Below are positions 1-64,000 of a DNA stretch of 64,000 nt, in pieces. Below the pieces are notes generated by a model that saw nothing but the letters and a program-made list of their open reading frames with translations, searched no databases and had not been told where the DNA came from. The position numbers and the translations under genes are program-made. Source of the DNA: Bacilli bacterium (GTDB lineage Bacteria; Bacillota_I; Bacilli_A; RFN20; CAG-826); assembly GCA_024408565.1 (NCBI GenBank), contig JAKSUW010000004.1, positions 5,863-69,862 on the forward strand. The letters are read 5' to 3'. Positions within the stretch are counted from its first letter, which is position 1; each line of letters begins with the position of its first letter.

Positions 1-955
1 CTAATTCAAAACGGTTCGCACCTAATTCACGACCGATTAAGATGCCCGCGGCGACACCGACCGATGAAGAGACAGCATGTAAATACGGGACAAAGTAATT
101 TAATATCGTTGTCGCGGTTGATAAATCCTTATCACCCATATGACCAACAATCGCTGAAAATATTAGTGTGCCAATGGCATAAGCAACGCGCGCAAGAACA
201 ATCGGAATCATGTGTCTTATCACGATGAGAAAATTCTCAATATCCGGGTTAAAGAAGAGCTTGAAATCAAAATAAACGGTGCTCTTTAAATGTAAAAAGA
301 CGGCAGAGAAAGCAAATTCAACAAAGCGGGTGACAACGATTGCCCAAGCGGCGCTATTAGCACCGAGTTTAAAGACAAAAAGCAGTAAACAAGTGAGCAG
401 GACATCAGCAACGAGAGCAGCTAAAGAACTAATCGTAGCAAAGTTAGCTAAGTGAAGATTCTTGAGCATATACGTATTGATGTAGGATAAATCAAAGAAC
501 AAGAAAGAGACGCTTAAGATGCGTAAAAATTGAGCGCCTACTTCAATGATGTCAGAATCAGGATTAAATAGACCGATTAATTGTTTGGAAATTGATAAAG
601 ACAATAAGAAAAATATTAGCGAGACAGAAACCGCGATGCGGAGTAATGTATGGTAGACACGCTTCACATCATGTAAATCGCCGCGACCATAATATTGAGC
701 AATAAATAGACCACCAGCGACTGCGATAGCTAATATCGCGTAGCGATAAACAAGAAAAATATTTAAGGCATAACCAACGCCAACCACCGTTGTTTGATCA
801 GCGCCAGCAGCGCCAATTAAAAGACCACTTAAACTCGCGATTAAGGTCGTAATTAATTCCTGTAATAAAACCGGAATCATTAGCCGCACTAATTTTTTAG
901 CAAATTCTTTATCTTTAAAAATATGCATCAATGCGTATATTATACGCCACAACAT
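1..955 (-). CDS. MATE family efflux transporter; the 5' end is complete (start codon at 953-955) and the 3' end runs off the window edge
   Basis: The reverse-strand frame is open from 955 to the window edge. The N-terminus, MLWRIIYALMHIFKDKEF..., parallels the 2858..4252 paralog, and a GRELGA block is shared with it. The protein is hydrophobic and polytopic. It is missing from the ORF track because its stop lies outside the window. Confidence 0.6.
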   Translation of the reverse strand, partial: MLWRIIYALMHIFKDKEFAKKLVRLMIPVLLQELITTLIASLSGLLIGAAGADQTTVVGVGYALNIFLVYRYAILAIAVAGGLFIAQYYGRGDLHDVKRVYHTLLRIAVSVSLIFFLLSLSISKQLIGLFNPDSDIIEVGAQFLRILSVSFLFFDLSYINTYMLKNLHLANFATISSLAALVADVLLTCLLLFVFKLGANSAAWAIVVTRFVEFAFSAVFLHLKSTVYFDFKLFFNPDIENFLIVIRHMIPIVLARVAYAIGTLIFSAIVGHMGDKDLSTATTILNYFVPYLHAVSSSVGVAAGILIGRELGANRFEL

Positions 956-1029
956 CAAGCATAATAAAAAATATTCAAATGTTTATGAAGAGATGAACGT
1001 TTAACGATGTAATAGCCAGTGAGAAGATA

Positions 1030-2796
1030 CTAATGATTAAAGGTTACTTTCGCGATGTCTTTTAGTTTAATGACGTTATCAATATCGTTTTTCGCAATAT
1101 AAAGTTCATTATTTCTAAGCCGCGTGGTAATGCGAATGGTTTTGTTTTTATAGGTGAGCGTTCCTTTGGCCTTGGGAACACATCGTGCAGCTTTAATAAC
1201 ATAGATTTCATTATTCTTTTTAAGAATAAATTGGTTGGGTTTTACTTGCTTTACTGACCAGTTAAAATGCTTAACGTATTTTTTTAGATTAACAAACGGA
1301 TAAAAGACCGGAATAATCCGTGTCCAATCATGGATATAAGAATTTTCATGGTTCATCATATGGAACAATAAGTCATAATAGGTGTATTTCGCAATCTCAA
1401 GCGCTTCTTCTAAGATGTAATTAGTGTACTGACTAATCCGTAATCTCGCTTCCGCTAAGGGGAGCTTTTTTACTTGATTAATGACTTGTTGATATTCATG
1501 GTCCCAAATGGCTTCGTAAGTTTCCCACATCCGTTTAATCTCATCGCCATAACACCGCCAGTTAATATGACATAAAAGGCACAGCCGTTTATAAATAAAG
1601 TTAGTGGCGTTTTCATCGTAATCATAGATTGCCGGTTTATAACGATATGAAGCGGGAACCGTTTTTAGGCCGTTGTTAATCGGCAAAAATGGGGCAAAAA
1701 TTGAATTAGCAAAACAGAGCCATTGTTGGCACGCGATTTCTTTGGGTAGATTAGCGTAAGAGCGAATCGCGTGAATTTGTAAACCCGAACAACTACCGAT
1801 TAAACGCAAATGCTTTTCACTTAAATCACGCTTAAATTCTTTAAACTTTGGATTATCAATCACTTCGTCAAATCGATTACGGAGCGTCTTAATCATATCG
1901 TGAATAGTTAGATCGTTTCGTTCAGGTGTCACAAAAGGGGGATAACGGTAGGTAGCAACATATGTTTCGGCTTCTTTACTATGCGGAGCGAAAAGACGAT
2001 GACCAATCCAGGTCCGCCGGCGTGAATTATCAAATTTATAATTATGTTCAACCGCTTTGGGGCCGTAGGTTAAAGCTAAATCTAAATGCTTTTTATCATG
2101 GGGTCCCTGGTATTGCGCAAAACCATATTTGATGGGGAGAGTAAATAAATCTTTGCTAGTAAAATACTCGTCATGTTTAAAGTCTTGAATCGTTGATAAA
2201 ATAAATTCATTACCAACGGTAAAGACTTTATCATCAGGTAATTTAACAGCGATATATTGGTGACCGGTATACGCTTCCATATACCAAGTCTCTTTTTGGT
2301 CAATCGCAAAAACGGCGCATGGCTCGTTAATACCACTTTTATCAATAATGCTAGCGATAACTTCCATCGCGTGGCGTGCACTTGTTGCCAAAGCAGCCGG
2401 AATATGGGTTAAATCATCTTCGCCAATCCCTTTTTTCACAAATGGATCAACTTTTAAGGCTTTTCGATTAGTGGTGCAAGTTAAAGTGGCGCTAAAACCA
2501 ACCGCGTTTTCGTTAATCGCGCTCGCGTCCCAGAAATGGCCTTTATTACAACACGGATTAACGGGGGTAGAAACATAGCGATAGGTTTTATTTGGCATCT
2601 GGTAGGTAAAACCATTAATCCCCTTAATGCGTTTATTTTTGAAGGCATCGCGTTCATGAACGGTTAAATTATAAAGAATGGCCGATGGATGCCCATCATC
2701 GGTCCGGGCGATAATCGCGGTCTTGTCTTTGGTAGTATTTTTACCAAAATAGACCACGGTGCAGGAATTATGGTCAATAACGGTCCGATTTGTCAT
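1030..2796 (-). CDS. C69-family dipeptidase with an N-terminal nucleophile Cys and a long C-terminal extension
   Basis: The N-terminus ...NSCTVVYFGKNTTKDKTAIIARTDD has a Cys near the N-terminus followed by GK and a DG block, as in PepD/C69 dipeptidases. At 588 aa it is about 100 aa longer than typical family members. Confidence 0.55.
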   Translation of the reverse strand: MTNRTVIDHNSCTVVYFGKNTTKDKTAIIARTDDGHPSAILYNLTVHERDAFKNKRIKGINGFTYQMPNKTYRYVSTPVNPCCNKGHFWDASAINENAVGFSATLTCTTNRKALKVDPFVKKGIGEDDLTHIPAALATSARHAMEVIASIIDKSGINEPCAVFAIDQKETWYMEAYTGHQYIAVKLPDDKVFTVGNEFILSTIQDFKHDEYFTSKDLFTLPIKYGFAQYQGPHDKKHLDLALTYGPKAVEHNYKFDNSRRRTWIGHRLFAPHSKEAETYVATYRYPPFVTPERNDLTIHDMIKTLRNRFDEVIDNPKFKEFKRDLSEKHLRLIGSCSGLQIHAIRSYANLPKEIACQQWLCFANSIFAPFLPINNGLKTVPASYRYKPAIYDYDENATNFIYKRLCLLCHINWRCYGDEIKRMWETYEAIWDHEYQQVINQVKKLPLAEARLRISQYTNYILEEALEIAKYTYYDLLFHMMNHENSYIHDWTRIIPVFYPFVNLKKYVKHFNWSVKQVKPNQFILKKNNEIYVIKAARCVPKAKGTLTYKNKTIRITTRLRNNELYIAKNDIDNVIKLKDIAKVTFNH

Positions 2797-2857
2797 AGCA
2801 TTGTAATATTGTAACGATAATTAATAAAAACGCTATTAGAAAATCGAAAAGAGATAT

Positions 2858-4252
2858 TTATTTAAAGACGAAACCGCCTTTATTGGTTAAGTTCTTGACC
2901 CACTTAAATTTACGGTAGCGATAGTAGAAGAAGCCAACTTTAACTGCTTCTTCAAGTTGGACTAAGATGATTGGAACAATTGGATGCCAATTGAGTTTTA
3001 AAGCCACAATTGATAAAGGAATAACCGTAATCCAATAAGTTAAACCATCAACGACGCAGGGGAAGATGGTATCGCCTCCAGTATAAAGCATTCCATTGAC
3101 AATGATACTGTTATAGACGCGGGGAATAAACATACCCGCTTGGACTAAGAATAAGACAATCATGTAGATAACCGCGGTTTCACTTAATGATCTATTTAGT
3201 AAATAGAAAAATGGGAGGAAGAGTAAGAAAACCACAATGAGGATTACGCCAAATAGGGCACTAAATTTTAAGATGTCATGGCTTGTTTCTTTTACTTTAA
3301 CTAAGCGGTCCGCCCCTAATTCACGACCAACAATCACGCCCGCGGCAATCGCAATGCCGGTACTAAAAGAACTCACGAGGTTTTGGGCAGTCATCATGAG
3401 TTGGTTCGCCGCGTTTAATTCGGTATCGTTAAATAAACCAATGACAACCACACCAGCGAGTGTGCCTAATCCCCAAAGGGTCTTACCAATAAAGACCGGC
3501 GCCATCAGTTTGGACGAAGTTTTAAAACGGGTAAAATCGGGATAAAAAATCTTGAAGAAGTGGGGTTGAACGACACATTTAGCACGGATGATAACAGTGG
3601 TGGCAACGAGTTCAGCAAAACGCGCAATCACGATTGATAAGGCCGCACCTAATGGTCCAAGGTGTAAGCCATATAAGAAAATGGAGTTAAGGATCACAAC
3701 AAGTGATAATGTGGCGACCGCAATAATTGTCGCTTCTCGCTCTAAGCGCGTGTTTTTCACTAGTGAATAATTCATTTTAATCGATGGAATAAATAAGAAG
3801 GAAATGCTAAAGATGCGTAAATAATCAGCGCCGATTCGAATGACTTCTTCTTGGCCACTTTTCGCAAATATTGCGATTAATTGTTCAGGAATCGCCATTG
3901 ATAAAACAAAGAAAAGAACACCAATAAAGATTGAAAGCTTTTGGCAGAAATAAAAATCTTTCTCGACTTGGGGGATATCGCCACGGCCATAGTGTTGGGA
4001 ATAAAAAGTATTGCTAATAAATACGAGTGCCGACATGACAACATTAAGGAACAAGAAGATTTGCGAAGCAAAACCAACCGCAGCAATAGTGTTCTCCGCT
4101 ACGCCTGGATCAAGTGTCGGTCCAAGCATCAATGTGTTAATGGTGCCAATTAAAACACCAATTAGCTCAATAAAGGAAAATAAAAGCGTGAGTCTAATTA
4201 ATTGGTTTCTAATTTTTTTATCAACGAATATATGCATATATTTATTTAACAA
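2858..4252 (-). CDS. MATE family efflux transporter
   Basis: 464-aa protein with 12 hydrophobic segments and a MATE-like twofold internal repeat. It is a paralog of the partial gene at 1..955. Confidence 0.7.
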   Translation of the reverse strand: MLNKYMHIFVDKKIRNQLIRLTLLFSFIELIGVLIGTINTLMLGPTLDPGVAENTIAAVGFASQIFLFLNVVMSALVFISNTFYSQHYGRGDIPQVEKDFYFCQKLSIFIGVLFFVLSMAIPEQLIAIFAKSGQEEVIRIGADYLRIFSISFLFIPSIKMNYSLVKNTRLEREATIIAVATLSLVVILNSIFLYGLHLGPLGAALSIVIARFAELVATTVIIRAKCVVQPHFFKIFYPDFTRFKTSSKLMAPVFIGKTLWGLGTLAGVVVIGLFNDTELNAANQLMMTAQNLVSSFSTGIAIAAGVIVGRELGADRLVKVKETSHDILKFSALFGVILIVVFLLFLPFFYLLNRSLSETAVIYMIVLFLVQAGMFIPRVYNSIIVNGMLYTGGDTIFPCVVDGLTYWITVIPLSIVALKLNWHPIVPIILVQLEEAVKVGFFYYRYRKFKWVKNLTNKGGFVFK

Positions 4253-4274
4253 AGCGAGAGCTTACGTCCTTCCT

Positions 4275-5468
4275 TTACTGATTTTTTACTATTGCAGTAA
4301 CATCTGCGCCTAAAGATAATACATATTCATCATCGTTAGCCAGTGGCTGAATTTTTGGTGATAAAGCGGCTTTAACATTAACAGTTTTAGTGCCTAGCTG
4401 AGGAAGATCAATTTGTATATCTATGCCGCCTTCAAATATGCCACCTGAACCATCGGGGAGCATACTTGCAATATCGATAGTTAGATTATTGTTTTCATCG
4501 AAAGAGAATAAAGGATGATCGGTACCGCTCGTTGCAGTCTTATCTTTAATCAATTCAATAATCGCGGTTTGTAGTCCTTCCATCTTCTTGCTAGTTGATA
4601 TTTGACCTAAATATGCATCATCGAGTTTAAAAGTTATTTTTCCTCCATCAGGATTGGATTGTAAGGTTGTGTCTAAAGTAATAAATGAGTCTTGTCCGTT
4701 AACATCTAGCGTAACATAAGCATCCATCTTATTGGTATCGTTAACTCCATTAAATTTAAAATCCAAATCTTTAAGACCAAGATAGTTGATACCATAATTT
4801 TCCGTATGTGTTTCGCTTATTTTTGTCTTTTTGAAGATTGGTTTATTAAAACCAACAATATTGAATTGTGAACAAAAAGCGCGGAGTGATCTAGCAGGAA
4901 TTTGGCATATATCATTGATTGTGGTGTCGGCAGGTTCACCTGCTACTAATTTCTTAAGAAGTTCTTCGTTATTCTTAAATAATTCAATTAAATATTCGCT
5001 TTCAAGTTTGCTTGTTATTGATTCTGTCAGAGCATTAATAAAATCAGTCCGCTCTGTATTTGCTTTTTGGCGATATGGAGATCCTTCATATTGTTTATAT
5101 CCTTCATCTCCTTCTGGGATTACTCCTGGAGGAAGAGAAGACCAATCCGCCACCCTCCCGCACATTTCTTCGTACGAAGCATCGTAACCAAAGACAAAGA
5201 AATTAAATAAATTGGGGATATCGGTTTCTGACAAGAGATGAGTGTTATCGGGGTCATTAATGATGTCTAGTGTGTAATCGCGAGTGTCCTTAAACTCAAG
5301 ATATGCTTTATCTTTATATTTAAGAGGCCCATCTATGGCTGAGGGATAATGAATAAGACTAAAGTTATCGCCAGCCTTGGAATCTAAATAGATTTGGGCC
5401 CCGAGTCCATCACTCGTTACCGGATCAAAAAGTTCTTCTAACTGCACTAATTCGATAAGAATGGACAT
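4275..5468 (-). CDS. Hypothetical secreted/surface protein, probably the C-terminal portion of a frameshift-disrupted gene that continues upstream to 6064
   Basis: 397-aa ORF with no signal peptide of its own. Its frame stays open for 98 further codons upstream (to 5774) without any ATG/GTG/TTG start. Confidence 0.4.
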   Translation of the reverse strand: MSILIELVQLEELFDPVTSDGLGAQIYLDSKAGDNFSLIHYPSAIDGPLKYKDKAYLEFKDTRDYTLDIINDPDNTHLLSETDIPNLFNFFVFGYDASYEEMCGRVADWSSLPPGVIPEGDEGYKQYEGSPYRQKANTERTDFINALTESITSKLESEYLIELFKNNEELLKKLVAGEPADTTINDICQIPARSLRAFCSQFNIVGFNKPIFKKTKISETHTENYGINYLGLKDLDFKFNGVNDTNKMDAYVTLDVNGQDSFITLDTTLQSNPDGGKITFKLDDAYLGQISTSKKMEGLQTAIIELIKDKTATSGTDHPLFSFDENNNLTIDIASMLPDGSGGIFEGGIDIQIDLPQLGTKTVNVKAALSPKIQPLANDDEYVLSLGADVTAIVKNQ

Positions 5469-5752
5469 TAAATCAATGGGAGCGTCTTCGTTATTTTCTT
5501 TCTTACCAGAAATAATATTAACTAAATCGTTAATAAAGGTTTGTCGGTCATAGGTGATTTCACCATGCTCTAAATCGGAATTAATATGAATACCAAAACC
5601 ACTAAAGAAGTTATTTAGTTGTTCATCCGAGAAATATTTGGTGCCAAGTTTAAGCAGTGCATCCTCAATAAAATTAAGCAGAGGGACATGACCTAACTGA
5701 ATGGTTTTTAATTTAAAAATGATTTTGTCATTCTTTTCTATGATTTCAGTTT

Positions 5753-6064
5753 TTACCTTAAACCTAATACCGAATTAAGTTCATCTTGCCCGAGTTTTAA
5801 TTCAACCCGGGGAATATTATCATCGGTTGTGTAATTAAGTGATTCATATAATTCATCACTAATGACGTCGTTTAAACTACTAATCGTTTTAACATTACTT
5901 AAGTCCGCTCCCGGTTTCCAGGTCACAAGGAAACCTAAAATAAACGTTAGTGGTAACACTAAAAAGATGATTAAAAAGGAAATTAATATCTTTAAACCAA
6001 TGTGCCGTTTTTTCTTTTTCGGCGCTTTGGTTTTTTCTTCTTTAGCAGTTTCTTTTTTGCCCAT
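5753..6064 (-). CDS. N-terminal signal-anchor ORF with a Lys-rich cytoplasmic tail and one TM helix, probably the N-terminal fragment of the same disrupted gene
   Basis: MGKKETAKEEKTKAPKKKKRHIGLKILISFLIIFLVLPLTFILGFLV... ends at 5753. The downstream ORF frame opens at 5774, so a 1-nt shift near 5757-5770 would fuse the two. Confidence 0.4.
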   Translation of the reverse strand: MGKKETAKEEKTKAPKKKKRHIGLKILISFLIIFLVLPLTFILGFLVTWKPGADLSNVKTISSLNDVISDELYESLNYTTDDNIPRVELKLGQDELNSVLGLR

Positions 6065-6118
6065 ACAATTGCAATATTTAATTATACCACTTGTTATATA
6101 TTATATAATACTCATGTA

Positions 6119-7018
6119 ATGATTACGCCTTTTTATAAGATTACCTATAGTTACCAAAACAAGCGGAAGTATCTTTACGTGAAAGATGAATCCCGCCAAG
6201 TAACGGGTTCGATTAAGTATCGTCCCGCGACTTATATGGTTCGTAAAGCCTACGAATTGAAACTCATTGATGCCTCATCAACCTTAGTGGAAGTGACTAG
6301 TGGCAACATGGGCATTGCTTTAGCTAAAGTTGCTAAAGACCTTGGCAATAAATTGGTTATTTATATGCCCATGGATGCGAGCAAAGAAAGAAAAAAGATG
6401 ATTACTGACCTTGGTGCCAAATTAGTGCTCGTGAAAGATTTTGCGGATGGTATAACAAAGGCTAGCCAACATAAAGACGCTTATTATCTCCGGCAATTTG
6501 AAAACCAATATAACGCGGACGCTTATGTGGCTTTTGCCCAAGAAATGGAATTTAAACTAAAACAATATCCGGCCTTTATCGCTAGTATTGGTACCAGTGG
6601 TACCTTAATGGGGACTGGTAATTATTTAAAACGAAAATACCAAAGTAAGATTATCGCGGTGGAACCAAGTGAATCCCTTCTTTTTTCAACCGGCGTGAGT
6701 CATGGTCCACACGGCATTGCGGGTGTGGCGGATGGCTTTATCCCGAAAATCTATAAGAAGGATTTAGTGGATCAAGTTATTAGTGTGAGTACCGATGATG
6801 CAATAGCGATGGCACAAAAACTCCGTGATGTCTTAAAACTGGAGATTGGCATCTCAAGCGGAGCGAACTTTTTAGGAACTGTATTAAGCGAAATTAATAA
6901 CGCAGTTACTGTTTTTCCTGACCGGATGAACCGTTATTATTCCACTCGGCTATTTAAAGAAAAAGTTTATTCCCGGTTAGTGGATTCAATTACTCTAGAA
7001 AAAATCGAAAAATTGTAA
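6119..7018 (+). CDS. PLP-dependent cysteine synthase / beta-synthase family protein (fold-type II)
   Basis: The GSIKYRPA lysine motif is a KDR variant and GTSGTLMGTG is the glycine loop. The true start is the in-frame ATG at 6119 behind a TATAAT at 6101-6106. The track's upstream extension overlaps the opposite-strand gene and is spurious. Confidence 0.6.
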   Translation: MITPFYKITYSYQNKRKYLYVKDESRQVTGSIKYRPATYMVRKAYELKLIDASSTLVEVTSGNMGIALAKVAKDLGNKLVIYMPMDASKERKKMITDLGAKLVLVKDFADGITKASQHKDAYYLRQFENQYNADAYVAFAQEMEFKLKQYPAFIASIGTSGTLMGTGNYLKRKYQSKIIAVEPSESLLFSTGVSHGPHGIAGVADGFIPKIYKKDLVDQVISVSTDDAIAMAQKLRDVLKLEIGISSGANFLGTVLSEINNAVTVFPDRMNRYYSTRLFKEKVYSRLVDSITLEKIEKL

Positions 7019-7032
7019 CGATTAATTTAACT

Positions 7033-8007
7033 ATGTCTTTATTAATGATTGTTATTCTTTCACTCATTGGTTTACTGGTTGTTTTAGCGTTAATGTTACT
7101 ATTAACAAACGCGATTACCGCAAAAATCTTTAAGCACCGGGCGGATGGTGATGTTCGTTACGCCTTTATGCTTAAGGAAGATTTTCCTCAGTTAGTAAAA
7201 AAACCCGTAAGCATAGTTAACACGAAAAAGACAAGATTAAACGGAGCGGTTTTTTACTATCCGAAGCGTAAACACCTTGGGGTGATTATTTTTTATCACG
7301 GCTTATTTAGTGGTTATCTTAATTATCTCCAATTAATTGATTATTTTGCTCAGCACGATTACATCGTGGTGGCTTTTGATTTTACCGCCAGTATGTCAAG
7401 TGGTGGTAAAGCCATTAACGGTTTAGCCATTAGCGAAATTGACGCGATGGCAATTATTCGATTTGCTTTATCTCATCCGGAGTTAAAAGATTATCCACTT
7501 TATACAATCGGTCATTCGTGGGGCGCCCATACGGCGTTAACTTCGTTACTCTTAAGCGAAAAAATTAAAAAAGCGGTCGCGTTTAACCCATATAACTCAG
7601 ATGTGGACGCGGCGTATTCCTTTTCGCCATTAGCCAAAGTGCTTACCCCGTTTATTTATCTAAATAATTTATTCCGTTTTGGTTATACCGCTACTTATAA
7701 AGTCACTGATGTCTTAAAGTATAGCGAAGCTAAGAAGCTAATTATCGCAAGCGGAAAAGACCAAATTGTAAAGCCCACTTATGCTTATAAGAAATTTAAA
7801 AAGATTAACGATCCACATTTAACCTTACGTTATTTAAAAGAGGCTAATCACTTTACCTATATGGGTAACGATGGGGCGGAACATTTCACCAAAGAAATTG
7901 CCTTCCCGCACCGTGGACCAATTGATTTTACCAAGATTGATTACCAAAAAATTAACACGCTTAATTTATCACTATTAGATGAAGTGATAACCTTCTTAAA
8001 GAAATAA
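7033..8007 (+). CDS. alpha/beta hydrolase with an N-terminal membrane anchor
   Basis: N-terminal hydrophobic helix; GHSWGA (GxSxG nucleophile elbow); HGLFSG oxyanion-region motif. Confidence 0.6.
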   Translation: MSLLMIVILSLIGLLVVLALMLLLTNAITAKIFKHRADGDVRYAFMLKEDFPQLVKKPVSIVNTKKTRLNGAVFYYPKRKHLGVIIFYHGLFSGYLNYLQLIDYFAQHDYIVVAFDFTASMSSGGKAINGLAISEIDAMAIIRFALSHPELKDYPLYTIGHSWGAHTALTSLLLSEKIKKAVAFNPYNSDVDAAYSFSPLAKVLTPFIYLNNLFRFGYTATYKVTDVLKYSEAKKLIIASGKDQIVKPTYAYKKFKKINDPHLTLRYLKEANHFTYMGNDGAEHFTKEIAFPHRGPIDFTKIDYQKINTLNLSLLDEVITFLKK

Positions 8008-8772
8008 TTATTTCTTCGGTAAATATTTATGGCCTTTTTTAATCGCCATTAATTCGAATTGATCAATATCTTTTTCTTTTAAAAGTTTTTGATCTTCTTT
8101 ACTTAACTTTAATTGTTTAAATAAATCGGGCCGATATTTTTTGGTTAGTTTTAATTGTTGTTTCCGGTAATAGCGGTTAATCACTTTATGATTACCCGAA
8201 TATAAGACGAGTGGGACTTTATCACCTTGATAATCATAAGGTTCAGTATATTGTGGGTATTCAAGTAAATTATCGTTAAAGGATTCATGTGTTAAAGAAT
8301 CATCCGCGATAGCGCCTTTTAGTAAACGAATCACACTATCACTAATCGCCATACTCGCCACTTCGCCACCTGTTAAAATATAATCCCCAACTGAGATTAA
8401 TTCATCAACATATTTATTCACCCGTTCATCAACGCCTTCATAGTGACCACAGATAATAGTGATACTAGGAAGTTTGGCTAATTGAACCGCCTTCTTTTGG
8501 CTATATCTTTCTCCGCGTGCGCACGTTAATATAATGTGCGAGTGTTTTGCGTGCTTTTTTAAGGCGTCAACAATGGGTTGACATTTCATGACTAAACCTG
8601 CGCCGCCGGAAACGGGTGGAGTATCAACTCGACCATATTTATCTTTAGTGAAATCACGGATATTAATAATCTTAATTTCGACAATCTTTTTAGCGATTGC
8701 GCGTTTAATAATCGAGTTAGTTAAAAAGCCATTAAACATTTCTGGGAACAAAGTTAAGATATTAATCTTCAT
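8008..8772 (-). CDS. trmD: tRNA (guanine37-N1)-methyltransferase TrmD
   Basis: MKINILTLFPEMF... is the canonical TrmD N-terminus and an SPOUT-fold region follows. It overlaps rimM by 4 nt. Confidence 0.9.
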   Translation of the reverse strand: MKINILTLFPEMFNGFLTNSIIKRAIAKKIVEIKIINIRDFTKDKYGRVDTPPVSGGAGLVMKCQPIVDALKKHAKHSHIILTCARGERYSQKKAVQLAKLPSITIICGHYEGVDERVNKYVDELISVGDYILTGGEVASMAISDSVIRLLKGAIADDSLTHESFNDNLLEYPQYTEPYDYQGDKVPLVLYSGNHKVINRYYRKQQLKLTKKYRPDLFKQLKLSKEDQKLLKEKDIDQFELMAIKKGHKYLPKK

Positions 8773-9269
8773 AACATCCCCTCAATTAATTTTACCGTAA
8801 TCATGCCAGCTTTTAAGTTAACACCTAAGATAACCGCTTCCACAAACGGAATATCAAATTGGTGGTGATCTAGACTTTCGCAGCGAAGTAAGTAATGAAC
8901 GGGTAAAGTAATAACCGCTTTTACTTCACCAACGATATGGTCATTATCTTTGACTTTTAAGCCAACTAAATCGCTTAAGTGATAATAACCATCAGGAAGC
9001 TTTGCGTCTTCTTTCTTCACGTATAGTTCTTTGCCAATTAATGAATTAACTAATTTAATATCTTGGTAGTCTTTAAAAGAAACCACATCAAATTCCGCGT
9101 AATGATAAAAAGAAGCAACTACGAGCGGGTGATATTCATCTTTTTCGCGGTAATAAACCGTATTACCAGTTTGGTAACGTAAAAAAGCGAAGTCGGTGTG
9201 TGAAAACACTTTGACTTCGCCTTTTAAACCTTTTGGTTTACTGATTTTACCAAGTAAAAGGTAACCCAT
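8769..9269 (-). CDS. rimM: 16S rRNA processing protein RimM
   Basis: The LGKISKPKGLKGEVKV N-terminus is typical of RimM, and the operon position matches. Confidence 0.85.
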   Translation of the reverse strand: MGYLLLGKISKPKGLKGEVKVFSHTDFAFLRYQTGNTVYYREKDEYHPLVVASFYHYAEFDVVSFKDYQDIKLVNSLIGKELYVKKEDAKLPDGYYHLSDLVGLKVKDNDHIVGEVKAVITLPVHYLLRCESLDHHQFDIPFVEAVILGVNLKAGMITVKLIEGML

Positions 9270-9559
9270 TACTTTACTTCGTTAGTAGTGGGGGATGTAG
9301 TATCTACTTTTCCTTTATTGGCAATATCTTCAAAATGAAGATGGACAAACTTATTATCTTCTTTACCAGCAATGTTAATCGTTTCGCGTAAGGCGTTCGC
9401 GATCACACCGTGTTTACCAATTAAACGACTCACATTGTCGTTATCGGCATAAATATAAATCGTAATATCTCTTTCTTCTTCTTTGAGTTCGATTTCCACT
9501 TTGCTTGGATCAGTGACAATCGCATCAATGAAAGAATGAATAACTGCTTTATAATCCAT
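9269..9559 (-). CDS. KH-domain RNA-binding protein (YlqC-like)
   Basis: 96-aa protein lying between rpsP and rimM, as in Bacillota, with a GKHG KH-type motif (LIGKHGVIANALR). Confidence 0.7.
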   Translation of the reverse strand: MDYKAVIHSFIDAIVTDPSKVEIELKEEERDITIYIYADNDNVSRLIGKHGVIANALRETINIAGKEDNKFVHLHFEDIANKGKVDTTSPTTNEVK

Positions 9560-9561
9560 AA

Positions 9562-10008
9562 TTACTTAGCCTCCTTATTTTCAGTTGCTGGAGTAGCAGG
9601 AGCGTCCGCTTTCGGGGCTTCCGCCTTTGGCGCTTCAGCAGGTTTTGCTTCCGCTTTCGGGGCGGGCGCGGGTTTTACTTTCTTTACTTTCGGTTTCGCG
9701 GGACGGTCAAACTTATTCTTTTTGATGGTCTTGCTCTTCTTGTGGCTTGGACCTTTACTCGCGTTATACTTTGCGATTAAACCAAGACCAGTCAATAAAG
9801 TCTTAATTGAATCACTTGGTTGAGCGCCAGACTTAAGCCACTTCATGGCTAGCTCTTCGTTAATTTCGGCTTTCCCGGTGGTAGGATTAAAACGACCAAT
9901 TTGTTCGATGTAGCGACCATCACTCGCATAGCGAGAATCGGCAGCGACAATCCGGAAGTAGGGGTCGTTATGGCGACCTAAACGCGCCATTCTTAATTTA
10001 ACTGACAT
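9562..10008 (-). CDS. rpsP: 30S ribosomal protein S16 with an Ala/Pro/Lys-rich C-terminal extension
   Basis: MSVKLRMARLGRHNDPYFRIVAADSRY... is the canonical S16 core of about 85 aa. It is followed by a KPAPAPKAEAKPAEAPKAEAPKADAP low-complexity tail. Confidence 0.9.
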   Translation of the reverse strand: MSVKLRMARLGRHNDPYFRIVAADSRYASDGRYIEQIGRFNPTTGKAEINEELAMKWLKSGAQPSDSIKTLLTGLGLIAKYNASKGPSHKKSKTIKKNKFDRPAKPKVKKVKPAPAPKAEAKPAEAPKAEAPKADAPATPATENKEAK

Positions 10009-10150
10009 AGATCTCTCCTTGTTGTTTCGATGAGTAATATCGTACCCTAAATTATTACTATGTCAAGTAAAAATACTTAACAGTGATAACTGGTTTTTGT
10101 CGGTTCTTTAGAATATATAGTATAATGAAGCCGTTTGTGAGGATAAACTT

Positions 10151-12472
10151 ATGTTAGAGATTAATCACTTATGTAAATCGTATAAATCAAAAAGCGGCAC
10201 GATGGTCAAAGCCCTTGATGATATTTCGTTAAAATTTCCCAAGACGGGAATGGTATTTATTCTTGGTAAATCGGGTTCTGGTAAATCAACTTTGTTAAAC
10301 GTTCTCGGCGGACTCGATTCGTTTGATAGTGGTGAATTCTACGTAAAAGGAACGCCCGTTCATAACTTTAAACAAAATAAATTTGATAGTTATCGTAATA
10401 CTTATGTCGGTTTTATTTTCCAAGAATACAATATTCTAGATGAATTTACCGTTGGCCAAAATATCGCATTAGCGATGCAACTACAAAACCAAAAGCCGAC
10501 GAGTGAGACAATTAATAAAATCTTAGCGGATGTGGATCTCGATGGTTTAGGTGACCGGAAACCAAATGAGTTGTCCGGCGGACAAAAGCAAAGAGTCGCG
10601 ATCGCTCGGGCTCTTATTAAGAATCCCCAAATTATTATGGCTGATGAGCCAACTGGTGCACTTGATAGTAAAACTGGGATCCAAATCTTTGATGTACTTA
10701 AAAACCTATCAAAGGATCGGTTAGTCATCATTGTTTCGCATGACCGCGAATTCTCCGAAAAATACGCTGACCGGATTATTGAAATTAAAGATGGTCAAGT
10801 GTTAAGCGATGTTTCTTGTGCGAGTGGAAAACGCGTTCCAGTACAAGAGAATGTTATTTATCACGCGAACGAAATTACGGTTAAGAAGAACTATGTTCTT
10901 ACCCAAAAAGATTTAAAAGAAATTAATGAATATCTTAAACACCAAAAGGCTAATTTAACGATTAAGTCGGGTAAGGCCGATGGCTATAAAGGTGCGGGTA
11001 AAGGCCGGTTTACTAAAACCGATGAAAGTAAAATTGTCACCGACAAATCAGGCTTTACTTTGATTAAATCAAAACTACCATTAGGCCGGGCATTTAAAAT
11101 GGGCACCAGTGGTTTAAAACACAAAAAGTTTAAATTAGTGATGACGATTTTCCTTTCATTGATTTCCTTTAGTCTTCTTGGTATGTCAATTTCGATTGCA
11201 TTAGCAACACCCCAAAGCGCAACACAAAACGCATTATATGATTCCTATATTAACTTTGCCTCATTTAGTAAACAGTTTTATGATAAAAAAGATCGGAGTA
11301 TCTGGAATGATGATTATGCCGATTTTAAACCAGCTGATTTAGAGATTATCAAGAAAGAAACCGGTTTTTCCGTAATTCCTGTTAACGTAGGTTGGTATTC
11401 GCTTTCATCTGAAGATATCAACTATGACGAGTTATCGAATCACGAGGCATTTGCTTCTAGTATTTCTGGATATGTGCTAACAAAAGATTTAACAACAGAA
11501 CTCACATATGTTCCGAGTAATCCTGCAGGGCATAATCCAAGAGACAATACGGAGATAGCCATTCCTGATTATTTAGCGTGGTCATATGTTAAATATGGGA
11601 TAGGCACTTTGGCAGGGATGGAAAAGACAACTGAACTCGTGGGGGAAACAATTCATATTTTTGTTCCTAGTGGTACCAGTGATTACAAGGTTACTGGAAT
11701 TATTGACACTGGTTTCAATTTTAATGATGGTAGATATGCAGCTGCTCGAAGGATTACTAACAGCGAGGAACGTTCAGCCGAAGTATCTACGATTATGAAT
11801 GAAATTCGTTCATTCCGTGAAGATTCGATTGATGGGTGTGTACTTGTAACTAACGCGCTAGAAACTGATCCAAGGCCGTCCCGTGCTGTTGCGCGTTTTG
11901 ATACGACCGATAAATCGTTGATTAAAAAAGTAGCGAATTTTTCGTATGAACATTTATCTTTAACTGACGAAGAGAAAGCGGGTCTTCCTAGTGCAGTTTA
12001 TCGGCGCTTCATTTTAAACGATTATATTTCGCAGAGCATTAGCATGGCTTTTAACACGATGCAAATACTTACCCAAGTCTTCTTATATGTTGGTTTAGCC
12101 TTCGTCGTATTCTCGGGTTTACTCTTAGCGAACTTCATTTCTAATTCAATTACTTATCAGAAAAAGGAGATTGGTATCTTACGGGCGATTGGCTCAAGAA
12201 GTGCTGATGTCTTTAAGATCTACTTTGCTGAATCCTTCGTGATTGCGACTATTAACTTCATCTTATCAGCGGCGGCCTCTTGGGCTATCATGACTTTCGC
12301 CATTAACCCAAACATTAGTGCCGCTATCGGCGGATTCACCATCTTTAGTTTTGGTATTATACCAATCCTTGTTATCCTTGGTGTTTCATATCTTTCCGCT
12401 TTCGCGGCCACGTATTTACCGGTTAAACATATTGCTCGTAAACGTCCGATTGAAGCAATTCGCAATAAGTAA
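10151..12472 (+). CDS. ABC transporter, fused ATP-binding and FtsX/MacB-like permease protein
   Basis: Walker A GKSGSGKST, signature LSGGQKQR and Walker B IIMADEPT are present. The C-terminal about 450 aa carry a large extracytoplasmic domain and FtsX-type TM helices. Confidence 0.8.
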   Translation: MLEINHLCKSYKSKSGTMVKALDDISLKFPKTGMVFILGKSGSGKSTLLNVLGGLDSFDSGEFYVKGTPVHNFKQNKFDSYRNTYVGFIFQEYNILDEFTVGQNIALAMQLQNQKPTSETINKILADVDLDGLGDRKPNELSGGQKQRVAIARALIKNPQIIMADEPTGALDSKTGIQIFDVLKNLSKDRLVIIVSHDREFSEKYADRIIEIKDGQVLSDVSCASGKRVPVQENVIYHANEITVKKNYVLTQKDLKEINEYLKHQKANLTIKSGKADGYKGAGKGRFTKTDESKIVTDKSGFTLIKSKLPLGRAFKMGTSGLKHKKFKLVMTIFLSLISFSLLGMSISIALATPQSATQNALYDSYINFASFSKQFYDKKDRSIWNDDYADFKPADLEIIKKETGFSVIPVNVGWYSLSSEDINYDELSNHEAFASSISGYVLTKDLTTELTYVPSNPAGHNPRDNTEIAIPDYLAWSYVKYGIGTLAGMEKTTELVGETIHIFVPSGTSDYKVTGIIDTGFNFNDGRYAAARRITNSEERSAEVSTIMNEIRSFREDSIDGCVLVTNALETDPRPSRAVARFDTTDKSLIKKVANFSYEHLSLTDEEKAGLPSAVYRRFILNDYISQSISMAFNTMQILTQVFLYVGLAFVVFSGLLLANFISNSITYQKKEIGILRAIGSRSADVFKIYFAESFVIATINFILSAAASWAIMTFAINPNISAAIGGFTIFSFGIIPILVILGVSYLSAFAATYLPVKHIARKRPIEAIRNK

Positions 12473-12527
12473 AGTAAAAATTTGTGTTTAGTTCATAGAT
12501 AGTGCTATCATAACTAGGCACATTCTT

Positions 12528-12603
12528 GGGGCAGTAGCTCATCTGGGAGAGCGCATCGTTCGCAACGATGAGGTAGCGGGTTCGATCCCCGTCTGCTCCA
12601 CCA
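12528..12603 (+). tRNA. tRNA-Ala (anticodon CGC), 3' CCA encoded
   Basis: Hand-folded cloverleaf: acceptor GGGGCAG/CTGCTCC with the G3:U70 alanine identity pair; D stem GCTC/GAGC; anticodon stem CATCG/CGATG with loop TTCGCAA; T stem GCGGG/CCCGT with loop TTCGATC; discriminator A plus CCA. Confidence 0.85.
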
Positions 12604-12607
12604 AAAA

Positions 12608-12634
12608 ATATAGCAACTAGTTTGCTATTTTTTT
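12608..12634. terminator. Bidirectional rho-independent terminator between the tRNA-Ala/ABC unit and the convergent phosphatase gene
   Basis: A-run, then the TAGCAA-CTAGT-TTGCTA hairpin, then a T-run (aaaaaatatagcaactagtttgctattttttt). Confidence 0.6.
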
Positions 12635-12639
12635 ATTAA

Positions 12640-13758
12640 TTAAGCCTTCTTTTCTAAAAGAATATTCTGCATATTTTCGATATCATTTGCGGGAACTTTA
12701 ACAACATCAACTAAATACGCTTGTGTGCGTTCCGCTAAAGTTAATTCGTGATTGGATGGATCATATTCTTTGATGATATTAAGGCATTTTGCATCAAAGC
12801 CTTCAATATCACGAGGACCGCCAATATAAGCAAAGTTTGATAACATGTAGTCAAAGTGTACGCCGTCTTCGCTATCGCCAAGGAGCAAGCGAATAAGAGC
12901 CGCAAACATCCCAGTCCTATCGGTACCAATATGACAATGGAAATCGATTGGGTAATTATCTTTATTCGCTACAAATGCGAAGAAATCGCGGATTTCTCCA
13001 TAGTGTGAAGGAACGTTGAGCTTGAAATCGCCATAGTTAATGCGAATCTGTTTTAAAGTGACTTCGCCCCCGTAATCATTAAGTATAGAGTTACTAATGT
13101 ATTCAGGAGGAATATCTTCGCTTTCCATTCGTAAATCAATTTCGGATTTTACTTTTAATTCATTAAGCATTGTGTGGGCACCTTTTTCAGTAATGCGAGC
13201 GTCATCTGGACCAAACGTGGCCTCAGCGTGGTTTAATTCTGATGTCCGATAAATTAAGTTCGGTTTAACATATCCTAAACTTGTGGTGTACCCACCTAAA
13301 TCACGACAATTCTTTAATTCATCAATATCAAGAATGCGGATGGGTCCAGGATTAGTTTTAAAAGTTCCCTGTTCGATTAGTTGTTCATTAAGGGTAACCT
13401 TAAAATAATAGGTTTTACCACATTCAAGATTAGTAATGATGGCATTTTGATCTTCAGTATAAATAGTGTGTTCGTTAATCTTTGGATCATCATAGCGACA
13501 ATTATATGAATAATCGATACGGTAATTTTTCGCAGTCGGACCATTAATTTTAAAACTAACTGGGAGCGGTTTATCTAAATTAGCTGTGCCCGTTGCTTCC
13601 GCAGGAATATTAGCAGGATCATTACCTTCAAGATATTCTTTTTGTAGATCGGTATAAAGAGTAAAGTCACCTAAATCAATTGGGGTAACGCTATTTTGGC
13701 ATCCACTAAAAGCGATAAGTGAAGTAAAACAGGCACTAAATAAAAAGAGTTTATTCAT
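12640..13758 (-). CDS. Lipoprotein of the protein-tyrosine/dual-specificity phosphatase family (CX5R active site)
   Basis: Signal peptide plus lipobox LIAFSGC, and the HCHIGTDRTG (HCxxGxxRT) P-loop motif. Confidence 0.55.
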   Translation of the reverse strand: MNKLFLFSACFTSLIAFSGCQNSVTPIDLGDFTLYTDLQKEYLEGNDPANIPAEATGTANLDKPLPVSFKINGPTAKNYRIDYSYNCRYDDPKINEHTIYTEDQNAIITNLECGKTYYFKVTLNEQLIEQGTFKTNPGPIRILDIDELKNCRDLGGYTTSLGYVKPNLIYRTSELNHAEATFGPDDARITEKGAHTMLNELKVKSEIDLRMESEDIPPEYISNSILNDYGGEVTLKQIRINYGDFKLNVPSHYGEIRDFFAFVANKDNYPIDFHCHIGTDRTGMFAALIRLLLGDSEDGVHFDYMLSNFAYIGGPRDIEGFDAKCLNIIKEYDPSNHELTLAERTQAYLVDVVKVPANDIENMQNILLEKKA

Positions 13759-13802
13759 ACATTTTAGTATACCTTATTTGTAATTTTTTATATAATAAAC
13801 TT

Positions 13803-15638
13803 ATGAAAATTAAACCAATGAAGTTAGTTAGTCTAGCGGCCCTAATCGTAACCGCGACTTATTTTGTCGGCTGCGCAAATAAAACCGACCGTAACGATTT
13901 AGTGATTTTGTACACGAATGATGTCCACGGCTTTTTTGGTGAAAAGAATAGCCTTACTTATTCATCGGTGGCAAAACTCAAGCAAGAACTCATTGCCCAA
14001 GGTAATGATGTTTTGTTAGTGGATGCGGGCGATCATTCATCGGGTTCAATTAACGCGAATTATGATGATGGGGCGACGGCAATTAAATTAATGAATATGG
14101 CAGGCTATGATGTCGTAACTTTTGGCAACCACGAATTCGATGGTGGTGTTACCCATTTACAAGACATGATGCAGGCCGCTAAATATAAATATATTTCGAC
14201 AAATTTCTATCATCGTGAAGGCGATAATGCGACCACTTCGTTTACCGATACAAGTAAAATCTTTAACTTTCATAACCATAAGGTTGGAGTAATTGGCATT
14301 ACAACCCCAGAAACAATCGGGGATTGTACACCGGACACCTTCCAAGACGAAAATGGTAATTATATTTACACTTTCCTTAAAGAGTTAAATAGAGACCTCT
14401 TCTTTCAAAAGGTACAAGCGGAAGTTAATCAATTAAAAGCGAATGGTTGCGAAACAGTTATTGCGCTTACTCATCTTGGCGAAGAAGATGATGAAGGCCA
14501 ATCACCCTTAACAAGCGTTGAGTTTGTAAAAGGGACAACCGGGATTGATTTAGTTATCGACGCTCATACCCATCAATATATGCCAGGGAGCTTATACCCA
14601 AACAAAGATGGGAAATTAATTACGATTACTCAAACGGGTTCTAGTTTTTTACATATCGGACAAGCTATCATTACTCGCACCGATAGTGTTTACACAAAGA
14701 TGATTAACAATAGCGATTATTCTAAACACGATGAGGAAGTGAAAAAAGCGGAAGATGATTATATAGCCAAGATTGAAGAAGAATTAGGTCAAAGAATCGC
14801 TACGATGGACGACGATGTCCATTTAATCCGCTACCGCGAATATAAAGATCCTCAATACAAGGAATATAATTTACCAGATTTCTGTGCGGATGGTTTTTAT
14901 TATTACGCTAACTCGGGCGAAAGTAATGTAAAAAAAGCGCTTGGTGATGATGTTTGGGTTGATGGGGCATTTATCAATAACGGCGGAATTAAGAATTACG
15001 ATGTTAAGCCTAACGAGGAGTGGCTTTTAAAAACCGGTTATGAAACGCTTCCTTTCCCTAACCACTTTGTGGTGCGGGAACTAGATGGCCGGACTTTATG
15101 GGAAGCCATCGAGTTTAGTGTGCGCGAAACTCCTGATTATAACCGTGGTTTATTAATTCCAGCCGGGATTAAATATAATGTAGATACCACTAAAAAAGGT
15201 GTATTTAAAGTCGACGAATCAGGAAACTACCTATCAGGGCCTAATTACGAATATGGCGAAGATGATGCCCGTGTTTCTAATATTAAAATCTATACTCCTA
15301 ACTTGACACCGGAAACTGATGATGATTGGGAAGAGATAAAAATTGATGATCCTACCCGCCATTACTATATTGCCGGTAGTGATTATATCCTTAAAAAAGG
15401 CGGCGATAGTTTATCTATGTTAAGCGAAGCGTATGCGAATAAAAATAACCGCATATATAGCGTTTATGATAGCGATGAAAAAGATTACATCGCTTTAAAC
15501 GAATACGTTCGCGCTTTTGATAATTCAATCATTAATAGCGAAAATTCGCCCTTAAGCACACTTACAAAATACGCTAGCGACTGTATTGATTACAAAAACG
15601 AAGAACCCAATAAACGTATTATTCTACCAACAGCATGA
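13803..15638 (+). CDS. 5'-nucleotidase/metallophosphoesterase family lipoprotein (UshA-like)
   Basis: Lipobox YFVGC; metallophosphatase motifs NDVHG, GDH and GNHEFD; a C-terminal 5'-nucleotidase-type substrate domain. Confidence 0.75.
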   Translation: MKIKPMKLVSLAALIVTATYFVGCANKTDRNDLVILYTNDVHGFFGEKNSLTYSSVAKLKQELIAQGNDVLLVDAGDHSSGSINANYDDGATAIKLMNMAGYDVVTFGNHEFDGGVTHLQDMMQAAKYKYISTNFYHREGDNATTSFTDTSKIFNFHNHKVGVIGITTPETIGDCTPDTFQDENGNYIYTFLKELNRDLFFQKVQAEVNQLKANGCETVIALTHLGEEDDEGQSPLTSVEFVKGTTGIDLVIDAHTHQYMPGSLYPNKDGKLITITQTGSSFLHIGQAIITRTDSVYTKMINNSDYSKHDEEVKKAEDDYIAKIEEELGQRIATMDDDVHLIRYREYKDPQYKEYNLPDFCADGFYYYANSGESNVKKALGDDVWVDGAFINNGGIKNYDVKPNEEWLLKTGYETLPFPNHFVVRELDGRTLWEAIEFSVRETPDYNRGLLIPAGIKYNVDTTKKGVFKVDESGNYLSGPNYEYGEDDARVSNIKIYTPNLTPETDDDWEEIKIDDPTRHYYIAGSDYILKKGGDSLSMLSEAYANKNNRIYSVYDSDEKDYIALNEYVRAFDNSIINSENSPLSTLTKYASDCIDYKNEEPNKRIILPTA

Positions 15639-16255
15639 AAAAATATTCACTCTACCTCTTTGATTTTGATGGGACCTTGTTTGATACGCTTGATTCACTT
15701 AAAGAAGTGTATCGTCTCTCTTTACTTAAGTATGGTTTAATTGCGAAAGAAGAAGAGTATCCACTTTATCTAGGTCAATCATTACCATTAACTTTTAAAT
15801 ATAAAGGCGGTAAGAAAGAAGACAGTAAAGCCTTTATTGAATATTTTCATACCATCGTGCATACAAGTGAGGTAGTTAAAAAGACTAAACTTTATGTTGA
15901 TACACTCGACATATTTAAATATTTACATACGCACGCGATAAACTACGGGATCGTCACTGGTTCATCAAGTTTACGTGTAAAGGATGTCCTTAAATATTTT
16001 GGGATTGATACATCCCTAGTTAAAGTCATCGTGGGGAACGATATTTATCGCACGCCAAAACCTGATCCTGATCCAATTAATATTGCTCTAAAGAAAACTG
16101 GCTATTTAAGCCGCCGAAACGAAGTGGTGTATATTGGTGATGCTAAGCAAGACGAAGAGTGCGCCAAAAACGCGAAAATCGATTATTTTATCGTGGACCG
16201 TCACCAAGACAACATCAAACCAAACCTAAAGTCGTTACTTGATTTATTTAAATAG
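15635..16255 (+). CDS. HAD-superfamily hydrolase (subfamily IA-like)
   Basis: FDFDGTLFDT motif I, a GS motif II region and the GDAKQD motif IV. It overlaps the preceding gene by 4 nt. Confidence 0.7.
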   Translation: MKKYSLYLFDFDGTLFDTLDSLKEVYRLSLLKYGLIAKEEEYPLYLGQSLPLTFKYKGGKKEDSKAFIEYFHTIVHTSEVVKKTKLYVDTLDIFKYLHTHAINYGIVTGSSSLRVKDVLKYFGIDTSLVKVIVGNDIYRTPKPDPDPINIALKKTGYLSRRNEVVYIGDAKQDEECAKNAKIDYFIVDRHQDNIKPNLKSLLDLFK

Positions 16256-16380
16256 CGCGCACGTGTTAATATTAATGCGAACGCTACTTCGCGCACGTTA
16301 ATATATATTCACGCGCTTATGTTAATATATATGCGAAATTGTTGATACACTCGTGCGAGCGTGTAAATATTAAATACTTA
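16256..16380. repeat. Four degenerate direct repeats with CACGT/GCGTGT + GTTAATATAT cores, with CGCGC-type GC-rich flanks on the first two, in an intergenic region
   Basis: Copies at about 16256-16279, 16290-16315, 16316-16335 and 16355-16376 are read directly. They are unusual GC-rich islands in an AT-rich spacer. Confidence 0.4.
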
Positions 16381-16488
16381 ATCAATAGTTAACGACGTAA
16401 TGGTAGGTGATATTAAGTTGATTGAAATTGATTTTTTTTTAAAAAAAATTAAAATACTAATTGAAGTTTGAATAAGGAGATGTTTAAT

Positions 16489-17025
16489 ATGCATAAACAA
16501 AAATTAATTCCTTTAGCATCCATGTCGGCGCTTCTATTTAGTTGTGGTGGTGCTAAAACAATAAAAGTAGATAGTTATAGTGTGGTAGAAGAGTATATTT
16601 TAACATTACGTTCAGAAAAAACCGATTTTGTAAAAGGCACTAAATACAATTTCGAAATTGATTTAAGTAAGATGGATCAAATTGGATCACACGTTAATGG
16701 TTTCCTAGTTGGCGAGATGAGCGAAAGCGGAGAGCCAAAAGGCTACGAGATTTTTGACGAAGGCTCCATCAGTGTTTTATATAATGGCGAAAAACTTACA
16801 AAATCTAAATACACTATGGAGGAATACATGGAAAAGATAGATGATGATCCTACACTCGAAAAAACATTTAATTTTGGTAGTGCAGAGGGAGAAGGATCAA
16901 ATACCTTTTTAATCAGCTTCTGTCTCTATTCATTAAAAGTAAAAGATAAATTATCCATTAGCGCTGTTTGTGATAAAGATCAATCAAGTGTACAAGCAAT
17001 CTACACAAACATTAAACCTCAATAG
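16489..17025 (+). CDS. Hypothetical lipoprotein
   Basis: MHKQKLIPLASMSALLFSCGG carries a lipobox. An AAGGAG RBS lies 9 nt before the ATG at 16489. The track's TTG start at 16468 is unlikely. Confidence 0.55.
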   Translation: MHKQKLIPLASMSALLFSCGGAKTIKVDSYSVVEEYILTLRSEKTDFVKGTKYNFEIDLSKMDQIGSHVNGFLVGEMSESGEPKGYEIFDEGSISVLYNGEKLTKSKYTMEEYMEKIDDDPTLEKTFNFGSAEGEGSNTFLISFCLYSLKVKDKLSISAVCDKDQSSVQAIYTNIKPQ

Positions 17026-17045
17026 TTAGTCATACTAATTAAATT

Positions 17046-17083
17046 ATGAGGAGGGTGATACCATTCATCTTCCTCATTTTTTA
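17046..17083 (+). terminator. Rho-independent terminator after the lipoprotein gene
   Basis: ATGAGGA...TCCTCAT stem followed by TTTTTT. Confidence 0.55.
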
Positions 17084-17096
17084 TGGATAAAATTAT

Positions 17097-17125
17097 TTGA
17101 CAAGTCGAAAAAGACTAGTAATATA
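17097..17125 (+). promoter_or_regulatory. Sigma-70-type promoter of the str operon
   Basis: TTGACA at 17097-17102, a 16-17-nt spacer, then a TAATAT -10. It is followed by an about 75-nt leader containing a TCGCTG...CAGCGA hairpin. Confidence 0.5.
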
Positions 17126-17200
17126 TACCTCGCTGCGATTTTGTCAGCGATTAAAATTCAGTGTTTGATACACACGGTATTGTGAACATAGGAGGAACAT

Positions 17201-17620
17201 ATGCCAACAATTAACCAATTAGTGAGAGAGGGTCGTAAATCATCGACCTACAAGAGTAAAGCGCCAGCTTTAAATAAGCGCTGGAACTCATTAAAAAAGA
17301 TTGAAAAGGACCAAAACGGTGCCCAAAAGCGGGGTGTTTGTACCCGGGTGGGAACCATGACTCCGAAAAAGCCAAACTCAGCGTTACGGAAATACGCTCG
17401 TGTGCGTTTAAGTAACGGTTACGAAGTGACGGCCTACATCGGTGGGGAAGGTCATAACCTACAAGAGCACTCCACAGTGATGATTCGGGGTGGCCGGGTG
17501 AAGGACTTACCAGGTGTCCGTTATCATATTATTCGTGGAACGCTTGACTGTGCGGGTATTGAAGCGCGCCGTCAAGGTCGGAGCCAATACGGCACTAAAA
17601 AGCCCAAGAAATCTGAATAA
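17201..17620 (+). CDS. rpsL: 30S ribosomal protein S12
   Basis: [13 protein letters not shown]...[10 protein letters not shown] is the canonical S12 sequence. Confidence 0.95.
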
Positions 17621-17638
17621 TTAATGGAGGAATAAAAT

Positions 17639-18109
17639 ATGCCACGTAAAGGAAGAGTCGCCAAAAGAGACGTGTTACCAGATCCGGTCTATAATTCAAA
17701 ATTAGTGACCCGGTTAATTAACCGCATTATGATCGATGGGAAACGCGGAACGGCGCAAAACATTTTATATGACGCGTTTAAAGTCGTCGAAAAGAAAACT
17801 GAAAAACCCGCAATGGATGTATTTGGTACAGCCTTAAATAACATCATGCCCGAAGTTGAATTAAAAGTGAGACGTATTGGGGCAGCTAACTATCAAGTAC
17901 CAATTGAAGTGACACCAGAACGTAAAATTGCGCTTGGTTTAAGATGGCTAGTTACCTACGCTCGTTTAAGAAACGAAAAGACGATGCAAGACCGTTTAGC
18001 CGCGGAAATTATTGATGCTGCTAATGGTACTGGTGCTTCGGTCAAGAAAAGAGAAGACGTTCATAAGATGGCGGATGCGAACAAAGCTTACGCCCATTAC
18101 CGTTGGTAA
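17639..18109 (+). CDS. rpsG: 30S ribosomal protein S7
   Basis: [28 protein letters not shown] is the canonical S7 sequence. Confidence 0.95.
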
Positions 18110-18121
18110 GAGGAATAGTTT

Positions 18122-20203
18122 ATGGCTCGTGAATTTGATTTAGCCCATACCCGTAACATCGGGATTATGGCGCACATTGACGCTGGTAAAACAACGACCA
18201 CTGAACGGATTCTTTATTTTACTGGTAAGATCCATAAGATTGGTGAAGTGCACGATGGTGCAGCCACCATGGACTGGATGGAACAAGAACAAGAAAGAGG
18301 TATTACTATTACCTCCGCTGCAACAACTGCGACTTGGAATGGTAACCGGATTAACATTATCGATACGCCGGGGCACGTCGACTTCACCGTTGAAGTTGAA
18401 CGTTCCTTACGGGTACTTGATGGTGCGGTGACTGTCCTTGATGGAAAAAACGGCGTTGAACCACAAACGGAAACTGTGTGGCGGCAAGGGACAAAGTATG
18501 GTGTTCCGCGGATTGTCTTTGTCAATAAAATGGACGCGATTGGCGCCGACTTTGATATGTGCGTGGCGAGTTTACATGAACGTTTAGCCGCGAACGCCGA
18601 AGCCGTTCAATACCCAATTGGTGCCGAAAGTGAATTTAAAGGCGCGATTGATTTAATCGAAAAGAAAGCCTACTTCTACGAAGGCGATAAAGACGAAAAG
18701 CCGATTGAAAAGGAAATCCCTGAAGAATATAAAGAAAAGTGTTCCGCTTTACGGCAAAAGTTACTCGAAGCCTTAGCGGGTTTTGATGATGACTTTATGA
18801 TGATGGTGCTTGATGGTAAGGAACCTGATATTCCCACCATTAAGAAAGTCATTCGGAAGGCCGTTTTAACTGGTACATTCTTCCCGGTGTTCTGTGGTTC
18901 GGCTTATAAAAATAAGAATATTCAATTACTCCTCAATGGGGTTGTTGATTATTTACCAAGCCCACTTGATATTCCACCGGCGAAAGGTATTAACCAAGCC
19001 GACGATAAAGAATATCTTTGTCATCCCGATGATAACGCCCCTTTAGCGGCGTTAGCCTTTAAGATTGCTACTGACCCATTCATTGGTCGACTCGCTTATG
19101 TTCGGGTTTATGCTGGTACTCTTAAGAGTGGTAGTTATGTGATGAATACCACGAAAGGCAGTAAAGAAAGAATTGCTCGTGTCGTCTTAATGCACTCCAA
19201 CCACCGGCAAGAAGTTGATGAACTCCATGCGGGTGATATTGGTGCGGTTGTTGGTTTAAAGAATACGACCACTGGCGATACTTTAGCCGATGAAAAACTT
19301 GATGTTGTCTTAGAGAAGATGGAATTCCCTGAGCCCGTTATCGAAGAGGCGGTGGAACCAAAATCAAAAGCTGACCAAGATAAGATGGCGATTGCTTTAA
19401 CTAAGTTAGCCGAAGAAGATCCAACCTTTAAGGTTCACACCAATAGCGAAACTGGTCAAACCATTATCGCCGGTGTTGGTGAATTACACCTTGATATTAT
19501 TGTTGACCGGATGAGACGCGAATTTGGTGTCCAAGTGAACGTTGGCGCTCCTCAAGTTGGGTATCGCGAAACGATTCGTGTACCCGCTGAATGCGAAGGT
19601 AAATACATTAAGCAATCCGGCGGTCGTGGTCAATATGGTCACGTCTGGATTAAGTTTGAACCAAATCCAGGTAAAGGCTTTGAATTTGTTGACGCGGTTG
19701 TTGGTGGTAGTGTTCCACGGGAATACATTAAGCCAACTAACCAAGGTTTCGTTGATGCGATGAACCGTGGCTTAATTGCGGGGTATCCCGTGATTGACGT
19801 GAAAGCTACCCTCTTTGATGGTAGTAGCCACGAAGTTGATAGTAGTGAAGCGGCCTATAAGATTGCGGCGAGCTTAGCCTTAAAAGAAGCTGCGCGGAAA
19901 TGTTCGCCCGTGATTCTTGAACCCATTATGAAAGTGGAAGTAACGGTCCCAGAACAATATTATGGTGATGTCATTGGTGATATTGCTCGTCGGCGTGGTA
20001 ACATGACGGGTGAAAGCCAACGTGGTAACGCGAAGGTGATTGATGCGGAAGTCCCGTTAGCGGAAATGTTTGGTTACGTGACCGACTTACGGAGTTTCAC
20101 GCAAGGTCGTGGTAACTACACCATGCAATTTGATCACTATGGCGAATGCCCAAGATTCGTCCAAGACGAAATCATTAAGAAAAGCGGCATGAGTAACCGC
20201 TAA
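18122..20203 (+). CDS. fusA: Elongation factor G
   Basis: G-domain motifs AHIDAGKTT and DTPGHVDF are present, the protein is 693 aa and it sits in the str operon position. Confidence 0.95.
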
Positions 20204-20221
20204 TAAACACACAAACGAAAA

Positions 20222-20246
20222 GCACCCCTTAATGGGGTGTTTTTGT
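20222..20246 (+). terminator. Rho-independent terminator after fusA
   Basis: CACCCC-ttaat-GGGGTG hairpin followed by TTTTTG. Confidence 0.7.
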
Positions 20247-20259
20247 TATAATATTAACA

Positions 20260-21861
20260 ATGAGTAATAAAATTAATCTTTTCCAGCGGATTAGTAATCG
20301 CGTGGGTCAGACTTATAGCGGTCAAAAGATTCCGCGGGGAACGAAATGGACTTATTCAGTTTCCGGAACTTTTCGTGACGCCGCTTACGCTTTAATGTCG
20401 GCTTTCGTAATTGTTTACGCAAAAGAAGCAGGCATTATTGATATTGGTTCAGCAGCGATTTTAGGTGCGATCTCAGCGGTTTTAATTGCGTTTCGCGTCT
20501 TTGACGCGGTAAATGACCCAATCATGGGTGTCATTATTGAACGAGTGCATTTTAAAACCGGCAAATATAAACCATGGATCTTTATTGGTAGTTTCATTTC
20601 GATGATTACCTATTTAGCCTTGTTCTGTGGGCCGAAAATCTTCCCCTGGTGTCGCGATTGGGTGTATGTTGGTTGGTTCGCGGTTTTCTATTTATTGTGG
20701 GATATTGGCTTTACGATGAATGACATTGCCTATTGGAGTATGCTCCCGAGCATGTCAAGTGTTGAAAAAGAACGAGCGCAAGTGACTTCCATTGTTCTAT
20801 TTTGTTGTAACATTGGTGAATTTGTGGTGACCGCTTTAACACCTTTTTTAACCCAAACGAATATTTTAGGCACCGATGCCTATTGGGTGATTTGTCTCAT
20901 TGTTACCGGTTTATTTATCATTAGTCAAACTTGTGTCTTTATCTTTTGTAAGGAGCGTTCACGAAATTTACTAGACCGGAAAGCCGAGAAGCCGGCAAGC
21001 GTGAAAGACTTATTTAATGTCTTAAAGAATAATTCGCAAGTGCGAACGATGATTATCGTGATTTTACTCTATTATATTTCCATTCATATTATTAACGGCT
21101 TAATGAATGATGTGCTTTGGATTACTGCTGGTTATAATGAAGCAAAACAATTACAGTTCTATTTCACTTTCGTTAATACCGCCGCGGTTTTATTACCACC
21201 CGTATTTATTCCGTTACTATTAAAGAAGTTTTCATTAAGAAAAATCGCTAATGTTGGCTTAGTGGGGATGTTAGCAACCCGGATTATCTTCTTATTCTAT
21301 GGTTCGCCAATCGGTAATAATTTAATTGCGCCACCGCAAATTCTTGGTGGAGGCTTAGGCGCGGGCTACGCGACTTGCTTCTGTATCCTTTCGGCTTTGA
21401 TGGTGTTATCACAAACCATTGCCTATAACATTTTCTTAATCATGATGAGTAACACGATTGAATATAACGAATATAAGACTGGCGACCGGCAAGAATCGAT
21501 TATTTTCTCGCTCCGGCCGTTCTCCACTAAACTTTCTTCTTCGATTAAAGAAGGGGTGGTGTTTGTTGCCTTATTAGCTACGGGTATTAATAAGATTGAA
21601 GGCGAGATTGGTAAGATTAATGATTCACCCTTAAGCCCCGCGGAAAAAGAAGCCGAGATTACGAAAGTATTACAAACTGTTACCGCTAGCCAAGTTTGGG
21701 GTTTAAAACTAATCATGGTGATTATTCCATTACTTTGTATCATTACTTGTTATTTATTAATTCGTAAATATTACTTTATCGACGAAAAGTATTACGCCAA
21801 AATTTGTGATGAAATTGATAAGCGCAATAAAAAGGATTTAAAAGAAGCGAAGGCAAAATAA
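20260..21861 (+). CDS. GPH-family (MelB-like, MFS_2) glycoside/cation symporter
   Basis: 12-TM protein carrying the FDAVNDPIMG signature (D-x3-D-P-x2-G). It is a paralog of the 22767..24329 gene. Confidence 0.7.
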   Translation: MSNKINLFQRISNRVGQTYSGQKIPRGTKWTYSVSGTFRDAAYALMSAFVIVYAKEAGIIDIGSAAILGAISAVLIAFRVFDAVNDPIMGVIIERVHFKTGKYKPWIFIGSFISMITYLALFCGPKIFPWCRDWVYVGWFAVFYLLWDIGFTMNDIAYWSMLPSMSSVEKERAQVTSIVLFCCNIGEFVVTALTPFLTQTNILGTDAYWVICLIVTGLFIISQTCVFIFCKERSRNLLDRKAEKPASVKDLFNVLKNNSQVRTMIIVILLYYISIHIINGLMNDVLWITAGYNEAKQLQFYFTFVNTAAVLLPPVFIPLLLKKFSLRKIANVGLVGMLATRIIFLFYGSPIGNNLIAPPQILGGGLGAGYATCFCILSALMVLSQTIAYNIFLIMMSNTIEYNEYKTGDRQESIIFSLRPFSTKLSSSIKEGVVFVALLATGINKIEGEIGKINDSPLSPAEKEAEITKVLQTVTASQVWGLKLIMVIIPLLCIITCYLLIRKYYFIDEKYYAKICDEIDKRNKKDLKEAKAK

Positions 21862-22754
21862 TGAACGCGATTGGGATTGATGTTGGTGGAACCAATATAA
21901 AAATTGGTGTTGTTTCTAAACAAGGCAAAGTCCTTAAACAAGACGCCTTTCGCGTTGATCCGAAGGAAGCTGGTTTAAGCGCTTTAAAGCGAATTGCTAA
22001 AATTATTAACCAATACCACAAACAATACGACATAAAAGGCATTGGCGTCGGGATGCCAGGCATTCTTGATTTATCGACGGGTGAACTATTATATTCTTCA
22101 ACAACTTTAAATTCGTGGCGGCAAATTAATATCATTAAGACGTTAACCAAATTAACCAAATTAAAAGTAAAAATTAGTAACGACGCGAATGTGGCCGCTC
22201 TAGCGGAAGCGCGTTTTGGTAAATATAAAAACGTTAATTCGTTAATTTTATTAACGCTTGGAACCGGCGTTGGGGGAGGGATTATTGCTAATAAACATTT
22301 AGTTGAGGGTAATAATGGTCAAGGGGCCGAACTTGGTCACATGTCGATTGACTATCACGGACGAAAATGCGGTTGTGGTCGACTTGGATGTCTCGAAGCT
22401 TATGTGAGTGCGAAGGCGCTTAAAAAAGACGCCGCTAAAGCGTTTAAAAAAGAAATACCAGTTAAAGATATTTTCACTTTATATGAAAAAGGTAATCCAA
22501 TCGCTAAGAAAGTGATTAATGAATACATCACCTATTTAGGTGAAGGGATTTTAAATTATTGTATTATCTTCCGTCCCGAAGTTATTTTATTATCAGGTGG
22601 GATTGCTAAAGCTGGTAGTTTATTAACTAAGCCGTTAAATATTTATTTAAAAAAGCATCATTACGGGATTAAAGGAACCGCTAAAGTGCTTGTTGATGTT
22701 GCCTCGCTCCACTATGATAGTGGTATTATAGGAGCAGCCAGTCTAATTTTATAA
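21861..22754 (+). CDS. ROK-family sugar kinase (glucokinase-like)
   Basis: IGIDVGGTNIKIG N-terminal ATP motif and the ROK zinc motif GHMSIDYHGRKCGCGRLGCLEAY. Its start overlaps the upstream stop. Confidence 0.75.
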   Translation: MNAIGIDVGGTNIKIGVVSKQGKVLKQDAFRVDPKEAGLSALKRIAKIINQYHKQYDIKGIGVGMPGILDLSTGELLYSSTTLNSWRQINIIKTLTKLTKLKVKISNDANVAALAEARFGKYKNVNSLILLTLGTGVGGGIIANKHLVEGNNGQGAELGHMSIDYHGRKCGCGRLGCLEAYVSAKALKKDAAKAFKKEIPVKDIFTLYEKGNPIAKKVINEYITYLGEGILNYCIIFRPEVILLSGGIAKAGSLLTKPLNIYLKKHHYGIKGTAKVLVDVASLHYDSGIIGAASLIL

Positions 22755-22766
22755 AAGGAGAGTTTT

Positions 22767-24329
22767 ATGTTTGAACGATTAACGAGCAAAATAGGTCGAA
22801 CCTATAGCGATGAAATTATTCCAAAACGCACCAAGTGGATTTATACCACGAGTGGTTTAGGTCGCGACGCGGTGTACGCGATGGTGTCAGTTTTCTTAAT
22901 CACTTTTATTACGAAGGCTGGTTACTTAGACGGTAACTACGAGGCGATGTTTGCCACAATTTCTGGCATTATTATTGGTTACCGAATCTTTGACGCCGTG
23001 AATGACCCGTTTATGGGTGTTATTATTGAAAAATGTCATTTTAAAACCGGTAAATATAAGCCGTGGATATTCCTTGGCTCATTGACTAATACCGCGACTG
23101 TCCTAGCGTTATTCTTAACGCCGGCGTTCTGTACTTGGTGTCGTGGATGGGGATTTGTGGCGTGGTTTGCGGTCTTCTATTTACTTTGGGGCATGACCTT
23201 CACCATGAACGATATTGCCTTCTGTTCAATGCTTCCAAGTATGTCAAGTAACGAAAAGCAAAGAACGAGAGTCACTTCCTTATTAATGATTTTTGAAAAC
23301 GGTGGATCATTTATGATCTCCCTTATCGTGCCGTTTATGGCGCAAACCTCGCTTGGTATTCAAAATGCCTATTGGGTTGCTGCGATTATCATTGGTTTCT
23401 TATTTGTAGTGGGACAAACCGCTTTATTCTTCTTCTGCCCTGAACATAAACGCAATTTAGCCGCAGAAGCAAAAGCCGAACCACCGCGATTCCGCGATAT
23501 GATTGAAATCTTTAAAAAGAACCGCTTAGTGAGAATCATGGTCATTGTTATCTTTGTCTGGTTTATCTCCTTATTTAGCCTAGAAGGTTTAATGCAAGAT
23601 GTCTTCCTTTTAGCCGTTGGCTATAACGCGGGCTTCCAGTTAATGAGCTGGTTTAGTTTTGTGAAGATTGGGGCGATTGTTATCCCAATGTTATTTATGC
23701 CACGTATTCTAGATAAAGTCCCAAAGATGAAAGTCTTTAAGATTTGTATGAGTACGATGATTGTCTCTTATCTTCTCTTCTTTATCTATGGGGCACCTTT
23801 AGGTGGAACATCCTTTATTGCTCCGAGTTTTGTCTTTGGTACAGTGAGTCCTGCTTATGTCACACTCTTATTTATCATCGCGTTGGTGATGTATGTGGCG
23901 AATAGTTGTACCTATAACGTGATTTATCTCTTTATGGAAAACACCGTTGAATATAACGAATATATTAGTGGTCGTCGGCAAGAATCAGTTATCTTCTCAA
24001 TGCGCCCGTTTGCGACGAAGTTCGCTAGTAGTATTCAAATCCTTATTACTGACGCGGCAATGTATTCAACTGGCTATATCGCGGTATCGAAAGCGATTAA
24101 CGATAATAATAACTTACCAGATCCTGAAGAAGCCGCTAGGTTAAATGAAGAAGTGATTCGAAACGCCTTAAATAATCCAGGCATGATTTATGGTATGCGT
24201 GTTTGGTGTGTGGTAGTACCTGCCATCTTACTCGCGGTTGCCTTCTTCTTATTAGTGAAGTTCTATGATTTAAGTGACGCTAAATACACTAGTATTTGTA
24301 AAGAACTTAGTGAACGGAAGCGGGCCTAG
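22767..24329 (+). CDS. GPH-family glycoside/cation symporter (second paralog)
   Basis: FDAVNDPFMG signature and the same overall organisation as the 20260 gene. An AAGGAG RBS is present. Confidence 0.7.
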   Translation: MFERLTSKIGRTYSDEIIPKRTKWIYTTSGLGRDAVYAMVSVFLITFITKAGYLDGNYEAMFATISGIIIGYRIFDAVNDPFMGVIIEKCHFKTGKYKPWIFLGSLTNTATVLALFLTPAFCTWCRGWGFVAWFAVFYLLWGMTFTMNDIAFCSMLPSMSSNEKQRTRVTSLLMIFENGGSFMISLIVPFMAQTSLGIQNAYWVAAIIIGFLFVVGQTALFFFCPEHKRNLAAEAKAEPPRFRDMIEIFKKNRLVRIMVIVIFVWFISLFSLEGLMQDVFLLAVGYNAGFQLMSWFSFVKIGAIVIPMLFMPRILDKVPKMKVFKICMSTMIVSYLLFFIYGAPLGGTSFIAPSFVFGTVSPAYVTLLFIIALVMYVANSCTYNVIYLFMENTVEYNEYISGRRQESVIFSMRPFATKFASSIQILITDAAMYSTGYIAVSKAINDNNNLPDPEEAARLNEEVIRNALNNPGMIYGMRVWCVVVPAILLAVAFFLLVKFYDLSDAKYTSICKELSERKRA

Positions 24330-24331
24330 AT

Positions 24332-25198
24332 ATGTCCTATTTAGTTAGTATTTTAAAGCGGCTTAAATTTCCTAAGGATTGCCAAGAAGAAGTTTTAAAC
24401 GCCTACCAAAAGATTAAAAACAAGAAAGATATCGAAAAGATATTAAAACAATATAAAAACGAAAATGTTGATTTTCCTAAACTCATTGCGAGTTGGCAGC
24501 CGATTCTTAAAAAATATAAGATCAATCAATATCTAGGTGACTTACTATTTTGTTTATTACTGTGCGAAAAACAAGAAGTCTTATATAAGAAGAACCATTT
24601 ATCAAACGCTTTATTTATTGAAACAATGACGGATCTTAAATATAAGGCAATTGAATGTAAACTTGTTAAACATACCTGGGGATTATTTGTGACCCCGTGG
24701 TATGGTAGTTTCTTTAAATTAAGATTGTTTTCTTTAGGAAGACTTCAATTTGAAGTCTATACTTTCTTAGCCGACTACGATAATAAAAACGTTCACTTAA
24801 AAGCGGGGCAACCGTGTTTAAATGTTCATATCGCGCGAAACGGTGAACCACTTGATATTAAGGAATGTAAGAAGTCAATCGCCCGAGCGAAGAAATTCTT
24901 CCCACCGTATTTTAAGGATTACATTCTCTTTAGTTGTGATTCCTGGTTCTTATTTAATAAGACGTTAGAGTTTGTTGGGAAAGATTCTAATATTTATCGT
25001 TTCTCAAAACTCTTTAAATTAATTAAGATGATTCCGGTGAAAGACCAAAGTGAAGAGATGTGGCGTTTATTTGATGATGACACAAGTGACTTAAGTAAAC
25101 TAAAAGCCAAAACGAGTCTCCAGAAAAAATATTTAAAATATTTAAAGCAAGGTGGAAAAATCGGTTTAGGCCTTGGTTATTTTATTTATAAATTCTAA
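24332..25198 (+). CDS. Hypothetical protein (function unknown, co-oriented with the sugar locus)
   Basis: 288-aa soluble protein with no motif I can place confidently. Confidence 0.35.
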   Translation: MSYLVSILKRLKFPKDCQEEVLNAYQKIKNKKDIEKILKQYKNENVDFPKLIASWQPILKKYKINQYLGDLLFCLLLCEKQEVLYKKNHLSNALFIETMTDLKYKAIECKLVKHTWGLFVTPWYGSFFKLRLFSLGRLQFEVYTFLADYDNKNVHLKAGQPCLNVHIARNGEPLDIKECKKSIARAKKFFPPYFKDYILFSCDSWFLFNKTLEFVGKDSNIYRFSKLFKLIKMIPVKDQSEEMWRLFDDDTSDLSKLKAKTSLQKKYLKYLKQGGKIGLGLGYFIYKF

Positions 25199-26470
25199 TC
25201 ACTTAGCGTGCTTAATAGTAATTAGTTGGCCATGCTTTAAGCGACTTTCTTCCGCGGCATAACACATCAAATGACTTTCAATGGATGAGGCTAAGGTTGT
25301 AGCGGCTCCATCTTTTTTACCCGTCACAATTTGATAAAGTGCATTGACTAGACCTTCATCGCCGCCGCCATGACCAAATGAACATTTGCTTTGGATTTTA
25401 TTAAACGGAACAGTAACAGCTTTTTCACCAAAGCGTTTAATTAAAATTTCGTGCCGCTCTTCGTCTAAATCAATTTCCCCGGTGGTGCCATGGAATTTAT
25501 AGATTCTACCGGGCTTCGCGGTAAAGCCAGTCATACATAAATTAGCGGTCACCCCGTTTTCAAAAGTCATAATGGTTTGTTGATGATCAACAACATCATT
25601 GCGACAAGTAAAGACACACTCGCCATATTCATTACTTTCATACGCTTTCTTTAGATTCTTCTCTGTTAAAGGATAAGTGGTGCAGGTGACATTAAAGGGC
25701 CAATCGTTTTTTGGTGAACCCTTTTCTTTCCACATTTTGATATAAATGTTTTTAGCGCTATAGGGACAAGTATCAATATATTTACAAGTCGCGCACCGTT
25801 TACTCGCACCTTTCGGTTGATGCTCTTTATTAAAGAAATCTAAGCGACCCATCGATGACACATATTGACAGCGGCTCTTCGCGTAATATTGTAATAAATC
25901 CATATCGTGACAACATTTGGCTAAAATCATTGGCGAAGTCTTTTTACTATCATGCCAATTACCCCGGACAAAACTATGGGCCTGGTGCCAATAGGCTACT
26001 TGTTCAAGGGCGTCAATATCCATTAATGTTCCAATCGTGCCTTGATCAATTAAGCGGGCGACTTCTAGATACGCTGGCGCGTAACGAAGGACGTGACAAA
26101 CAATCACCTTTCTTTTGTACTTTTTCTGCGCAGCTAATAAACGGAAGCATTCACTCTTACTTGGGGTGATAGGCTTTTCAAGTAACACATGATAGCCAAG
26201 GCTCATCGCTTTAATCGCGTGCCGGACATGGTCTTGATCTTGGGTTGCCACAATACACACATCGGCTAATTTCTTCTTAAAGAAAGCCTTCTCGTCTTTA
26301 AATAATAAGCGTGATGGAATTTTAAATTCTTTCTTCGCTAACGTAAGCCGGACAGCCCGCGCATCACACACGCTTACGACTTGGTATTGATTCGATTTAT
26401 GCATTAAAGTGCCATAAGCATCAATCCCACGGCTTCCTCCGCCAATAATTGCAACGGTTAGTTTTTTCAT
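25199..26470 (-). CDS. Gfo/Idh/MocA-family NAD(P)-dependent oxidoreductase with a Cys-rich C-terminal extension
   Basis: N-terminal Rossmann motif VAIIGGGSRG and the EKP motif (LLEKPIT). A C-terminal cysteine cluster CATCKYIDTCPYSAKN...CVFTC is also present. Confidence 0.7.
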   Translation of the reverse strand: MKKLTVAIIGGGSRGIDAYGTLMHKSNQYQVVSVCDARAVRLTLAKKEFKIPSRLLFKDEKAFFKKKLADVCIVATQDQDHVRHAIKAMSLGYHVLLEKPITPSKSECFRLLAAQKKYKRKVIVCHVLRYAPAYLEVARLIDQGTIGTLMDIDALEQVAYWHQAHSFVRGNWHDSKKTSPMILAKCCHDMDLLQYYAKSRCQYVSSMGRLDFFNKEHQPKGASKRCATCKYIDTCPYSAKNIYIKMWKEKGSPKNDWPFNVTCTTYPLTEKNLKKAYESNEYGECVFTCRNDVVDHQQTIMTFENGVTANLCMTGFTAKPGRIYKFHGTTGEIDLDEERHEILIKRFGEKAVTVPFNKIQSKCSFGHGGGDEGLVNALYQIVTGKKDGAATTLASSIESHLMCYAAEESRLKHGQLITIKHAK

Positions 26471-26484
26471 AATTATTTCTCCTT

Positions 26485-27573
26485 TTAATATTTATTAATT
26501 AAACTATTCATTTGTTTGTATTGCTTTTCCATTTCGCTCACTAATTTAAGTTGAGTGCGAGCACGCACTAAGTTATGAGTAGGGTACTTGGTATGGAAAT
26601 AATGATCACCTTCAAGATAATCAGTTAAGAAACGCATCCCACATTCTAGTGTCATCATGATACTTCCTAACGCTAAATTTTCTTTTTCTTTCTTGGTAAT
26701 CACTTTACCTAAGGTTTTTAAGAAACCTTTTAAAAAGATTTCGTATAAATCAAGCCGGAAGTGCACTTTGCTTAAATCTTTGTCGTCTTCTTTCGCGGAG
26801 TTGGTGCCAAAACGAATTGCATCACCAAAATCATAACAAAGCGAACCGGGCATAATCGTGTCTAAGTCAATAACCGCGATGGGGTGGTGCGTTTTTTCAT
26901 CAAACAAGATATTGTTTAGTTTTGTATCGTTATGAGTAACGCGCGTCGGAATTGTTTTCTTCTTTAACATATTAACAATTAATGGACAATATTGTTGATG
27001 GTCAATAATAAACTTAATTTCTTTTTGGCAAGTCTTCGCGCGTTTCATCTTATCGAGTTTAACCGCTTTTAAGAAAGCTTTATAACGAAGTTCGGTGTTA
27101 TGGAAATTAGGGATAATTTCGTATAATTTACGCGCATCAAACTTCGCTAAAATTTTATAGAAATTCGCAAACGCCACCGCAGTGTAATAAAAATCTTGTG
27201 GTTTTTTAATAATTTGTAGAGTGATTGTGTGATTAATAAAATATAACACCCGCGCGTATAGATTTTGGTATTTGACATAGGACTTTTTATTCTTAGTAAA
27301 AACGACATTAATCGTTTCGCGGAATGGATCGCCACCTCTTTTAGTAATCGCTTGGTGAGTAAATTTAGTCACGGCAACATAATTTTCCATTAAGTGCGAG
27401 ACGGGATGAAAAATCTTATCGTTAATGATTTGTAGAATATACTGATCTTTATTTTTGAAAGTTACTAAATAAGTATTATTAATATGACCTTCGCCATAGG
27501 GAATAGCCTTAATTATTTCGCTATTAATCGGATAGGATTGAAAGATTTTCTTAATGTCGACGAGCTTAAGCAT
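26485..27573 (-). CDS. APH/ChoK-fold small-molecule kinase, possibly an anomeric sugar kinase (N-acetylhexosamine 1-kinase-like)
   Basis: Brenner motif HNDTKLNNILFD and the D-x-D motif IDLDTIMPG. The start is taken at MLKLVDIKK (27571-27573). The track's GTG start lies inside a probable promoter region. Confidence 0.55.
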   Translation of the reverse strand: MLKLVDIKKIFQSYPINSEIIKAIPYGEGHINNTYLVTFKNKDQYILQIINDKIFHPVSHLMENYVAVTKFTHQAITKRGGDPFRETINVVFTKNKKSYVKYQNLYARVLYFINHTITLQIIKKPQDFYYTAVAFANFYKILAKFDARKLYEIIPNFHNTELRYKAFLKAVKLDKMKRAKTCQKEIKFIIDHQQYCPLIVNMLKKKTIPTRVTHNDTKLNNILFDEKTHHPIAVIDLDTIMPGSLCYDFGDAIRFGTNSAKEDDKDLSKVHFRLDLYEIFLKGFLKTLGKVITKKEKENLALGSIMMTLECGMRFLTDYLEGDHYFHTKYPTHNLVRARTQLKLVSEMEKQYKQMNSLINKY

Positions 27574-27737
27574 ACCTTTTATTATTATATTAGTTTTAAT
27601 CATAATTAGATTAAAAACATCATTTATTTCACCCACGCGTATTTAGATAGTGAAAAAAGTTTGCAATTAACAATAACTTGCTATAAGATATAACACGCTA
27701 CGAATTTAGCATTCGAAGAGAAAAGAGGAGATTTTTT

Positions 27738-28922
27738 ATGGCAAAAGAGAAATTTGACAGAAGTAAAGTCCACGTTAACATTGGTACGATTGGCCACGTT
27801 GACCATGGTAAAACCACTTTAACCGCGGCAATTACTAAAGTCCTTTCGGCAAAAGGCGGTGCGGTCGCGAAAGCGTATAACGAAATCGATGCAGCACCCG
27901 AAGAGAAGGAACGTGGTATTACGATTAATACTGCCCACATTGAATACTCAACCGCGAAGCGTCACTACGCTCACGTTGACTGCCCGGGGCACGCTGACTA
28001 CGTTAAGAACATGATTACTGGTGCAGCGCAAATGGATGGAGCAATCCTAGTGGTTGCGGGTACTGATGGCGTCATGCCACAAACGCGTGAACACATCTTA
28101 CTTGCTCGCCAAGTTGGTGTTCCTTACATCTGCGTCTTCATCAACAAAGTTGACTTAGTTGACGACAAAGAATTACTCGACTTAGTCGAGATGGAAGTCC
28201 GTGACTTACTCACTTCCTATGGTTTCCCAGGTGATAAAGTTCCTGTGATCCGTGGTAGTGCGAGAAAGGCGCTCGACGGCGATGCGGAAGCGGCTAAACA
28301 AATCGAAGCGCTTATGGATGCGGTTGATGCGAACATCCCAGATCCAGTGCGTGATGTTGATAAACCATTCTTACTCCCAATCGAAGACGTTATGACCATT
28401 TCTGGTCGTGGTACCGTTGTCACGGGCCGGGTCGAACGCGGCAAATGCAATCTCAACGACGAAATGGAAATCGTTGGTATTAAACCAACCCAAAAGACCG
28501 TTGTTACTGGTCTAGAAATGTTCCGGAAGACCCTTGAGTACGCTCAAGCGGGTGATAACGTTGGTGTCCTCTTAAGAGGTATCAACCGTGATCAAGTTAT
28601 CCGTGGTCAAGTCTTAGCGAAACCGGGAACGATTGTTCCTCACGTTAAGTTCACTGCCACTGTCTACGTCTTAAAGAAAGAAGAAGGTGGACGTCATACT
28701 GCGTTCTTAAGTAACTATCGTCCACAATTCTATTTCCGTACAACCGATATTACTGGTGTCATCACTCTTCCGGCCGATGTGAAGATGGTTATGCCTGGTG
28801 ATAACGTGGAACTCACCATCGAACTCATTCACCCAATCGCGATTGAAAAGGGAACTAAGTTCTCCATCCGTGAAGGTGGCCGGACCGTTGGTGCGGGTAC
28901 CGTGAGCGAAATTCTTAAGTAA
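27738..28922 (+). CDS. tuf: Elongation factor Tu
   Basis: The protein runs from [10 protein letters not shown] to DCPGHADY and has the canonical 394-aa length. Confidence 0.95.
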
Positions 28923-28947
28923 TTAAGAATATCCCTAAATAACTTAA

Positions 28948-28975
28948 ATACCCCGTTAATTCGGGGTATTTTTAT
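28948..28975 (+). terminator. Rho-independent terminator after tuf
   Basis: ATACCCCG-ttaat-CGGGGTAT hairpin followed by TTTTTA. Confidence 0.7.
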
Positions 28976-29078
28976 TCAATTTATGTATATATACGCACGA
29001 GTGTTAAATATAAATAACGAAAAAATGTTAACATTTTCACTCGTTTTATGTATAATATGTCGCAAGAGGTAAAAAAAT

Positions 29079-30575
29079 ATGAAAAATAGAAAATACTTAT
29101 TTGCATTACCAATCTTTGCTTTAGCAGGTGCGGGTACATTAATCGGATGTGGCGGAAATAAACCTTCATCTACTCTTTTATTAAATGCTCAAGGCGAAGT
29201 CGATGATGAATCATTAGGTTTATCAATTGAATTAGAAAATGAAAAAGTTTTTGCCGGACAAGCTTATGAAACAAAAATAACTTTGATTGAAAAAAGCGGA
29301 ACAGATGCCGGGGATTGGTATGAGTTGCCAAGTAATTCTAAACAATTAGAAGTTTCTTATGGTGGTACTGGTGCCGGTGCTTCCTGGACGACATTAACTG
29401 AAGAACAATACACATATGAGGTTGATAAATTAGATCATAGAACGGCTAATTTTACCATACCAAAAAAAGTTATTGATGAAATTGCTAAATCGAAAACTAG
29501 TAAAGATACAGACTTATGGTTAACGTTTGAAGGTGAACTTCCAAAATTTGAATACGGAGTTGTGATTGAGGGAATCGCTCCTGATGATCGTGAAGATTAT
29601 GAAATTGATTTAAGTAAACACGGCGTAACACCTGGTGGTACAGTGGCCTTTAACAGTGACCTGATTTTTAAACCATTGAAAGTGCACACTCCTGAGAAAA
29701 TTTTGGAATTGCCTACAAGCGAAACTGATTTTGAAGTTTCTGTAAACGGAAAAACCGACAAAGAAACATATAAGGTTGTTGATTGGAACATATCAACTGA
29801 TGATATTGATAAAGGATCCATCACTCTTAGTCAAGCGTGTTCCACAGGAAATATTGTAATAAAAGCGAATTTGCATGAATCTGATCCGTTGTTGACCTTC
29901 AATGCAGGGGCGCCTGGATTTTCTGGTGAAATTGAGCTTGCCACTGATCAAGTTAGAAAGGGTGATAGTTATACTACTGATGTAGTTTTAAAACAAGCAG
30001 AAGGTGAAGACGTGCTTGAATTACCAGCAAAAAACACTGAAATTGTTGTTACTTATGTTGCTGACGATAGCAATGATCCTACTCCCATCACTGATTATGT
30101 ATACGAGCGAGATGCTGTCGATCACACTCATGCAAGATTTTCTATTAACGCAAGCGTTCTTAAGGATCTTGAAAAAGGGACGGTTTCAATCAAATTTCCT
30201 GAATTAAAACCACTCCAATTCACAGTGAGTGTTGATATACAAGAAAAAGACGACAAAATGTTTTACGAAGTAGTGTCTACTGCACTAACTGCTCCTGCTA
30301 AAAAAGATTTTGAGACATACGTTGAGTTGAAAACAATAGAAGAACCAAAATTCGCGAAAACTTTGCCTGAAAATTATTATCAAAATAAGGATAAAATAAA
30401 ATTTTATGTTAATGACCAAGAAATAAAATCTTTTACCAAAGAAGAGGAAAAAGACATTTGGATGCGTATTACACCGCTACCTGGCACTGTGGCAACTGCA
30501 GATTGCAAAATTCCTGCACAATACATAACCGGTAACATAAAAATAGTTGTTTCGCTTGTTTCTGCCGAAAAGTAA
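29079..30575 (+). CDS. Hypothetical lipoprotein with an internally duplicated domain
   Basis: Lipobox LIGCGG. The segments YTYEVDKLDHRTANFTIPKKVIDEI and YVYERDAVDHTHARFSINASVLKDL form tandem repeats of about 150 aa. Confidence 0.55.
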   Translation: MKNRKYLFALPIFALAGAGTLIGCGGNKPSSTLLLNAQGEVDDESLGLSIELENEKVFAGQAYETKITLIEKSGTDAGDWYELPSNSKQLEVSYGGTGAGASWTTLTEEQYTYEVDKLDHRTANFTIPKKVIDEIAKSKTSKDTDLWLTFEGELPKFEYGVVIEGIAPDDREDYEIDLSKHGVTPGGTVAFNSDLIFKPLKVHTPEKILELPTSETDFEVSVNGKTDKETYKVVDWNISTDDIDKGSITLSQACSTGNIVIKANLHESDPLLTFNAGAPGFSGEIELATDQVRKGDSYTTDVVLKQAEGEDVLELPAKNTEIVVTYVADDSNDPTPITDYVYERDAVDHTHARFSINASVLKDLEKGTVSIKFPELKPLQFTVSVDIQEKDDKMFYEVVSTALTAPAKKDFETYVELKTIEEPKFAKTLPENYYQNKDKIKFYVNDQEIKSFTKEEEKDIWMRITPLPGTVATADCKIPAQYITGNIKIVVSLVSAEK

Positions 30576-30595
30576 TAGACTATTAATTATAATAA

Positions 30596-30623
30596 ACACC
30601 CCATTCACGTGGGGTGTTTTTTA
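30596..30623 (+). terminator. Rho-independent terminator
   Basis: ACACCCC-attcacgt-GGGGTGT hairpin followed by TTTTTT. Confidence 0.7.
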
Positions 30624-30642
30624 TGTAGTATAATATTAAAGT

Positions 30643-31026
30643 ATGCCAAACTATGAACTGAATGTAACTGTTATTAAAATCTTAGAAACAGTTTATGAAT
30701 TAAATGAAAAGAATTATTATCCTAATGCTCATGGAGTGTTAAAGATAGTTAATGGAACTATTGATGAAGAAACTGCGCCTTTTATGAAATTAAAAACCTT
30801 CTCGACTTTAACTAGTGTTAAAGGTCGTCAATTAGCGAGTGATATTCATCAACTTGTACGATATGGTTATTTATCTTATCAACATAATAAGAGTGATGAC
30901 CAAATGTATTTAAGAATTACCTTTAAGGGTGAAAGCAATCTTGAAGATTATTTAAAACACCACCGGGTGAGCTTTAAAAAAGCGAATAAAAAGAAAGCCG
31001 AAAAAACCATTGCTTTAATTAAATAA
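30643..31026 (+). CDS. Hypothetical protein upstream of recG
   Basis: 127-aa soluble protein with no recognisable motif. It is co-directional with recG. Confidence 0.35.
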   Translation: MPNYELNVTVIKILETVYELNEKNYYPNAHGVLKIVNGTIDEETAPFMKLKTFSTLTSVKGRQLASDIHQLVRYGYLSYQHNKSDDQMYLRITFKGESNLEDYLKHHRVSFKKANKKKAEKTIALIK

Positions 31027-31054
31027 TTAATTTCGTTCCCCCGAAGTAAATTAT

Positions 31055-33085
31055 TTGTTTCATAATATTATTATGGAGCTCAGCAAAAGCCAAACGATTA
31101 ATCGCGCTTTAGCGCATTACGGGATTAGAACTTATCTGGATGTTTTAGAACACACTCCTCGTACCTATGAAGATATGAATCCAACGGAAAACGAAGTGAT
31201 GATATTAGATAAGTCACGTGTCGTTTTTTATGGTTATATTACGCGTTTCCCAACCTTATCACACTTCGCTCGTGTTTCATTAGTGAGATTTGGTTTTCGG
31301 ACCTTAGCGGGTAATGAATTTAATATTGAAGCGTATAATCGTCCTTATTTAGTAAAGATCCTTAATAGTGGAGTTAAATATGTTTTAGTGGGTGTCTTTG
31401 ATCAAAAGAAGCATAAAGTTAACTTAGTTAATATCTCTAAATATAACGCAGTTAGTCATACCGAAGCTAAACCCGTCTATTCTTTACCAAGTGAAGTTGA
31501 CCAATTAACGTATCGACGACTCGTTGACCGGGCATTTAGTTATTATCGTGAGAATAACTACGAGATTAAAGATGTCGTTCCCGCATATTTCATGAAGAAG
31601 TATCGTTTACTTCCTCGGAAGGAAGCGTTAGAACTTCTTCATCATCCCAAAGACTTTAAAGATGTTCATGCGGGTTTACGTGTGCTTAAATACGAAGAGT
31701 GTTTAAAGTTTACTTTAAAGACGGAACTTATCCGCGAAGAAAATAAAAAGTTAGAAAAGAATAAGAAACAACACATTAACACGAAACTTGTGGATGAATT
31801 TATTAAGACATTACCTTATAAATTAACTAAGTCACAAGATGAAGCCTTAATTGAAATCTTATTTGATATGAATAAGACAAGTCTTATGTATCGTCTATTA
31901 CAAGGGGATGTTGGTAGTGGTAAGACGTTAGTGGCCGCGCTTGCCTTATATGGTAATTATCTTAGAAACGATCAAGGTGCCTTAATGGCCCCAACCGACG
32001 CTTTAGCTAGACAACACTATGTGACTCTATGTAATTTATTTAAAGATACCAAGATGAAGATTGCCTTGTTAGTGGGGCAAACCCCATATAAAGAGAAGAA
32101 GGCGATTGAACTCGGTTTAATTAATCATGAGATTGATATTGTGGTGGGGACCCACGCCTTATTTTCAAAAAGTGTTGAATATTCTTCTTTAGGTTTAGCG
32201 GTCATTGATGAACAACATCGCTTTGGGGTTAACCAAAGGTTACTTTTAGCCTCGAAGGGTTCACACGCGGATTTACTCTTGATGAGTGCGACGCCAATTC
32301 CTCGTACTCTCGCGTTAACCATTTACGGTGACTTAGATGTATCAACTCTCAAAGAGTTTCCGTTTGATAATAAACAAGTGAACACCCTTATTACAAGTAG
32401 TAACGATCAGAAGATTGATGAATTAATTAACGATTCACTCGCACATCATCAACAAGTCTATATTATTGCGCCTTTAATCATGGATGATTTAACCGCGGAT
32501 AAAGTAACAGTAGAGACGCTCTTCGCCCGTTACTTACTTAAATATCCAGGTAAAGTAGCTTTGTTACACGGTAAGCTTAGCCAAGAAGAGAAGCTCTACG
32601 CATTAGAGAGTTTTAAAAAGAATCAATATCCAATTATTATTTCCACTACGGTGATTGAAGTAGGGCTCGATGTTAAAACCGCGAATTTAATGATTATCTA
32701 TGATGCGAGTAGTTTTGGTTTAGCGAGTCTTCATCAATTACGCGGTCGGATTGGGCGTGATGGCAAAAAAGCAAATTGTGTCCTCATCTATGATGGTAGT
32801 GAAGAAAGTGAACGCGATAAGCTTGAAGTCTTGGTTCGTTCAAATGACGGCTTTTATATCGCTAACGAAGACTTAAAGCGTAGAGGACCCGGTGAGTTAG
32901 GCGGATACCGGCAATCAGGATTACCATCTTTTAACTTTGTTAATCTTATCGATGACTTTAAGATGTTTACCTGCGCTAGAGAAGATAGCAAGTTTATTTT
33001 ACTTCATCGTTTAGAACCTGGTTTCCGTCGTTTACTTAAAGAAGCAAACGAAGAGATTAATAACGATAAATTCACCAATGTTTAA
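31055..33085 (+). CDS. recG: ATP-dependent DNA helicase RecG
   Basis: Walker A GDVGSGKT, DEQHRFG (DExH) and the helicase C-terminal domain QLRGRIGR. An alternative start is MELSK at 31073. Confidence 0.85.
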   Translation: MFHNIIMELSKSQTINRALAHYGIRTYLDVLEHTPRTYEDMNPTENEVMILDKSRVVFYGYITRFPTLSHFARVSLVRFGFRTLAGNEFNIEAYNRPYLVKILNSGVKYVLVGVFDQKKHKVNLVNISKYNAVSHTEAKPVYSLPSEVDQLTYRRLVDRAFSYYRENNYEIKDVVPAYFMKKYRLLPRKEALELLHHPKDFKDVHAGLRVLKYEECLKFTLKTELIREENKKLEKNKKQHINTKLVDEFIKTLPYKLTKSQDEALIEILFDMNKTSLMYRLLQGDVGSGKTLVAALALYGNYLRNDQGALMAPTDALARQHYVTLCNLFKDTKMKIALLVGQTPYKEKKAIELGLINHEIDIVVGTHALFSKSVEYSSLGLAVIDEQHRFGVNQRLLLASKGSHADLLLMSATPIPRTLALTIYGDLDVSTLKEFPFDNKQVNTLITSSNDQKIDELINDSLAHHQQVYIIAPLIMDDLTADKVTVETLFARYLLKYPGKVALLHGKLSQEEKLYALESFKKNQYPIIISTTVIEVGLDVKTANLMIIYDASSFGLASLHQLRGRIGRDGKKANCVLIYDGSEESERDKLEVLVRSNDGFYIANEDLKRRGPGELGGYRQSGLPSFNFVNLIDDFKMFTCAREDSKFILLHRLEPGFRRLLKEANEEINNDKFTNV

Positions 33086-33130
33086 ATATGTGGTTATACC
33101 ACATGTAAATAGGTGTGGTAAAATGTATCT

Positions 33131-35935
33131 ATGAAAAAGACAATATTAATTACACCAATAATGCTTACGCTTTTTTTGGTAAGTTGTAATGGCGGTGGCG
33201 ATGTTCCTCCATCCGTAATAGAACACTTTGTTACATTTGAATGTAATGGTGGCACGCCGCATATTGATACGCAACGAGTAAAAGATGGTGAGAAAGCAGT
33301 TAAACCCGATGATCCACGTGCGGATTTTGGTACCTTTATTGATTGGTGTAGTGATGAAACGTGCCTAAACCATTATGATTTTAATACTCCTGTAACTTCT
33401 GATTTGACGTTATACGCCCATTACGATAAAACAGTTGATTTTGCCTTTATTGGTGAACATTGTACGATTAATGGTAAATCTGAATTTGTTGAAACCCATA
33501 ATTATAACGAATTTGTTACCTACGAGATTGATGCCGAAAGCGCGGCTTATTCAATTGAAGATCATATTGATTTCGCCATTAATGGCGTTCCGTCAGATGA
33601 TTATACTTATAATCCAGATACTCATATATTTACTGCCACTTGTAAAGGCGACGCTAGTTTAACCATCGCTTCCAAAAAGATGCCCGCCATGTACGTTTCA
33701 CTTGTTACAGAAGAAAATATAACGCCTGATCCTGATTATGTTGTTAAATTTGATTGCACTACCGAAGATGATGGTCCGTTCATTGTCGACTGGGGTGATG
33801 GGACAATTGATTCAAAATGTATCCATCCCTATCTTGCCACAACTAAAAATCCTAAAATCATTATTTATGGTAATCTTAGCGAAATTTCGTTTTCTGATAT
33901 AGACGGACCCTATGCACTGGGTAATCAATATATTACACAGATTACTTTTCCCGAGTGTCTTGATAGTCTCCCTGATTACGCTTTAAATGGTATTAGTCAA
34001 CTTAATAATTTTCATTTGCCATCCAAAATGACGAGCATCGGTAGTTATGCTTTTAGCGGTTGTACCAACTTAAGGGATTGCGTCTTACCAACGCTAGAAA
34101 GTAAAACCATTGAAGAGGGCACTTTTGCCGGTTGTTCAAAATTAGAAACAGCGTTAATTCAAAACGGAATCACCACCATTGGCGAAAAGGCTTTTATTAA
34201 CTGCGGAAACTTAGGTGAGTTAGTTTTACGGAAAGATGTTATATTAGCTAAGAATGATGCTTTCAAAAATTGCACTCTATTGCGGTTATATTGTTTTAAT
34301 ACGGAAAGCGAAATCACTCTTGAAAATATCGGGGATGCTGGGGTTGCCGAAATTATATATGGTTGTGCTAGTAAAAATATAGATACGACGGGACAATATT
34401 CTTGCTTAGTTAAAAAGAACGCTTTACAACAAGAGGAAATCACCATTTTAGAATGTTTAAAATTGAATGATACTTCTGGTAAAGTAGTAATTCCAAAGGA
34501 ATTAACAATAAACATTAAAAATAAAGAAGAAGTGTTGCCAGTTATCTCGATTGGTTATCAAGCTTTTTCAGGCAAGAATGTTCGTGGTTTAGTTACGGAA
34601 GTTGACTTTAAAGAGAATCCCAAAATTTCACTTGATGCGGAGGCTTTCCGTGGTTGTAGTAATTTAAAAACTTTAACCTTTGAACCTAGTTATGCGAATA
34701 GATTTGACGGTGAACATAATTTATATGGTTTAAAATTCGGTGATCACGCTTTTATGAATTGCTACGCTTTAGCGGGTGATATACCAGTTACCTTATACTA
34801 CGACACAATCGCATCGATGGGGAGCGATGTTTTTAAGATGGATAACGAAACGAAATGCCAAGTGTGGTGCGAAGAAGAAACTAAGGCTGAGGAATGGCAG
34901 GATGATTGGAATGCTTCTGGCATTACCAAGTATGGGCTTTGTTATACCGGTAACGACGTGGATAATAAATACAAAATTAATTTGTATCACGATAATCAAA
35001 AGACATCTGATAATGGAAAGGATGAATTTTATATCGGTATCGCTAGCAAAATTGATCCAAAAGTGACTGAGTGGGAGGTTGAATCGGAATTAAAGATTAG
35101 CGATTATGGGCGTGCTCCTAATTCCGTTGAAGTAAGAGTCATCGAATCATTGTGTATGCAAGGGAACAATGATATTCAAAAGGTGGATGCACCTAGTGTT
35201 ACAATAATCAAAGAAAAAGCGTTTGATAATTGCTCAAACTTAAAGTCGTTTGCGTTTTCCAAAACAATTGAAGAAATAGGCGCAGATGCGCTTGCGCATA
35301 CCGCATTAACGGATATAACACTCGACAAAGAGAATGCAAAAATTACTGTTTTTCATCCTATTGGCGGTGGTGGGGTTAAAAATCAAACCATAGAAAAAAT
35401 AACTCTTCCAAATGGTTTAAAATCAATCGACAATAACGCCTTTTCCTGGTTCCAAGCTTTGAAAACAATTGATTATGATGCGGAAAAATGCCAGTTAGAA
35501 TACATTGGCAAAAACGCCTTTACCGAAACAGTCATCGCTATCGATAATTTGCGTTTAAAACAATTAAAATATGTAGATACAAACGCTTTTGATACTCTTA
35601 TAACAGGTCGCCCATCAATTAAATCGATAACTTTCCCTAGTATTATTACATGTGGTAATAACGCGTTTAGTGGAGCCGGGCTTGAATCGGTAACTCTCGG
35701 CGCAGATTTAGCCACTCTTGGTTACAGGGTGTTCTGGAATAATCCAAATCTTAAAGTATTTGATTTAAGTCTAGTAGAAGATATTCCAGATTTCGTTGAC
35801 ACGCTCGGGATAGAAGGGGAATGCAAAATTTATGTTCCTGCGGCATTACTCGAAGCATTTAAATCCGATAAGTCCTGGTCACAATATGCGAATCAAATTT
35901 TCCCAGCACCATCGACTCCAAGCGTGAACGCTTAA
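33131..35935 (+). CDS. Large surface lipoprotein with a Listeria-Bacteroides-type repeat and BspA-type leucine-rich repeats
   Basis: Lipobox LVSCNGG. The N-terminal block FVTFECNGGT...TLYAHY resembles a Flg_new repeat. There are more than 8 BspA-type LRR units of the form I(G)xxAFxxCxxL, for example IGSYAFSGCTNL, IGEKAFINCGNL, DAEAFRGCSNLKTL and IKEKAFDNCSNLKS. Confidence 0.7.
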   Translation: MKKTILITPIMLTLFLVSCNGGGDVPPSVIEHFVTFECNGGTPHIDTQRVKDGEKAVKPDDPRADFGTFIDWCSDETCLNHYDFNTPVTSDLTLYAHYDKTVDFAFIGEHCTINGKSEFVETHNYNEFVTYEIDAESAAYSIEDHIDFAINGVPSDDYTYNPDTHIFTATCKGDASLTIASKKMPAMYVSLVTEENITPDPDYVVKFDCTTEDDGPFIVDWGDGTIDSKCIHPYLATTKNPKIIIYGNLSEISFSDIDGPYALGNQYITQITFPECLDSLPDYALNGISQLNNFHLPSKMTSIGSYAFSGCTNLRDCVLPTLESKTIEEGTFAGCSKLETALIQNGITTIGEKAFINCGNLGELVLRKDVILAKNDAFKNCTLLRLYCFNTESEITLENIGDAGVAEIIYGCASKNIDTTGQYSCLVKKNALQQEEITILECLKLNDTSGKVVIPKELTINIKNKEEVLPVISIGYQAFSGKNVRGLVTEVDFKENPKISLDAEAFRGCSNLKTLTFEPSYANRFDGEHNLYGLKFGDHAFMNCYALAGDIPVTLYYDTIASMGSDVFKMDNETKCQVWCEEETKAEEWQDDWNASGITKYGLCYTGNDVDNKYKINLYHDNQKTSDNGKDEFYIGIASKIDPKVTEWEVESELKISDYGRAPNSVEVRVIESLCMQGNNDIQKVDAPSVTIIKEKAFDNCSNLKSFAFSKTIEEIGADALAHTALTDITLDKENAKITVFHPIGGGGVKNQTIEKITLPNGLKSIDNNAFSWFQALKTIDYDAEKCQLEYIGKNAFTETVIAIDNLRLKQLKYVDTNAFDTLITGRPSIKSITFPSIITCGNNAFSGAGLESVTLGADLATLGYRVFWNNPNLKVFDLSLVEDIPDFVDTLGIEGECKIYVPAALLEAFKSDKSWSQYANQIFPAPSTPSVNA

Positions 35936-35996
35936 CTAATTACTTAACGGAAAAGTCGTCTTTCTCTCTTTTTAGTTATTGTATAATAATGGTTGT

Positions 35997-36974
35997 ATGA
36001 AAATTGTCGTTGATTTATTAGGTGGCGACTTAGGGGTTGCTGCCACTTACGAAGGATTAAACGCTTTTTTAAAAGCGCATTCCGATGTTAATGTCATTGC
36101 GGTTGGTCCCAAAAACATCTTAGCCCCGTTAGAAAGTAAGAACGTGAAGATTATTGACGCCAATCAAGTGATGCCAATGGACGCGCACGCGTTAGATATC
36201 TTACACGATCAAGATTCAAGTATGGCGAAAGCCGTCAATATGTTAGTGAGTGATGAAGCGGACGCGATTGTGTCTTGTGGTAGTACGGGTGCTTTACTCA
36301 CTTTAGCGAGTATCCGCGTGAAGAAACTTAACGGGATTCTTCGTCCCGCTTTAATTTCGCCAATTCCTACCTTAAAACCCGAAAAGAAAACTTTATTACT
36401 AGATTTAGGTGCCAGTAACGAAAATAGTGTTGATGAATTAATTTCCTTTATTAAGATGGCGGTCATATATTATGAAGCGGTGTATCATAAGACTCCGAAC
36501 TTCGCGTTACTTAGTAATGGAGTTGAAGAAGGTAAGGGTAGTCCACTTGTTCAAGCAACAAGAGAAAAGATTGTTGAATTAATGCTGCCTCATTTTGCGG
36601 GTTATATTGAAAGTAGCGAAATTCTTCAAGGTAATGTTGATATTATTGTGACTGATGGCTTTACGGGTAATATTGCTTTAAAAGCGCTCGAAGGAACTGG
36701 TAATGTTGTTAAAACATTATTAAGAGAAACCTTTACTAAATCACTCTCTCATAAACTCGCTTATTTACTGGTTAAGCGTGATTTAAAGAAGAAACTTAAT
36801 ATGTTATCCTCTAAACCTTTAGGGGGAGCGATGTTTATTGGCATGAAGAAAGTCGTGGTGAAAGCCCATGGTAATAGTGACGCCATCGCCTTTAAGAATG
36901 CGTTAGAAACCGCTTATATGTGCGTTAAGAACGATTTAGTGAAGAAAATCAAGGAAGGAGTGGGCGATGAGTGA
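35997..36974 (+). CDS. plsX: Phosphate acyltransferase PlsX
   Basis: MKIVVDLLGGDLG N-terminus. An extended -10 TGTATAAT lies at 35983-35990, so the track's earlier start is unlikely. Confidence 0.85.
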   Translation: MKIVVDLLGGDLGVAATYEGLNAFLKAHSDVNVIAVGPKNILAPLESKNVKIIDANQVMPMDAHALDILHDQDSSMAKAVNMLVSDEADAIVSCGSTGALLTLASIRVKKLNGILRPALISPIPTLKPEKKTLLLDLGASNENSVDELISFIKMAVIYYEAVYHKTPNFALLSNGVEEGKGSPLVQATREKIVELMLPHFAGYIESSEILQGNVDIIVTDGFTGNIALKALEGTGNVVKTLLRETFTKSLSHKLAYLLVKRDLKKKLNMLSSKPLGGAMFIGMKKVVVKAHGNSDAIAFKNALETAYMCVKNDLVKKIKEGVGDE

Positions 36975-37656
36975 TAAACGTCTTAAACCGCTTCTTTCGC
37001 GTTTTAAAGTTAAAGCCCATCACTATGAACTTTATCTTGCCGCTTTTACGCATCCTAGTGTTAATCTAGGCGAACATAAGGTTGAAGACTATCAACGGCT
37101 AGAATACGTTGGTGATTCAGTGCTTGGCGCTTCGATTGCGACTTTATCTTATAAACTCCGCAAAGACTTACACGAAGGTGAATTAACCCGCTTAAGAAGT
37201 TCTTTAGTGGACACCAATGGTCTTTCGCGCTTAGCCTATCAATATGAATTCGCTAAATATATTAAAGTGGGGCCATCATTTAAAACTGATTTAAATAAAT
37301 CACCCAAGATTCTTGAAGATGTCTTTGAAGCCTTTATCGGGGCGATTTATTTAGACCGGGGTTTTGATTACACCTTTAAGGTGGTGGAAAGAATCTTTAA
37401 AGATAAGATTATTCACTTTAACTATGAAGCAAGTGTTGACTATAAGACCAAAATCCAAGAATTATGTCAGGCTGATCACCACACCGATTTATCATATCGC
37501 GTGATGAGTAAACATGGACCAGCGAATAACCCAAGCTTTAAAGTTGGCTTATATTACGATGGCGTTTGTTTAGGTTATGGTTTTGGTGGTAGCAAAAAGA
37601 AAGCGGAACAAGCCGCCGCCAAAGCCGCTTTAAATAAATTAGCGAAAGGAAAGTAA
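36967..37656 (+). CDS. rnc: Ribonuclease III
   Basis: ERLEYVGDSVLG RNase III signature and a C-terminal dsRBD. Confidence 0.9.
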   Translation: MSDKRLKPLLSRFKVKAHHYELYLAAFTHPSVNLGEHKVEDYQRLEYVGDSVLGASIATLSYKLRKDLHEGELTRLRSSLVDTNGLSRLAYQYEFAKYIKVGPSFKTDLNKSPKILEDVFEAFIGAIYLDRGFDYTFKVVERIFKDKIIHFNYEASVDYKTKIQELCQADHHTDLSYRVMSKHGPANNPSFKVGLYYDGVCLGYGFGGSKKKAEQAAAKAALNKLAKGK

Positions 37657-37657
37657 T

Positions 37658-38629
37658 ATGGGTTTATTTTCTTTTATTAAAAAGAAATTTTCTCACGAAG
37701 CAAAATCTAGTGATAGTCTTTTAACCTACGATAAAGGTTTAGATAAAGCGAAGAAATCCTTTACCGATAAAATCCAAAAGATTGGTGAAGGGAACGCCCC
37801 AATCCCATCTAACTATTTTGATGAACTCGAAGAGATCCTCATTGAAGCCGATGTGGGAGCGAGTTTAACGATGAAGATTATTAATGAACTCGCCGAACAA
37901 ATTAAAAAAGAAAAAATTATGACGCTTGAGGCGGCCAATGAAGCACTCATTGATACAATGTTTCGTGACTACGCACCAAGTACAAGCGATAACGAAATTA
38001 CCTTTAATCATCATCCTGAAGTCTTGTTAGTAGTGGGAGTAAATGGGGTTGGGAAAACGACGACTATCGCTAAACTCGCTAATCGTTACCTTAAACAAGG
38101 TAAAAGTGTGGTCTTAGGTGCAGCGGATACTTTTCGCGCGGGCGCTGTCGAGCAATTAAAAGAATGGGGTAATCGCTTAAAGATTGATGTTGTGACCGGA
38201 GCAATGAACGCTGATCCAGCGAGTGTTGCTTATAACGCCACTAAGTTAGCGAAAGAAAAGAACGCTGATTTATTAATCATTGATACGGCCGGGCGTTTAC
38301 AAACAAAGATGAACTTAATGAACGAACTTAGTAAAATCGCTCGTGTCATTGCTAAAGATATTCCCGATGCCCCGCATGAGACTTTTTTAATTTTAGATGC
38401 GACAACTGGACAAAACGGTGTGATTCAAGCGAAAGCTTTTAATGAAGCGACGAAAATTTCTGGGGCGGTTATTACCAAAATGGATGGAACATCCAAGGGT
38501 GGTATTTTACTTGCGATTAAGCATGAATTAAATATTCCTGTTCGTTTTATTGGACTAGGTGAAGGGATTGATGATTTAATGCCGTTTGATCTTGAAAAAT
38601 ACCTTCATGGTTTATGTGTTGGTAAATAA
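37658..38629 (+). CDS. ftsY: Signal recognition particle receptor FtsY
   Basis: GVNGVGKTTT and DTAGR SRP-GTPase motifs in the NG domain. Confidence 0.9.
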   Translation: MGLFSFIKKKFSHEAKSSDSLLTYDKGLDKAKKSFTDKIQKIGEGNAPIPSNYFDELEEILIEADVGASLTMKIINELAEQIKKEKIMTLEAANEALIDTMFRDYAPSTSDNEITFNHHPEVLLVVGVNGVGKTTTIAKLANRYLKQGKSVVLGAADTFRAGAVEQLKEWGNRLKIDVVTGAMNADPASVAYNATKLAKEKNADLLIIDTAGRLQTKMNLMNELSKIARVIAKDIPDAPHETFLILDATTGQNGVIQAKAFNEATKISGAVITKMDGTSKGGILLAIKHELNIPVRFIGLGEGIDDLMPFDLEKYLHGLCVGK

Positions 38630-38640
38630 CTACCATTGTA

Positions 38641-38669
38641 TTGACATACACTATACATTGTCATATACT
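38641..38669 (+). promoter_or_regulatory. Near-consensus sigma-70 promoter for the dinJ-like gene
   Basis: TTGACA at 38641-38646, a 17-nt spacer, then TATACT at 38664-38669. An AGGAGA RBS lies before the ATG at 38692. Confidence 0.6.
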
Positions 38670-38691
38670 ATCCTTAGCAGAGGAGAATATT

Positions 38692-38988
38692 ATGGCAATT
38701 ATTCAAATTCGTATCGAAGATAGTTTGAAAGATCAGGCGGTGGCTATTTATGATGGTCTTGGTCTTGATTTATCAACCGCGGTAAGAATGTTTATGAAAC
38801 AATCGGTGATCCAAAAAGGTTTACCTTTTTCTGTTAAACTAAAACCTGACGGACAAAACGCGATGGAACGAATTATCAAGGAGTGCCAAAATATTTCTAA
38901 GCAAAACGGTAACGATAAAATGACGATGGATGACATTAACGCTTTTATTGCGAAGTGTCATAAGGAAAAGAAAAACGGTAAGAAGTAA
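38692..38988 (+). CDS. RelB/DinJ-family ribbon-helix-helix antitoxin-like protein (orphan)
   Basis: MAIIQIRIEDSLKDQAVAIYDGLGLDLSTAVRMFMKQSVIQKGLPF closely matches the DinJ N-terminal RHH region. No RelE/YafQ-like partner is adjacent. The start is taken at 38692; the track's upstream extension is unlikely. Confidence 0.6.
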   Translation: MAIIQIRIEDSLKDQAVAIYDGLGLDLSTAVRMFMKQSVIQKGLPFSVKLKPDGQNAMERIIKECQNISKQNGNDKMTMDDINAFIAKCHKEKKNGKK

Positions 38989-38990
38989 TT

Positions 38991-39284
38991 ATGAACGCTA
39001 GTGAAAAACAACAACACGCAATTCTTTTACTTGAAACCTATGGTTCGCTTTTAACTAATAAACAATTAGCGATTATGAACGATAAATATAAATATGATTT
39101 ATCGCTCCAAGAAATCGCCGTAAGACATAAGATTACCCGTTCTGGTGCGCTTGATGCGATTAAACTCGCCACGAAGAACCTTGAACACTACGAAACGAAA
39201 TTACATTTAATTAAGAAAAAAACGATGGTGCTAAAGTTAATTAAAGATCCGAAAGTAAAAAGTAAAATCAAAGAGATTTTATAA
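38991..39284 (+). CDS. ylxM: YlxM/UPF0122 helix-turn-helix protein (ffh operon leader gene)
   Basis: 97-aa protein with LLTNKQLAIMNDKYKYDLSLQEIA in a sigma-70 region-4-like HTH. It sits immediately upstream of ffh, as in Bacillota. Confidence 0.7.
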   Translation: MNASEKQQHAILLLETYGSLLTNKQLAIMNDKYKYDLSLQEIAVRHKITRSGALDAIKLATKNLEHYETKLHLIKKKTMVLKLIKDPKVKSKIKEIL

Positions 39285-39298
39285 GGTATAATCTTGCT

Positions 39299-40648
39299 AT
39301 GGCCTTTGAAGCGTTAACCGATCGATTTTCTAGTATCATCAAAAAGTTAAAAGGTGAGACCTATTTAACTGAGAAAAATATGGAGGAAATGCTAAAGAGC
39401 ATTCGCCTCGCCCTTTTAGAAGCGGACGTCAACTATAAAGTCGTTAAGGAATTTATTAACAACGTTAAAGAGAAAGCGGTTGGTCAAGAAGTCTATAAGA
39501 AAGTTAATCCATCGCAGATGATTACCAAAATCGTCCACGATGAACTAGAGACTTTATTAGGTAGCGATCAAAGTGAGATTAAATATCCTTCGACGCGTCC
39601 ACTCGTAGTGATGCTTTGCGGTTTACAAGGAACTGGTAAAACCACGACTGCGGGTAAACTCGCTAAATATTTCCAAGAAAAACTACATAAGAAAACTTTA
39701 TTAGCGGCGTGTGACGTTTATCGTCCCGCAGCGATTGATCAATTAAAACAGATTGCGAGTCAAGTGCACGCTGATTTCTTTTCGCTTGGAAAAGAAGACC
39801 CAGTGAAGATTGCATCTAAAGCTAAAGAAAAGACCTTTAATGAACATTATGATGCTTTAATTCTTGATACCGCTGGTCGTTTACAAATTGATGCGCCCTT
39901 AATGGAAGAGCTTAGTAAGATTAAGGCGGATGTAAAACCTGATGAGATTCTATTGCTTGTTGACGCCGCGAGTGGTCAAGACGCGATTAACGTCGCGTTA
40001 GCGTTTAATGAACAACTTGGTTTAACGGGTTGCATTATGTCAAAACTTGATGGTGACGCCCGGGGTGGTGCTTCTTTAAGTATTCGTCATTTGACGAACG
40101 TCCCGATTAAATTTGTCGGTGTCGGTGAAAAATTATCTGATTTAGATGCCTTCCATCCAGACCGCATGGCGGACCGAATCTTAGGTATGGGCGATGTCGT
40201 CACTTTAGTGGAGAAAGTCCAAGATGAACTAGACGAGAAGGTGATGGAAAAAGAAGCACGGAAGATGATGTCTGGTTCCTTTACCCTTGATGATATGCTT
40301 CACCAAATGAAACAATTTAAACGACTTGGTTCTTTAACTAGTTTATTAAAGTTTATTCCTGGAATGCCAAGCATTACTGATGAACAAAAAGCGAAAGCGG
40401 AAACCGAAATGAAAAACTTTGAAGTCATCATTAATTCGATGACCAAAGAAGAGCGTCTCCATCCGGAAATTCTTAAGAATTCCCGGAAAGTAAGAATCGC
40501 GAAAGGATCGGGTAAAACGAATATGGATATTAACCGGGTCTTAAAGAAGTACGAACAAATGAAAGAAATCACCAAACGCATGAATGCTTATAAAAAAAGT
40601 GGTGGAAGAGGTCTACCACCCGGAATGAATTTTCCCGGAATGATGTAA
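39299..40648 (+). CDS. ffh: Signal recognition particle protein Ffh
   Basis: GLQGTGKTTT and DTAGR motifs, and a Met-rich M domain at the C-terminus. Confidence 0.95.
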   Translation: MAFEALTDRFSSIIKKLKGETYLTEKNMEEMLKSIRLALLEADVNYKVVKEFINNVKEKAVGQEVYKKVNPSQMITKIVHDELETLLGSDQSEIKYPSTRPLVVMLCGLQGTGKTTTAGKLAKYFQEKLHKKTLLAACDVYRPAAIDQLKQIASQVHADFFSLGKEDPVKIASKAKEKTFNEHYDALILDTAGRLQIDAPLMEELSKIKADVKPDEILLLVDAASGQDAINVALAFNEQLGLTGCIMSKLDGDARGGASLSIRHLTNVPIKFVGVGEKLSDLDAFHPDRMADRILGMGDVVTLVEKVQDELDEKVMEKEARKMMSGSFTLDDMLHQMKQFKRLGSLTSLLKFIPGMPSITDEQKAKAETEMKNFEVIINSMTKEERLHPEILKNSRKVRIAKGSGKTNMDINRVLKKYEQMKEITKRMNAYKKSGGRGLPPGMNFPGMM

Positions 40649-40675
40649 TAAAGTAAGGTATAATAATATTTCGCT

Positions 40676-40749
40676 AGGGGTATCGTACAAAGGTAGTACA
40701 ACGGTCTCCAAAACCGTTTATGTGGGTTCAATTCCTACTACCCCTGCCA
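40676..40749 (+). tRNA. tRNA-Trp (anticodon CCA), CCA encoded
   Basis: Hand fold: acceptor AGGGGTA/TACCCCT; D stem GTAC/GTAC; anticodon stem ACGGT/ACCGT with loop CTCCAAA; T stem GTGGG/CCTAC with loop TTCAATT. A TATAAT -10 lies at about 40659-40664. Confidence 0.85.
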
Positions 40750-40759
40750 TATAATCAAT

Positions 40760-40782
40760 AAGTCCGTTAACGGACTTTTTTA
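40760..40782 (+). terminator. Rho-independent terminator after tRNA-Trp
   Basis: AAGTCCG-ttaa-CGGACTT hairpin followed by TTTTTT. Confidence 0.7.
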
Positions 40783-40791
40783 ATGCAAAAA

Positions 40792-43236
40792 TTAAACTTT
40801 CTTGAGCATTTTAATTAGCCAAGAAGTAGAAATCTTGCTCGCTTTTTCAGAAAACGTTTTAAAATCGATTCCGCTATTACCATCAGCCGTATCGGAAATA
40901 CTTCTAATAATACAAAAAGGTGTTCCGTTTTGTAGACAAACTTGGCCAATTGCCGCGCCTTCCATTTCCGCGCATAAAGCACCTGGAAAGTTTTTCAGGA
41001 TGTCATTTCTTTGCTTCGCAGTGGAAACAAATTGATCACCGGAAACAATAATTCCTCTTTTTACATTAATTCCATCGGTCTTAGCCGACATAATTTTATC
41101 CGCTAATAATTTGTTGGCTCTCATTTCAACTGCACCAAGGGCGTCAATATAACCAAGTGGTAAACCAATCTTGCGTAAATCTAAGTCCCATTCAATTACC
41201 GAATCAGAAATGACCACATCGCCAACTTTTAAGTTTGGATCAAGCGTACCAGCGCAGCCGGTGTTAATAATATAATCCGGATGATAACCATCAATCATTG
41301 CTTGGGCACAAATACCAGCGGAGACCTTACCCATCCCACACTGCATAATAATTACTTCGTTATTACCTAATATTCCGGTATAGGCTGGTTTATTTAGTAA
41401 GGTAATCTTTTTCACATTCGAAAGTTCGGCCCGGAATAAATCTTCTTCGTATTTTAAAGCGGCAATGATTCCATAACGGATTCTTCGCGCGTCGGCTTTT
41501 TTGCTTTCGTGGATTAAACTCGGGAGAACAAGCTTACCACAAGTTAAATCATCGTTATCTTCTTCGTGCGTATCTTCAAACACTATGACATCCCAGCCGT
41601 TTTTAATAAAATCTTGTTCGAGTTTTTTAATTAAGGAAGTTTTCATAGTGCTAAAGCCATTGTCCACGGCGTTATAAGTGGTATAAATCGGCGTAAGTTT
41701 AATCATGAATTTTTGTTTATCAAATAATTTATTAATTTTTGCGATGTCGATGGTTAAAGTATCACCAACGGCAAAAGATAGGGCATATTTCATACCCTTT
41801 GGGAGGGGCATTTTCTTAGCAATCTCGGCAATATCTTCAAGCGGTAAAGAGCGATCAGCCATTAAGAGACCTCTTATCTTATTATCGGTAGTGTGAATAC
41901 TAAATTGTAATAAGGCTTGACCATTATAGACTTCGTTTTTAATTCGACAATATTCAAGAATAAAGCGTTCGACTTTAACCTTATTTCTTGGCAACATCGT
42001 TGAGACATTCGGCACAATTTGCTCAACATCGATTTTATTCGTGATGATTTTTCTTAAATCATATTCAATAAAATTAAGTAACTCATCGTTCATGGTCGGT
42101 TCACCCATGCGCATGAAGTTAATTTCAAAGTATTTAGTGTGCGAGAGGTAGTGGGTGTCTAAGATTACGTTTAATTGATAGGCGAATTCTTCGCTGGTGA
42201 CGTTACCATGTAAACCAAGCCCTGGACAATCACAGAAGGCACAGGCCATATTACAGCCTTTTTGGCAAGACAAAAGGACATACCACCCACGCTCATAATT
42301 AATTTTCGTTAGTTCGTTACGGCCTTGGTAGCCTAAGAAATCCGCTTTCCGAATATGTTCGGGGTAATCGCCCGGATATGAGACGAATTCAATGTATTTT
42401 TTACTGTCGACATAAATTGTTCCGTGGTTTCGACTAATGATTTTTAGTCCCGCGTTTTTCTTAATGATATTGTGGCGAGTCATCATAGCAATGATTGAAA
42501 GAAGCAAAATTGAATTGGTCGTAATGATTGTTACTCGATAAATGATCTGCCAGATTTTTGGTGTTTCTTCATTTTGGTGGAGTAAATAAACAACTAGAAT
42601 ATCTAGACCAAAAATTAATAACTGCACTAACGAGGAAATGAGGATGATCATTTCGTTACCGGATAGTTTCCGTTTTCCTTTATGGAGGAAGCGCGAATAC
42701 ATGTGATCTAATAGAACCATTAACGGTAGGCCAAACGCTAGACACATGACAAAGTCATTAAGTCCGGCAAATAACGCTGTTTCCCATAACCCTGATCCGG
42801 AGGCATAGAGTTGAATTAAACCAACGGCAATACCAATCGGGATAGCGTTAACGGCCATTAAAAGGACATAAGCAATCACTTTATATGGCGAATCTAAGCG
42901 TGTCCGCATCGAGATGGTTTTAACTAATAATTTCCAAATATAGTAGGGCAATAATCCATAGATTAGTTGTGGTATAAACCCCATTAATGCCACGATAATT
43001 CCATAGCCAGAAACTAAATCAGAAAAAAAGTTGGCGAACGCACAACTAATTGCCGCGGGCCAACCATACGCCAAGCCTAAAACCGGGTTAAGAGCAGCGG
43101 ATGGTCTTACATCAGAGACCATGTACGCGGGTAAGGTTTTGTTAAATGTTATCGTAATGGCAAAAAAGAGAATAAAAGTCGCTAAAAACACGATGATATT
43201 CTTTTTACTAAAGATTTTTTTGAATAGTTTTTCCAT
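40792..43236 (-). CDS. Three-domain fusion protein: polytopic membrane domain + RlmN/Cfr-like radical SAM domain + MTA/SAH (5'-deoxyadenosine) nucleosidase domain
   Basis: The ORF is continuous from 43296 to 40792. The start is preferred at MEKLF (43236) because TATAAT elements lie inside the first 20 codons of the longer track ORF. ORF aa about 21-280 are hydrophobic with at least 6 TM segments. aa 347-354 CNMACAFC is a CxxxCxxC motif. RlmN-like blocks are present: FMRMGEP, FSIHTTDNKIR and the C-terminal DDLTCGKL. aa about 605-834 carry YGIIAALKYEE, IIMQCGMGKV and CAEMEGAA, which are Pfs/MtnN hallmarks. Confidence 0.7.
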   Translation of the reverse strand: MEKLFKKIFSKKNIIVFLATFILFFAITITFNKTLPAYMVSDVRPSAALNPVLGLAYGWPAAISCAFANFFSDLVSGYGIIVALMGFIPQLIYGLLPYYIWKLLVKTISMRTRLDSPYKVIAYVLLMAVNAIPIGIAVGLIQLYASGSGLWETALFAGLNDFVMCLAFGLPLMVLLDHMYSRFLHKGKRKLSGNEMIILISSLVQLLIFGLDILVVYLLHQNEETPKIWQIIYRVTIITTNSILLLSIIAMMTRHNIIKKNAGLKIISRNHGTIYVDSKKYIEFVSYPGDYPEHIRKADFLGYQGRNELTKINYERGWYVLLSCQKGCNMACAFCDCPGLGLHGNVTSEEFAYQLNVILDTHYLSHTKYFEINFMRMGEPTMNDELLNFIEYDLRKIITNKIDVEQIVPNVSTMLPRNKVKVERFILEYCRIKNEVYNGQALLQFSIHTTDNKIRGLLMADRSLPLEDIAEIAKKMPLPKGMKYALSFAVGDTLTIDIAKINKLFDKQKFMIKLTPIYTTYNAVDNGFSTMKTSLIKKLEQDFIKNGWDVIVFEDTHEEDNDDLTCGKLVLPSLIHESKKADARRIRYGIIAALKYEEDLFRAELSNVKKITLLNKPAYTGILGNNEVIIMQCGMGKVSAGICAQAMIDGYHPDYIINTGCAGTLDPNLKVGDVVISDSVIEWDLDLRKIGLPLGYIDALGAVEMRANKLLADKIMSAKTDGINVKRGIIVSGDQFVSTAKQRNDILKNFPGALCAEMEGAAIGQVCLQNGTPFCIIRSISDTADGNSGIDFKTFSEKASKISTSWLIKMLKKV

Positions 43237-43457
43237 TATTTTGCTCAACGATAATATTATAATATTATACCCGCACCTAATGTTAAAAATGAGCATAGAT
43301 TTTTATTATTAGACTCGATTAGATGCGAACTAGTCATAAAATGGATTATTATTGTTAATATTTTAAACAAACTGATTGATATAAATATTAATTGAAATTT
43401 TCAATTATTTTCTTATAATTATTAATGGATTTAATCCAATTAATAAGGAGAAAATAT

Positions 43458-44006
43458 ATGGAATTAAAACTTACTAACAAGAAATTAGCCACTATTTTAT
43501 TAGGGCTAGGATGCTTGCTTGCAATCGTTAGCATCTTTTGCTTTTTTGGCTCTGCTTTCAAAATAGTGATGGACGACGGTTCTATTCACGAGTTTGTTAA
43601 CGGACCATCGATGTTTGTCGCGATGTTTGGCGGAATGTATACTGTCGTAATTGGCGGCGAGGAGTATCCTTTTGGTCCAATTGAGGCTGACGCTGGGATG
43701 ATTACGCTTTTTGTTTTTGCACTACTTGCTTTATTAGTCGCCGTTATCATTGCTGTTGGCTTCTTCTCTAAGAAAATTAAACCTAATTTTATTACTATTC
43801 TTACGGTAGCGATGTGTGTGTTCCTTCTTGTTGCCGTTATTATGTCTTTCTGCACACTCCACATATTAGATATTGCGGGAGATCCTGACCCATTAACGGG
43901 AGCTGTTGATAAATTAGGATCAGGCGCAATTAGCTATTCAGTGTTAGGTCTTATCGCTTTATTATCTAGTGTCGGTGGCGTTATTCTTAGCAAGAAAGCT
44001 GCTTAA
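43458..44006 (+). CDS. Hypothetical integral membrane protein
   Basis: 4 to 5 hydrophobic helices. An AAGGAG RBS lies before the ATG at 43459 (MELKL...). Divergent from the fusion gene. Confidence 0.5.
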   Translation: MELKLTNKKLATILLGLGCLLAIVSIFCFFGSAFKIVMDDGSIHEFVNGPSMFVAMFGGMYTVVIGGEEYPFGPIEADAGMITLFVFALLALLVAVIIAVGFFSKKIKPNFITILTVAMCVFLLVAVIMSFCTLHILDIAGDPDPLTGAVDKLGSGAISYSVLGLIALLSSVGGVILSKKAA

Positions 44007-44033
44007 TTATCTTTCTAATTATTAATAATTAAA

Positions 44034-44062
44034 TAGGAAGGGCATCCCTTCCTATTTTTTTT
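44034..44062 (+). terminator. Rho-independent terminator
   Basis: AGGAAGGG-catc-CCTTCCT hairpin followed by T8. Confidence 0.75.
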
Positions 44063-44101
44063 AAAAACATTATGTATTAGTAAAAGACTATAGTAAATAG
44101 T

Positions 44102-44899
44102 TTACTTTTTACTCTTGGGTTTACTTTCTTTTTCTTTTACTGCCGTTTTTGCTTTCGGTAATAAACGAGCGATACCACAGTCATAAACAATCGCACCGAG
44201 AACCGCACCAAGTGCAGGAACAAAGAGATAAACGAGGAATTGACAATCTGGGCCAAAGACTAAACTTAAATCTGCGCCATGAGCGGCACCCCAAATTAAA
44301 GCGAATAAACGAGGACCATAATCACGAGTCATGTTAAAACAGGCACCGCTATATGGACCAGCAATTGTCACCGCGAAAGTAATATAAAGAGCTAACACTA
44401 ATGGGAATAAACCACGGCCAGGTTTATTAACAATCCGCTCATCGTTACAAGCGATAACGATAATAATTAAGAAGGCTGAGAAGATAATTTCGAGTGGAAT
44501 AGCCGCAAACCATTGGCCATTATTGTAATTACAATATAGTAATTGAACCGCTTCATCGACGGGCATTTTACTGATGACGTTATAAAAGACACCATACACC
44601 ATTGCGGCACCACAGAACCAACCAAAGAGTTGACTCGCGATATAAGGAAGTAAGGTCTTTTTATCTTGGCGTTTAGTTAACACCATTCCAAGTGTAATCC
44701 CGGGGTTAAATTGGGCACCACTAACAGGAGCAAAGATTAAAACAGTAAAGGCAATGGCTAAGCCAAATAGCATTGAGAATTCGTATTGATCGATTAGATG
44801 CTCTTGGGGGTTAAGCAAGACTAAGCAACTTAGACCAAAGAAGCCGACCAAAAGCGAACAAAGAAATTCGCTGATACATTGTTTTTTTAATGAGACCAT
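44102..44899 (-). CDS. MIP-family channel (GlpF/aquaglyceroporin-like) with variant NPA boxes
   Basis: SGAQFNPGITLG and GACFNMTRDYGPRLF align to GlpF SGAHLNPAVT and GFAMNPARDFGPK. The boxes read NPG and NMT instead of NPA/NPA. Confidence 0.75.
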   Translation of the reverse strand: MVSLKKQCISEFLCSLLVGFFGLSCLVLLNPQEHLIDQYEFSMLFGLAIAFTVLIFAPVSGAQFNPGITLGMVLTKRQDKKTLLPYIASQLFGWFCGAAMVYGVFYNVISKMPVDEAVQLLYCNYNNGQWFAAIPLEIIFSAFLIIIVIACNDERIVNKPGRGLFPLVLALYITFAVTIAGPYSGACFNMTRDYGPRLFALIWGAAHGADLSLVFGPDCQFLVYLFVPALGAVLGAIVYDCGIARLLPKAKTAVKEKESKPKSKK

Positions 44900-44962
44900 A
44901 GATTTACCTCGCTAGTAATATAGTAAAGTCTTCGCCACAATAACTCAAGATAAGTTATAATA

Positions 44963-45388
44963 ATGGTCGTGAAACGAGAATTAATCTTACGGAACATTTT
45001 ATTTGCCTTTGGCGTAATCTTAGCCTTAGTTTCGAGTACGGTTTTAGTTTTGGAAATTATTGATTTAGTACAAGGCCCAATCGTTGAAGAAACTTCTTAC
45101 TTAGTTTTACAATTTGCCACTGTTATCTTTAAACTCATTCTCTCGCTATACGCCATTTATGGCCTTCGGCGGATTGATGAAGTGATTAATCCACTATTTA
45201 CTTTTACTATTCTTTACATGGTGTTTGTTATTTTCCAAACAATCTCGTTTGTAGGTAATGGTGGGTTAGCGCATTTATTAGAGCCAACGAGCCTTAACGC
45301 GATTCTTGACTTAGTAGTGGCGATTATCTTCTTTGCCATTACCTTAACCTTTAAGATTGATGATTGGCGGAGCAGCGACAAGGAGTAA
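44963..45388 (+). CDS. Hypothetical small membrane protein
   Basis: 141-aa protein with 4 hydrophobic helices. Confidence 0.4.
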   Translation: MVVKRELILRNILFAFGVILALVSSTVLVLEIIDLVQGPIVEETSYLVLQFATVIFKLILSLYAIYGLRRIDEVINPLFTFTILYMVFVIFQTISFVGNGGLAHLLEPTSLNAILDLVVAIIFFAITLTFKIDDWRSSDKE

Positions 45389-45393
45389 TAAGT

Positions 45394-46299
45394 ATGCAAA
45401 AAGCGATTTGTCCAAAATGTCAGAGTGTCATTAGTATTGATGAAAAGATGACCGCGTTTACCTGTCCTAATTGTCAGGAACAAGTTTTTACTGATTCCGC
45501 AATTAAGCATTTAGCCAAAACAATTAACGCTTATAAAAGACGGGGCGAAATTGCCTTACTTGGATCAAGTGATTATCCTAAAGCGTTTACGCTTTATTCT
45601 TCGCTTGCGAAGATTGTGCCCGAAGACTTAACCGTCTTATTAAGTGTCACGATTAGTAAATTATATTGTACAAATCTTCACGAGATTCATATTAAAGAAG
45701 CGACTGATTTACTTCTTAAAGGGAGCGATAAAGTAGAAATTGGCGAAAAGAACGCGAGCGTCTTAGGCGAATATTTAATGCGGATTCGTGAAGACATTAA
45801 TAAAGCCATTGAAGCGTTTAAACTACACGCGAACAAATCTAATTACGCACTTAATCTTTATCATACCGCCCTGAAACAATATATCGATTATCTAAAAGCG
45901 GATTTATCAATTTATGAAGCCCTTAGCAAATATCGTTCTTCTTTTTTAGAGAATGACAAAGTCATTAATGAAGAGATAAAGCGAGTGAATGATTTATTAA
46001 AAGAAAAGATTACGGTCAAAAACGCTAGTAATGATAAACACGATTTCTATAACGCGAAAGGCGAAGTCATCGTGGATATTTATCCCAACACCAAAAAGCT
46101 TTATAAGATTCGGATGTATTTATATGGGGTTGTTGGCTTAGGAGTAATTTTATCGATTATTGGTCTTATCTTATTGAGCGTTAAAGACATGAATCCGTTA
46201 GCAACTTATCTTGTCTTAGGGATTGGTTTAACCTTCTTTATTGGTGGCTATTTTGTTGGTCACCATTTACGTAGTAAAAACTACCACTTAAATTATTAA
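45394..46299 (+). CDS. Hypothetical zinc-ribbon protein with C-terminal TM helices
   Basis: N-terminal CPKC...CPNC zinc ribbon, and two TM helices at the C-terminus. An AAGGAG RBS lies before the ATG at 45394. Confidence 0.45.
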   Translation: MQKAICPKCQSVISIDEKMTAFTCPNCQEQVFTDSAIKHLAKTINAYKRRGEIALLGSSDYPKAFTLYSSLAKIVPEDLTVLLSVTISKLYCTNLHEIHIKEATDLLLKGSDKVEIGEKNASVLGEYLMRIREDINKAIEAFKLHANKSNYALNLYHTALKQYIDYLKADLSIYEALSKYRSSFLENDKVINEEIKRVNDLLKEKITVKNASNDKHDFYNAKGEVIVDIYPNTKKLYKIRMYLYGVVGLGVILSIIGLILLSVKDMNPLATYLVLGIGLTFFIGGYFVGHHLRSKNYHLNY

Positions 46300-46895
46300 A
46301 TTAAGTTATTAACTTTTAAAGTTGTCACTAATTTTTTACACGCTTTCGCGCGGTGGGAGATTTCGTTTTTGCGTTTACTTCCTAAATGAAAGAACGTTTC
46401 GCCATCACTTTTGGCGATAAAGATGGGATCATAACCAAATCCCACTTCGTTAACGTCATAGTCTTTCGCGATGCTGCCTTCAGCGATCCCTTCAAAGACT
46501 AAGGGCGTTTTGGCTAGATTAACTAACACAATCACGCAATGAAAGGTCGCCGAGCGGTCTTTCCCTTTAAGCATCTCGATAATTTTTTGATTGGCTTTGA
46601 CTTGATTCCCGCATTCAGTTACAAAACGGGCCGTCTTTAACCCAGGAAAACCTTTGTAGGCTTTTAAACATAAACCGGAGTCATCCGCCATAACGGGCAT
46701 GTTAACAATTTTGGCCGCCGCTAATGCTTTAATCGTCGCGTTTTCCGCAAAAGTTTTACCGTTTTCTTTGACTTTCGGTAGTGTTAAGTTTAAATCTTTA
46801 AATGAATATAAAGTAATGCCGTGTTTACTAAGTAAAGTGCGATATTCTTCGACTTTATGTTGGTTCGTTGTGGCTAAAACAATTTCAAAATTCAT
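46296..46895 (-). CDS. rdgB: Non-canonical purine NTP pyrophosphatase (RdgB/HAM1 family)
   Basis: ILATTNQHKVEE, DSGL...GFPG and FGYDPIF motifs. Confidence 0.8.
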   Translation of the reverse strand: MNFEIVLATTNQHKVEEYRTLLSKHGITLYSFKDLNLTLPKVKENGKTFAENATIKALAAAKIVNMPVMADDSGLCLKAYKGFPGLKTARFVTECGNQVKANQKIIEMLKGKDRSATFHCVIVLVNLAKTPLVFEGIAEGSIAKDYDVNEVGFGYDPIFIAKSDGETFFHLGSKRKNEISHRAKACKKLVTTLKVNNLI

Positions 46896-46899
46896 GAGT

Positions 46900-46973
46900 T
46901 GGAGCAGGTGGCGAGAATCGAACTCGTGTAATCAGCTTGGAAGGCTGATGTTCTACCATTGAACTACACCTGC
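46900..46973 (-). tRNA. tRNA-Gly (anticodon UCC), CCA encoded
   Basis: Reverse-strand fold: acceptor GCAGGTG/CACCTGC; D stem GTTC/GAAC; anticodon stem TCAGC/GCTGA with loop CTTCCAA; T loop TTCGATT with an A:C mismatch at the base of the T stem; discriminator T plus CCA. Confidence 0.8.
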
Positions 46974-46996
46974 AGCACGTTTTATCTTATCACAAA

Positions 46997-47299
46997 TTAG
47001 CTAACAAATTTAACTAATTGTGTGTAATCCATATAACCAATCGCGGTGCGCGTAATTGATCCGTTTTGTAAGAAGATAAAGGTGGGGACGCTGTTGATCC
47101 GATACATCGCCGCGGCAATATGAAATTTATCAATATTAATTCTTAGGACGGTTAGATGGGGCCGCTCGGCGACAAGTTTCTTTAAGTGGGGTTCAATTTT
47201 TTGGCATGGGGCACACCAATCCGCGTAAAAATCCACCAAGACCTCTTTCGCTTGTTTGAGCATACTGAATTGTTGTTTACCAGTGTATTCGACAATCAT
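46997..47299 (-). CDS. Thioredoxin-family protein
   Basis: WCAPC active site in a 100-aa thioredoxin fold. Confidence 0.8.
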   Translation of the reverse strand: MIVEYTGKQQFSMLKQAKEVLVDFYADWCAPCQKIEPHLKKLVAERPHLTVLRINIDKFHIAAAMYRINSVPTFIFLQNGSITRTAIGYMDYTQLVKFVS

Positions 47300-48222
47300 A
47301 ATGTGAGTCCGGGTAAGTAGCCAAATCCTAGGAAAAAGCCTAACACGATAATTCCGAGATGTAACGGATAATAAAGGTAGAAGCTTAATTGTAAGAACTT
47401 GTTCTTATAGCCCTTATTACCATTATAAAGAAGAATTGGAATAATTGCGAATAAAACGTACGATTGAATTGGCATTGAATAAATGTCGAAGTGGTAATTA
47501 ATAATACTAAGGAGCCAAAAGAAAAGGGTTAAAAGCAAAAGATAAACCGCCCAAAGGATATTACTCACACTTCGATAATAGGCGGATGAACGAAGTTCCG
47601 CTAACGGTCTTTCGTTTTTATGATCTTTCGCGACACTTACGACATAATAGTCGCTTATTTGGTATAAGAAATAAAAACCAACCATCATTAAGAAACCATA
47701 TAAATCATATTGGGGACGTAAGAAAGTGGGCCACCATAAAACATCCGCTTCGTTAAAACTACCAACTAGATTAGCGGTGAAGCCCATAATGACTACGAAT
47801 AAGGGGATGATTGCTAATATGCTCTTCTTATCTTTTCGTTCAATGAGTAAGATAAAACTCGCGGCGCAAACAAAACTTAAGAAAATATTATCGAAGTTAA
47901 TATGCCAGACAAAATACATAATGACTTCGGGGATCATAATAATCATAGTCATTAAACCCATCTTCGCTAAATATTTTTCTTTATCGTGACTATGACGCAT
48001 CGCTTCCGCAAATAAAAGGGCGAATAAGGGTAAGGCTAAGCGACCAATACAACAAAAGATGTGACCCGTAAGACTAAGGGGATTAGTAAAAAAGCTAGGA
48101 TCATCAACTGTTAAACCACTATAAGTCATTAAAAGTAGACCAATGTGGTCTAAGCTCATCGTGAAAGCAGCAATAATTTTTAACGCTAAGCTATTAAGTA
48201 AATGGAAGTTTCTCTTTTTCAT
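47296..48222 (-). CDS. TraX-family integral membrane protein
   Basis: N-terminal ALKIIAAFTMSLDHIG matches the TraX family signature. The protein is polytopic. Confidence 0.55.
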   Translation of the reverse strand: MKKRNFHLLNSLALKIIAAFTMSLDHIGLLLMTYSGLTVDDPSFFTNPLSLTGHIFCCIGRLALPLFALLFAEAMRHSHDKEKYLAKMGLMTMIIMIPEVIMYFVWHINFDNIFLSFVCAASFILLIERKDKKSILAIIPLFVVIMGFTANLVGSFNEADVLWWPTFLRPQYDLYGFLMMVGFYFLYQISDYYVVSVAKDHKNERPLAELRSSAYYRSVSNILWAVYLLLLTLFFWLLSIINYHFDIYSMPIQSYVLFAIIPILLYNGNKGYKNKFLQLSFYLYYPLHLGIIVLGFFLGFGYLPGLTL

Positions 48223-49016
48223 TGAATAGTTAAGGCTAATGCGAAGGTCACGAGATTCACGAGTACATGAGCGTACACCGAGGCACTAAAGCCTTCGTGT
48301 TCATATAAATAGCAATATAAGAAAGCGGGGACAAGATGAATCGGAATGTTTAAACATTCGTTAACGGGGTTAGAGCCCATAAACTGAACCCGGATTAAGG
48401 TATAAACAAGGATCGGAGCGATATAGGCAAAAATCCGGCTCCGTTTTCTTACGACCGTAAATAAACCTAAGCGGTAAGTAAATTCTTCGGCGATGGGTTC
48501 AAAAAGCGCAAAGATAAAGAAAGCCATAATCGGTTGATTACGGATGATAGCGAGAATCATTGTGCGGTTACTATCAAGGACGAAGTCCACATTAGCGGCG
48601 AGTAAAATACCTTGATAGGCAAAACAAAAACCAATCGTAACTGCACAACCGATGAGTCCGGCAATAATCGTCCGCCATTTCCGAGCGCCTTGGATAATTA
48701 AACCAAAGTCGGTCCAAAGGATTGATAGAGTAATTCCATAGACAACGCCATAAGCGACAAGGTTTTGAATCGCGGACTTTAAGATGTCATCAAACCGTAG
48801 GGTTGATAAACCGAGTTGCATTAAATAAGAAAACAAGAAATAGCCAAAGAAACCAGCGACAAATAAAACGACTTCTTTATAGTCGCTTAAAAAAATCATT
48901 CGTTCAAACCGGGGTTCTAAAGGAAAAGTTTTATTCCGGGCATTACAGGTTGGACAGTTACTTAAAAAAGCATCATATTCGTTTCGGCATTCTGGACATT
49001 TATGAAACTTTTTCAC
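48219..49016 (-). CDS. CPBP-family intramembrane metalloprotease (CAAX/Abi type) with an N-terminal zinc ribbon
   Basis: CPEC...CPTC ribbon, and the EEFTYR (EExxxR), FxxxH and HVLVN motifs. Confidence 0.65.
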   Translation of the reverse strand: MKKFHKCPECRNEYDAFLSNCPTCNARNKTFPLEPRFERMIFLSDYKEVVLFVAGFFGYFLFSYLMQLGLSTLRFDDILKSAIQNLVAYGVVYGITLSILWTDFGLIIQGARKWRTIIAGLIGCAVTIGFCFAYQGILLAANVDFVLDSNRTMILAIIRNQPIMAFFIFALFEPIAEEFTYRLGLFTVVRKRSRIFAYIAPILVYTLIRVQFMGSNPVNECLNIPIHLVPAFLYCYLYEHEGFSASVYAHVLVNLVTFALALTIQ

Positions 49017-49050
49017 GGAAAATATTATAACATATAATAAGAAGTGAAAT

Positions 49051-49622
49051 TTGATGTTTATCCCTGCTCATAACGAAGTCTTTACCCTTACTTGCGATAA
49101 ATCTAAATTTATCGCGTGTCTTTTCTTCGTCGCCTCAACTGATGAGGTAAAAGTGCGTTTACTGGAGTGTAAAAATCTTTATCCAAAAGCACGCCATTAT
49201 TTATACGCTTATAAGATTAAAAACCAAAGTAAAAGTAATGATGATGGTGAACCGGGTGCGATTGCGAAAGGCTTCTTAAAAATTCTTGATGAAAAGAAGT
49301 TAGATAAAACACTCATTGTGGTGGTGCGTTTTTTGGGGGCGTGAAATTAGGCGCTAGTCGCCTTTTGCGCACTTATCTAAGCGCGGTAACTAGTGTCATT
49401 AACCAAACCAGAACAAAAGAAATTACTCATGTTTATGTTTACCAAATTGAAACGGATTATGCGACTTTTAATAAATTAAAAAATGCCGGTTATCAACTTG
49501 AAAATGTTTCCTATAATGATAAAATTAATTTGACCATAATTGCGAAGCAACCACTCGATAATGTGCTAAAAACTTATCGGGTAAAAAACTTCATAATGGA
49601 GGAAACTAATCGCGCACTATGA
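49051..49622 (+). pseudogene. YigZ/IMPACT (UPF0029) family gene disrupted by a -1 frameshift in a T6G5 homopolymer tract
   Basis: ORF1 ends ...NDDGEPGAIAKGFLKIL...LIVVVRFLGA*. ORF2 begins (V)KLGASRLLRTY. The family consensus reads ...VVVTRYFGGxKLGxGGLxRAY across the junction, and one extra T or G in ttttttggggg (about 49322-49334) would restore it. Confidence 0.6.
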
Positions 49623-50812
49623 ATTACTTAATTGCCCGGCGAAAGAAATTACTTGACGCTTTACCTGATCACGCATTACTCCTTTTATCATCGGGTCAAA
49701 TCATTAAAGCGAGCCAAGATAATAATTATCCGTTTTATCTTAACCGTAATTTCTTTTATCTAGCCAATATTAAACAAGCTAATTCTTTCTTTTTAATTGA
49801 TAAAGACCGCGCTAAATCTTATTTATTTATTGACGCTTATGACCGTCATCAAGAAGTATGGTTTGGCCGCAAATTAACCAAAAAAGAAGCACTAGATGCT
49901 TCGCTAGTTGATGAAGTTTTCTTTACCAGTTCACTTCATGAAGAAGTTGACCGTTTAATGAGCCATAATCGGACATTATATTTAGATTATGGGGCGGATA
50001 GTTACCAAACTTTATTGGCGCAATTTCGTGATTATAAAATCGCGGATGTTAATCCAATCTTAACTTCGATGCGTTTAATTAAAGACGAAGAAGAAATTGC
50101 GTGTATTAAAAAAGCCGTTGATATTACTAGCCTTGGCTTAAAAACGATTACCGATTTACTAAAAGAAGAAAAAGTGTATCGCGAAATTGAAGTGTATAAC
50201 GCGTTTAATCACGCGATTTTAGACGAAGGTACCCACGAGATTGGTTTTCCTAGTATTATTGCTTCGGGTATTCACGCATGCTGTTTACATTATCCGACGC
50301 CTTATGACCGACTAGATAAAAAAGGCGTTTTACTTTGTGATGTCGGGAGTGGCTATAACTGTTATAGCGCCGATGTCACAAGAACGTATCCAATCAGCGG
50401 AAAATTTACGCCCCAACAAGCTTTAATCTATCAAATTGTCTTAGATGCGAATAAAGAAGCGATTAAATTAATTAAACCTGGAATGACTTTCAAGTCACTC
50501 CAAACTTTTACGAAAGAATTTTTAGCCGCTCGCTGTTTAGAAAAAGGTTTAATTAAAAAGCCAGATGATATCACTAATTACTACATGCACAGTGTTTCTC
50601 ATCCCTTAGGGCTTGATACCCATGATGTGGGTGGGCGCGATTTAACTTATGCACCCGGAATGGTGATTACCGTTGAACCTGGTTTATATTTTGAAAAATT
50701 AAAAATCGGGGTGCGCATCGAAGATGATGTCTTAGTGACCGAAGAGGGTCACCGCGTCTTAAGCGCCCAAATTCCAAAAGAAATTAAAGATATCGAAGCA
50801 TTATTTAAATAA
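49619..50812 (+). CDS. M24-family Xaa-Pro aminopeptidase/dipeptidase
   Basis: HSVSHPLGLDTHDVGG and the metal-ligand pattern of pita-bread fold peptidases. Confidence 0.8.
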   Translation: MNYLIARRKKLLDALPDHALLLLSSGQIIKASQDNNYPFYLNRNFFYLANIKQANSFFLIDKDRAKSYLFIDAYDRHQEVWFGRKLTKKEALDASLVDEVFFTSSLHEEVDRLMSHNRTLYLDYGADSYQTLLAQFRDYKIADVNPILTSMRLIKDEEEIACIKKAVDITSLGLKTITDLLKEEKVYREIEVYNAFNHAILDEGTHEIGFPSIIASGIHACCLHYPTPYDRLDKKGVLLCDVGSGYNCYSADVTRTYPISGKFTPQQALIYQIVLDANKEAIKLIKPGMTFKSLQTFTKEFLAARCLEKGLIKKPDDITNYYMHSVSHPLGLDTHDVGGRDLTYAPGMVITVEPGLYFEKLKIGVRIEDDVLVTEEGHRVLSAQIPKEIKDIEALFK

Positions 50813-50824
50813 AGGAGAAAACTT

Positions 50825-52309
50825 ATGAAGAAGTATGTTATGGCCATCGACCAAGGAACCACCAGTAGTCGAGCAATTTTGTTTGACCGTCAAGGAAAAC
50901 CCGTTCGGATTGCCCGGCGGGACATTCAAACCTCCTTCCCTCAACCCGGTTGGGTTGAAGAATCCGCGAAAGACATTTGGCTTTCAGTGGTTGGTAGTAT
51001 TGAAGAAGCGATGGAAGAAGAAAACGTCCAATGGGACGAAATTGATTCCATCGGGATTACTAATCAACGTGAGACGACGGTTGTCTGGGATAAAAAAACG
51101 ATGCAACCGGTGTATCCGGCGATTGTTTGGCAATCCCGCCAAACCGCCAGTCTATGTGACGCAAGAAGCAAGAAATCTGATTTTATCTTTAAGCGGACTG
51201 GCTTACGCTTAAATCCGTATTTCTCGGCGAGTAAGATTCGCTTTATTCTTGACCATATTAAAAACGGTCAGAAGCGGGCGGAAAAAGGTGAATTATTATT
51301 TGGCACGGTTGAAACCTGGTTAATTTATAAATTAACAAATGGTCATTCACATGTAACGGATGTCACTAACGCCAGCCGCACCATGTTATTTAATATTCGG
51401 ACAAGAAAATGGGATCCTGAACTTTTAAAGATTTGGAATATTCCGCTTAAGATGTTACCTAAAATTTCGCCGACCGCGGAAGACTTTGGTCAAGCCGAAT
51501 TCTTTAAATCCAATACCCATATATGTGGAGCGATTGGTGATCAACAATCGGCGCTCTTTGGCCAAACCTGTTTTGCTAAAGGCGAAAGTAAAAATACCTA
51601 TGGTACGGGTTGTTTTATGCTTATGAATATTGGCGATAAACCGATTTTAAGTAAACACGGCTTACTCACGACCGTAGCCTGGGAGATTAATCATCATGTG
51701 ACTTACGCCCTTGAAGCGAGTGTCTTTATGGGTGGAGCGACGATTCAATGGCTCCGGGATGGTTTACAAATTATTAAATCTACGCCCGAAAGTGAAAAGC
51801 TCGCCTTAAAAGTAAAAGATACTGATGGCGTTTATCTAGTCCCCGCGTTTGTGGGCTTAGGGACACCATATTGGGATAATGATGTACGGGCGGCTTTCTT
51901 TGGTTTAACCCGCGGCACTAGTAAAGAACATATTTGTCGTGCCGCTCTTGAAGGAGTTGCTTACCAAATTGCTGATTCTTTGCGCGTAATGCAAGATGAA
52001 ACAAAGATTAAACTCAAAGCGTTACGGGTGGATGGCGGCGCGAGCGCTAATAATTTCTTAATGCAATTCCAAAGCGATATTTTAAATACGAAGGTGCAAT
52101 TGCCGGTTTGCGTTGAGACCACGGCGTTAGGGGCGGCTTATATGGCTGGCTTATTCACTGGTTTTTATAAGAGTCAAGCCGCGATTGCGAAAAACCATCG
52201 TTACCAAAAGATTTATACGCCAAAGATGGATAAAAAACTGGTCGCACAAAAATTAGCGGGCTGGGAACTCGCGGTCGCAAGTGCCCGGAACTTTAAACCC
52301 CATAAGTAA
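50825..52309 (+). CDS. glpK: Glycerol kinase
   Basis: MKKYVMAIDQGTTSSRAILFD N-terminus and the FGGY kinase motifs. Confidence 0.95.
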   Translation: MKKYVMAIDQGTTSSRAILFDRQGKPVRIARRDIQTSFPQPGWVEESAKDIWLSVVGSIEEAMEEENVQWDEIDSIGITNQRETTVVWDKKTMQPVYPAIVWQSRQTASLCDARSKKSDFIFKRTGLRLNPYFSASKIRFILDHIKNGQKRAEKGELLFGTVETWLIYKLTNGHSHVTDVTNASRTMLFNIRTRKWDPELLKIWNIPLKMLPKISPTAEDFGQAEFFKSNTHICGAIGDQQSALFGQTCFAKGESKNTYGTGCFMLMNIGDKPILSKHGLLTTVAWEINHHVTYALEASVFMGGATIQWLRDGLQIIKSTPESEKLALKVKDTDGVYLVPAFVGLGTPYWDNDVRAAFFGLTRGTSKEHICRAALEGVAYQIADSLRVMQDETKIKLKALRVDGGASANNFLMQFQSDILNTKVQLPVCVETTALGAAYMAGLFTGFYKSQAAIAKNHRYQKIYTPKMDKKLVAQKLAGWELAVASARNFKPHK

Positions 52310-52321
52310 TTACTTATTTTC

Positions 52322-53575
52322 ATGAAATTAATTACCCGTAGTTTAGGTTGTAAAGTAAACGCATACGAGACAGGAGCGGTTGCCGCGAAACTTTACCAAG
52401 CGGGTTTTAAGCGTGGCGGTGATAAACATTTTGATGTCGCTCTTATTAACACTTGTACTGTAACTCATGTTGCGAGTCAAAAGTCACGGCAACATATTCG
52501 GCAACTAAGAAAGCTTAATCCTAACGCCATTATTGTTGTGATGGGTTGCTACGCGAATCATCATCCGAAGGAAGTGTTAAAAGAATGCGCCGCGGATATT
52601 GTAGTAGGGGTCAATGAACGGAAGAAGATACCGACCTTAATTAAAAATTACCAAGCAAAGCATAAGAAGTTAGAAGCTGTTCAAAGTGTCGATTATCTCC
52701 GGCATAAAGTTAAATATGAGGAATTAGGGATTGCGCCTTTATTTGAGAATACCAGGGCCTACGTTAAAATTAGCGATGGCTGTAATAATTTCTGTTCCTA
52801 TTGTATTATTCCAACGACGCGTGGTCGTTTACGGAGCCGTGATCCTCGCGACATTTTGTGTGAGATTCGTGAATTATTAAAACGCGGCTATAAAGAAATT
52901 GTTTTAACGGGCATTGATACATCAAGTTATGGACAAGAATTTAAACATTATCGTTTTGCGGATTTACTGAAAGATATTCTGACGAAATTCCCAAAACTAT
53001 ATCGCTTACGGATTTCAAGTACCGAGATTAGTGAGATTGATCATCACTTTTTAACGTTGTTAAAACAATATCCAAATATTGCTTCGCATTTACATATTCC
53101 ACTTCAATCTGGATCTGACCGTGTCTTAAAAAAGATGAACCGTAAATATCTAACGAAAGATTATTTAGCTAAAATTAACGCGATTCGTCGTATTCGTCCT
53201 GATATCGCGATCACCACTGATTTAATTGTTGGCTATCCAAGTGAAGACGAGCGAGCGTTTAAAGAAACTTTAAAATTTATTCAAAAAATTAATTTCGCTG
53301 ATATGCACGTCTTCCCATTTTCTCCGCGTGAAGGCACCGCGGCTTATCTTATGAAAGATTTATCGCCACTAGTTAAAAAAGCGCGGGTGAAGAAAGTGAT
53401 GGATATCGCTAAAGCGATGAGAGCAAATTATATAAAACATTTCCTTAACAAAAAACTTGAAGTGCTCTTTGAAACTAATGATAGTGGCTTAACTAGTAAC
53501 TATTTATGCGTCTACGCGCACCATGCACCGAATTCAGTTCACAAAATTAAACTAACAAAAACTAATACTAAATAA
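52322..53575 (+). CDS. MiaB/RimO/MtaB-family radical SAM methylthiotransferase (MtaB-like)
   Basis: N-terminal MTTase domain (SLGCKVNAYE, INTCTVT), radical SAM CNNFCSYC, and a C-terminal TRAM-like region. Confidence 0.75.
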   Translation: MKLITRSLGCKVNAYETGAVAAKLYQAGFKRGGDKHFDVALINTCTVTHVASQKSRQHIRQLRKLNPNAIIVVMGCYANHHPKEVLKECAADIVVGVNERKKIPTLIKNYQAKHKKLEAVQSVDYLRHKVKYEELGIAPLFENTRAYVKISDGCNNFCSYCIIPTTRGRLRSRDPRDILCEIRELLKRGYKEIVLTGIDTSSYGQEFKHYRFADLLKDILTKFPKLYRLRISSTEISEIDHHFLTLLKQYPNIASHLHIPLQSGSDRVLKKMNRKYLTKDYLAKINAIRRIRPDIAITTDLIVGYPSEDERAFKETLKFIQKINFADMHVFPFSPREGTAAYLMKDLSPLVKKARVKKVMDIAKAMRANYIKHFLNKKLEVLFETNDSGLTSNYLCVYAHHAPNSVHKIKLTKTNTK

Positions 53576-53684
53576 TCAGTATTTATCGTAGTTATAAAGG
53601 AAAAACTATACAATGTCTAATTTTGCTTGTCAGGGGCTTTATTTATCTACTATAATATTTAGCGTTAACTAAAGGAGAATACTT

Positions 53685-53945
53685 ATGGCCGTTCCACAAC
53701 GAAGAACTAGTAAAGCTCGTAAAAGATTAAGACGCACGCATTTTAAACTAAGCGCGAAAGGCTTAGTCGCCTGCCCACACTGTGGTGAAATGATTCAACC
53801 ACACAAAGTGTGCCCATTTTGCGGATATTATAATGGTAAACCCATTGTCGTAAAGAAAAACAAGGGCGCGAATGCTGCACCGGCTAAAACTGATAAAAAG
53901 GCGAACAAAAAAGACGAAAAGAAAACCGACGAGAAAAAGAAGTAA
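53685..53945 (+). CDS. rpmF: 50S ribosomal protein L32 with a Lys-rich C-terminal extension
   Basis: [19 protein letters not shown], then a CPHCG...CPFCGYYNG zinc ribbon, then a [30 protein letters not shown] tail. Confidence 0.85.
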
Positions 53946-53948
53946 TTA

Positions 53949-54599
53949 ATGGAAATTAACCGTTACATTGATCACACTTTACTTAAGGCAAACGCCCTTG
54001 CTAGTGAAATTAGTAAGCTTTGCTTAGAAGCGAAACAATATCATTTTAAAAGCGTTTGCGTAAACCCGGGTTTTGTCTCACTTGCAAAAAAAGAATTACA
54101 AGGGAGTGACGTTTTAGTGTGCACCGTGATTGGCTTTCCCTTAGGCGCGACTACTTGTGCGTCAAAAGTAAGTGAAACCAGTAACGCCTTAAAAGATGGC
54201 GCAGATGAAATTGATATGGTGATTAACATTAGTCACGCGAAAATGCACGACTATCAATACATTGAAAACGAAATTAAAGCAATTAAAGCGGTTTGTCAAA
54301 ACCACACTTTAAAAGTTATCTTAGAAACTTGTTTATTAACCGATGAAGAAATTGTTGCGACTTCTTTAGCCGCCAAAAACGCGGGAGCGGATTTTGTTAA
54401 AACCTCAACCGGCTTTTCAACTGGCGGAGCCACTATCCACGCGGTGAGCCTTATGCGTAAGACTGTTGGTGAAACGATGGGCGTTAAAGCAAGTGGTGGA
54501 ATTCATACCTACCAAGAAGCCCTTGAGATGATTAACGCGGGCGCTAGTCGAATTGGTGCTAGTAGCGGGGTCGCAATTATGCAATCGTTAAGTAAATAA
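53949..54599 (+). CDS. deoC: Deoxyribose-phosphate aldolase
   Basis: DHTLLK N-terminal motif, the VCVNP block, and the Schiff-base Lys region FVKTSTGF. Confidence 0.85.
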   Translation: MEINRYIDHTLLKANALASEISKLCLEAKQYHFKSVCVNPGFVSLAKKELQGSDVLVCTVIGFPLGATTCASKVSETSNALKDGADEIDMVINISHAKMHDYQYIENEIKAIKAVCQNHTLKVILETCLLTDEEIVATSLAAKNAGADFVKTSTGFSTGGATIHAVSLMRKTVGETMGVKASGGIHTYQEALEMINAGASRIGASSGVAIMQSLSK

Positions 54600-54602
54600 A
54601 AG

Positions 54603-54630
54603 TGCCGAGCAATCGGCTCTTTTTTATTTT
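54603..54630 (+). terminator. Rho-independent terminator after deoC
   Basis: GCCGA-gcaa-TCGGC hairpin followed by TCTTTTTT. Confidence 0.65.
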
Positions 54631-54672
54631 TAATAAAAATTATTAAGAAATTTGCTATAATCATTTTTGTTT

Positions 54673-56154
54673 ATGAGAGCACAAGCCTTTGACATGCGGA
54701 AGTACGTGTTGGTCCAACGGCGGGCCATCGAGAAGCGGATCAAAAGTTTTGGTGACAAACTTTATCTTGAATTTGGTGGTAAGCTCTTTGATGATAATCA
54801 TGCCTCCCGGGTCTTACCAGGTTTTGAACCGGATGCGAAATTAAAACTACTTTTAAGTTTACGGAAACAACTAGAAGTTGTGATTGTCGTGAATAGCGAT
54901 GACATTATTTCTAATAAAGCGCGGAGTGATATTGGTATTTCCTATCAAGACGAAGTGAAACGGTTAATCGACGCGTTTAATGATGTAAAGATTTATGTTT
55001 CCAGCGTGGTCTTTAGTTTCTATAAAGAAAATGATGCGATTCGTAACTTTAAACATTTCTTAGAAAGTAATAATGTGAAAGTTTATAAACATTACGAAAT
55101 TAATGGTTATCCGGAAAACGTTAGCTTAGTCGTGAGCGAAGACGGCTTAGGAAAAAACGAATACATTAAAACTACTCGTCCATTAGTGGTCGTGACCGCA
55201 CCGGGTCCAGGAAGCGGCAAGATGGCAACCTGCTTAAGCCAACTTTATCACGAAAACAAAAACCATGTGCGAGCGGGTTACGCAAAATACGAAACCTTCC
55301 CGGTTTGGAATTTACCATTACGTCACCCGGTTAATTTAGCCTACGAAGCCGCAACTGTGGATTTAAATGATCTTAACGTCATTGATCCATTCCATCTTGA
55401 AGCTTATCACCGGATGGCGACTAGTTATAACCGCGATGTCGCTAGTTTCCCATTACTCCAAGCCATCTTTAAAAAGATTTATGGCTCTTCGCCTTATAAA
55501 TCCCCAACCGATATGGGTGTTAACATGGTTGGTTTTGCGATTAAGAATAAAAAAGTGGCGATTAAAGCGAGTAATGATGAAATCATTCGTCGATATTTCC
55601 AAACTATGAAGAGTAACTTCTTAGGTAAGTTACCAGATTCGGCAGTCGAAAAAGCGCGCATTATTATGAGCGAAGCAAAGCTTTCGGTGGATGACCGGAA
55701 ATGTGTAAAGCCGTGTAACGAAAGGGCTGCCCAAACAGGTGTTCCATGTATGGCGCTAGAAAAAGGAAATAAAATCATTACCGCGAAACGGAGTCAACTT
55801 TTAGGTGCCCCGGCCGCCTTATTACTTAATACCTTAAAATCATTTGCCAATATCGAAGATAAACAATTAATCTTATCGCGCCGGGTGATTGAACCAGTAA
55901 CGGATTTAAAAGTTAATATCTTACGTAACCATAACCCACGGATTCACGCGGAAGAAGTTTTGATTGCCTTAGCTTTACAAGCTGATACTAATCCGTTAGC
56001 GGAAGCGGTCCTTAAACAAGTGCCGAAACTCCGTGGTCTACAAGCCCACTCCAGTGTTATTTTGCCGGTTGTGGATATGAAGACCTTCCGTAAATTAGGG
56101 ATGAATGTGACGGAAGAAGCGAAGAGTTACGCGGGCAAAATCTTTACAAAATAG
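54673..56154 (+). CDS. UPF0371/DUF1846-family protein
   Basis: QAF...YLxLQRxxIxxRIxxFxxKLYLEFGGK N-terminal signature, here MRAQAFDMRKYVLVQRRAIEKRIKSFGDKLYLEFGGK. The start is taken at the ATG at 54673; the track's TTG start at 54667 is unlikely. Confidence 0.6.
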   Translation: MRAQAFDMRKYVLVQRRAIEKRIKSFGDKLYLEFGGKLFDDNHASRVLPGFEPDAKLKLLLSLRKQLEVVIVVNSDDIISNKARSDIGISYQDEVKRLIDAFNDVKIYVSSVVFSFYKENDAIRNFKHFLESNNVKVYKHYEINGYPENVSLVVSEDGLGKNEYIKTTRPLVVVTAPGPGSGKMATCLSQLYHENKNHVRAGYAKYETFPVWNLPLRHPVNLAYEAATVDLNDLNVIDPFHLEAYHRMATSYNRDVASFPLLQAIFKKIYGSSPYKSPTDMGVNMVGFAIKNKKVAIKASNDEIIRRYFQTMKSNFLGKLPDSAVEKARIIMSEAKLSVDDRKCVKPCNERAAQTGVPCMALEKGNKIITAKRSQLLGAPAALLLNTLKSFANIEDKQLILSRRVIEPVTDLKVNILRNHNPRIHAEEVLIALALQADTNPLAEAVLKQVPKLRGLQAHSSVILPVVDMKTFRKLGMNVTEEAKSYAGKIFTK

Positions 56155-56209
56155 TTGCAAAAGATAGCGATATCGACAATAATATTGAAAGTTTTAAGGA
56201 GGTGAAGTT

Positions 56210-56383
56210 ATGCCGAAGACAGTCGTTCGTGAAGGTGAAACACTTGACGAAGTATTACGTCGTTTTAAGCGTTCGGTCAATAAATCGGGCGTCCTTTATG
56301 ATGTACGTCGGCACGAAGCCTTCTATCCAAAAAGCTTACGTCGCAAAATGAAAAGCGAAGAGGCTCGTCGGAGACGTTACTAA
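56210..56383 (+). CDS. rpsU: 30S ribosomal protein S21 (not in the supplied ORF track because it is under 60 aa)
   Basis: Translation [57 protein letters not shown] (57 aa). An AAGGAGGTG RBS lies 7 nt upstream. Confidence 0.85.
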
Positions 56384-56399
56384 TTAAATTAACAAAAAG

Positions 56400-56425
56400 A
56401 ACCAGGAGCAATCCTGGTTTTTTTC
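56400..56425 (+). terminator. Rho-independent terminator after rpsU
   Basis: ACCAGGA-gca-ATCCTGGT hairpin followed by T7. Confidence 0.75.
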
Positions 56426-56557
56426 TTTCTCCACCAAGGAGTGGAAAACTTTAATTTATCCGGTCGATTAATTTTCTATATTTATAAATAAATATAAAAA
56501 TAAATTCGCGTTATACGATTGTGGATTCGCATATTTATAAGTAGGAGGAAAATAACG

Positions 56558-57091
56558 ATGATAAAAATAATCATATTAGTAGTCTTAGCAACCGTGGTGG
56601 GTCTAGCGGTTTTTAATGCGGTGGATAATGCGACCGGTGGAAGTGAAACTGATCCAACTGAACCAATAAGTAACACTATTACGGTTAGTATCACTGGTGA
56701 AGTTAATAAAGCGGGGACTTATTATATTAATACCGGCAGTTCACTAGGGGATTTAATTGCAGCGGCTAGTGACGTCACAAGTAACGCGGATCCAAAAGCC
56801 TATAATACAACCTACATTTTAGCGAATAATCAAAGTTTCTATATCGCACCTATCTATCGGAGTAGTGAGACCTGTTCATCAGAACCGATTGAAAAAGTCA
56901 ATATTAATAGCGCGAGCGCGGAAGAAATATTAGCGATCAAAGGCTTTACGATTAGTAGTAATATCGCAAATAACATTATCGAGTACCGGGAAAGTAAAGG
57001 CGCGTTTGCTCGGGTTGAAGAACTGAAAGACGTGAGTTATATCGGCCCAGCAACATTTGAAAAGATGAAAGACTATGTTACCCTCGAATGA
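56558..57091 (+). CDS. comEA: Competence protein ComEA (membrane-anchored helix-hairpin-helix DNA-binding protein)
   Basis: N-terminal TM helix, SLGDLI, and tandem C-terminal HhH repeats (AEEILAIKGFTISSNIANNIIEYRESKGAFARVEELKDVSYIGPATFEKM). A GGAGG RBS lies before the ATG at 56558. Confidence 0.8.
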   Translation: MIKIIILVVLATVVGLAVFNAVDNATGGSETDPTEPISNTITVSITGEVNKAGTYYINTGSSLGDLIAAASDVTSNADPKAYNTTYILANNQSFYIAPIYRSSETCSSEPIEKVNINSASAEEILAIKGFTISSNIANNIIEYRESKGAFARVEELKDVSYIGPATFEKMKDYVTLE

Positions 57092-59124
57092 TATTGTTAT
57101 TAATCTTTCTTGGCTTATTTCTTGGCTTAACGATTGTTGGCGAGCATCTCATCGCTTTAACAATCGTGACGCTAAGCGTCGCGGTTTTTATTTTTTGGCG
57201 CTTTCCCAAGAAGTTCGGATTAATTTTTTGCGTCGCGGTCTTCGTCGGTGTCGCTTATTCATTTTTAAATTTACGCCTTAATCCGAATGAAGGCAGTTAT
57301 GTAGGCATCGTCATTGAAGCCCGAAGCAACTACTACATCGTGTGGTGTAAATTCGAGCGACTCATTGTTTACGAAAATAATAACAGTAAAGAAATTGGGG
57401 ATATTATTCGCTTTTCTGGTAACCTAGAGGAACTTGTTGATACATCGCTCGAAAGTGAATTCAATTTTTATCATTATCTTCGTAATTTAGGCGTGAGTCG
57501 TGAACTAGTGGTTAGCGGGAGCGACGCTATTTTTTCTAACTTTATTAAACTTAAAGCGTATAAATTAATGTTTCTTAATTTATTTGATAGCGGGGCACGT
57601 GATTATATTGATGCTTTACTTTTTAACATAAAAAATTATGACAGCGAATCACTTCAACTTGCGAGCTCCCTTAATCTCATCTATTTATTTTCTAACGCGG
57701 GGATTTATTTAAGTCTACTTTTTCGGATCGTCGAATATTTTCTTTTCCTTCGCTTTGATAAACGTGGTAGTCGCATTGGGTCGCTTTTGATTTTATCGTG
57801 GTATTTAATCTTTACTTTGCCAAAAGTGGGGGTGAGACGAATTCTTTATCTTAAAGTCTTTTCGTTAGTTAACGAAGGAAAACTAAAAAAGCGATTTTCT
57901 TATGTCGAAGTGATATCGCTAGTGGGTATCACGATGCTGCTTCTTAATCACTACTTAGCTAGGCAATCGAGTTTTTATTTAGGTTTCGTATTATCACTCA
58001 CTTTTCTCTTGCTGCGTTCCACTCTGAACCGTGGAAAACGTTATCAAGTTTTCCTTAAAACAAGCGTTTTCCTCTTTCTTTTTATGTTACCCCTTTCACT
58101 TATGGACCAACACGAGTTTCATCTTTTAGCCATTCCGTTTCAGGCTCTTTTAACCCCAATGATGTTTCTTTTGATGTTCTCTGGTGTGATTAGTTTTTAC
58201 TCTTTCCCGATTAAACCTTACTTTAATGCTTTAACTAGTGGCATTAATTACACCTTAAAAGGTTTTAGTTACGTTGATCTAACGGTTAACTTCAAAGATT
58301 TTAACGAATATTATTTAATCATTTATTATTTATTACTCTTTTTAATCGTCTATTATTTTGAAGCGTTTTATTACGCGCGGTCGCGATTATTTACATTAAC
58401 TTTGCTCGCTACTTTTATGATTCAAATTGTGCCTTATGAATATTTATACGCTGATTCAATTTGCTTTTTAAACGTAGGGCAAGGCGATTGTTGTCTTGTG
58501 AGACATAACGCTTATAACATCATGATTGATACGGGTGGGCTTACTTATAAAGACATCGCAACGGAAGTGAGTATCCCGTATTTAAAAAAGAAAGGAATAT
58601 ACCAATTAGACTATGTCTTTATCTCGCATGATGACTATGATCATTGTGGGGCATTAAATAGTTTAAAGAATAACTTTAATGTTAAACACATCGTTGATAA
58701 TCAATCGCCGTTTAAAATTACGATTAGTGATTTAGTTATTGAAAATCTTAACGCCTGGGCAAGTGAAGCAAAAGATAGTAACGATGCTTCCCAAGTTTTA
58801 TTATTGACCGCAGCGCACCGCCGGGTCTTAATGATGGGGGATGCATCAACTAGTGTTGAAAAGAAATTAATGAATGCCTATCCAAAAGGATTAAATATCG
58901 ATTTATTAAAACTTGGTCACCATGGATCAAAGACTTCAAGTAGTTACGAATTTTTAAAATGGGTTGACCCAAGTGACGCGATTATTAGTGTTGGGAAAAA
59001 TAACTATTATGGGCATCCTCATAAAGAGGTCTTAATGAATTTAGAAAGTCTTAAGATTCCTTACCATCGGACCGATGAAGTTGGGAGCGTTATTTACTAT
59101 GGAAATAACTTCTTACGCGCATAG
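57088..59124 (+). CDS. comEC: DNA internalization competence protein ComEC/Rec2
   Basis: N-terminal polytopic competence domain, plus a C-terminal metallo-beta-lactamase domain (LNVGQGDCCLV...HHGS). It overlaps comEA by 4 nt. Confidence 0.85.
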   Translation: MILLLIFLGLFLGLTIVGEHLIALTIVTLSVAVFIFWRFPKKFGLIFCVAVFVGVAYSFLNLRLNPNEGSYVGIVIEARSNYYIVWCKFERLIVYENNNSKEIGDIIRFSGNLEELVDTSLESEFNFYHYLRNLGVSRELVVSGSDAIFSNFIKLKAYKLMFLNLFDSGARDYIDALLFNIKNYDSESLQLASSLNLIYLFSNAGIYLSLLFRIVEYFLFLRFDKRGSRIGSLLILSWYLIFTLPKVGVRRILYLKVFSLVNEGKLKKRFSYVEVISLVGITMLLLNHYLARQSSFYLGFVLSLTFLLLRSTLNRGKRYQVFLKTSVFLFLFMLPLSLMDQHEFHLLAIPFQALLTPMMFLLMFSGVISFYSFPIKPYFNALTSGINYTLKGFSYVDLTVNFKDFNEYYLIIYYLLLFLIVYYFEAFYYARSRLFTLTLLATFMIQIVPYEYLYADSICFLNVGQGDCCLVRHNAYNIMIDTGGLTYKDIATEVSIPYLKKKGIYQLDYVFISHDDYDHCGALNSLKNNFNVKHIVDNQSPFKITISDLVIENLNAWASEAKDSNDASQVLLLTAAHRRVLMMGDASTSVEKKLMNAYPKGLNIDLLKLGHHGSKTSSSYEFLKWVDPSDAIISVGKNNYYGHPHKEVLMNLESLKIPYHRTDEVGSVIYYGNNFLRA

Positions 59125-59146
59125 TTTTCATATATAATATGAAGTA

Positions 59147-60130
59147 ATGATTTACGTCTATTATAGCGAACTACAAAAAAGCTTCTTAAAACGGGAAGCC
59201 CGGAAGATTATGAAATCCTCTTTAGGTGAACCTAATGACTTTAATTATGTCCGGGTGGACGCGAAAGAAGTTACGGTTCAAGAAATCGTTAATCATTGTT
59301 TAGAAGTACCGATGCTTGAAAATAAAAAAGTAGTAGTGGTCGAAGACGCTTTCTTCGTTGCGAGTAGCAAAAGTAAAGAAAAAATTAATAAAGATAATGA
59401 CTATGATGTTTTACTTAAGTATCTTGCTCATCCAGTTGAGGAAACTGATTTAGTGCTTTTAGTTTACGCGGATAAACTTGATGCGCGTAATAAGGTGTTT
59501 AAAGCTTTAACCGAGGCGGGCGCTCGCTTTGCTGGGTTTGCACCACTAAAAGAAGGTGAATGGTTACGTTATACGGAAGCATTAGTCGAGAAAAGTGGTC
59601 TACAATTTGCGGGTAGCGCAATCCGTGAATTAGCGCGCCGTACGATTAATGACCGTGACCGGTTAATTAACGAAATTGAAAAACTGGGTTTATATAAAAA
59701 GGATATCTCGATTAATGATGTTGTTACATTAGTAAGTGAGCCATTAGAAGACCGGGCGTTTACTTTAACGAACGCTTTACTCGCTGGTAAAACTGACGAC
59801 GCCTTATTTATTTATCATGACTTAATTACTAAAAGTATGGACCCCAGCGCTTTGTTAACCATGATTGCCAATCAATTCCGCTTTATGTATATCGCTAATT
59901 ACCTTAATCGTCACGATCAAGGGTTAGGAGAGATTGCTCAACAATTAAACGCGAAAGAGTTCCGGGTAAAGATGGCGTTAGTGAACGCGAAAGCGGTTAA
60001 ACAAGTGGGGATCGCAAAGATTCTTGATGATATTTATATCGTGGATAAACAAATAAAAAGCGGTCGGGTGGACCGCTTTGTGGCGTTTAGTTTATTTATT
60101 ACTAACTTCGCTCGTAATTACTTACTTTAA
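59147..60130 (+). CDS. holA: DNA polymerase III delta subunit
   Basis: The gene sits immediately downstream of comEC, as in Bacillota. The N-terminal pattern NDFN..., EVPML and KKVVVVED parallels B. subtilis HolA. Confidence 0.65.
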   Translation: MIYVYYSELQKSFLKREARKIMKSSLGEPNDFNYVRVDAKEVTVQEIVNHCLEVPMLENKKVVVVEDAFFVASSKSKEKINKDNDYDVLLKYLAHPVEETDLVLLVYADKLDARNKVFKALTEAGARFAGFAPLKEGEWLRYTEALVEKSGLQFAGSAIRELARRTINDRDRLINEIEKLGLYKKDISINDVVTLVSEPLEDRAFTLTNALLAGKTDDALFIYHDLITKSMDPSALLTMIANQFRFMYIANYLNRHDQGLGEIAQQLNAKEFRVKMALVNAKAVKQVGIAKILDDIYIVDKQIKSGRVDRFVAFSLFITNFARNYLL

Positions 60131-60385
60131 AGTATTATAGAGTTTTTGGATTTCCGCTTTTTGGCGCGCAGCGGTATTTTTATGTTCCGCATGGGTGCTA
60201 ACCGCTTTATCAATTAAGCGCATCGCGTTTTTAAGTGCAGCAGTCGCTGCCGCTTTATCCTTTTTCTCAACTGCGACTTTGACTTTTTTCATCTCGGTCC
60301 GTAACGCACTCCGCGCTGAATAGTTCCGTTGCCGGGCTTTTTCATTGGTGATGATTCGTTTCATTTGTGATTTAATTTGCGCCAT
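60122..60385 (-). CDS. rpsT: 30S ribosomal protein S20
   Basis: MAQIKSQMKRIITNEKARQRN opening and the basic helical S20 body. It converges on holA with a 9-nt overlap. Confidence 0.9.
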   Translation of the reverse strand: MAQIKSQMKRIITNEKARQRNYSARSALRTEMKKVKVAVEKKDKAAATAALKNAMRLIDKAVSTHAEHKNTAARQKAEIQKLYNTLK

Positions 60386-60490
60386 AAGATTACCTCGTTT
60401 GACTTGATATAATATAGCAAATTATTACCTAATTTACAATGAAGAGTTAATTTACCTTATTGAGTGAGTGAATATATAATTATATATAGG

Positions 60491-61426
60491 ATGAATATCG
60501 CCGATTATCGCTTAATCTATATGGGCACTCCCGAAATCAGTGCCAAAACTTTTGAAGCTTTAATTAAAGCAGGTTTTCATTTTGTCGCCTTGATTAGTCA
60601 AGAAGATAAAGAAGTGGGGCGAAAGAAAGTTCTAACGAAAACACCCACTAAGATTGTTGCTGAAAGATATCATATTCCAGTTTATCAACCTAAAAAGATT
60701 AAAGAAGACTATCAATTTGTTGAAGCGTTAAAGCCCGATTTAATTATTACCTTTGCCTATGGGCAAATTATTCCTAAAGGTTTATTAAATTTACCACGCT
60801 TTGGTTGTGTCAATCTTCATGGTTCACTTTTACCTAAGTATCGTGGAGCGGCACCAATTCAAAGAGCGATTATCCATGGTGAGAAAGTAACTGGTATTAC
60901 TTTAATGCGTATGGTTGAGGCGATGGATGCCGGTGAAATGTACGCTAAAGAAGAAGTAGCGATTACGCCTAATGATACTTATACTTCGTTATCTGATAAA
61001 TTAAGTGTAGCGGCAAGTAAAGTCGCGGTAACTTATATACCACAACTACTAGAAGGGACTTTAAAAGGGACAACGCAAGATGAACAAGCCGTGAGTTTTG
61101 CACCAAAGATCTTACCCGAAGAAGAGCATCTCGATTTAACCTTACCCGCAGATGCCCAGATTAACTATATCCGCGCTTTAGCAGATAACCCAGGTGCTTA
61201 TCTCTTCCTTGGCGAAGAGAAGTTAAAAATTTACGCGGCCAAAATCAAACAAAGAACGGTCCGTTATCCAGTTGGTCATATCGCTTTTGTTGAAGGGGCG
61301 TTAGTTTATCAAGCCAAAGATGCACTAATCGAATTAATTAAAGTTAAACCCCAAGGGAAAAACATGATGAACGGTCTTGATTATAAAAATGGCCATCCCT
61401 ATATTATCGGCCAGAGCCTAAAATAG
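60491..61426 (+). CDS. fmt: Methionyl-tRNA formyltransferase
   Basis: IYMGTPE N-terminus, and NLHGSLLPKYRGAAPIQRAI in the formyltransferase core. The start is placed at the MNIADYRL ATG. Confidence 0.85.
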   Translation: MNIADYRLIYMGTPEISAKTFEALIKAGFHFVALISQEDKEVGRKKVLTKTPTKIVAERYHIPVYQPKKIKEDYQFVEALKPDLIITFAYGQIIPKGLLNLPRFGCVNLHGSLLPKYRGAAPIQRAIIHGEKVTGITLMRMVEAMDAGEMYAKEEVAITPNDTYTSLSDKLSVAASKVAVTYIPQLLEGTLKGTTQDEQAVSFAPKILPEEEHLDLTLPADAQINYIRALADNPGAYLFLGEEKLKIYAAKIKQRTVRYPVGHIAFVEGALVYQAKDALIELIKVKPQGKNMMNGLDYKNGHPYIIGQSLK

Positions 61427-61460
61427 TTGCTATAATATAAATATATTAAGGAGTATTTTT

Positions 61461-61949
61461 ATGGGTTTATTTGATCGGTTCAAAAAAAGCGACGCAGATC
61501 CTTTAACTATCTACGCGCCTATTTCTGGTAAAGTCATCCCGCTTGAACAATTAGCGGATAAAACATTCTCGAGTAAAATCATGGGTGATGGTGTTGCCAT
61601 TATTCCTTCTGAAGGCAAAATCTTCGCACCGGTTAACGGAACCATCAGTGCCTTACTTGATACGAAACACGCCTATGGCGTTACCGCTGAAGGTGGCTAT
61701 GAATTATTAGTGCACATTGGGCAAGACACCGTCAATTTAAAAGGTGAAGGTTTTACTACCAAAGCCAAACAAGATAAAAAGATTAAGAAAGGTGAATTAT
61801 TAGGCACTTTCGATATCGACTTTATCAAGAAGAGCGGTTATGAGATTGCGACGCCAGTAATCGTGATGCAAGGCGACTACAAGATTAAGACTAGAACTGA
61901 AGCGACTGAAGTTAAGGCCGGCGACGTTTTATTTACCGTTAGCAAGTAA
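61461..61949 (+). CDS. crr: PTS glucose-type EIIA component
   Basis: GDGVAIIPSEGKIFAPVNGTI and LVHIGQDTVNLKGEGFT are the EIIA-Glc active-site His region. Confidence 0.8.
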   Translation: MGLFDRFKKSDADPLTIYAPISGKVIPLEQLADKTFSSKIMGDGVAIIPSEGKIFAPVNGTISALLDTKHAYGVTAEGGYELLVHIGQDTVNLKGEGFTTKAKQDKKIKKGELLGTFDIDFIKKSGYEIATPVIVMQGDYKIKTRTEATEVKAGDVLFTVSK

Positions 61950-61965
61950 TAATTTGTTAGTTAAC

Positions 61966-61992
61966 AAAAACCCGCTCATCGGCGGGTTTTTT
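61966..61992. terminator. Convergent rho-independent terminator between crr and nagA
   Basis: AAAAACCCGC-tcatc-GGCGGGTTTTTT has A-run and T-run flanks and so works in both directions. Confidence 0.7.
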
Positions 61993-61994
61993 AT

Positions 61995-63134
61995 TTATAA
62001 ATGAAACTTCGGTTTGGTGTAAACTAATTTACCATTCACATAGGTTTGGTAAACATTAAAGTCTCTATCAATAATCACAAAGTCGGCGTAATAACCACTT
62101 GCGATCTTACCAACTTTATTTAAATCTAAGTTATTCGCGACGTTACGGCTCGCTAAATTAATTGTATCTTCTAGACTAAGATTAAAAATCTTCTTCGCGT
62201 TTCTTAAGGCAACATTCATTTCTAAGACCGAACCAGCAAGTTGCCCGTTTTTTAATACCGCGCGACCATCTTTAACATAAATGGGGAAAGTACCAAGATG
62301 ATAAGTGCCACTCTTTTTGTAGCGGGCTTCCGTGGAGTCGGTGATTAACACTAATTTATCCTTACCTTTATTTTTAAATAAAAGCTCAGCGGCTTCTTTA
62401 CTCACATGGACTAGATCAAGAATTAATTCACTATAAAGTTCATTAAGTGATAAAGCGGCACCAGTCACACCGACATCCCGGTGATGAAGTTTACTCATCG
62501 CATTGTAAGTGTGCGTGGTGGAACTTAGTCCATATTGAAGTGCATCTTTCACTTCTTGATATTTTGCGTTACTATGGCCGACTGAGATAACAATCTTATT
62601 TTGTTTTAAGAATTTTAAAAATTGTGGACTAGCTTTTTCCACCGCAAGCGTAATCATTTTAATTTTGTGGTTACTCGCGTTAATAAATTCTTCCATATCT
62701 TTGACATTCGGTTTAACGATATATTTAGCGTCTTGAGCGCCTTTAAATTCTTCGGCGATAAAGGGACCTTCAAGGTGAACACCGATGATTTTAGCTTCGC
62801 TCGGTTCATATTTTTTCTTGGCGATATTATTAAGCGCTTTTTTAATTGCGTCTTTACTCATGGTCATCGTGGTAGGGCAAAAAGAAGTGGTGCCACTACG
62901 TGTAATACTTTGCGCTAAGTTATGTAAATCTTTGGCGTTAGGATACATAGAATCACTACCATTCGCGCCATGAATATGTTCTTCAATAAAGCCAGGAACA
63001 ATAATATATTTACTTGGTAAAGTAATACCTTTCTTAGCTTTAAACGAAGTGAATTTATCACCATTAACCACTAAATCACTCTTAATAATCTTGTGGTTAT
63101 TTAAATAAACATTAACGTTTTTAAAGGCAATCAT
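61995..63134 (-). CDS. nagA: N-acetylglucosamine-6-phosphate deacetylase
   Basis: GFIEEHIHGANG metal-binding motif in an amidohydrolase fold of 379 aa. Confidence 0.85.
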   Translation of the reverse strand: MIAFKNVNVYLNNHKIIKSDLVVNGDKFTSFKAKKGITLPSKYIIVPGFIEEHIHGANGSDSMYPNAKDLHNLAQSITRSGTTSFCPTTMTMSKDAIKKALNNIAKKKYEPSEAKIIGVHLEGPFIAEEFKGAQDAKYIVKPNVKDMEEFINASNHKIKMITLAVEKASPQFLKFLKQNKIVISVGHSNAKYQEVKDALQYGLSSTTHTYNAMSKLHHRDVGVTGAALSLNELYSELILDLVHVSKEAAELLFKNKGKDKLVLITDSTEARYKKSGTYHLGTFPIYVKDGRAVLKNGQLAGSVLEMNVALRNAKKIFNLSLEDTINLASRNVANNLDLNKVGKIASGYYADFVIIDRDFNVYQTYVNGKLVYTKPKFHL

Positions 63135-63850
63135 AATAAACTTGCTGCATCCTTATCCGCATAAATAGTGACACTAGGATGTTTATTTAAAATACTCGCT
63201 GGGAAATCAGTCGTTACTTCTTTACTCATTAAGCGTTTTAAAGCATTTGCTTTATTACTACCAGTAATAATAATCACAATCTTTTTGGCGTTCATGATGC
63301 TTTTTAAACCCATGCTCACCGCTTGGGTTGGTACATCGCTAATACTGGCAAAGAAACGCGAATTATCTTTAATGGTAGATTCTTTTAAACTCACGATATG
63401 AGTTAAAGAATTAAAATCAGTGCCGGGTTCATTAAAAGCGATGTGACCATTACTCCCAATCCCGAGGATCTGGAAATCAATACCGCCGTGATCTTGAATC
63501 TTTTGATCATAGGTTTGATAGTAGTCTTCGCTATTTTTATCAGTACTTGGTACATGGGTTTTACTTTTATCGATATTGATGTGGTTAAACAAATGTTCAT
63601 TCATAAAATAACGATAGGATTGGTTATGAGTAGGCGCTAAACCTAAATATTCATCAAGATTAAAGGAAGTAACATTAATAAAATCAATATCACCCGCCTT
63701 ATTCGCTTTAATCAGTTCGTCATAGACACCAACGGGTGAACTACCAGTGGCTAAACCTAAAACCGCATTGGGTTTACGACGTAATAACATTGCGATTTCA
63801 TCTTTAATCGCCGTATAGATTTCTTCTTTATTAAGTATTTTTAGTTCCAT
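63131..63850 (-). CDS. nagB: Glucosamine-6-phosphate deaminase
   Basis: MELKILNKEE...LGLATGSSP N-terminal motif. 239 aa. It overlaps nagA by 4 nt. Confidence 0.9.
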   Translation of the reverse strand: MELKILNKEEIYTAIKDEIAMLLRRKPNAVLGLATGSSPVGVYDELIKANKAGDIDFINVTSFNLDEYLGLAPTHNQSYRYFMNEHLFNHINIDKSKTHVPSTDKNSEDYYQTYDQKIQDHGGIDFQILGIGSNGHIAFNEPGTDFNSLTHIVSLKESTIKDNSRFFASISDVPTQAVSMGLKSIMNAKKIVIIITGSNKANALKRLMSKEVTTDFPASILNKHPSVTIYADKDAASLL

Positions 63851-64000
63851 AACAAAACCTCATTTATATTATAAAACAAAGTAAAACGAACCCCAAATCT
63901 ATAGCTAGTTATATTAATTTGGTGCGCAGCAAAGTATAGTGCATAATTACGCAACGAATCAAACGCTTTGTATTGAAAAAAAACTCTATTCGTGGATAAT

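Follow-up and report, generated by a model that had tools for sequence, protein, structure and literature searches.

An uncultured horse-gut bacterium encodes a QueT-type transporter subunit fused to an RlmN-like radical-SAM domain and an MTA/SAH-type nucleosidase

A reverse-strand gene of an uncultured horse-gut bacterium raises the question of what is done by a single chain that joins a membrane domain, a radical-SAM domain and a nucleosidase, and on what substrate it acts. The ORF listing of the window (the whole 64-kb stretch of DNA that was analyzed) contains one ORF of 834 amino acids without interruption at 40792..43296(-). This confirmed an earlier note on this DNA, which had described 834 codons, or about 815 from a MEKLF start; the latter reading comes to 814 amino acids, and every motif that the note had quoted was found in the ORF. 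The longest ORF runs 20 codons further 5', to 43296. We consider MEKLF at 43236, rather than the first in-frame start at 43296, to be the probable true start, because the NCBI homolog P0001 (99% identical to the window protein, with L005 cited alongside it for the start) is also 814 amino acids long and because a promoter-like site, of a kind no more frequent in the window than in shuffled sequence, falls within this 20-codon extension, ahead of the MEKLF ATG (Table 1).

Three domains, with their folds and intact catalytic motifs, make up the protein, and their fusion is conserved. Profile searches of the three segments independently assigned QueT, Radical_SAM (weakly) and PNP_UDP_1. The domains are kept in frame in about 52 protein clusters of 38 to 99% identity from independent contigs, and the same architecture is present in 14 species-representative gut Firmicute genomes; two-domain QueT-radical SAM forms also occur (P0054 to P0058). 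An artifact, in which mis-assembly or sequencing error merged three neighboring genes, is refuted by this recurrence across independent samples and assemblers, so that the single three-domain polypeptide claimed from the sequence holds. The architecture had also been called undescribed, and literature searches indeed turned up no description of it: neither a natural fusion of a scavenging nucleosidase to a radical-SAM domain nor one that joins an ECF S-component to a downstream enzyme was found in the searchable literature.

Table 1. Features of the fusion gene and its flanks. Residue numbers of domains and motifs, here and in the text, count from the first residue of the 834-aa ORF.
Feature	Coordinates	Strand	Remarks
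Probable CDS, MEKLF start	40792..43236	-	814 aa; stop codon 40792-40794
Sigma-70-type promoter-like site (TTAACA, 16-nt spacer, TATTAT)	43259..43286	-	consensus match only
ECF-transporter S-component domain, QueT family, six helices	42682..43236	-	ORF residues 21 to about 205
Two extra transmembrane helices and basic linker	42445..42681	-	ORF residues about 206-284
Radical-SAM domain, RlmN/Cfr-like fold, uncharacterized family phrog_24834	41488..42444	-	ORF residues 285-603
Cluster motif C348-x3-C352-x2-C355-x-C357	42226..42255	-	radical-SAM cluster
Cys586 in DDLTCGKL, positional equivalent of RlmN Cys355	41539..41541	-	
MTA/SAH/5'-deoxyadenosine nucleosidase (MtnN/Pfs)	40795..41487	-	ORF residues 604-834
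Stem-loop terminator, bidirectional, common to the fusion gene and a convergent tRNA-Trp gene	40760..40777	.	

The membrane domain has the six-helix fold of an ECF S-component. The resemblance to such components had been noticed from the sequence, and it was borne out by a match to QueT (PF06177) that spans profile positions 10 to 140 of 141 and scores 37.8 to 39.3 bits (gathering score, 33.7). PF06177 was matched by 50 of the 52 family members, with a best E-value of 3.6e-13, and no other S-component family was matched consistently. The QueT score of the window protein barely exceeds the Pfam threshold. The previous count of at least six helices fell short of the total, which is eight, two extra helices (positions 193-219 and 225-261 in the domain model; hydropathy segments 211-241 and 251-273) following the six of the S-component. 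As the number of helices is even, and by the positive-inside rule, the extra pair would bring the chain back to the cytoplasmic side. All that a homolog search with the membrane domain alone retrieved were fragments from the same family, and a close stand-alone QueT was not among them. No ECF A or T genes were recognizable within the window. QueT genes are typically under preQ1 riboswitch control. No riboswitch of any Rfam class, including preQ1, was matched upstream of the window gene or in 17 related fusion loci, and the leaders of related fusion loci are just 30 to 50 nt long.

The middle domain displays the CX3CX2C motif and partial TIM-barrel core of the radical SAM superfamily. The Pfam Radical_SAM match of the window protein is weak (23.3 bits against a gathering score of 29.5), PF04055 was matched by all 52 members (best E-value, 1.3e-8), and the predicted structure of the domain (pLDDT 93) matches radical-SAM folds. 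C348, C352 and C355 are invariant in 52/52 proteins and C357 is present in 51/52; the motif CNMACAFC had been read correctly in the earlier note, although it occupies residues 348-355 and not 347-354. The best solved structural matches found with Foldseek were RlmN-type enzymes (6FZ6 and 5HR6; TM-score about 0.65, 14 to 18% identity), and RlmN and Cfr alone were matched in sequence among solved structures, at an E-value of about 1e-7. With these enzymes the domain shares the cluster loop and the GEP motif that follows the second strand, and in the window protein also a C-terminal loop that carries a Cys.

This likeness had led to the proposal of an RlmN/Cfr-class methyltransferase, and a class A enzyme of this type would C-methylate an imported small molecule via methyl-Cys586 at the expense of two SAM, the nucleosidase clearing SAH and 5'-deoxyadenosine. 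MTAN hydrolyzes both compounds. Cys586, placed in the C-terminal loop like RlmN Cys355, is kept in all clade A proteins (one of two fusion clades) and, across the wider alignment, in 90% or more, and a CGQ motif at the C terminus is retained in the sister group. However, the similarity is at the level of the fold: TIGR00048 scored 43.4 bits against a cut-off of 290 and the Cfr models 42 to 44 bits against 468 to 550, and the NCBIfam RlmN alignments begin only at RlmN position 99. Where RlmN has Cys118, the family profile shows Leu or a different hydrophobic residue at the aligned position, while the site of the nearby Cys344 of the window protein varies among relatives (N 18, S 14, C 10, T 5). 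Moreover, residue 586 is Cys in 42 of the 52 fusions, Ser in 7 and Asp in 3, these 10 being otherwise intact, and since the nearest relative of each variant is a Cys-type protein, this Cys has disappeared on at least five independent occasions. Cys586, although present in the window protein, thus appears from the alignment to be dispensable across the family. The radical-SAM domain also has an extra conserved CxC and Cys450, which set it apart from RlmN/Cfr, and it differs further in that it is joined to a transporter subunit and a nucleosidase and in that its relatives are mostly phage genes. We conclude that the enzyme is probably not an RlmN-type methyl-Cys methyltransferase and that methylation of an imported molecule is unlikely. 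Because membership in the RlmN/Cfr class is unsupported, the two-SAM turnover yielding SAH and 5'-deoxyadenosine, which had been put forward with it, is an assumption rather than a finding.

The kind of substrate can be approached from the same domain. Its first 57 residues are modeled as beta strands, in contrast to the helical RNA-binding domain of RlmN, and the family is acidic, with a pI of about 5.4 to 5.6. Both features favor a small-molecule substrate, and rRNA, which the note had also set aside, is an unlikely one.

The C-terminal domain proved to be a full-length Pfs/MtnN nucleosidase, as had been read from the sequence. It matched PNP_UDP_1 at 1e-45 (Pfam), scored 223.4 bits with NF004079, the NCBIfam MTA/SAH nucleosidase equivalog (cut-off, 169), and 174 bits with TIGR01704 (cut-off, 73.8), and it matched solved MTANs with E-values down to 2e-46. 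The catalytic equivalents are in place in both clades, as YEE, AEMEG and SISD in clade A and as IEM, DMES and VSD in clade B; we take these residues to correspond to Glu12, Met173-Glu174 and Ser196-Asp197 of E. coli MTAN. Clade A passes the MtnN equivalog cut-off, whereas clade B reaches 84 to 93 bits against 169. Identity between the two clades is 26% for the nucleosidase, whereas the membrane domain reaches 45% and the radical-SAM domain 48%. Inside either clade, by contrast, the nucleosidase is the most strongly conserved of the three, at 79% for clade A and 66% for clade B. The low identity between clades and the score gap, taken together with the retention of catalytic residues on both sides, indicate at the sequence level that an adenine-nucleoside hydrolase was recruited twice, separately, to the same transporter-radical SAM core. 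The domain differs from known MtnN/Pfs in not being free-standing, and in clade B the same position is taken by a second, divergent MTAN-like domain.

Radical-SAM enzymes are inhibited by 5'-deoxyadenosine. That the nucleosidase fusion arose twice argues that removal of this compound in cis matters in vivo, and it lends weight to the idea, already voiced in the earlier note, of a self-detoxifying enzyme. No second nucleosidase gene was found within the window; a free PNP_UDP_1 gene near the two-domain fusion L085 is 24 to 31% identical to the fused clades and orthologous to neither. PADLOC anti-phage defense models gave weak superfamily matches to the nucleosidase domain and none to the radical-SAM domain.

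A double recruitment of what is the most conserved domain in each clade would also suit a catalytic partner more than a convenience. In such a scheme, the adenosyl radical would add to the substrate and the nucleosidase would then strip the adenine, so that a ribose-derived chain stays behind. Radical-SAM enzymes are paired with PNP_UDP_1-family nucleosidases in this order in the futalosine pathway (MqnE, then MTAN) and in formation of the hopanoid side chain (HpnH, then HpnG). The nucleosidase domain does match futalosine-hydrolase and HpnG models (1e-20 to 5e-25) and counts solved aminodeoxyfutalosine nucleosidases among its relatives, and the loss of both Cys residues would agree with an adenosyl radical that adds directly. 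Yet neither MqnE nor HpnH was detected as similar to the radical-SAM domain, for which RlmN is the nearest fold, the clade A nucleosidase resembles an ordinary housekeeping MtnN, and no nucleosidase is linked to the stand-alone phage homologs or to the two-domain fusions. In addition, MqnE with MTAN/MqnB and HpnH with HpnG are separate proteins, and their radical-SAM enzymes belong to other families. We regard adenosylation followed by adenine removal as quite unlikely.

Fusion genes are monocistronic, and no conserved neighbors were found across the fusion loci examined, as expected of a self-contained unit. The radical-SAM family itself is small, and its main carriers are gut phages, in which it is a stand-alone gene; relatives were counted in viral contigs of IMG/VR (324) and in species genomes (366). 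The family is assigned to phrog_24834, the PHROG profile of which matches at 3e-58, and to it belongs the "radical SAM domain-containing protein" of Bacteroides phage Versailles (ON453897); stand-alone homologs are 40 to 47% identical to the radical-SAM domain of the fusion, and the phage proteins, of about 318 aa, are devoid of membrane and nucleosidase domains.

Six gut alphaproteobacterial loci place a stand-alone homolog of the core family in a cluster ordered pncB, pncA (isochorismatase family), the radical-SAM gene, nadE, DUF5662 and nrtR; L019, L020 and L071 show diverged forms of it. The more distant proteins of the sister group carry fused amidase domains of the isochorismatase family. 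These contexts would fit the salvage of a pyridine, that is, an S-component whose specificity shifted toward a ligand related to nicotinamide or nicotinate, and a radical-SAM domain that unmasks this NAD precursor for the Preiss-Handler pathway. However, the six loci are 87 to 97% identical in their neighboring genes and may represent one mobile element instead of independent observations, just 1 of 80 viral loci, and not a single fusion locus, has NAD genes close to the radical-SAM gene, the fused amidases are not close to the PncA of the cluster, and QueT is the sole S-component family consistently matched. The surroundings of the isochorismatase-fused and flavoprotein-fused sister proteins gave no informative context. 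Pyridine salvage is therefore, in our estimation, improbable.

The phage homologs, which are the closest relatives, adjoin DNA methylases, SAM synthetase and flavin reductases: DNA methylases are nearby in about 25/80 viral loci and SAM synthetase is adjacent in 7/80, and in one large-phage lineage the homologs lie within 8 kb of arrays of 9 to 13 tRNA genes. Since the nearest characterized fold, RlmN, modifies rRNA and tRNA, one might think of a membrane-tethered modifier of nucleic acid (for instance an RlmN-like modifier of tRNA or rRNA, or a C-modifier of adenine in DNA), the link to QueT then reflecting a shared tRNA anticodon-loop theme and not the channeling of a substrate. The acidity of the family, together with its lack of the N-terminal helical domain and of the Cys118 of RlmN, speaks against this, and a macromolecular substrate is hard to square with a fused substrate-capture subunit of a transporter, making a nucleic-acid modifier improbable as well. 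None of the phage, NAD-salvage and amidase-fusion contexts indicates queuosine. Among the 17 fusion loci, L016 is the sole one with a queuosine-gene neighborhood, the fusion lying 3.5 kb from queA-tgt.

The QueT match led to the queuine lyase QueL, characterized from C. spiroforme (6P78) and C. difficile (CD1684), as a candidate for the middle domain, and this candidate was rejected by comparison to the solved QueL 6P78. In Foldseek, 6P78 ranked ninth (E-value, 3.9e-3; TM-score, 0.42; 14% identity), and it was absent from the profile search of PDB sequences even at an E-value of 10. The fusion enzyme is not an ortholog of QueL. According to published descriptions (PMC11477304 and PMC11130926, citing Yuan et al. 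2019), the queK-qrtT-queL operon of Clostridioides difficile has its S-component gene next to those for a radical-SAM lyase and a nucleoside hydrolase. The operon and the fusion, both from gut anaerobes, thus combine the same three kinds of parts (an ECF S-component of the kind serving queuosine-family ligands, a radical-SAM enzyme and a nucleoside hydrolase), but the parts are not homologous. The S-component of the fusion is QueT-type (PF06177) and not QrtT-type; its radical-SAM domain (319 aa, RlmN-like) shares the barrel with QueL (230 aa) and is otherwise unrelated in sequence; and its hydrolase belongs to MtnN and has adenine-type catalytic residues, in contrast to the IU-nucleoside hydrolase of the salvage operon, the motif of which was absent from all fusion-related loci examined. 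Finally, the fusion is one chain without a preQ1 riboswitch, whereas queuine salvage in C. difficile is encoded by an operon.

The reading that we prefer, to which we give a probability of roughly 45%, is that the protein couples uptake of a small heteroaromatic nutrient to its conversion by a radical-SAM enzyme, with removal of 5'-deoxyadenosine in cis; the substrate named below is putative. The gene product would be a stand-alone, constitutively promoted membrane enzyme, whose N-terminal QueT-type S-component would capture the nutrient, probably using the shared ECF energizing module of the cell. The ligand class that would best fit the QueT assignment is a 7-deazaguanine of the queuosine family. 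The two extra helices would put the remaining chain in the cytoplasm, where the [4Fe-4S] radical-SAM domain, representing a new RlmN-like family, would transform the captured molecule via the 5'-deoxyadenosyl radical. The nucleosidase would then serve as a by-product scavenger, hydrolyzing the inhibitory 5'-deoxyadenosine at once, plus SAH if any is formed.

A fusion of an S-component to an enzyme would constitute a form of metabolic trapping. For the family as a whole, the fusion offers a Rosetta-stone clue to the uncharacterized radical-SAM family phrog_24834. A QueL-independent route is an acknowledged gap in Firmicutes (PMC12632869), and if the ligand were a queuosine-family base, the fusion would bear on queuine recycling by gut Firmicutes that have no QueL. 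More speculatively, and with considerable doubt on our side, the protein could be a transport-coupled radical-SAM salvage machine that performs a new radical transformation of an imported micronutrient, most attractively as a non-orthologous, QueL-independent queuine-to-preQ1 lyase that would close the gap in Firmicutes; its covalently attached scavenger evolved twice, and with its stand-alone homologs gut phages would manipulate the same host metabolite pool. Were the salvage-machine reading true, the stand-alone homologs of phages would represent a widespread and hitherto unrecognized auxiliary gene.

The fusion gene is one uninterrupted reverse-strand reading frame of 834 codons, as the earlier note had read it and the ORF listing of the window bore out, and all peptides quoted in that note were found in its translation. 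The cluster motif CNMACAFC was likewise present, at residues 348 to 355 (numbering of the 834-codon frame), one residue off the position first assigned to it. Translation very probably starts at the methionine of MEKLF, giving a protein of 814 amino acids, since P0001, a near-identical NCBI protein, has this length, the copy of the gene in the sister-genome locus L005 begins at the same methionine, and a promoter-like pair of elements falls within the upstream codons. In the part that was compared, the window is 99% identical to contig JAKSUV010000004.1, which belongs to a horse-faecal Bacilli MAG.

Features of the fusion locus, its surroundings and related loci (window coordinates unless a locus is named)
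Feature	Position	Strand	Remark
Fusion ORF	40792..43296	-	
MEKLF start	43236	-	
Promoter-like -35/-10 pair	43286-43259	-	inside the 20 codons upstream of MEKLF
Bidirectional hairpin terminator	40760-40777	both	ends the fusion gene; shared with the convergent tRNA-Trp
tRNA-Trp(CCA)	40676-40749	+	converges on the fusion gene
tRNA-Gly(UCC)	46900-46973	-	
tRNA-Ala(CGC)	12528-12603	+	
Surface protein, 934 aa	33131-35935	+	BspA-type leucine-rich repeats and Listeria-Bacteroides repeat; directly upstream of plsX
RelB-antitoxin-like ORF	38641-38988	+	Pfam RelB, 8e-11; between ftsY and the ylxM-ffh pair
Small polytopic membrane ORF	43425-44006	+	no Pfam match
Small polytopic membrane ORF	44963-45388	+	no Pfam match
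Free PNP_UDP_1 gene, L085	5394-6086		genome with the two-domain form
Stand-alone radical-SAM gene, L089	7001-7936		Bacteroides phage Versailles ON453897
NAD-salvage cluster, L038	7878-12986		gut alphaproteobacterial MAG contig

On one side of the fusion gene lie plsX, rnc, ftsY, ylxM and ffh, on the other genes for a membrane protein, a MIP channel, Ham1, thioredoxin and TraX, all of them housekeeping or unrelated. Both small membrane ORFs are kept in L005 and do not lie beside fusion genes elsewhere. The neighbours of the fusion gene vary between genomes; queA-tgt was close by in a single related locus, L016, 3.5 kb upstream, and no ECF A/T genes were recognisable in the window. Neither here nor in 17 related loci was a riboswitch of any Rfam family detected upstream, where we saw plain promoters with leaders of 30 to 50 nt.

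A search with the whole protein returned about 52 clusters with the same three domains (770 to 870 aa, 38 to 99% identity), along with about seven two-domain proteins (QueT plus radical SAM) of 572 to 655 aa. When one genome per species was scanned, the three-domain gene was present in 14 genomes, all gut MAGs, labelled as Bacilli, Clostridia, Acutalibacteraceae, Christensenella, Limivicinus and Lachnospiraceae. The recurrence of the architecture in these clusters and genomes rules out a mis-assembly of separate genes. QueT was detected in 50 of 52 fusion members, whose NCBI product names are "MTA/SAH nucleosidase" or "QueT transporter family protein".

Pfam assigned residues 43 to 197 to QueT (PF06177; 37.8 bits, exceeding its gathering score, 33.7) and, as the earlier note had expected, residues 344 to 473 to Radical_SAM, weakly, and residues 607 to 828 to PNP_UDP_1 (E 1e-45). 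The even number of helices, the lysine-rich N terminus and the basic linker past helix 8 suggest that both enzyme domains would lie in the cytoplasm. For the middle domain, the best NCBIfam models were RlmN/Cfr, a search of solved structures by sequence returned only Cfr and RlmN (about 1e-7), and an AlphaFold2 model of residues 285 to 603 (pLDDT 93) was closest to the RlmN-type structures 6FZ6 and 5HR6, with a TM-score of about 0.65 and 15 to 18% identity. An RlmN/Cfr-like class A methyltransferase had been proposed, but the NCBIfam scores are only 42 to 44 bits against cut-offs of 290 to 550, the position aligned to RlmN Cys118 holds a hydrophobic residue, and the nearby Cys344 of the window protein is variable across the family. 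Cys586 corresponds to the methyl-carrying Cys355 of RlmN; at this position 42 of the 52 fusions have Cys, 7 have Ser and 3 have Asp. The 10 variants are scattered, and the nearest relative of each is a Cys-type protein at 60 to 83% identity, indicating that the residue was lost at least five times from otherwise intact proteins. The domain is thus probably not a class A methyltransferase, and we hold that reading to be unlikely. Invariant, by comparison, are the three cluster cysteines and Cys450, and a fourth cysteine two residues on (CxxxCxxCxC) is present in 51 of 52.

The QueT match had suggested a second identity. In Clostridioides difficile queuine salvage, the S-component gene qrtT sits between queK, for a queuosine hydrolase, and queL, whose product is a radical-SAM queuine lyase (PMC11477304; PMC11130926). 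The QueL structure 6P78 (230 aa) ranked only 9th against our model, with a TM-score of 0.42 and 14% identity, a likeness limited to the generic radical-SAM barrel, and the radical-SAM family profile gave no match to it even at E 10. We therefore rejected QueL as the identity of the middle domain.

The C-terminal domain of the window protein surpassed the cut-offs of two NCBIfam MTA/SAH nucleosidase equivalogs (223 versus 169 and 174 versus 73.8 bits) and matched many MTANs among solved structures (E down to 2e-46). The fusion family falls into two clades: in clade A, which includes the window protein, the nucleosidase lies above the MtnN equivalog cut-off, while in clade B the MtnN model is again the best match, at 84 to 93 bits only. 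Median identities for the membrane, radical-SAM and nucleosidase domains were 63, 62 and 79% within clade A, 46, 59 and 66% within clade B, and 45, 48 and 26% between the clades, so that the nucleosidase is the best-conserved domain inside each clade and by far the least conserved between them. The catalytic residues of MTAN are retained in clade A and clade B alike, namely, those that we take to correspond to E. coli Glu12, Met173-Glu174 and Ser196-Asp197. The simplest reading of these sequences is that an adenine-nucleoside hydrolase would have joined a QueT-radical SAM core twice, or once with later replacement. We take this, on comparative grounds, as strong evidence that the hydrolase activity is important to the radical-SAM domain. 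The pattern also argues against a nucleosidase acting on queuosine: the catalytic Asp of MTAN protonates N7, which a 7-deazaguanine would not offer. An adenosylation step with subsequent loss of adenine, on the pattern of MqnE/MTAN and HpnH/HpnG, is in our view unlikely too, somewhat more so than methyl transfer. Within the window there is no second PNP_UDP_1 gene. The free gene in L085 lies two genes downstream of the two-domain gene, past rpsB and tsf, and is only 24 to 31% identical to each fused nucleosidase clade.

The radical-SAM family is small: among 1.84 billion representative proteins, a threshold of E ≤ 1e-3 retrieved 433 representatives, and one of E ≤ 1e-30 just 20. Stand-alone relatives of about 318 aa, 40 to 47% identical to the fused domain, are common in viral contigs. 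In cellular assemblies, the stand-alone gene is spread over widely separated taxa, among them Bacteroides, gut Alphaproteobacteria, Treponema, Methanobrevibacter and candidate phyla, and often has a resolvase or DNA methylase gene next to it, in keeping with mobile DNA. Six gut alphaproteobacterial MAG contigs (L035, L037, L038, L040, L042 and L064) carry it in an NAD-salvage cluster ordered pncB, pncA (isochorismatase family), radical-SAM gene, nadE, DUF5662 and nrtR; the flanking genes are 87 to 97% identical between supposedly different species, and these loci may represent one mobile element. Diverged versions were found in three further loci (L019, L020 and L071). A sister group, 26 to 33% identical, keeps the core motifs without the fourth cysteine and Cys450, and includes fusions to a C-terminal isochorismatase-family hydrolase or an N-terminal pyridine-nucleotide-disulphide flavoprotein (Pyr_redox_2) (P0217, P0221, P0246, P0255, P0315; P0261, P0287 and P0288), whose genomic contexts showed no informative pattern. 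Pyridine salvage as the role of the fusion nevertheless seems improbable to us: of 80 viral loci (L090 to L169), just one has NAD genes close to the radical-SAM gene.

The stand-alone form is chiefly a gut-phage gene. IMG/VR viral contigs hold 324 relatives, the family corresponds to phrog_24834 (PHROG annotation "function unknown"), and the annotated member of phage Versailles lies in a replication module. Across the 80 viral loci, the neighbours included DNA methylases (about 25), a SPASM radical-SAM gene (9), SAM synthetase (7) and FMN reductase (7); the last, like the flavoprotein of the sister group, is a plausible electron donor. In one large-phage lineage (L152 to L168, contigs of 106 to 270 kb), the gene lies at most 8 kb from arrays of 9 to 13 tRNA genes. 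A nucleic-acid modifier tethered to the membrane is as improbable a role as pyridine salvage.

Each of the three parts comes from a known superfamily, and the protein is not categorically new. The literature searched yielded no paper on the three-domain architecture, nor does it describe the double nucleosidase recruitment or the link to a widespread phage radical-SAM family. Our leading, still tentative reading of this transporter-radical SAM-nucleosidase fusion (probability about 0.45) is a self-contained uptake-and-conversion enzyme. The QueT-type S-component would capture a small heteroaromatic nutrient, the cytoplasmic radical-SAM domain would transform it in chemistry started by the 5'-deoxyadenosyl radical, and the fused MTAN would remove 5'-deoxyadenosine where it forms. 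Within this outline, the best single guess for the ligand, itself a doubtful one, is a queuosine-family compound, QueT being the only S-component family matched by the membrane domain; no riboswitch was found, queuosine genes hardly ever lie close by, and the homologues occur in phage and NAD settings, all of which speaks against it. The most interesting specific version, less probable again, would be a non-orthologous queuine lyase, a QueL-independent route in Firmicutes having been noted as missing (PMC12632869).
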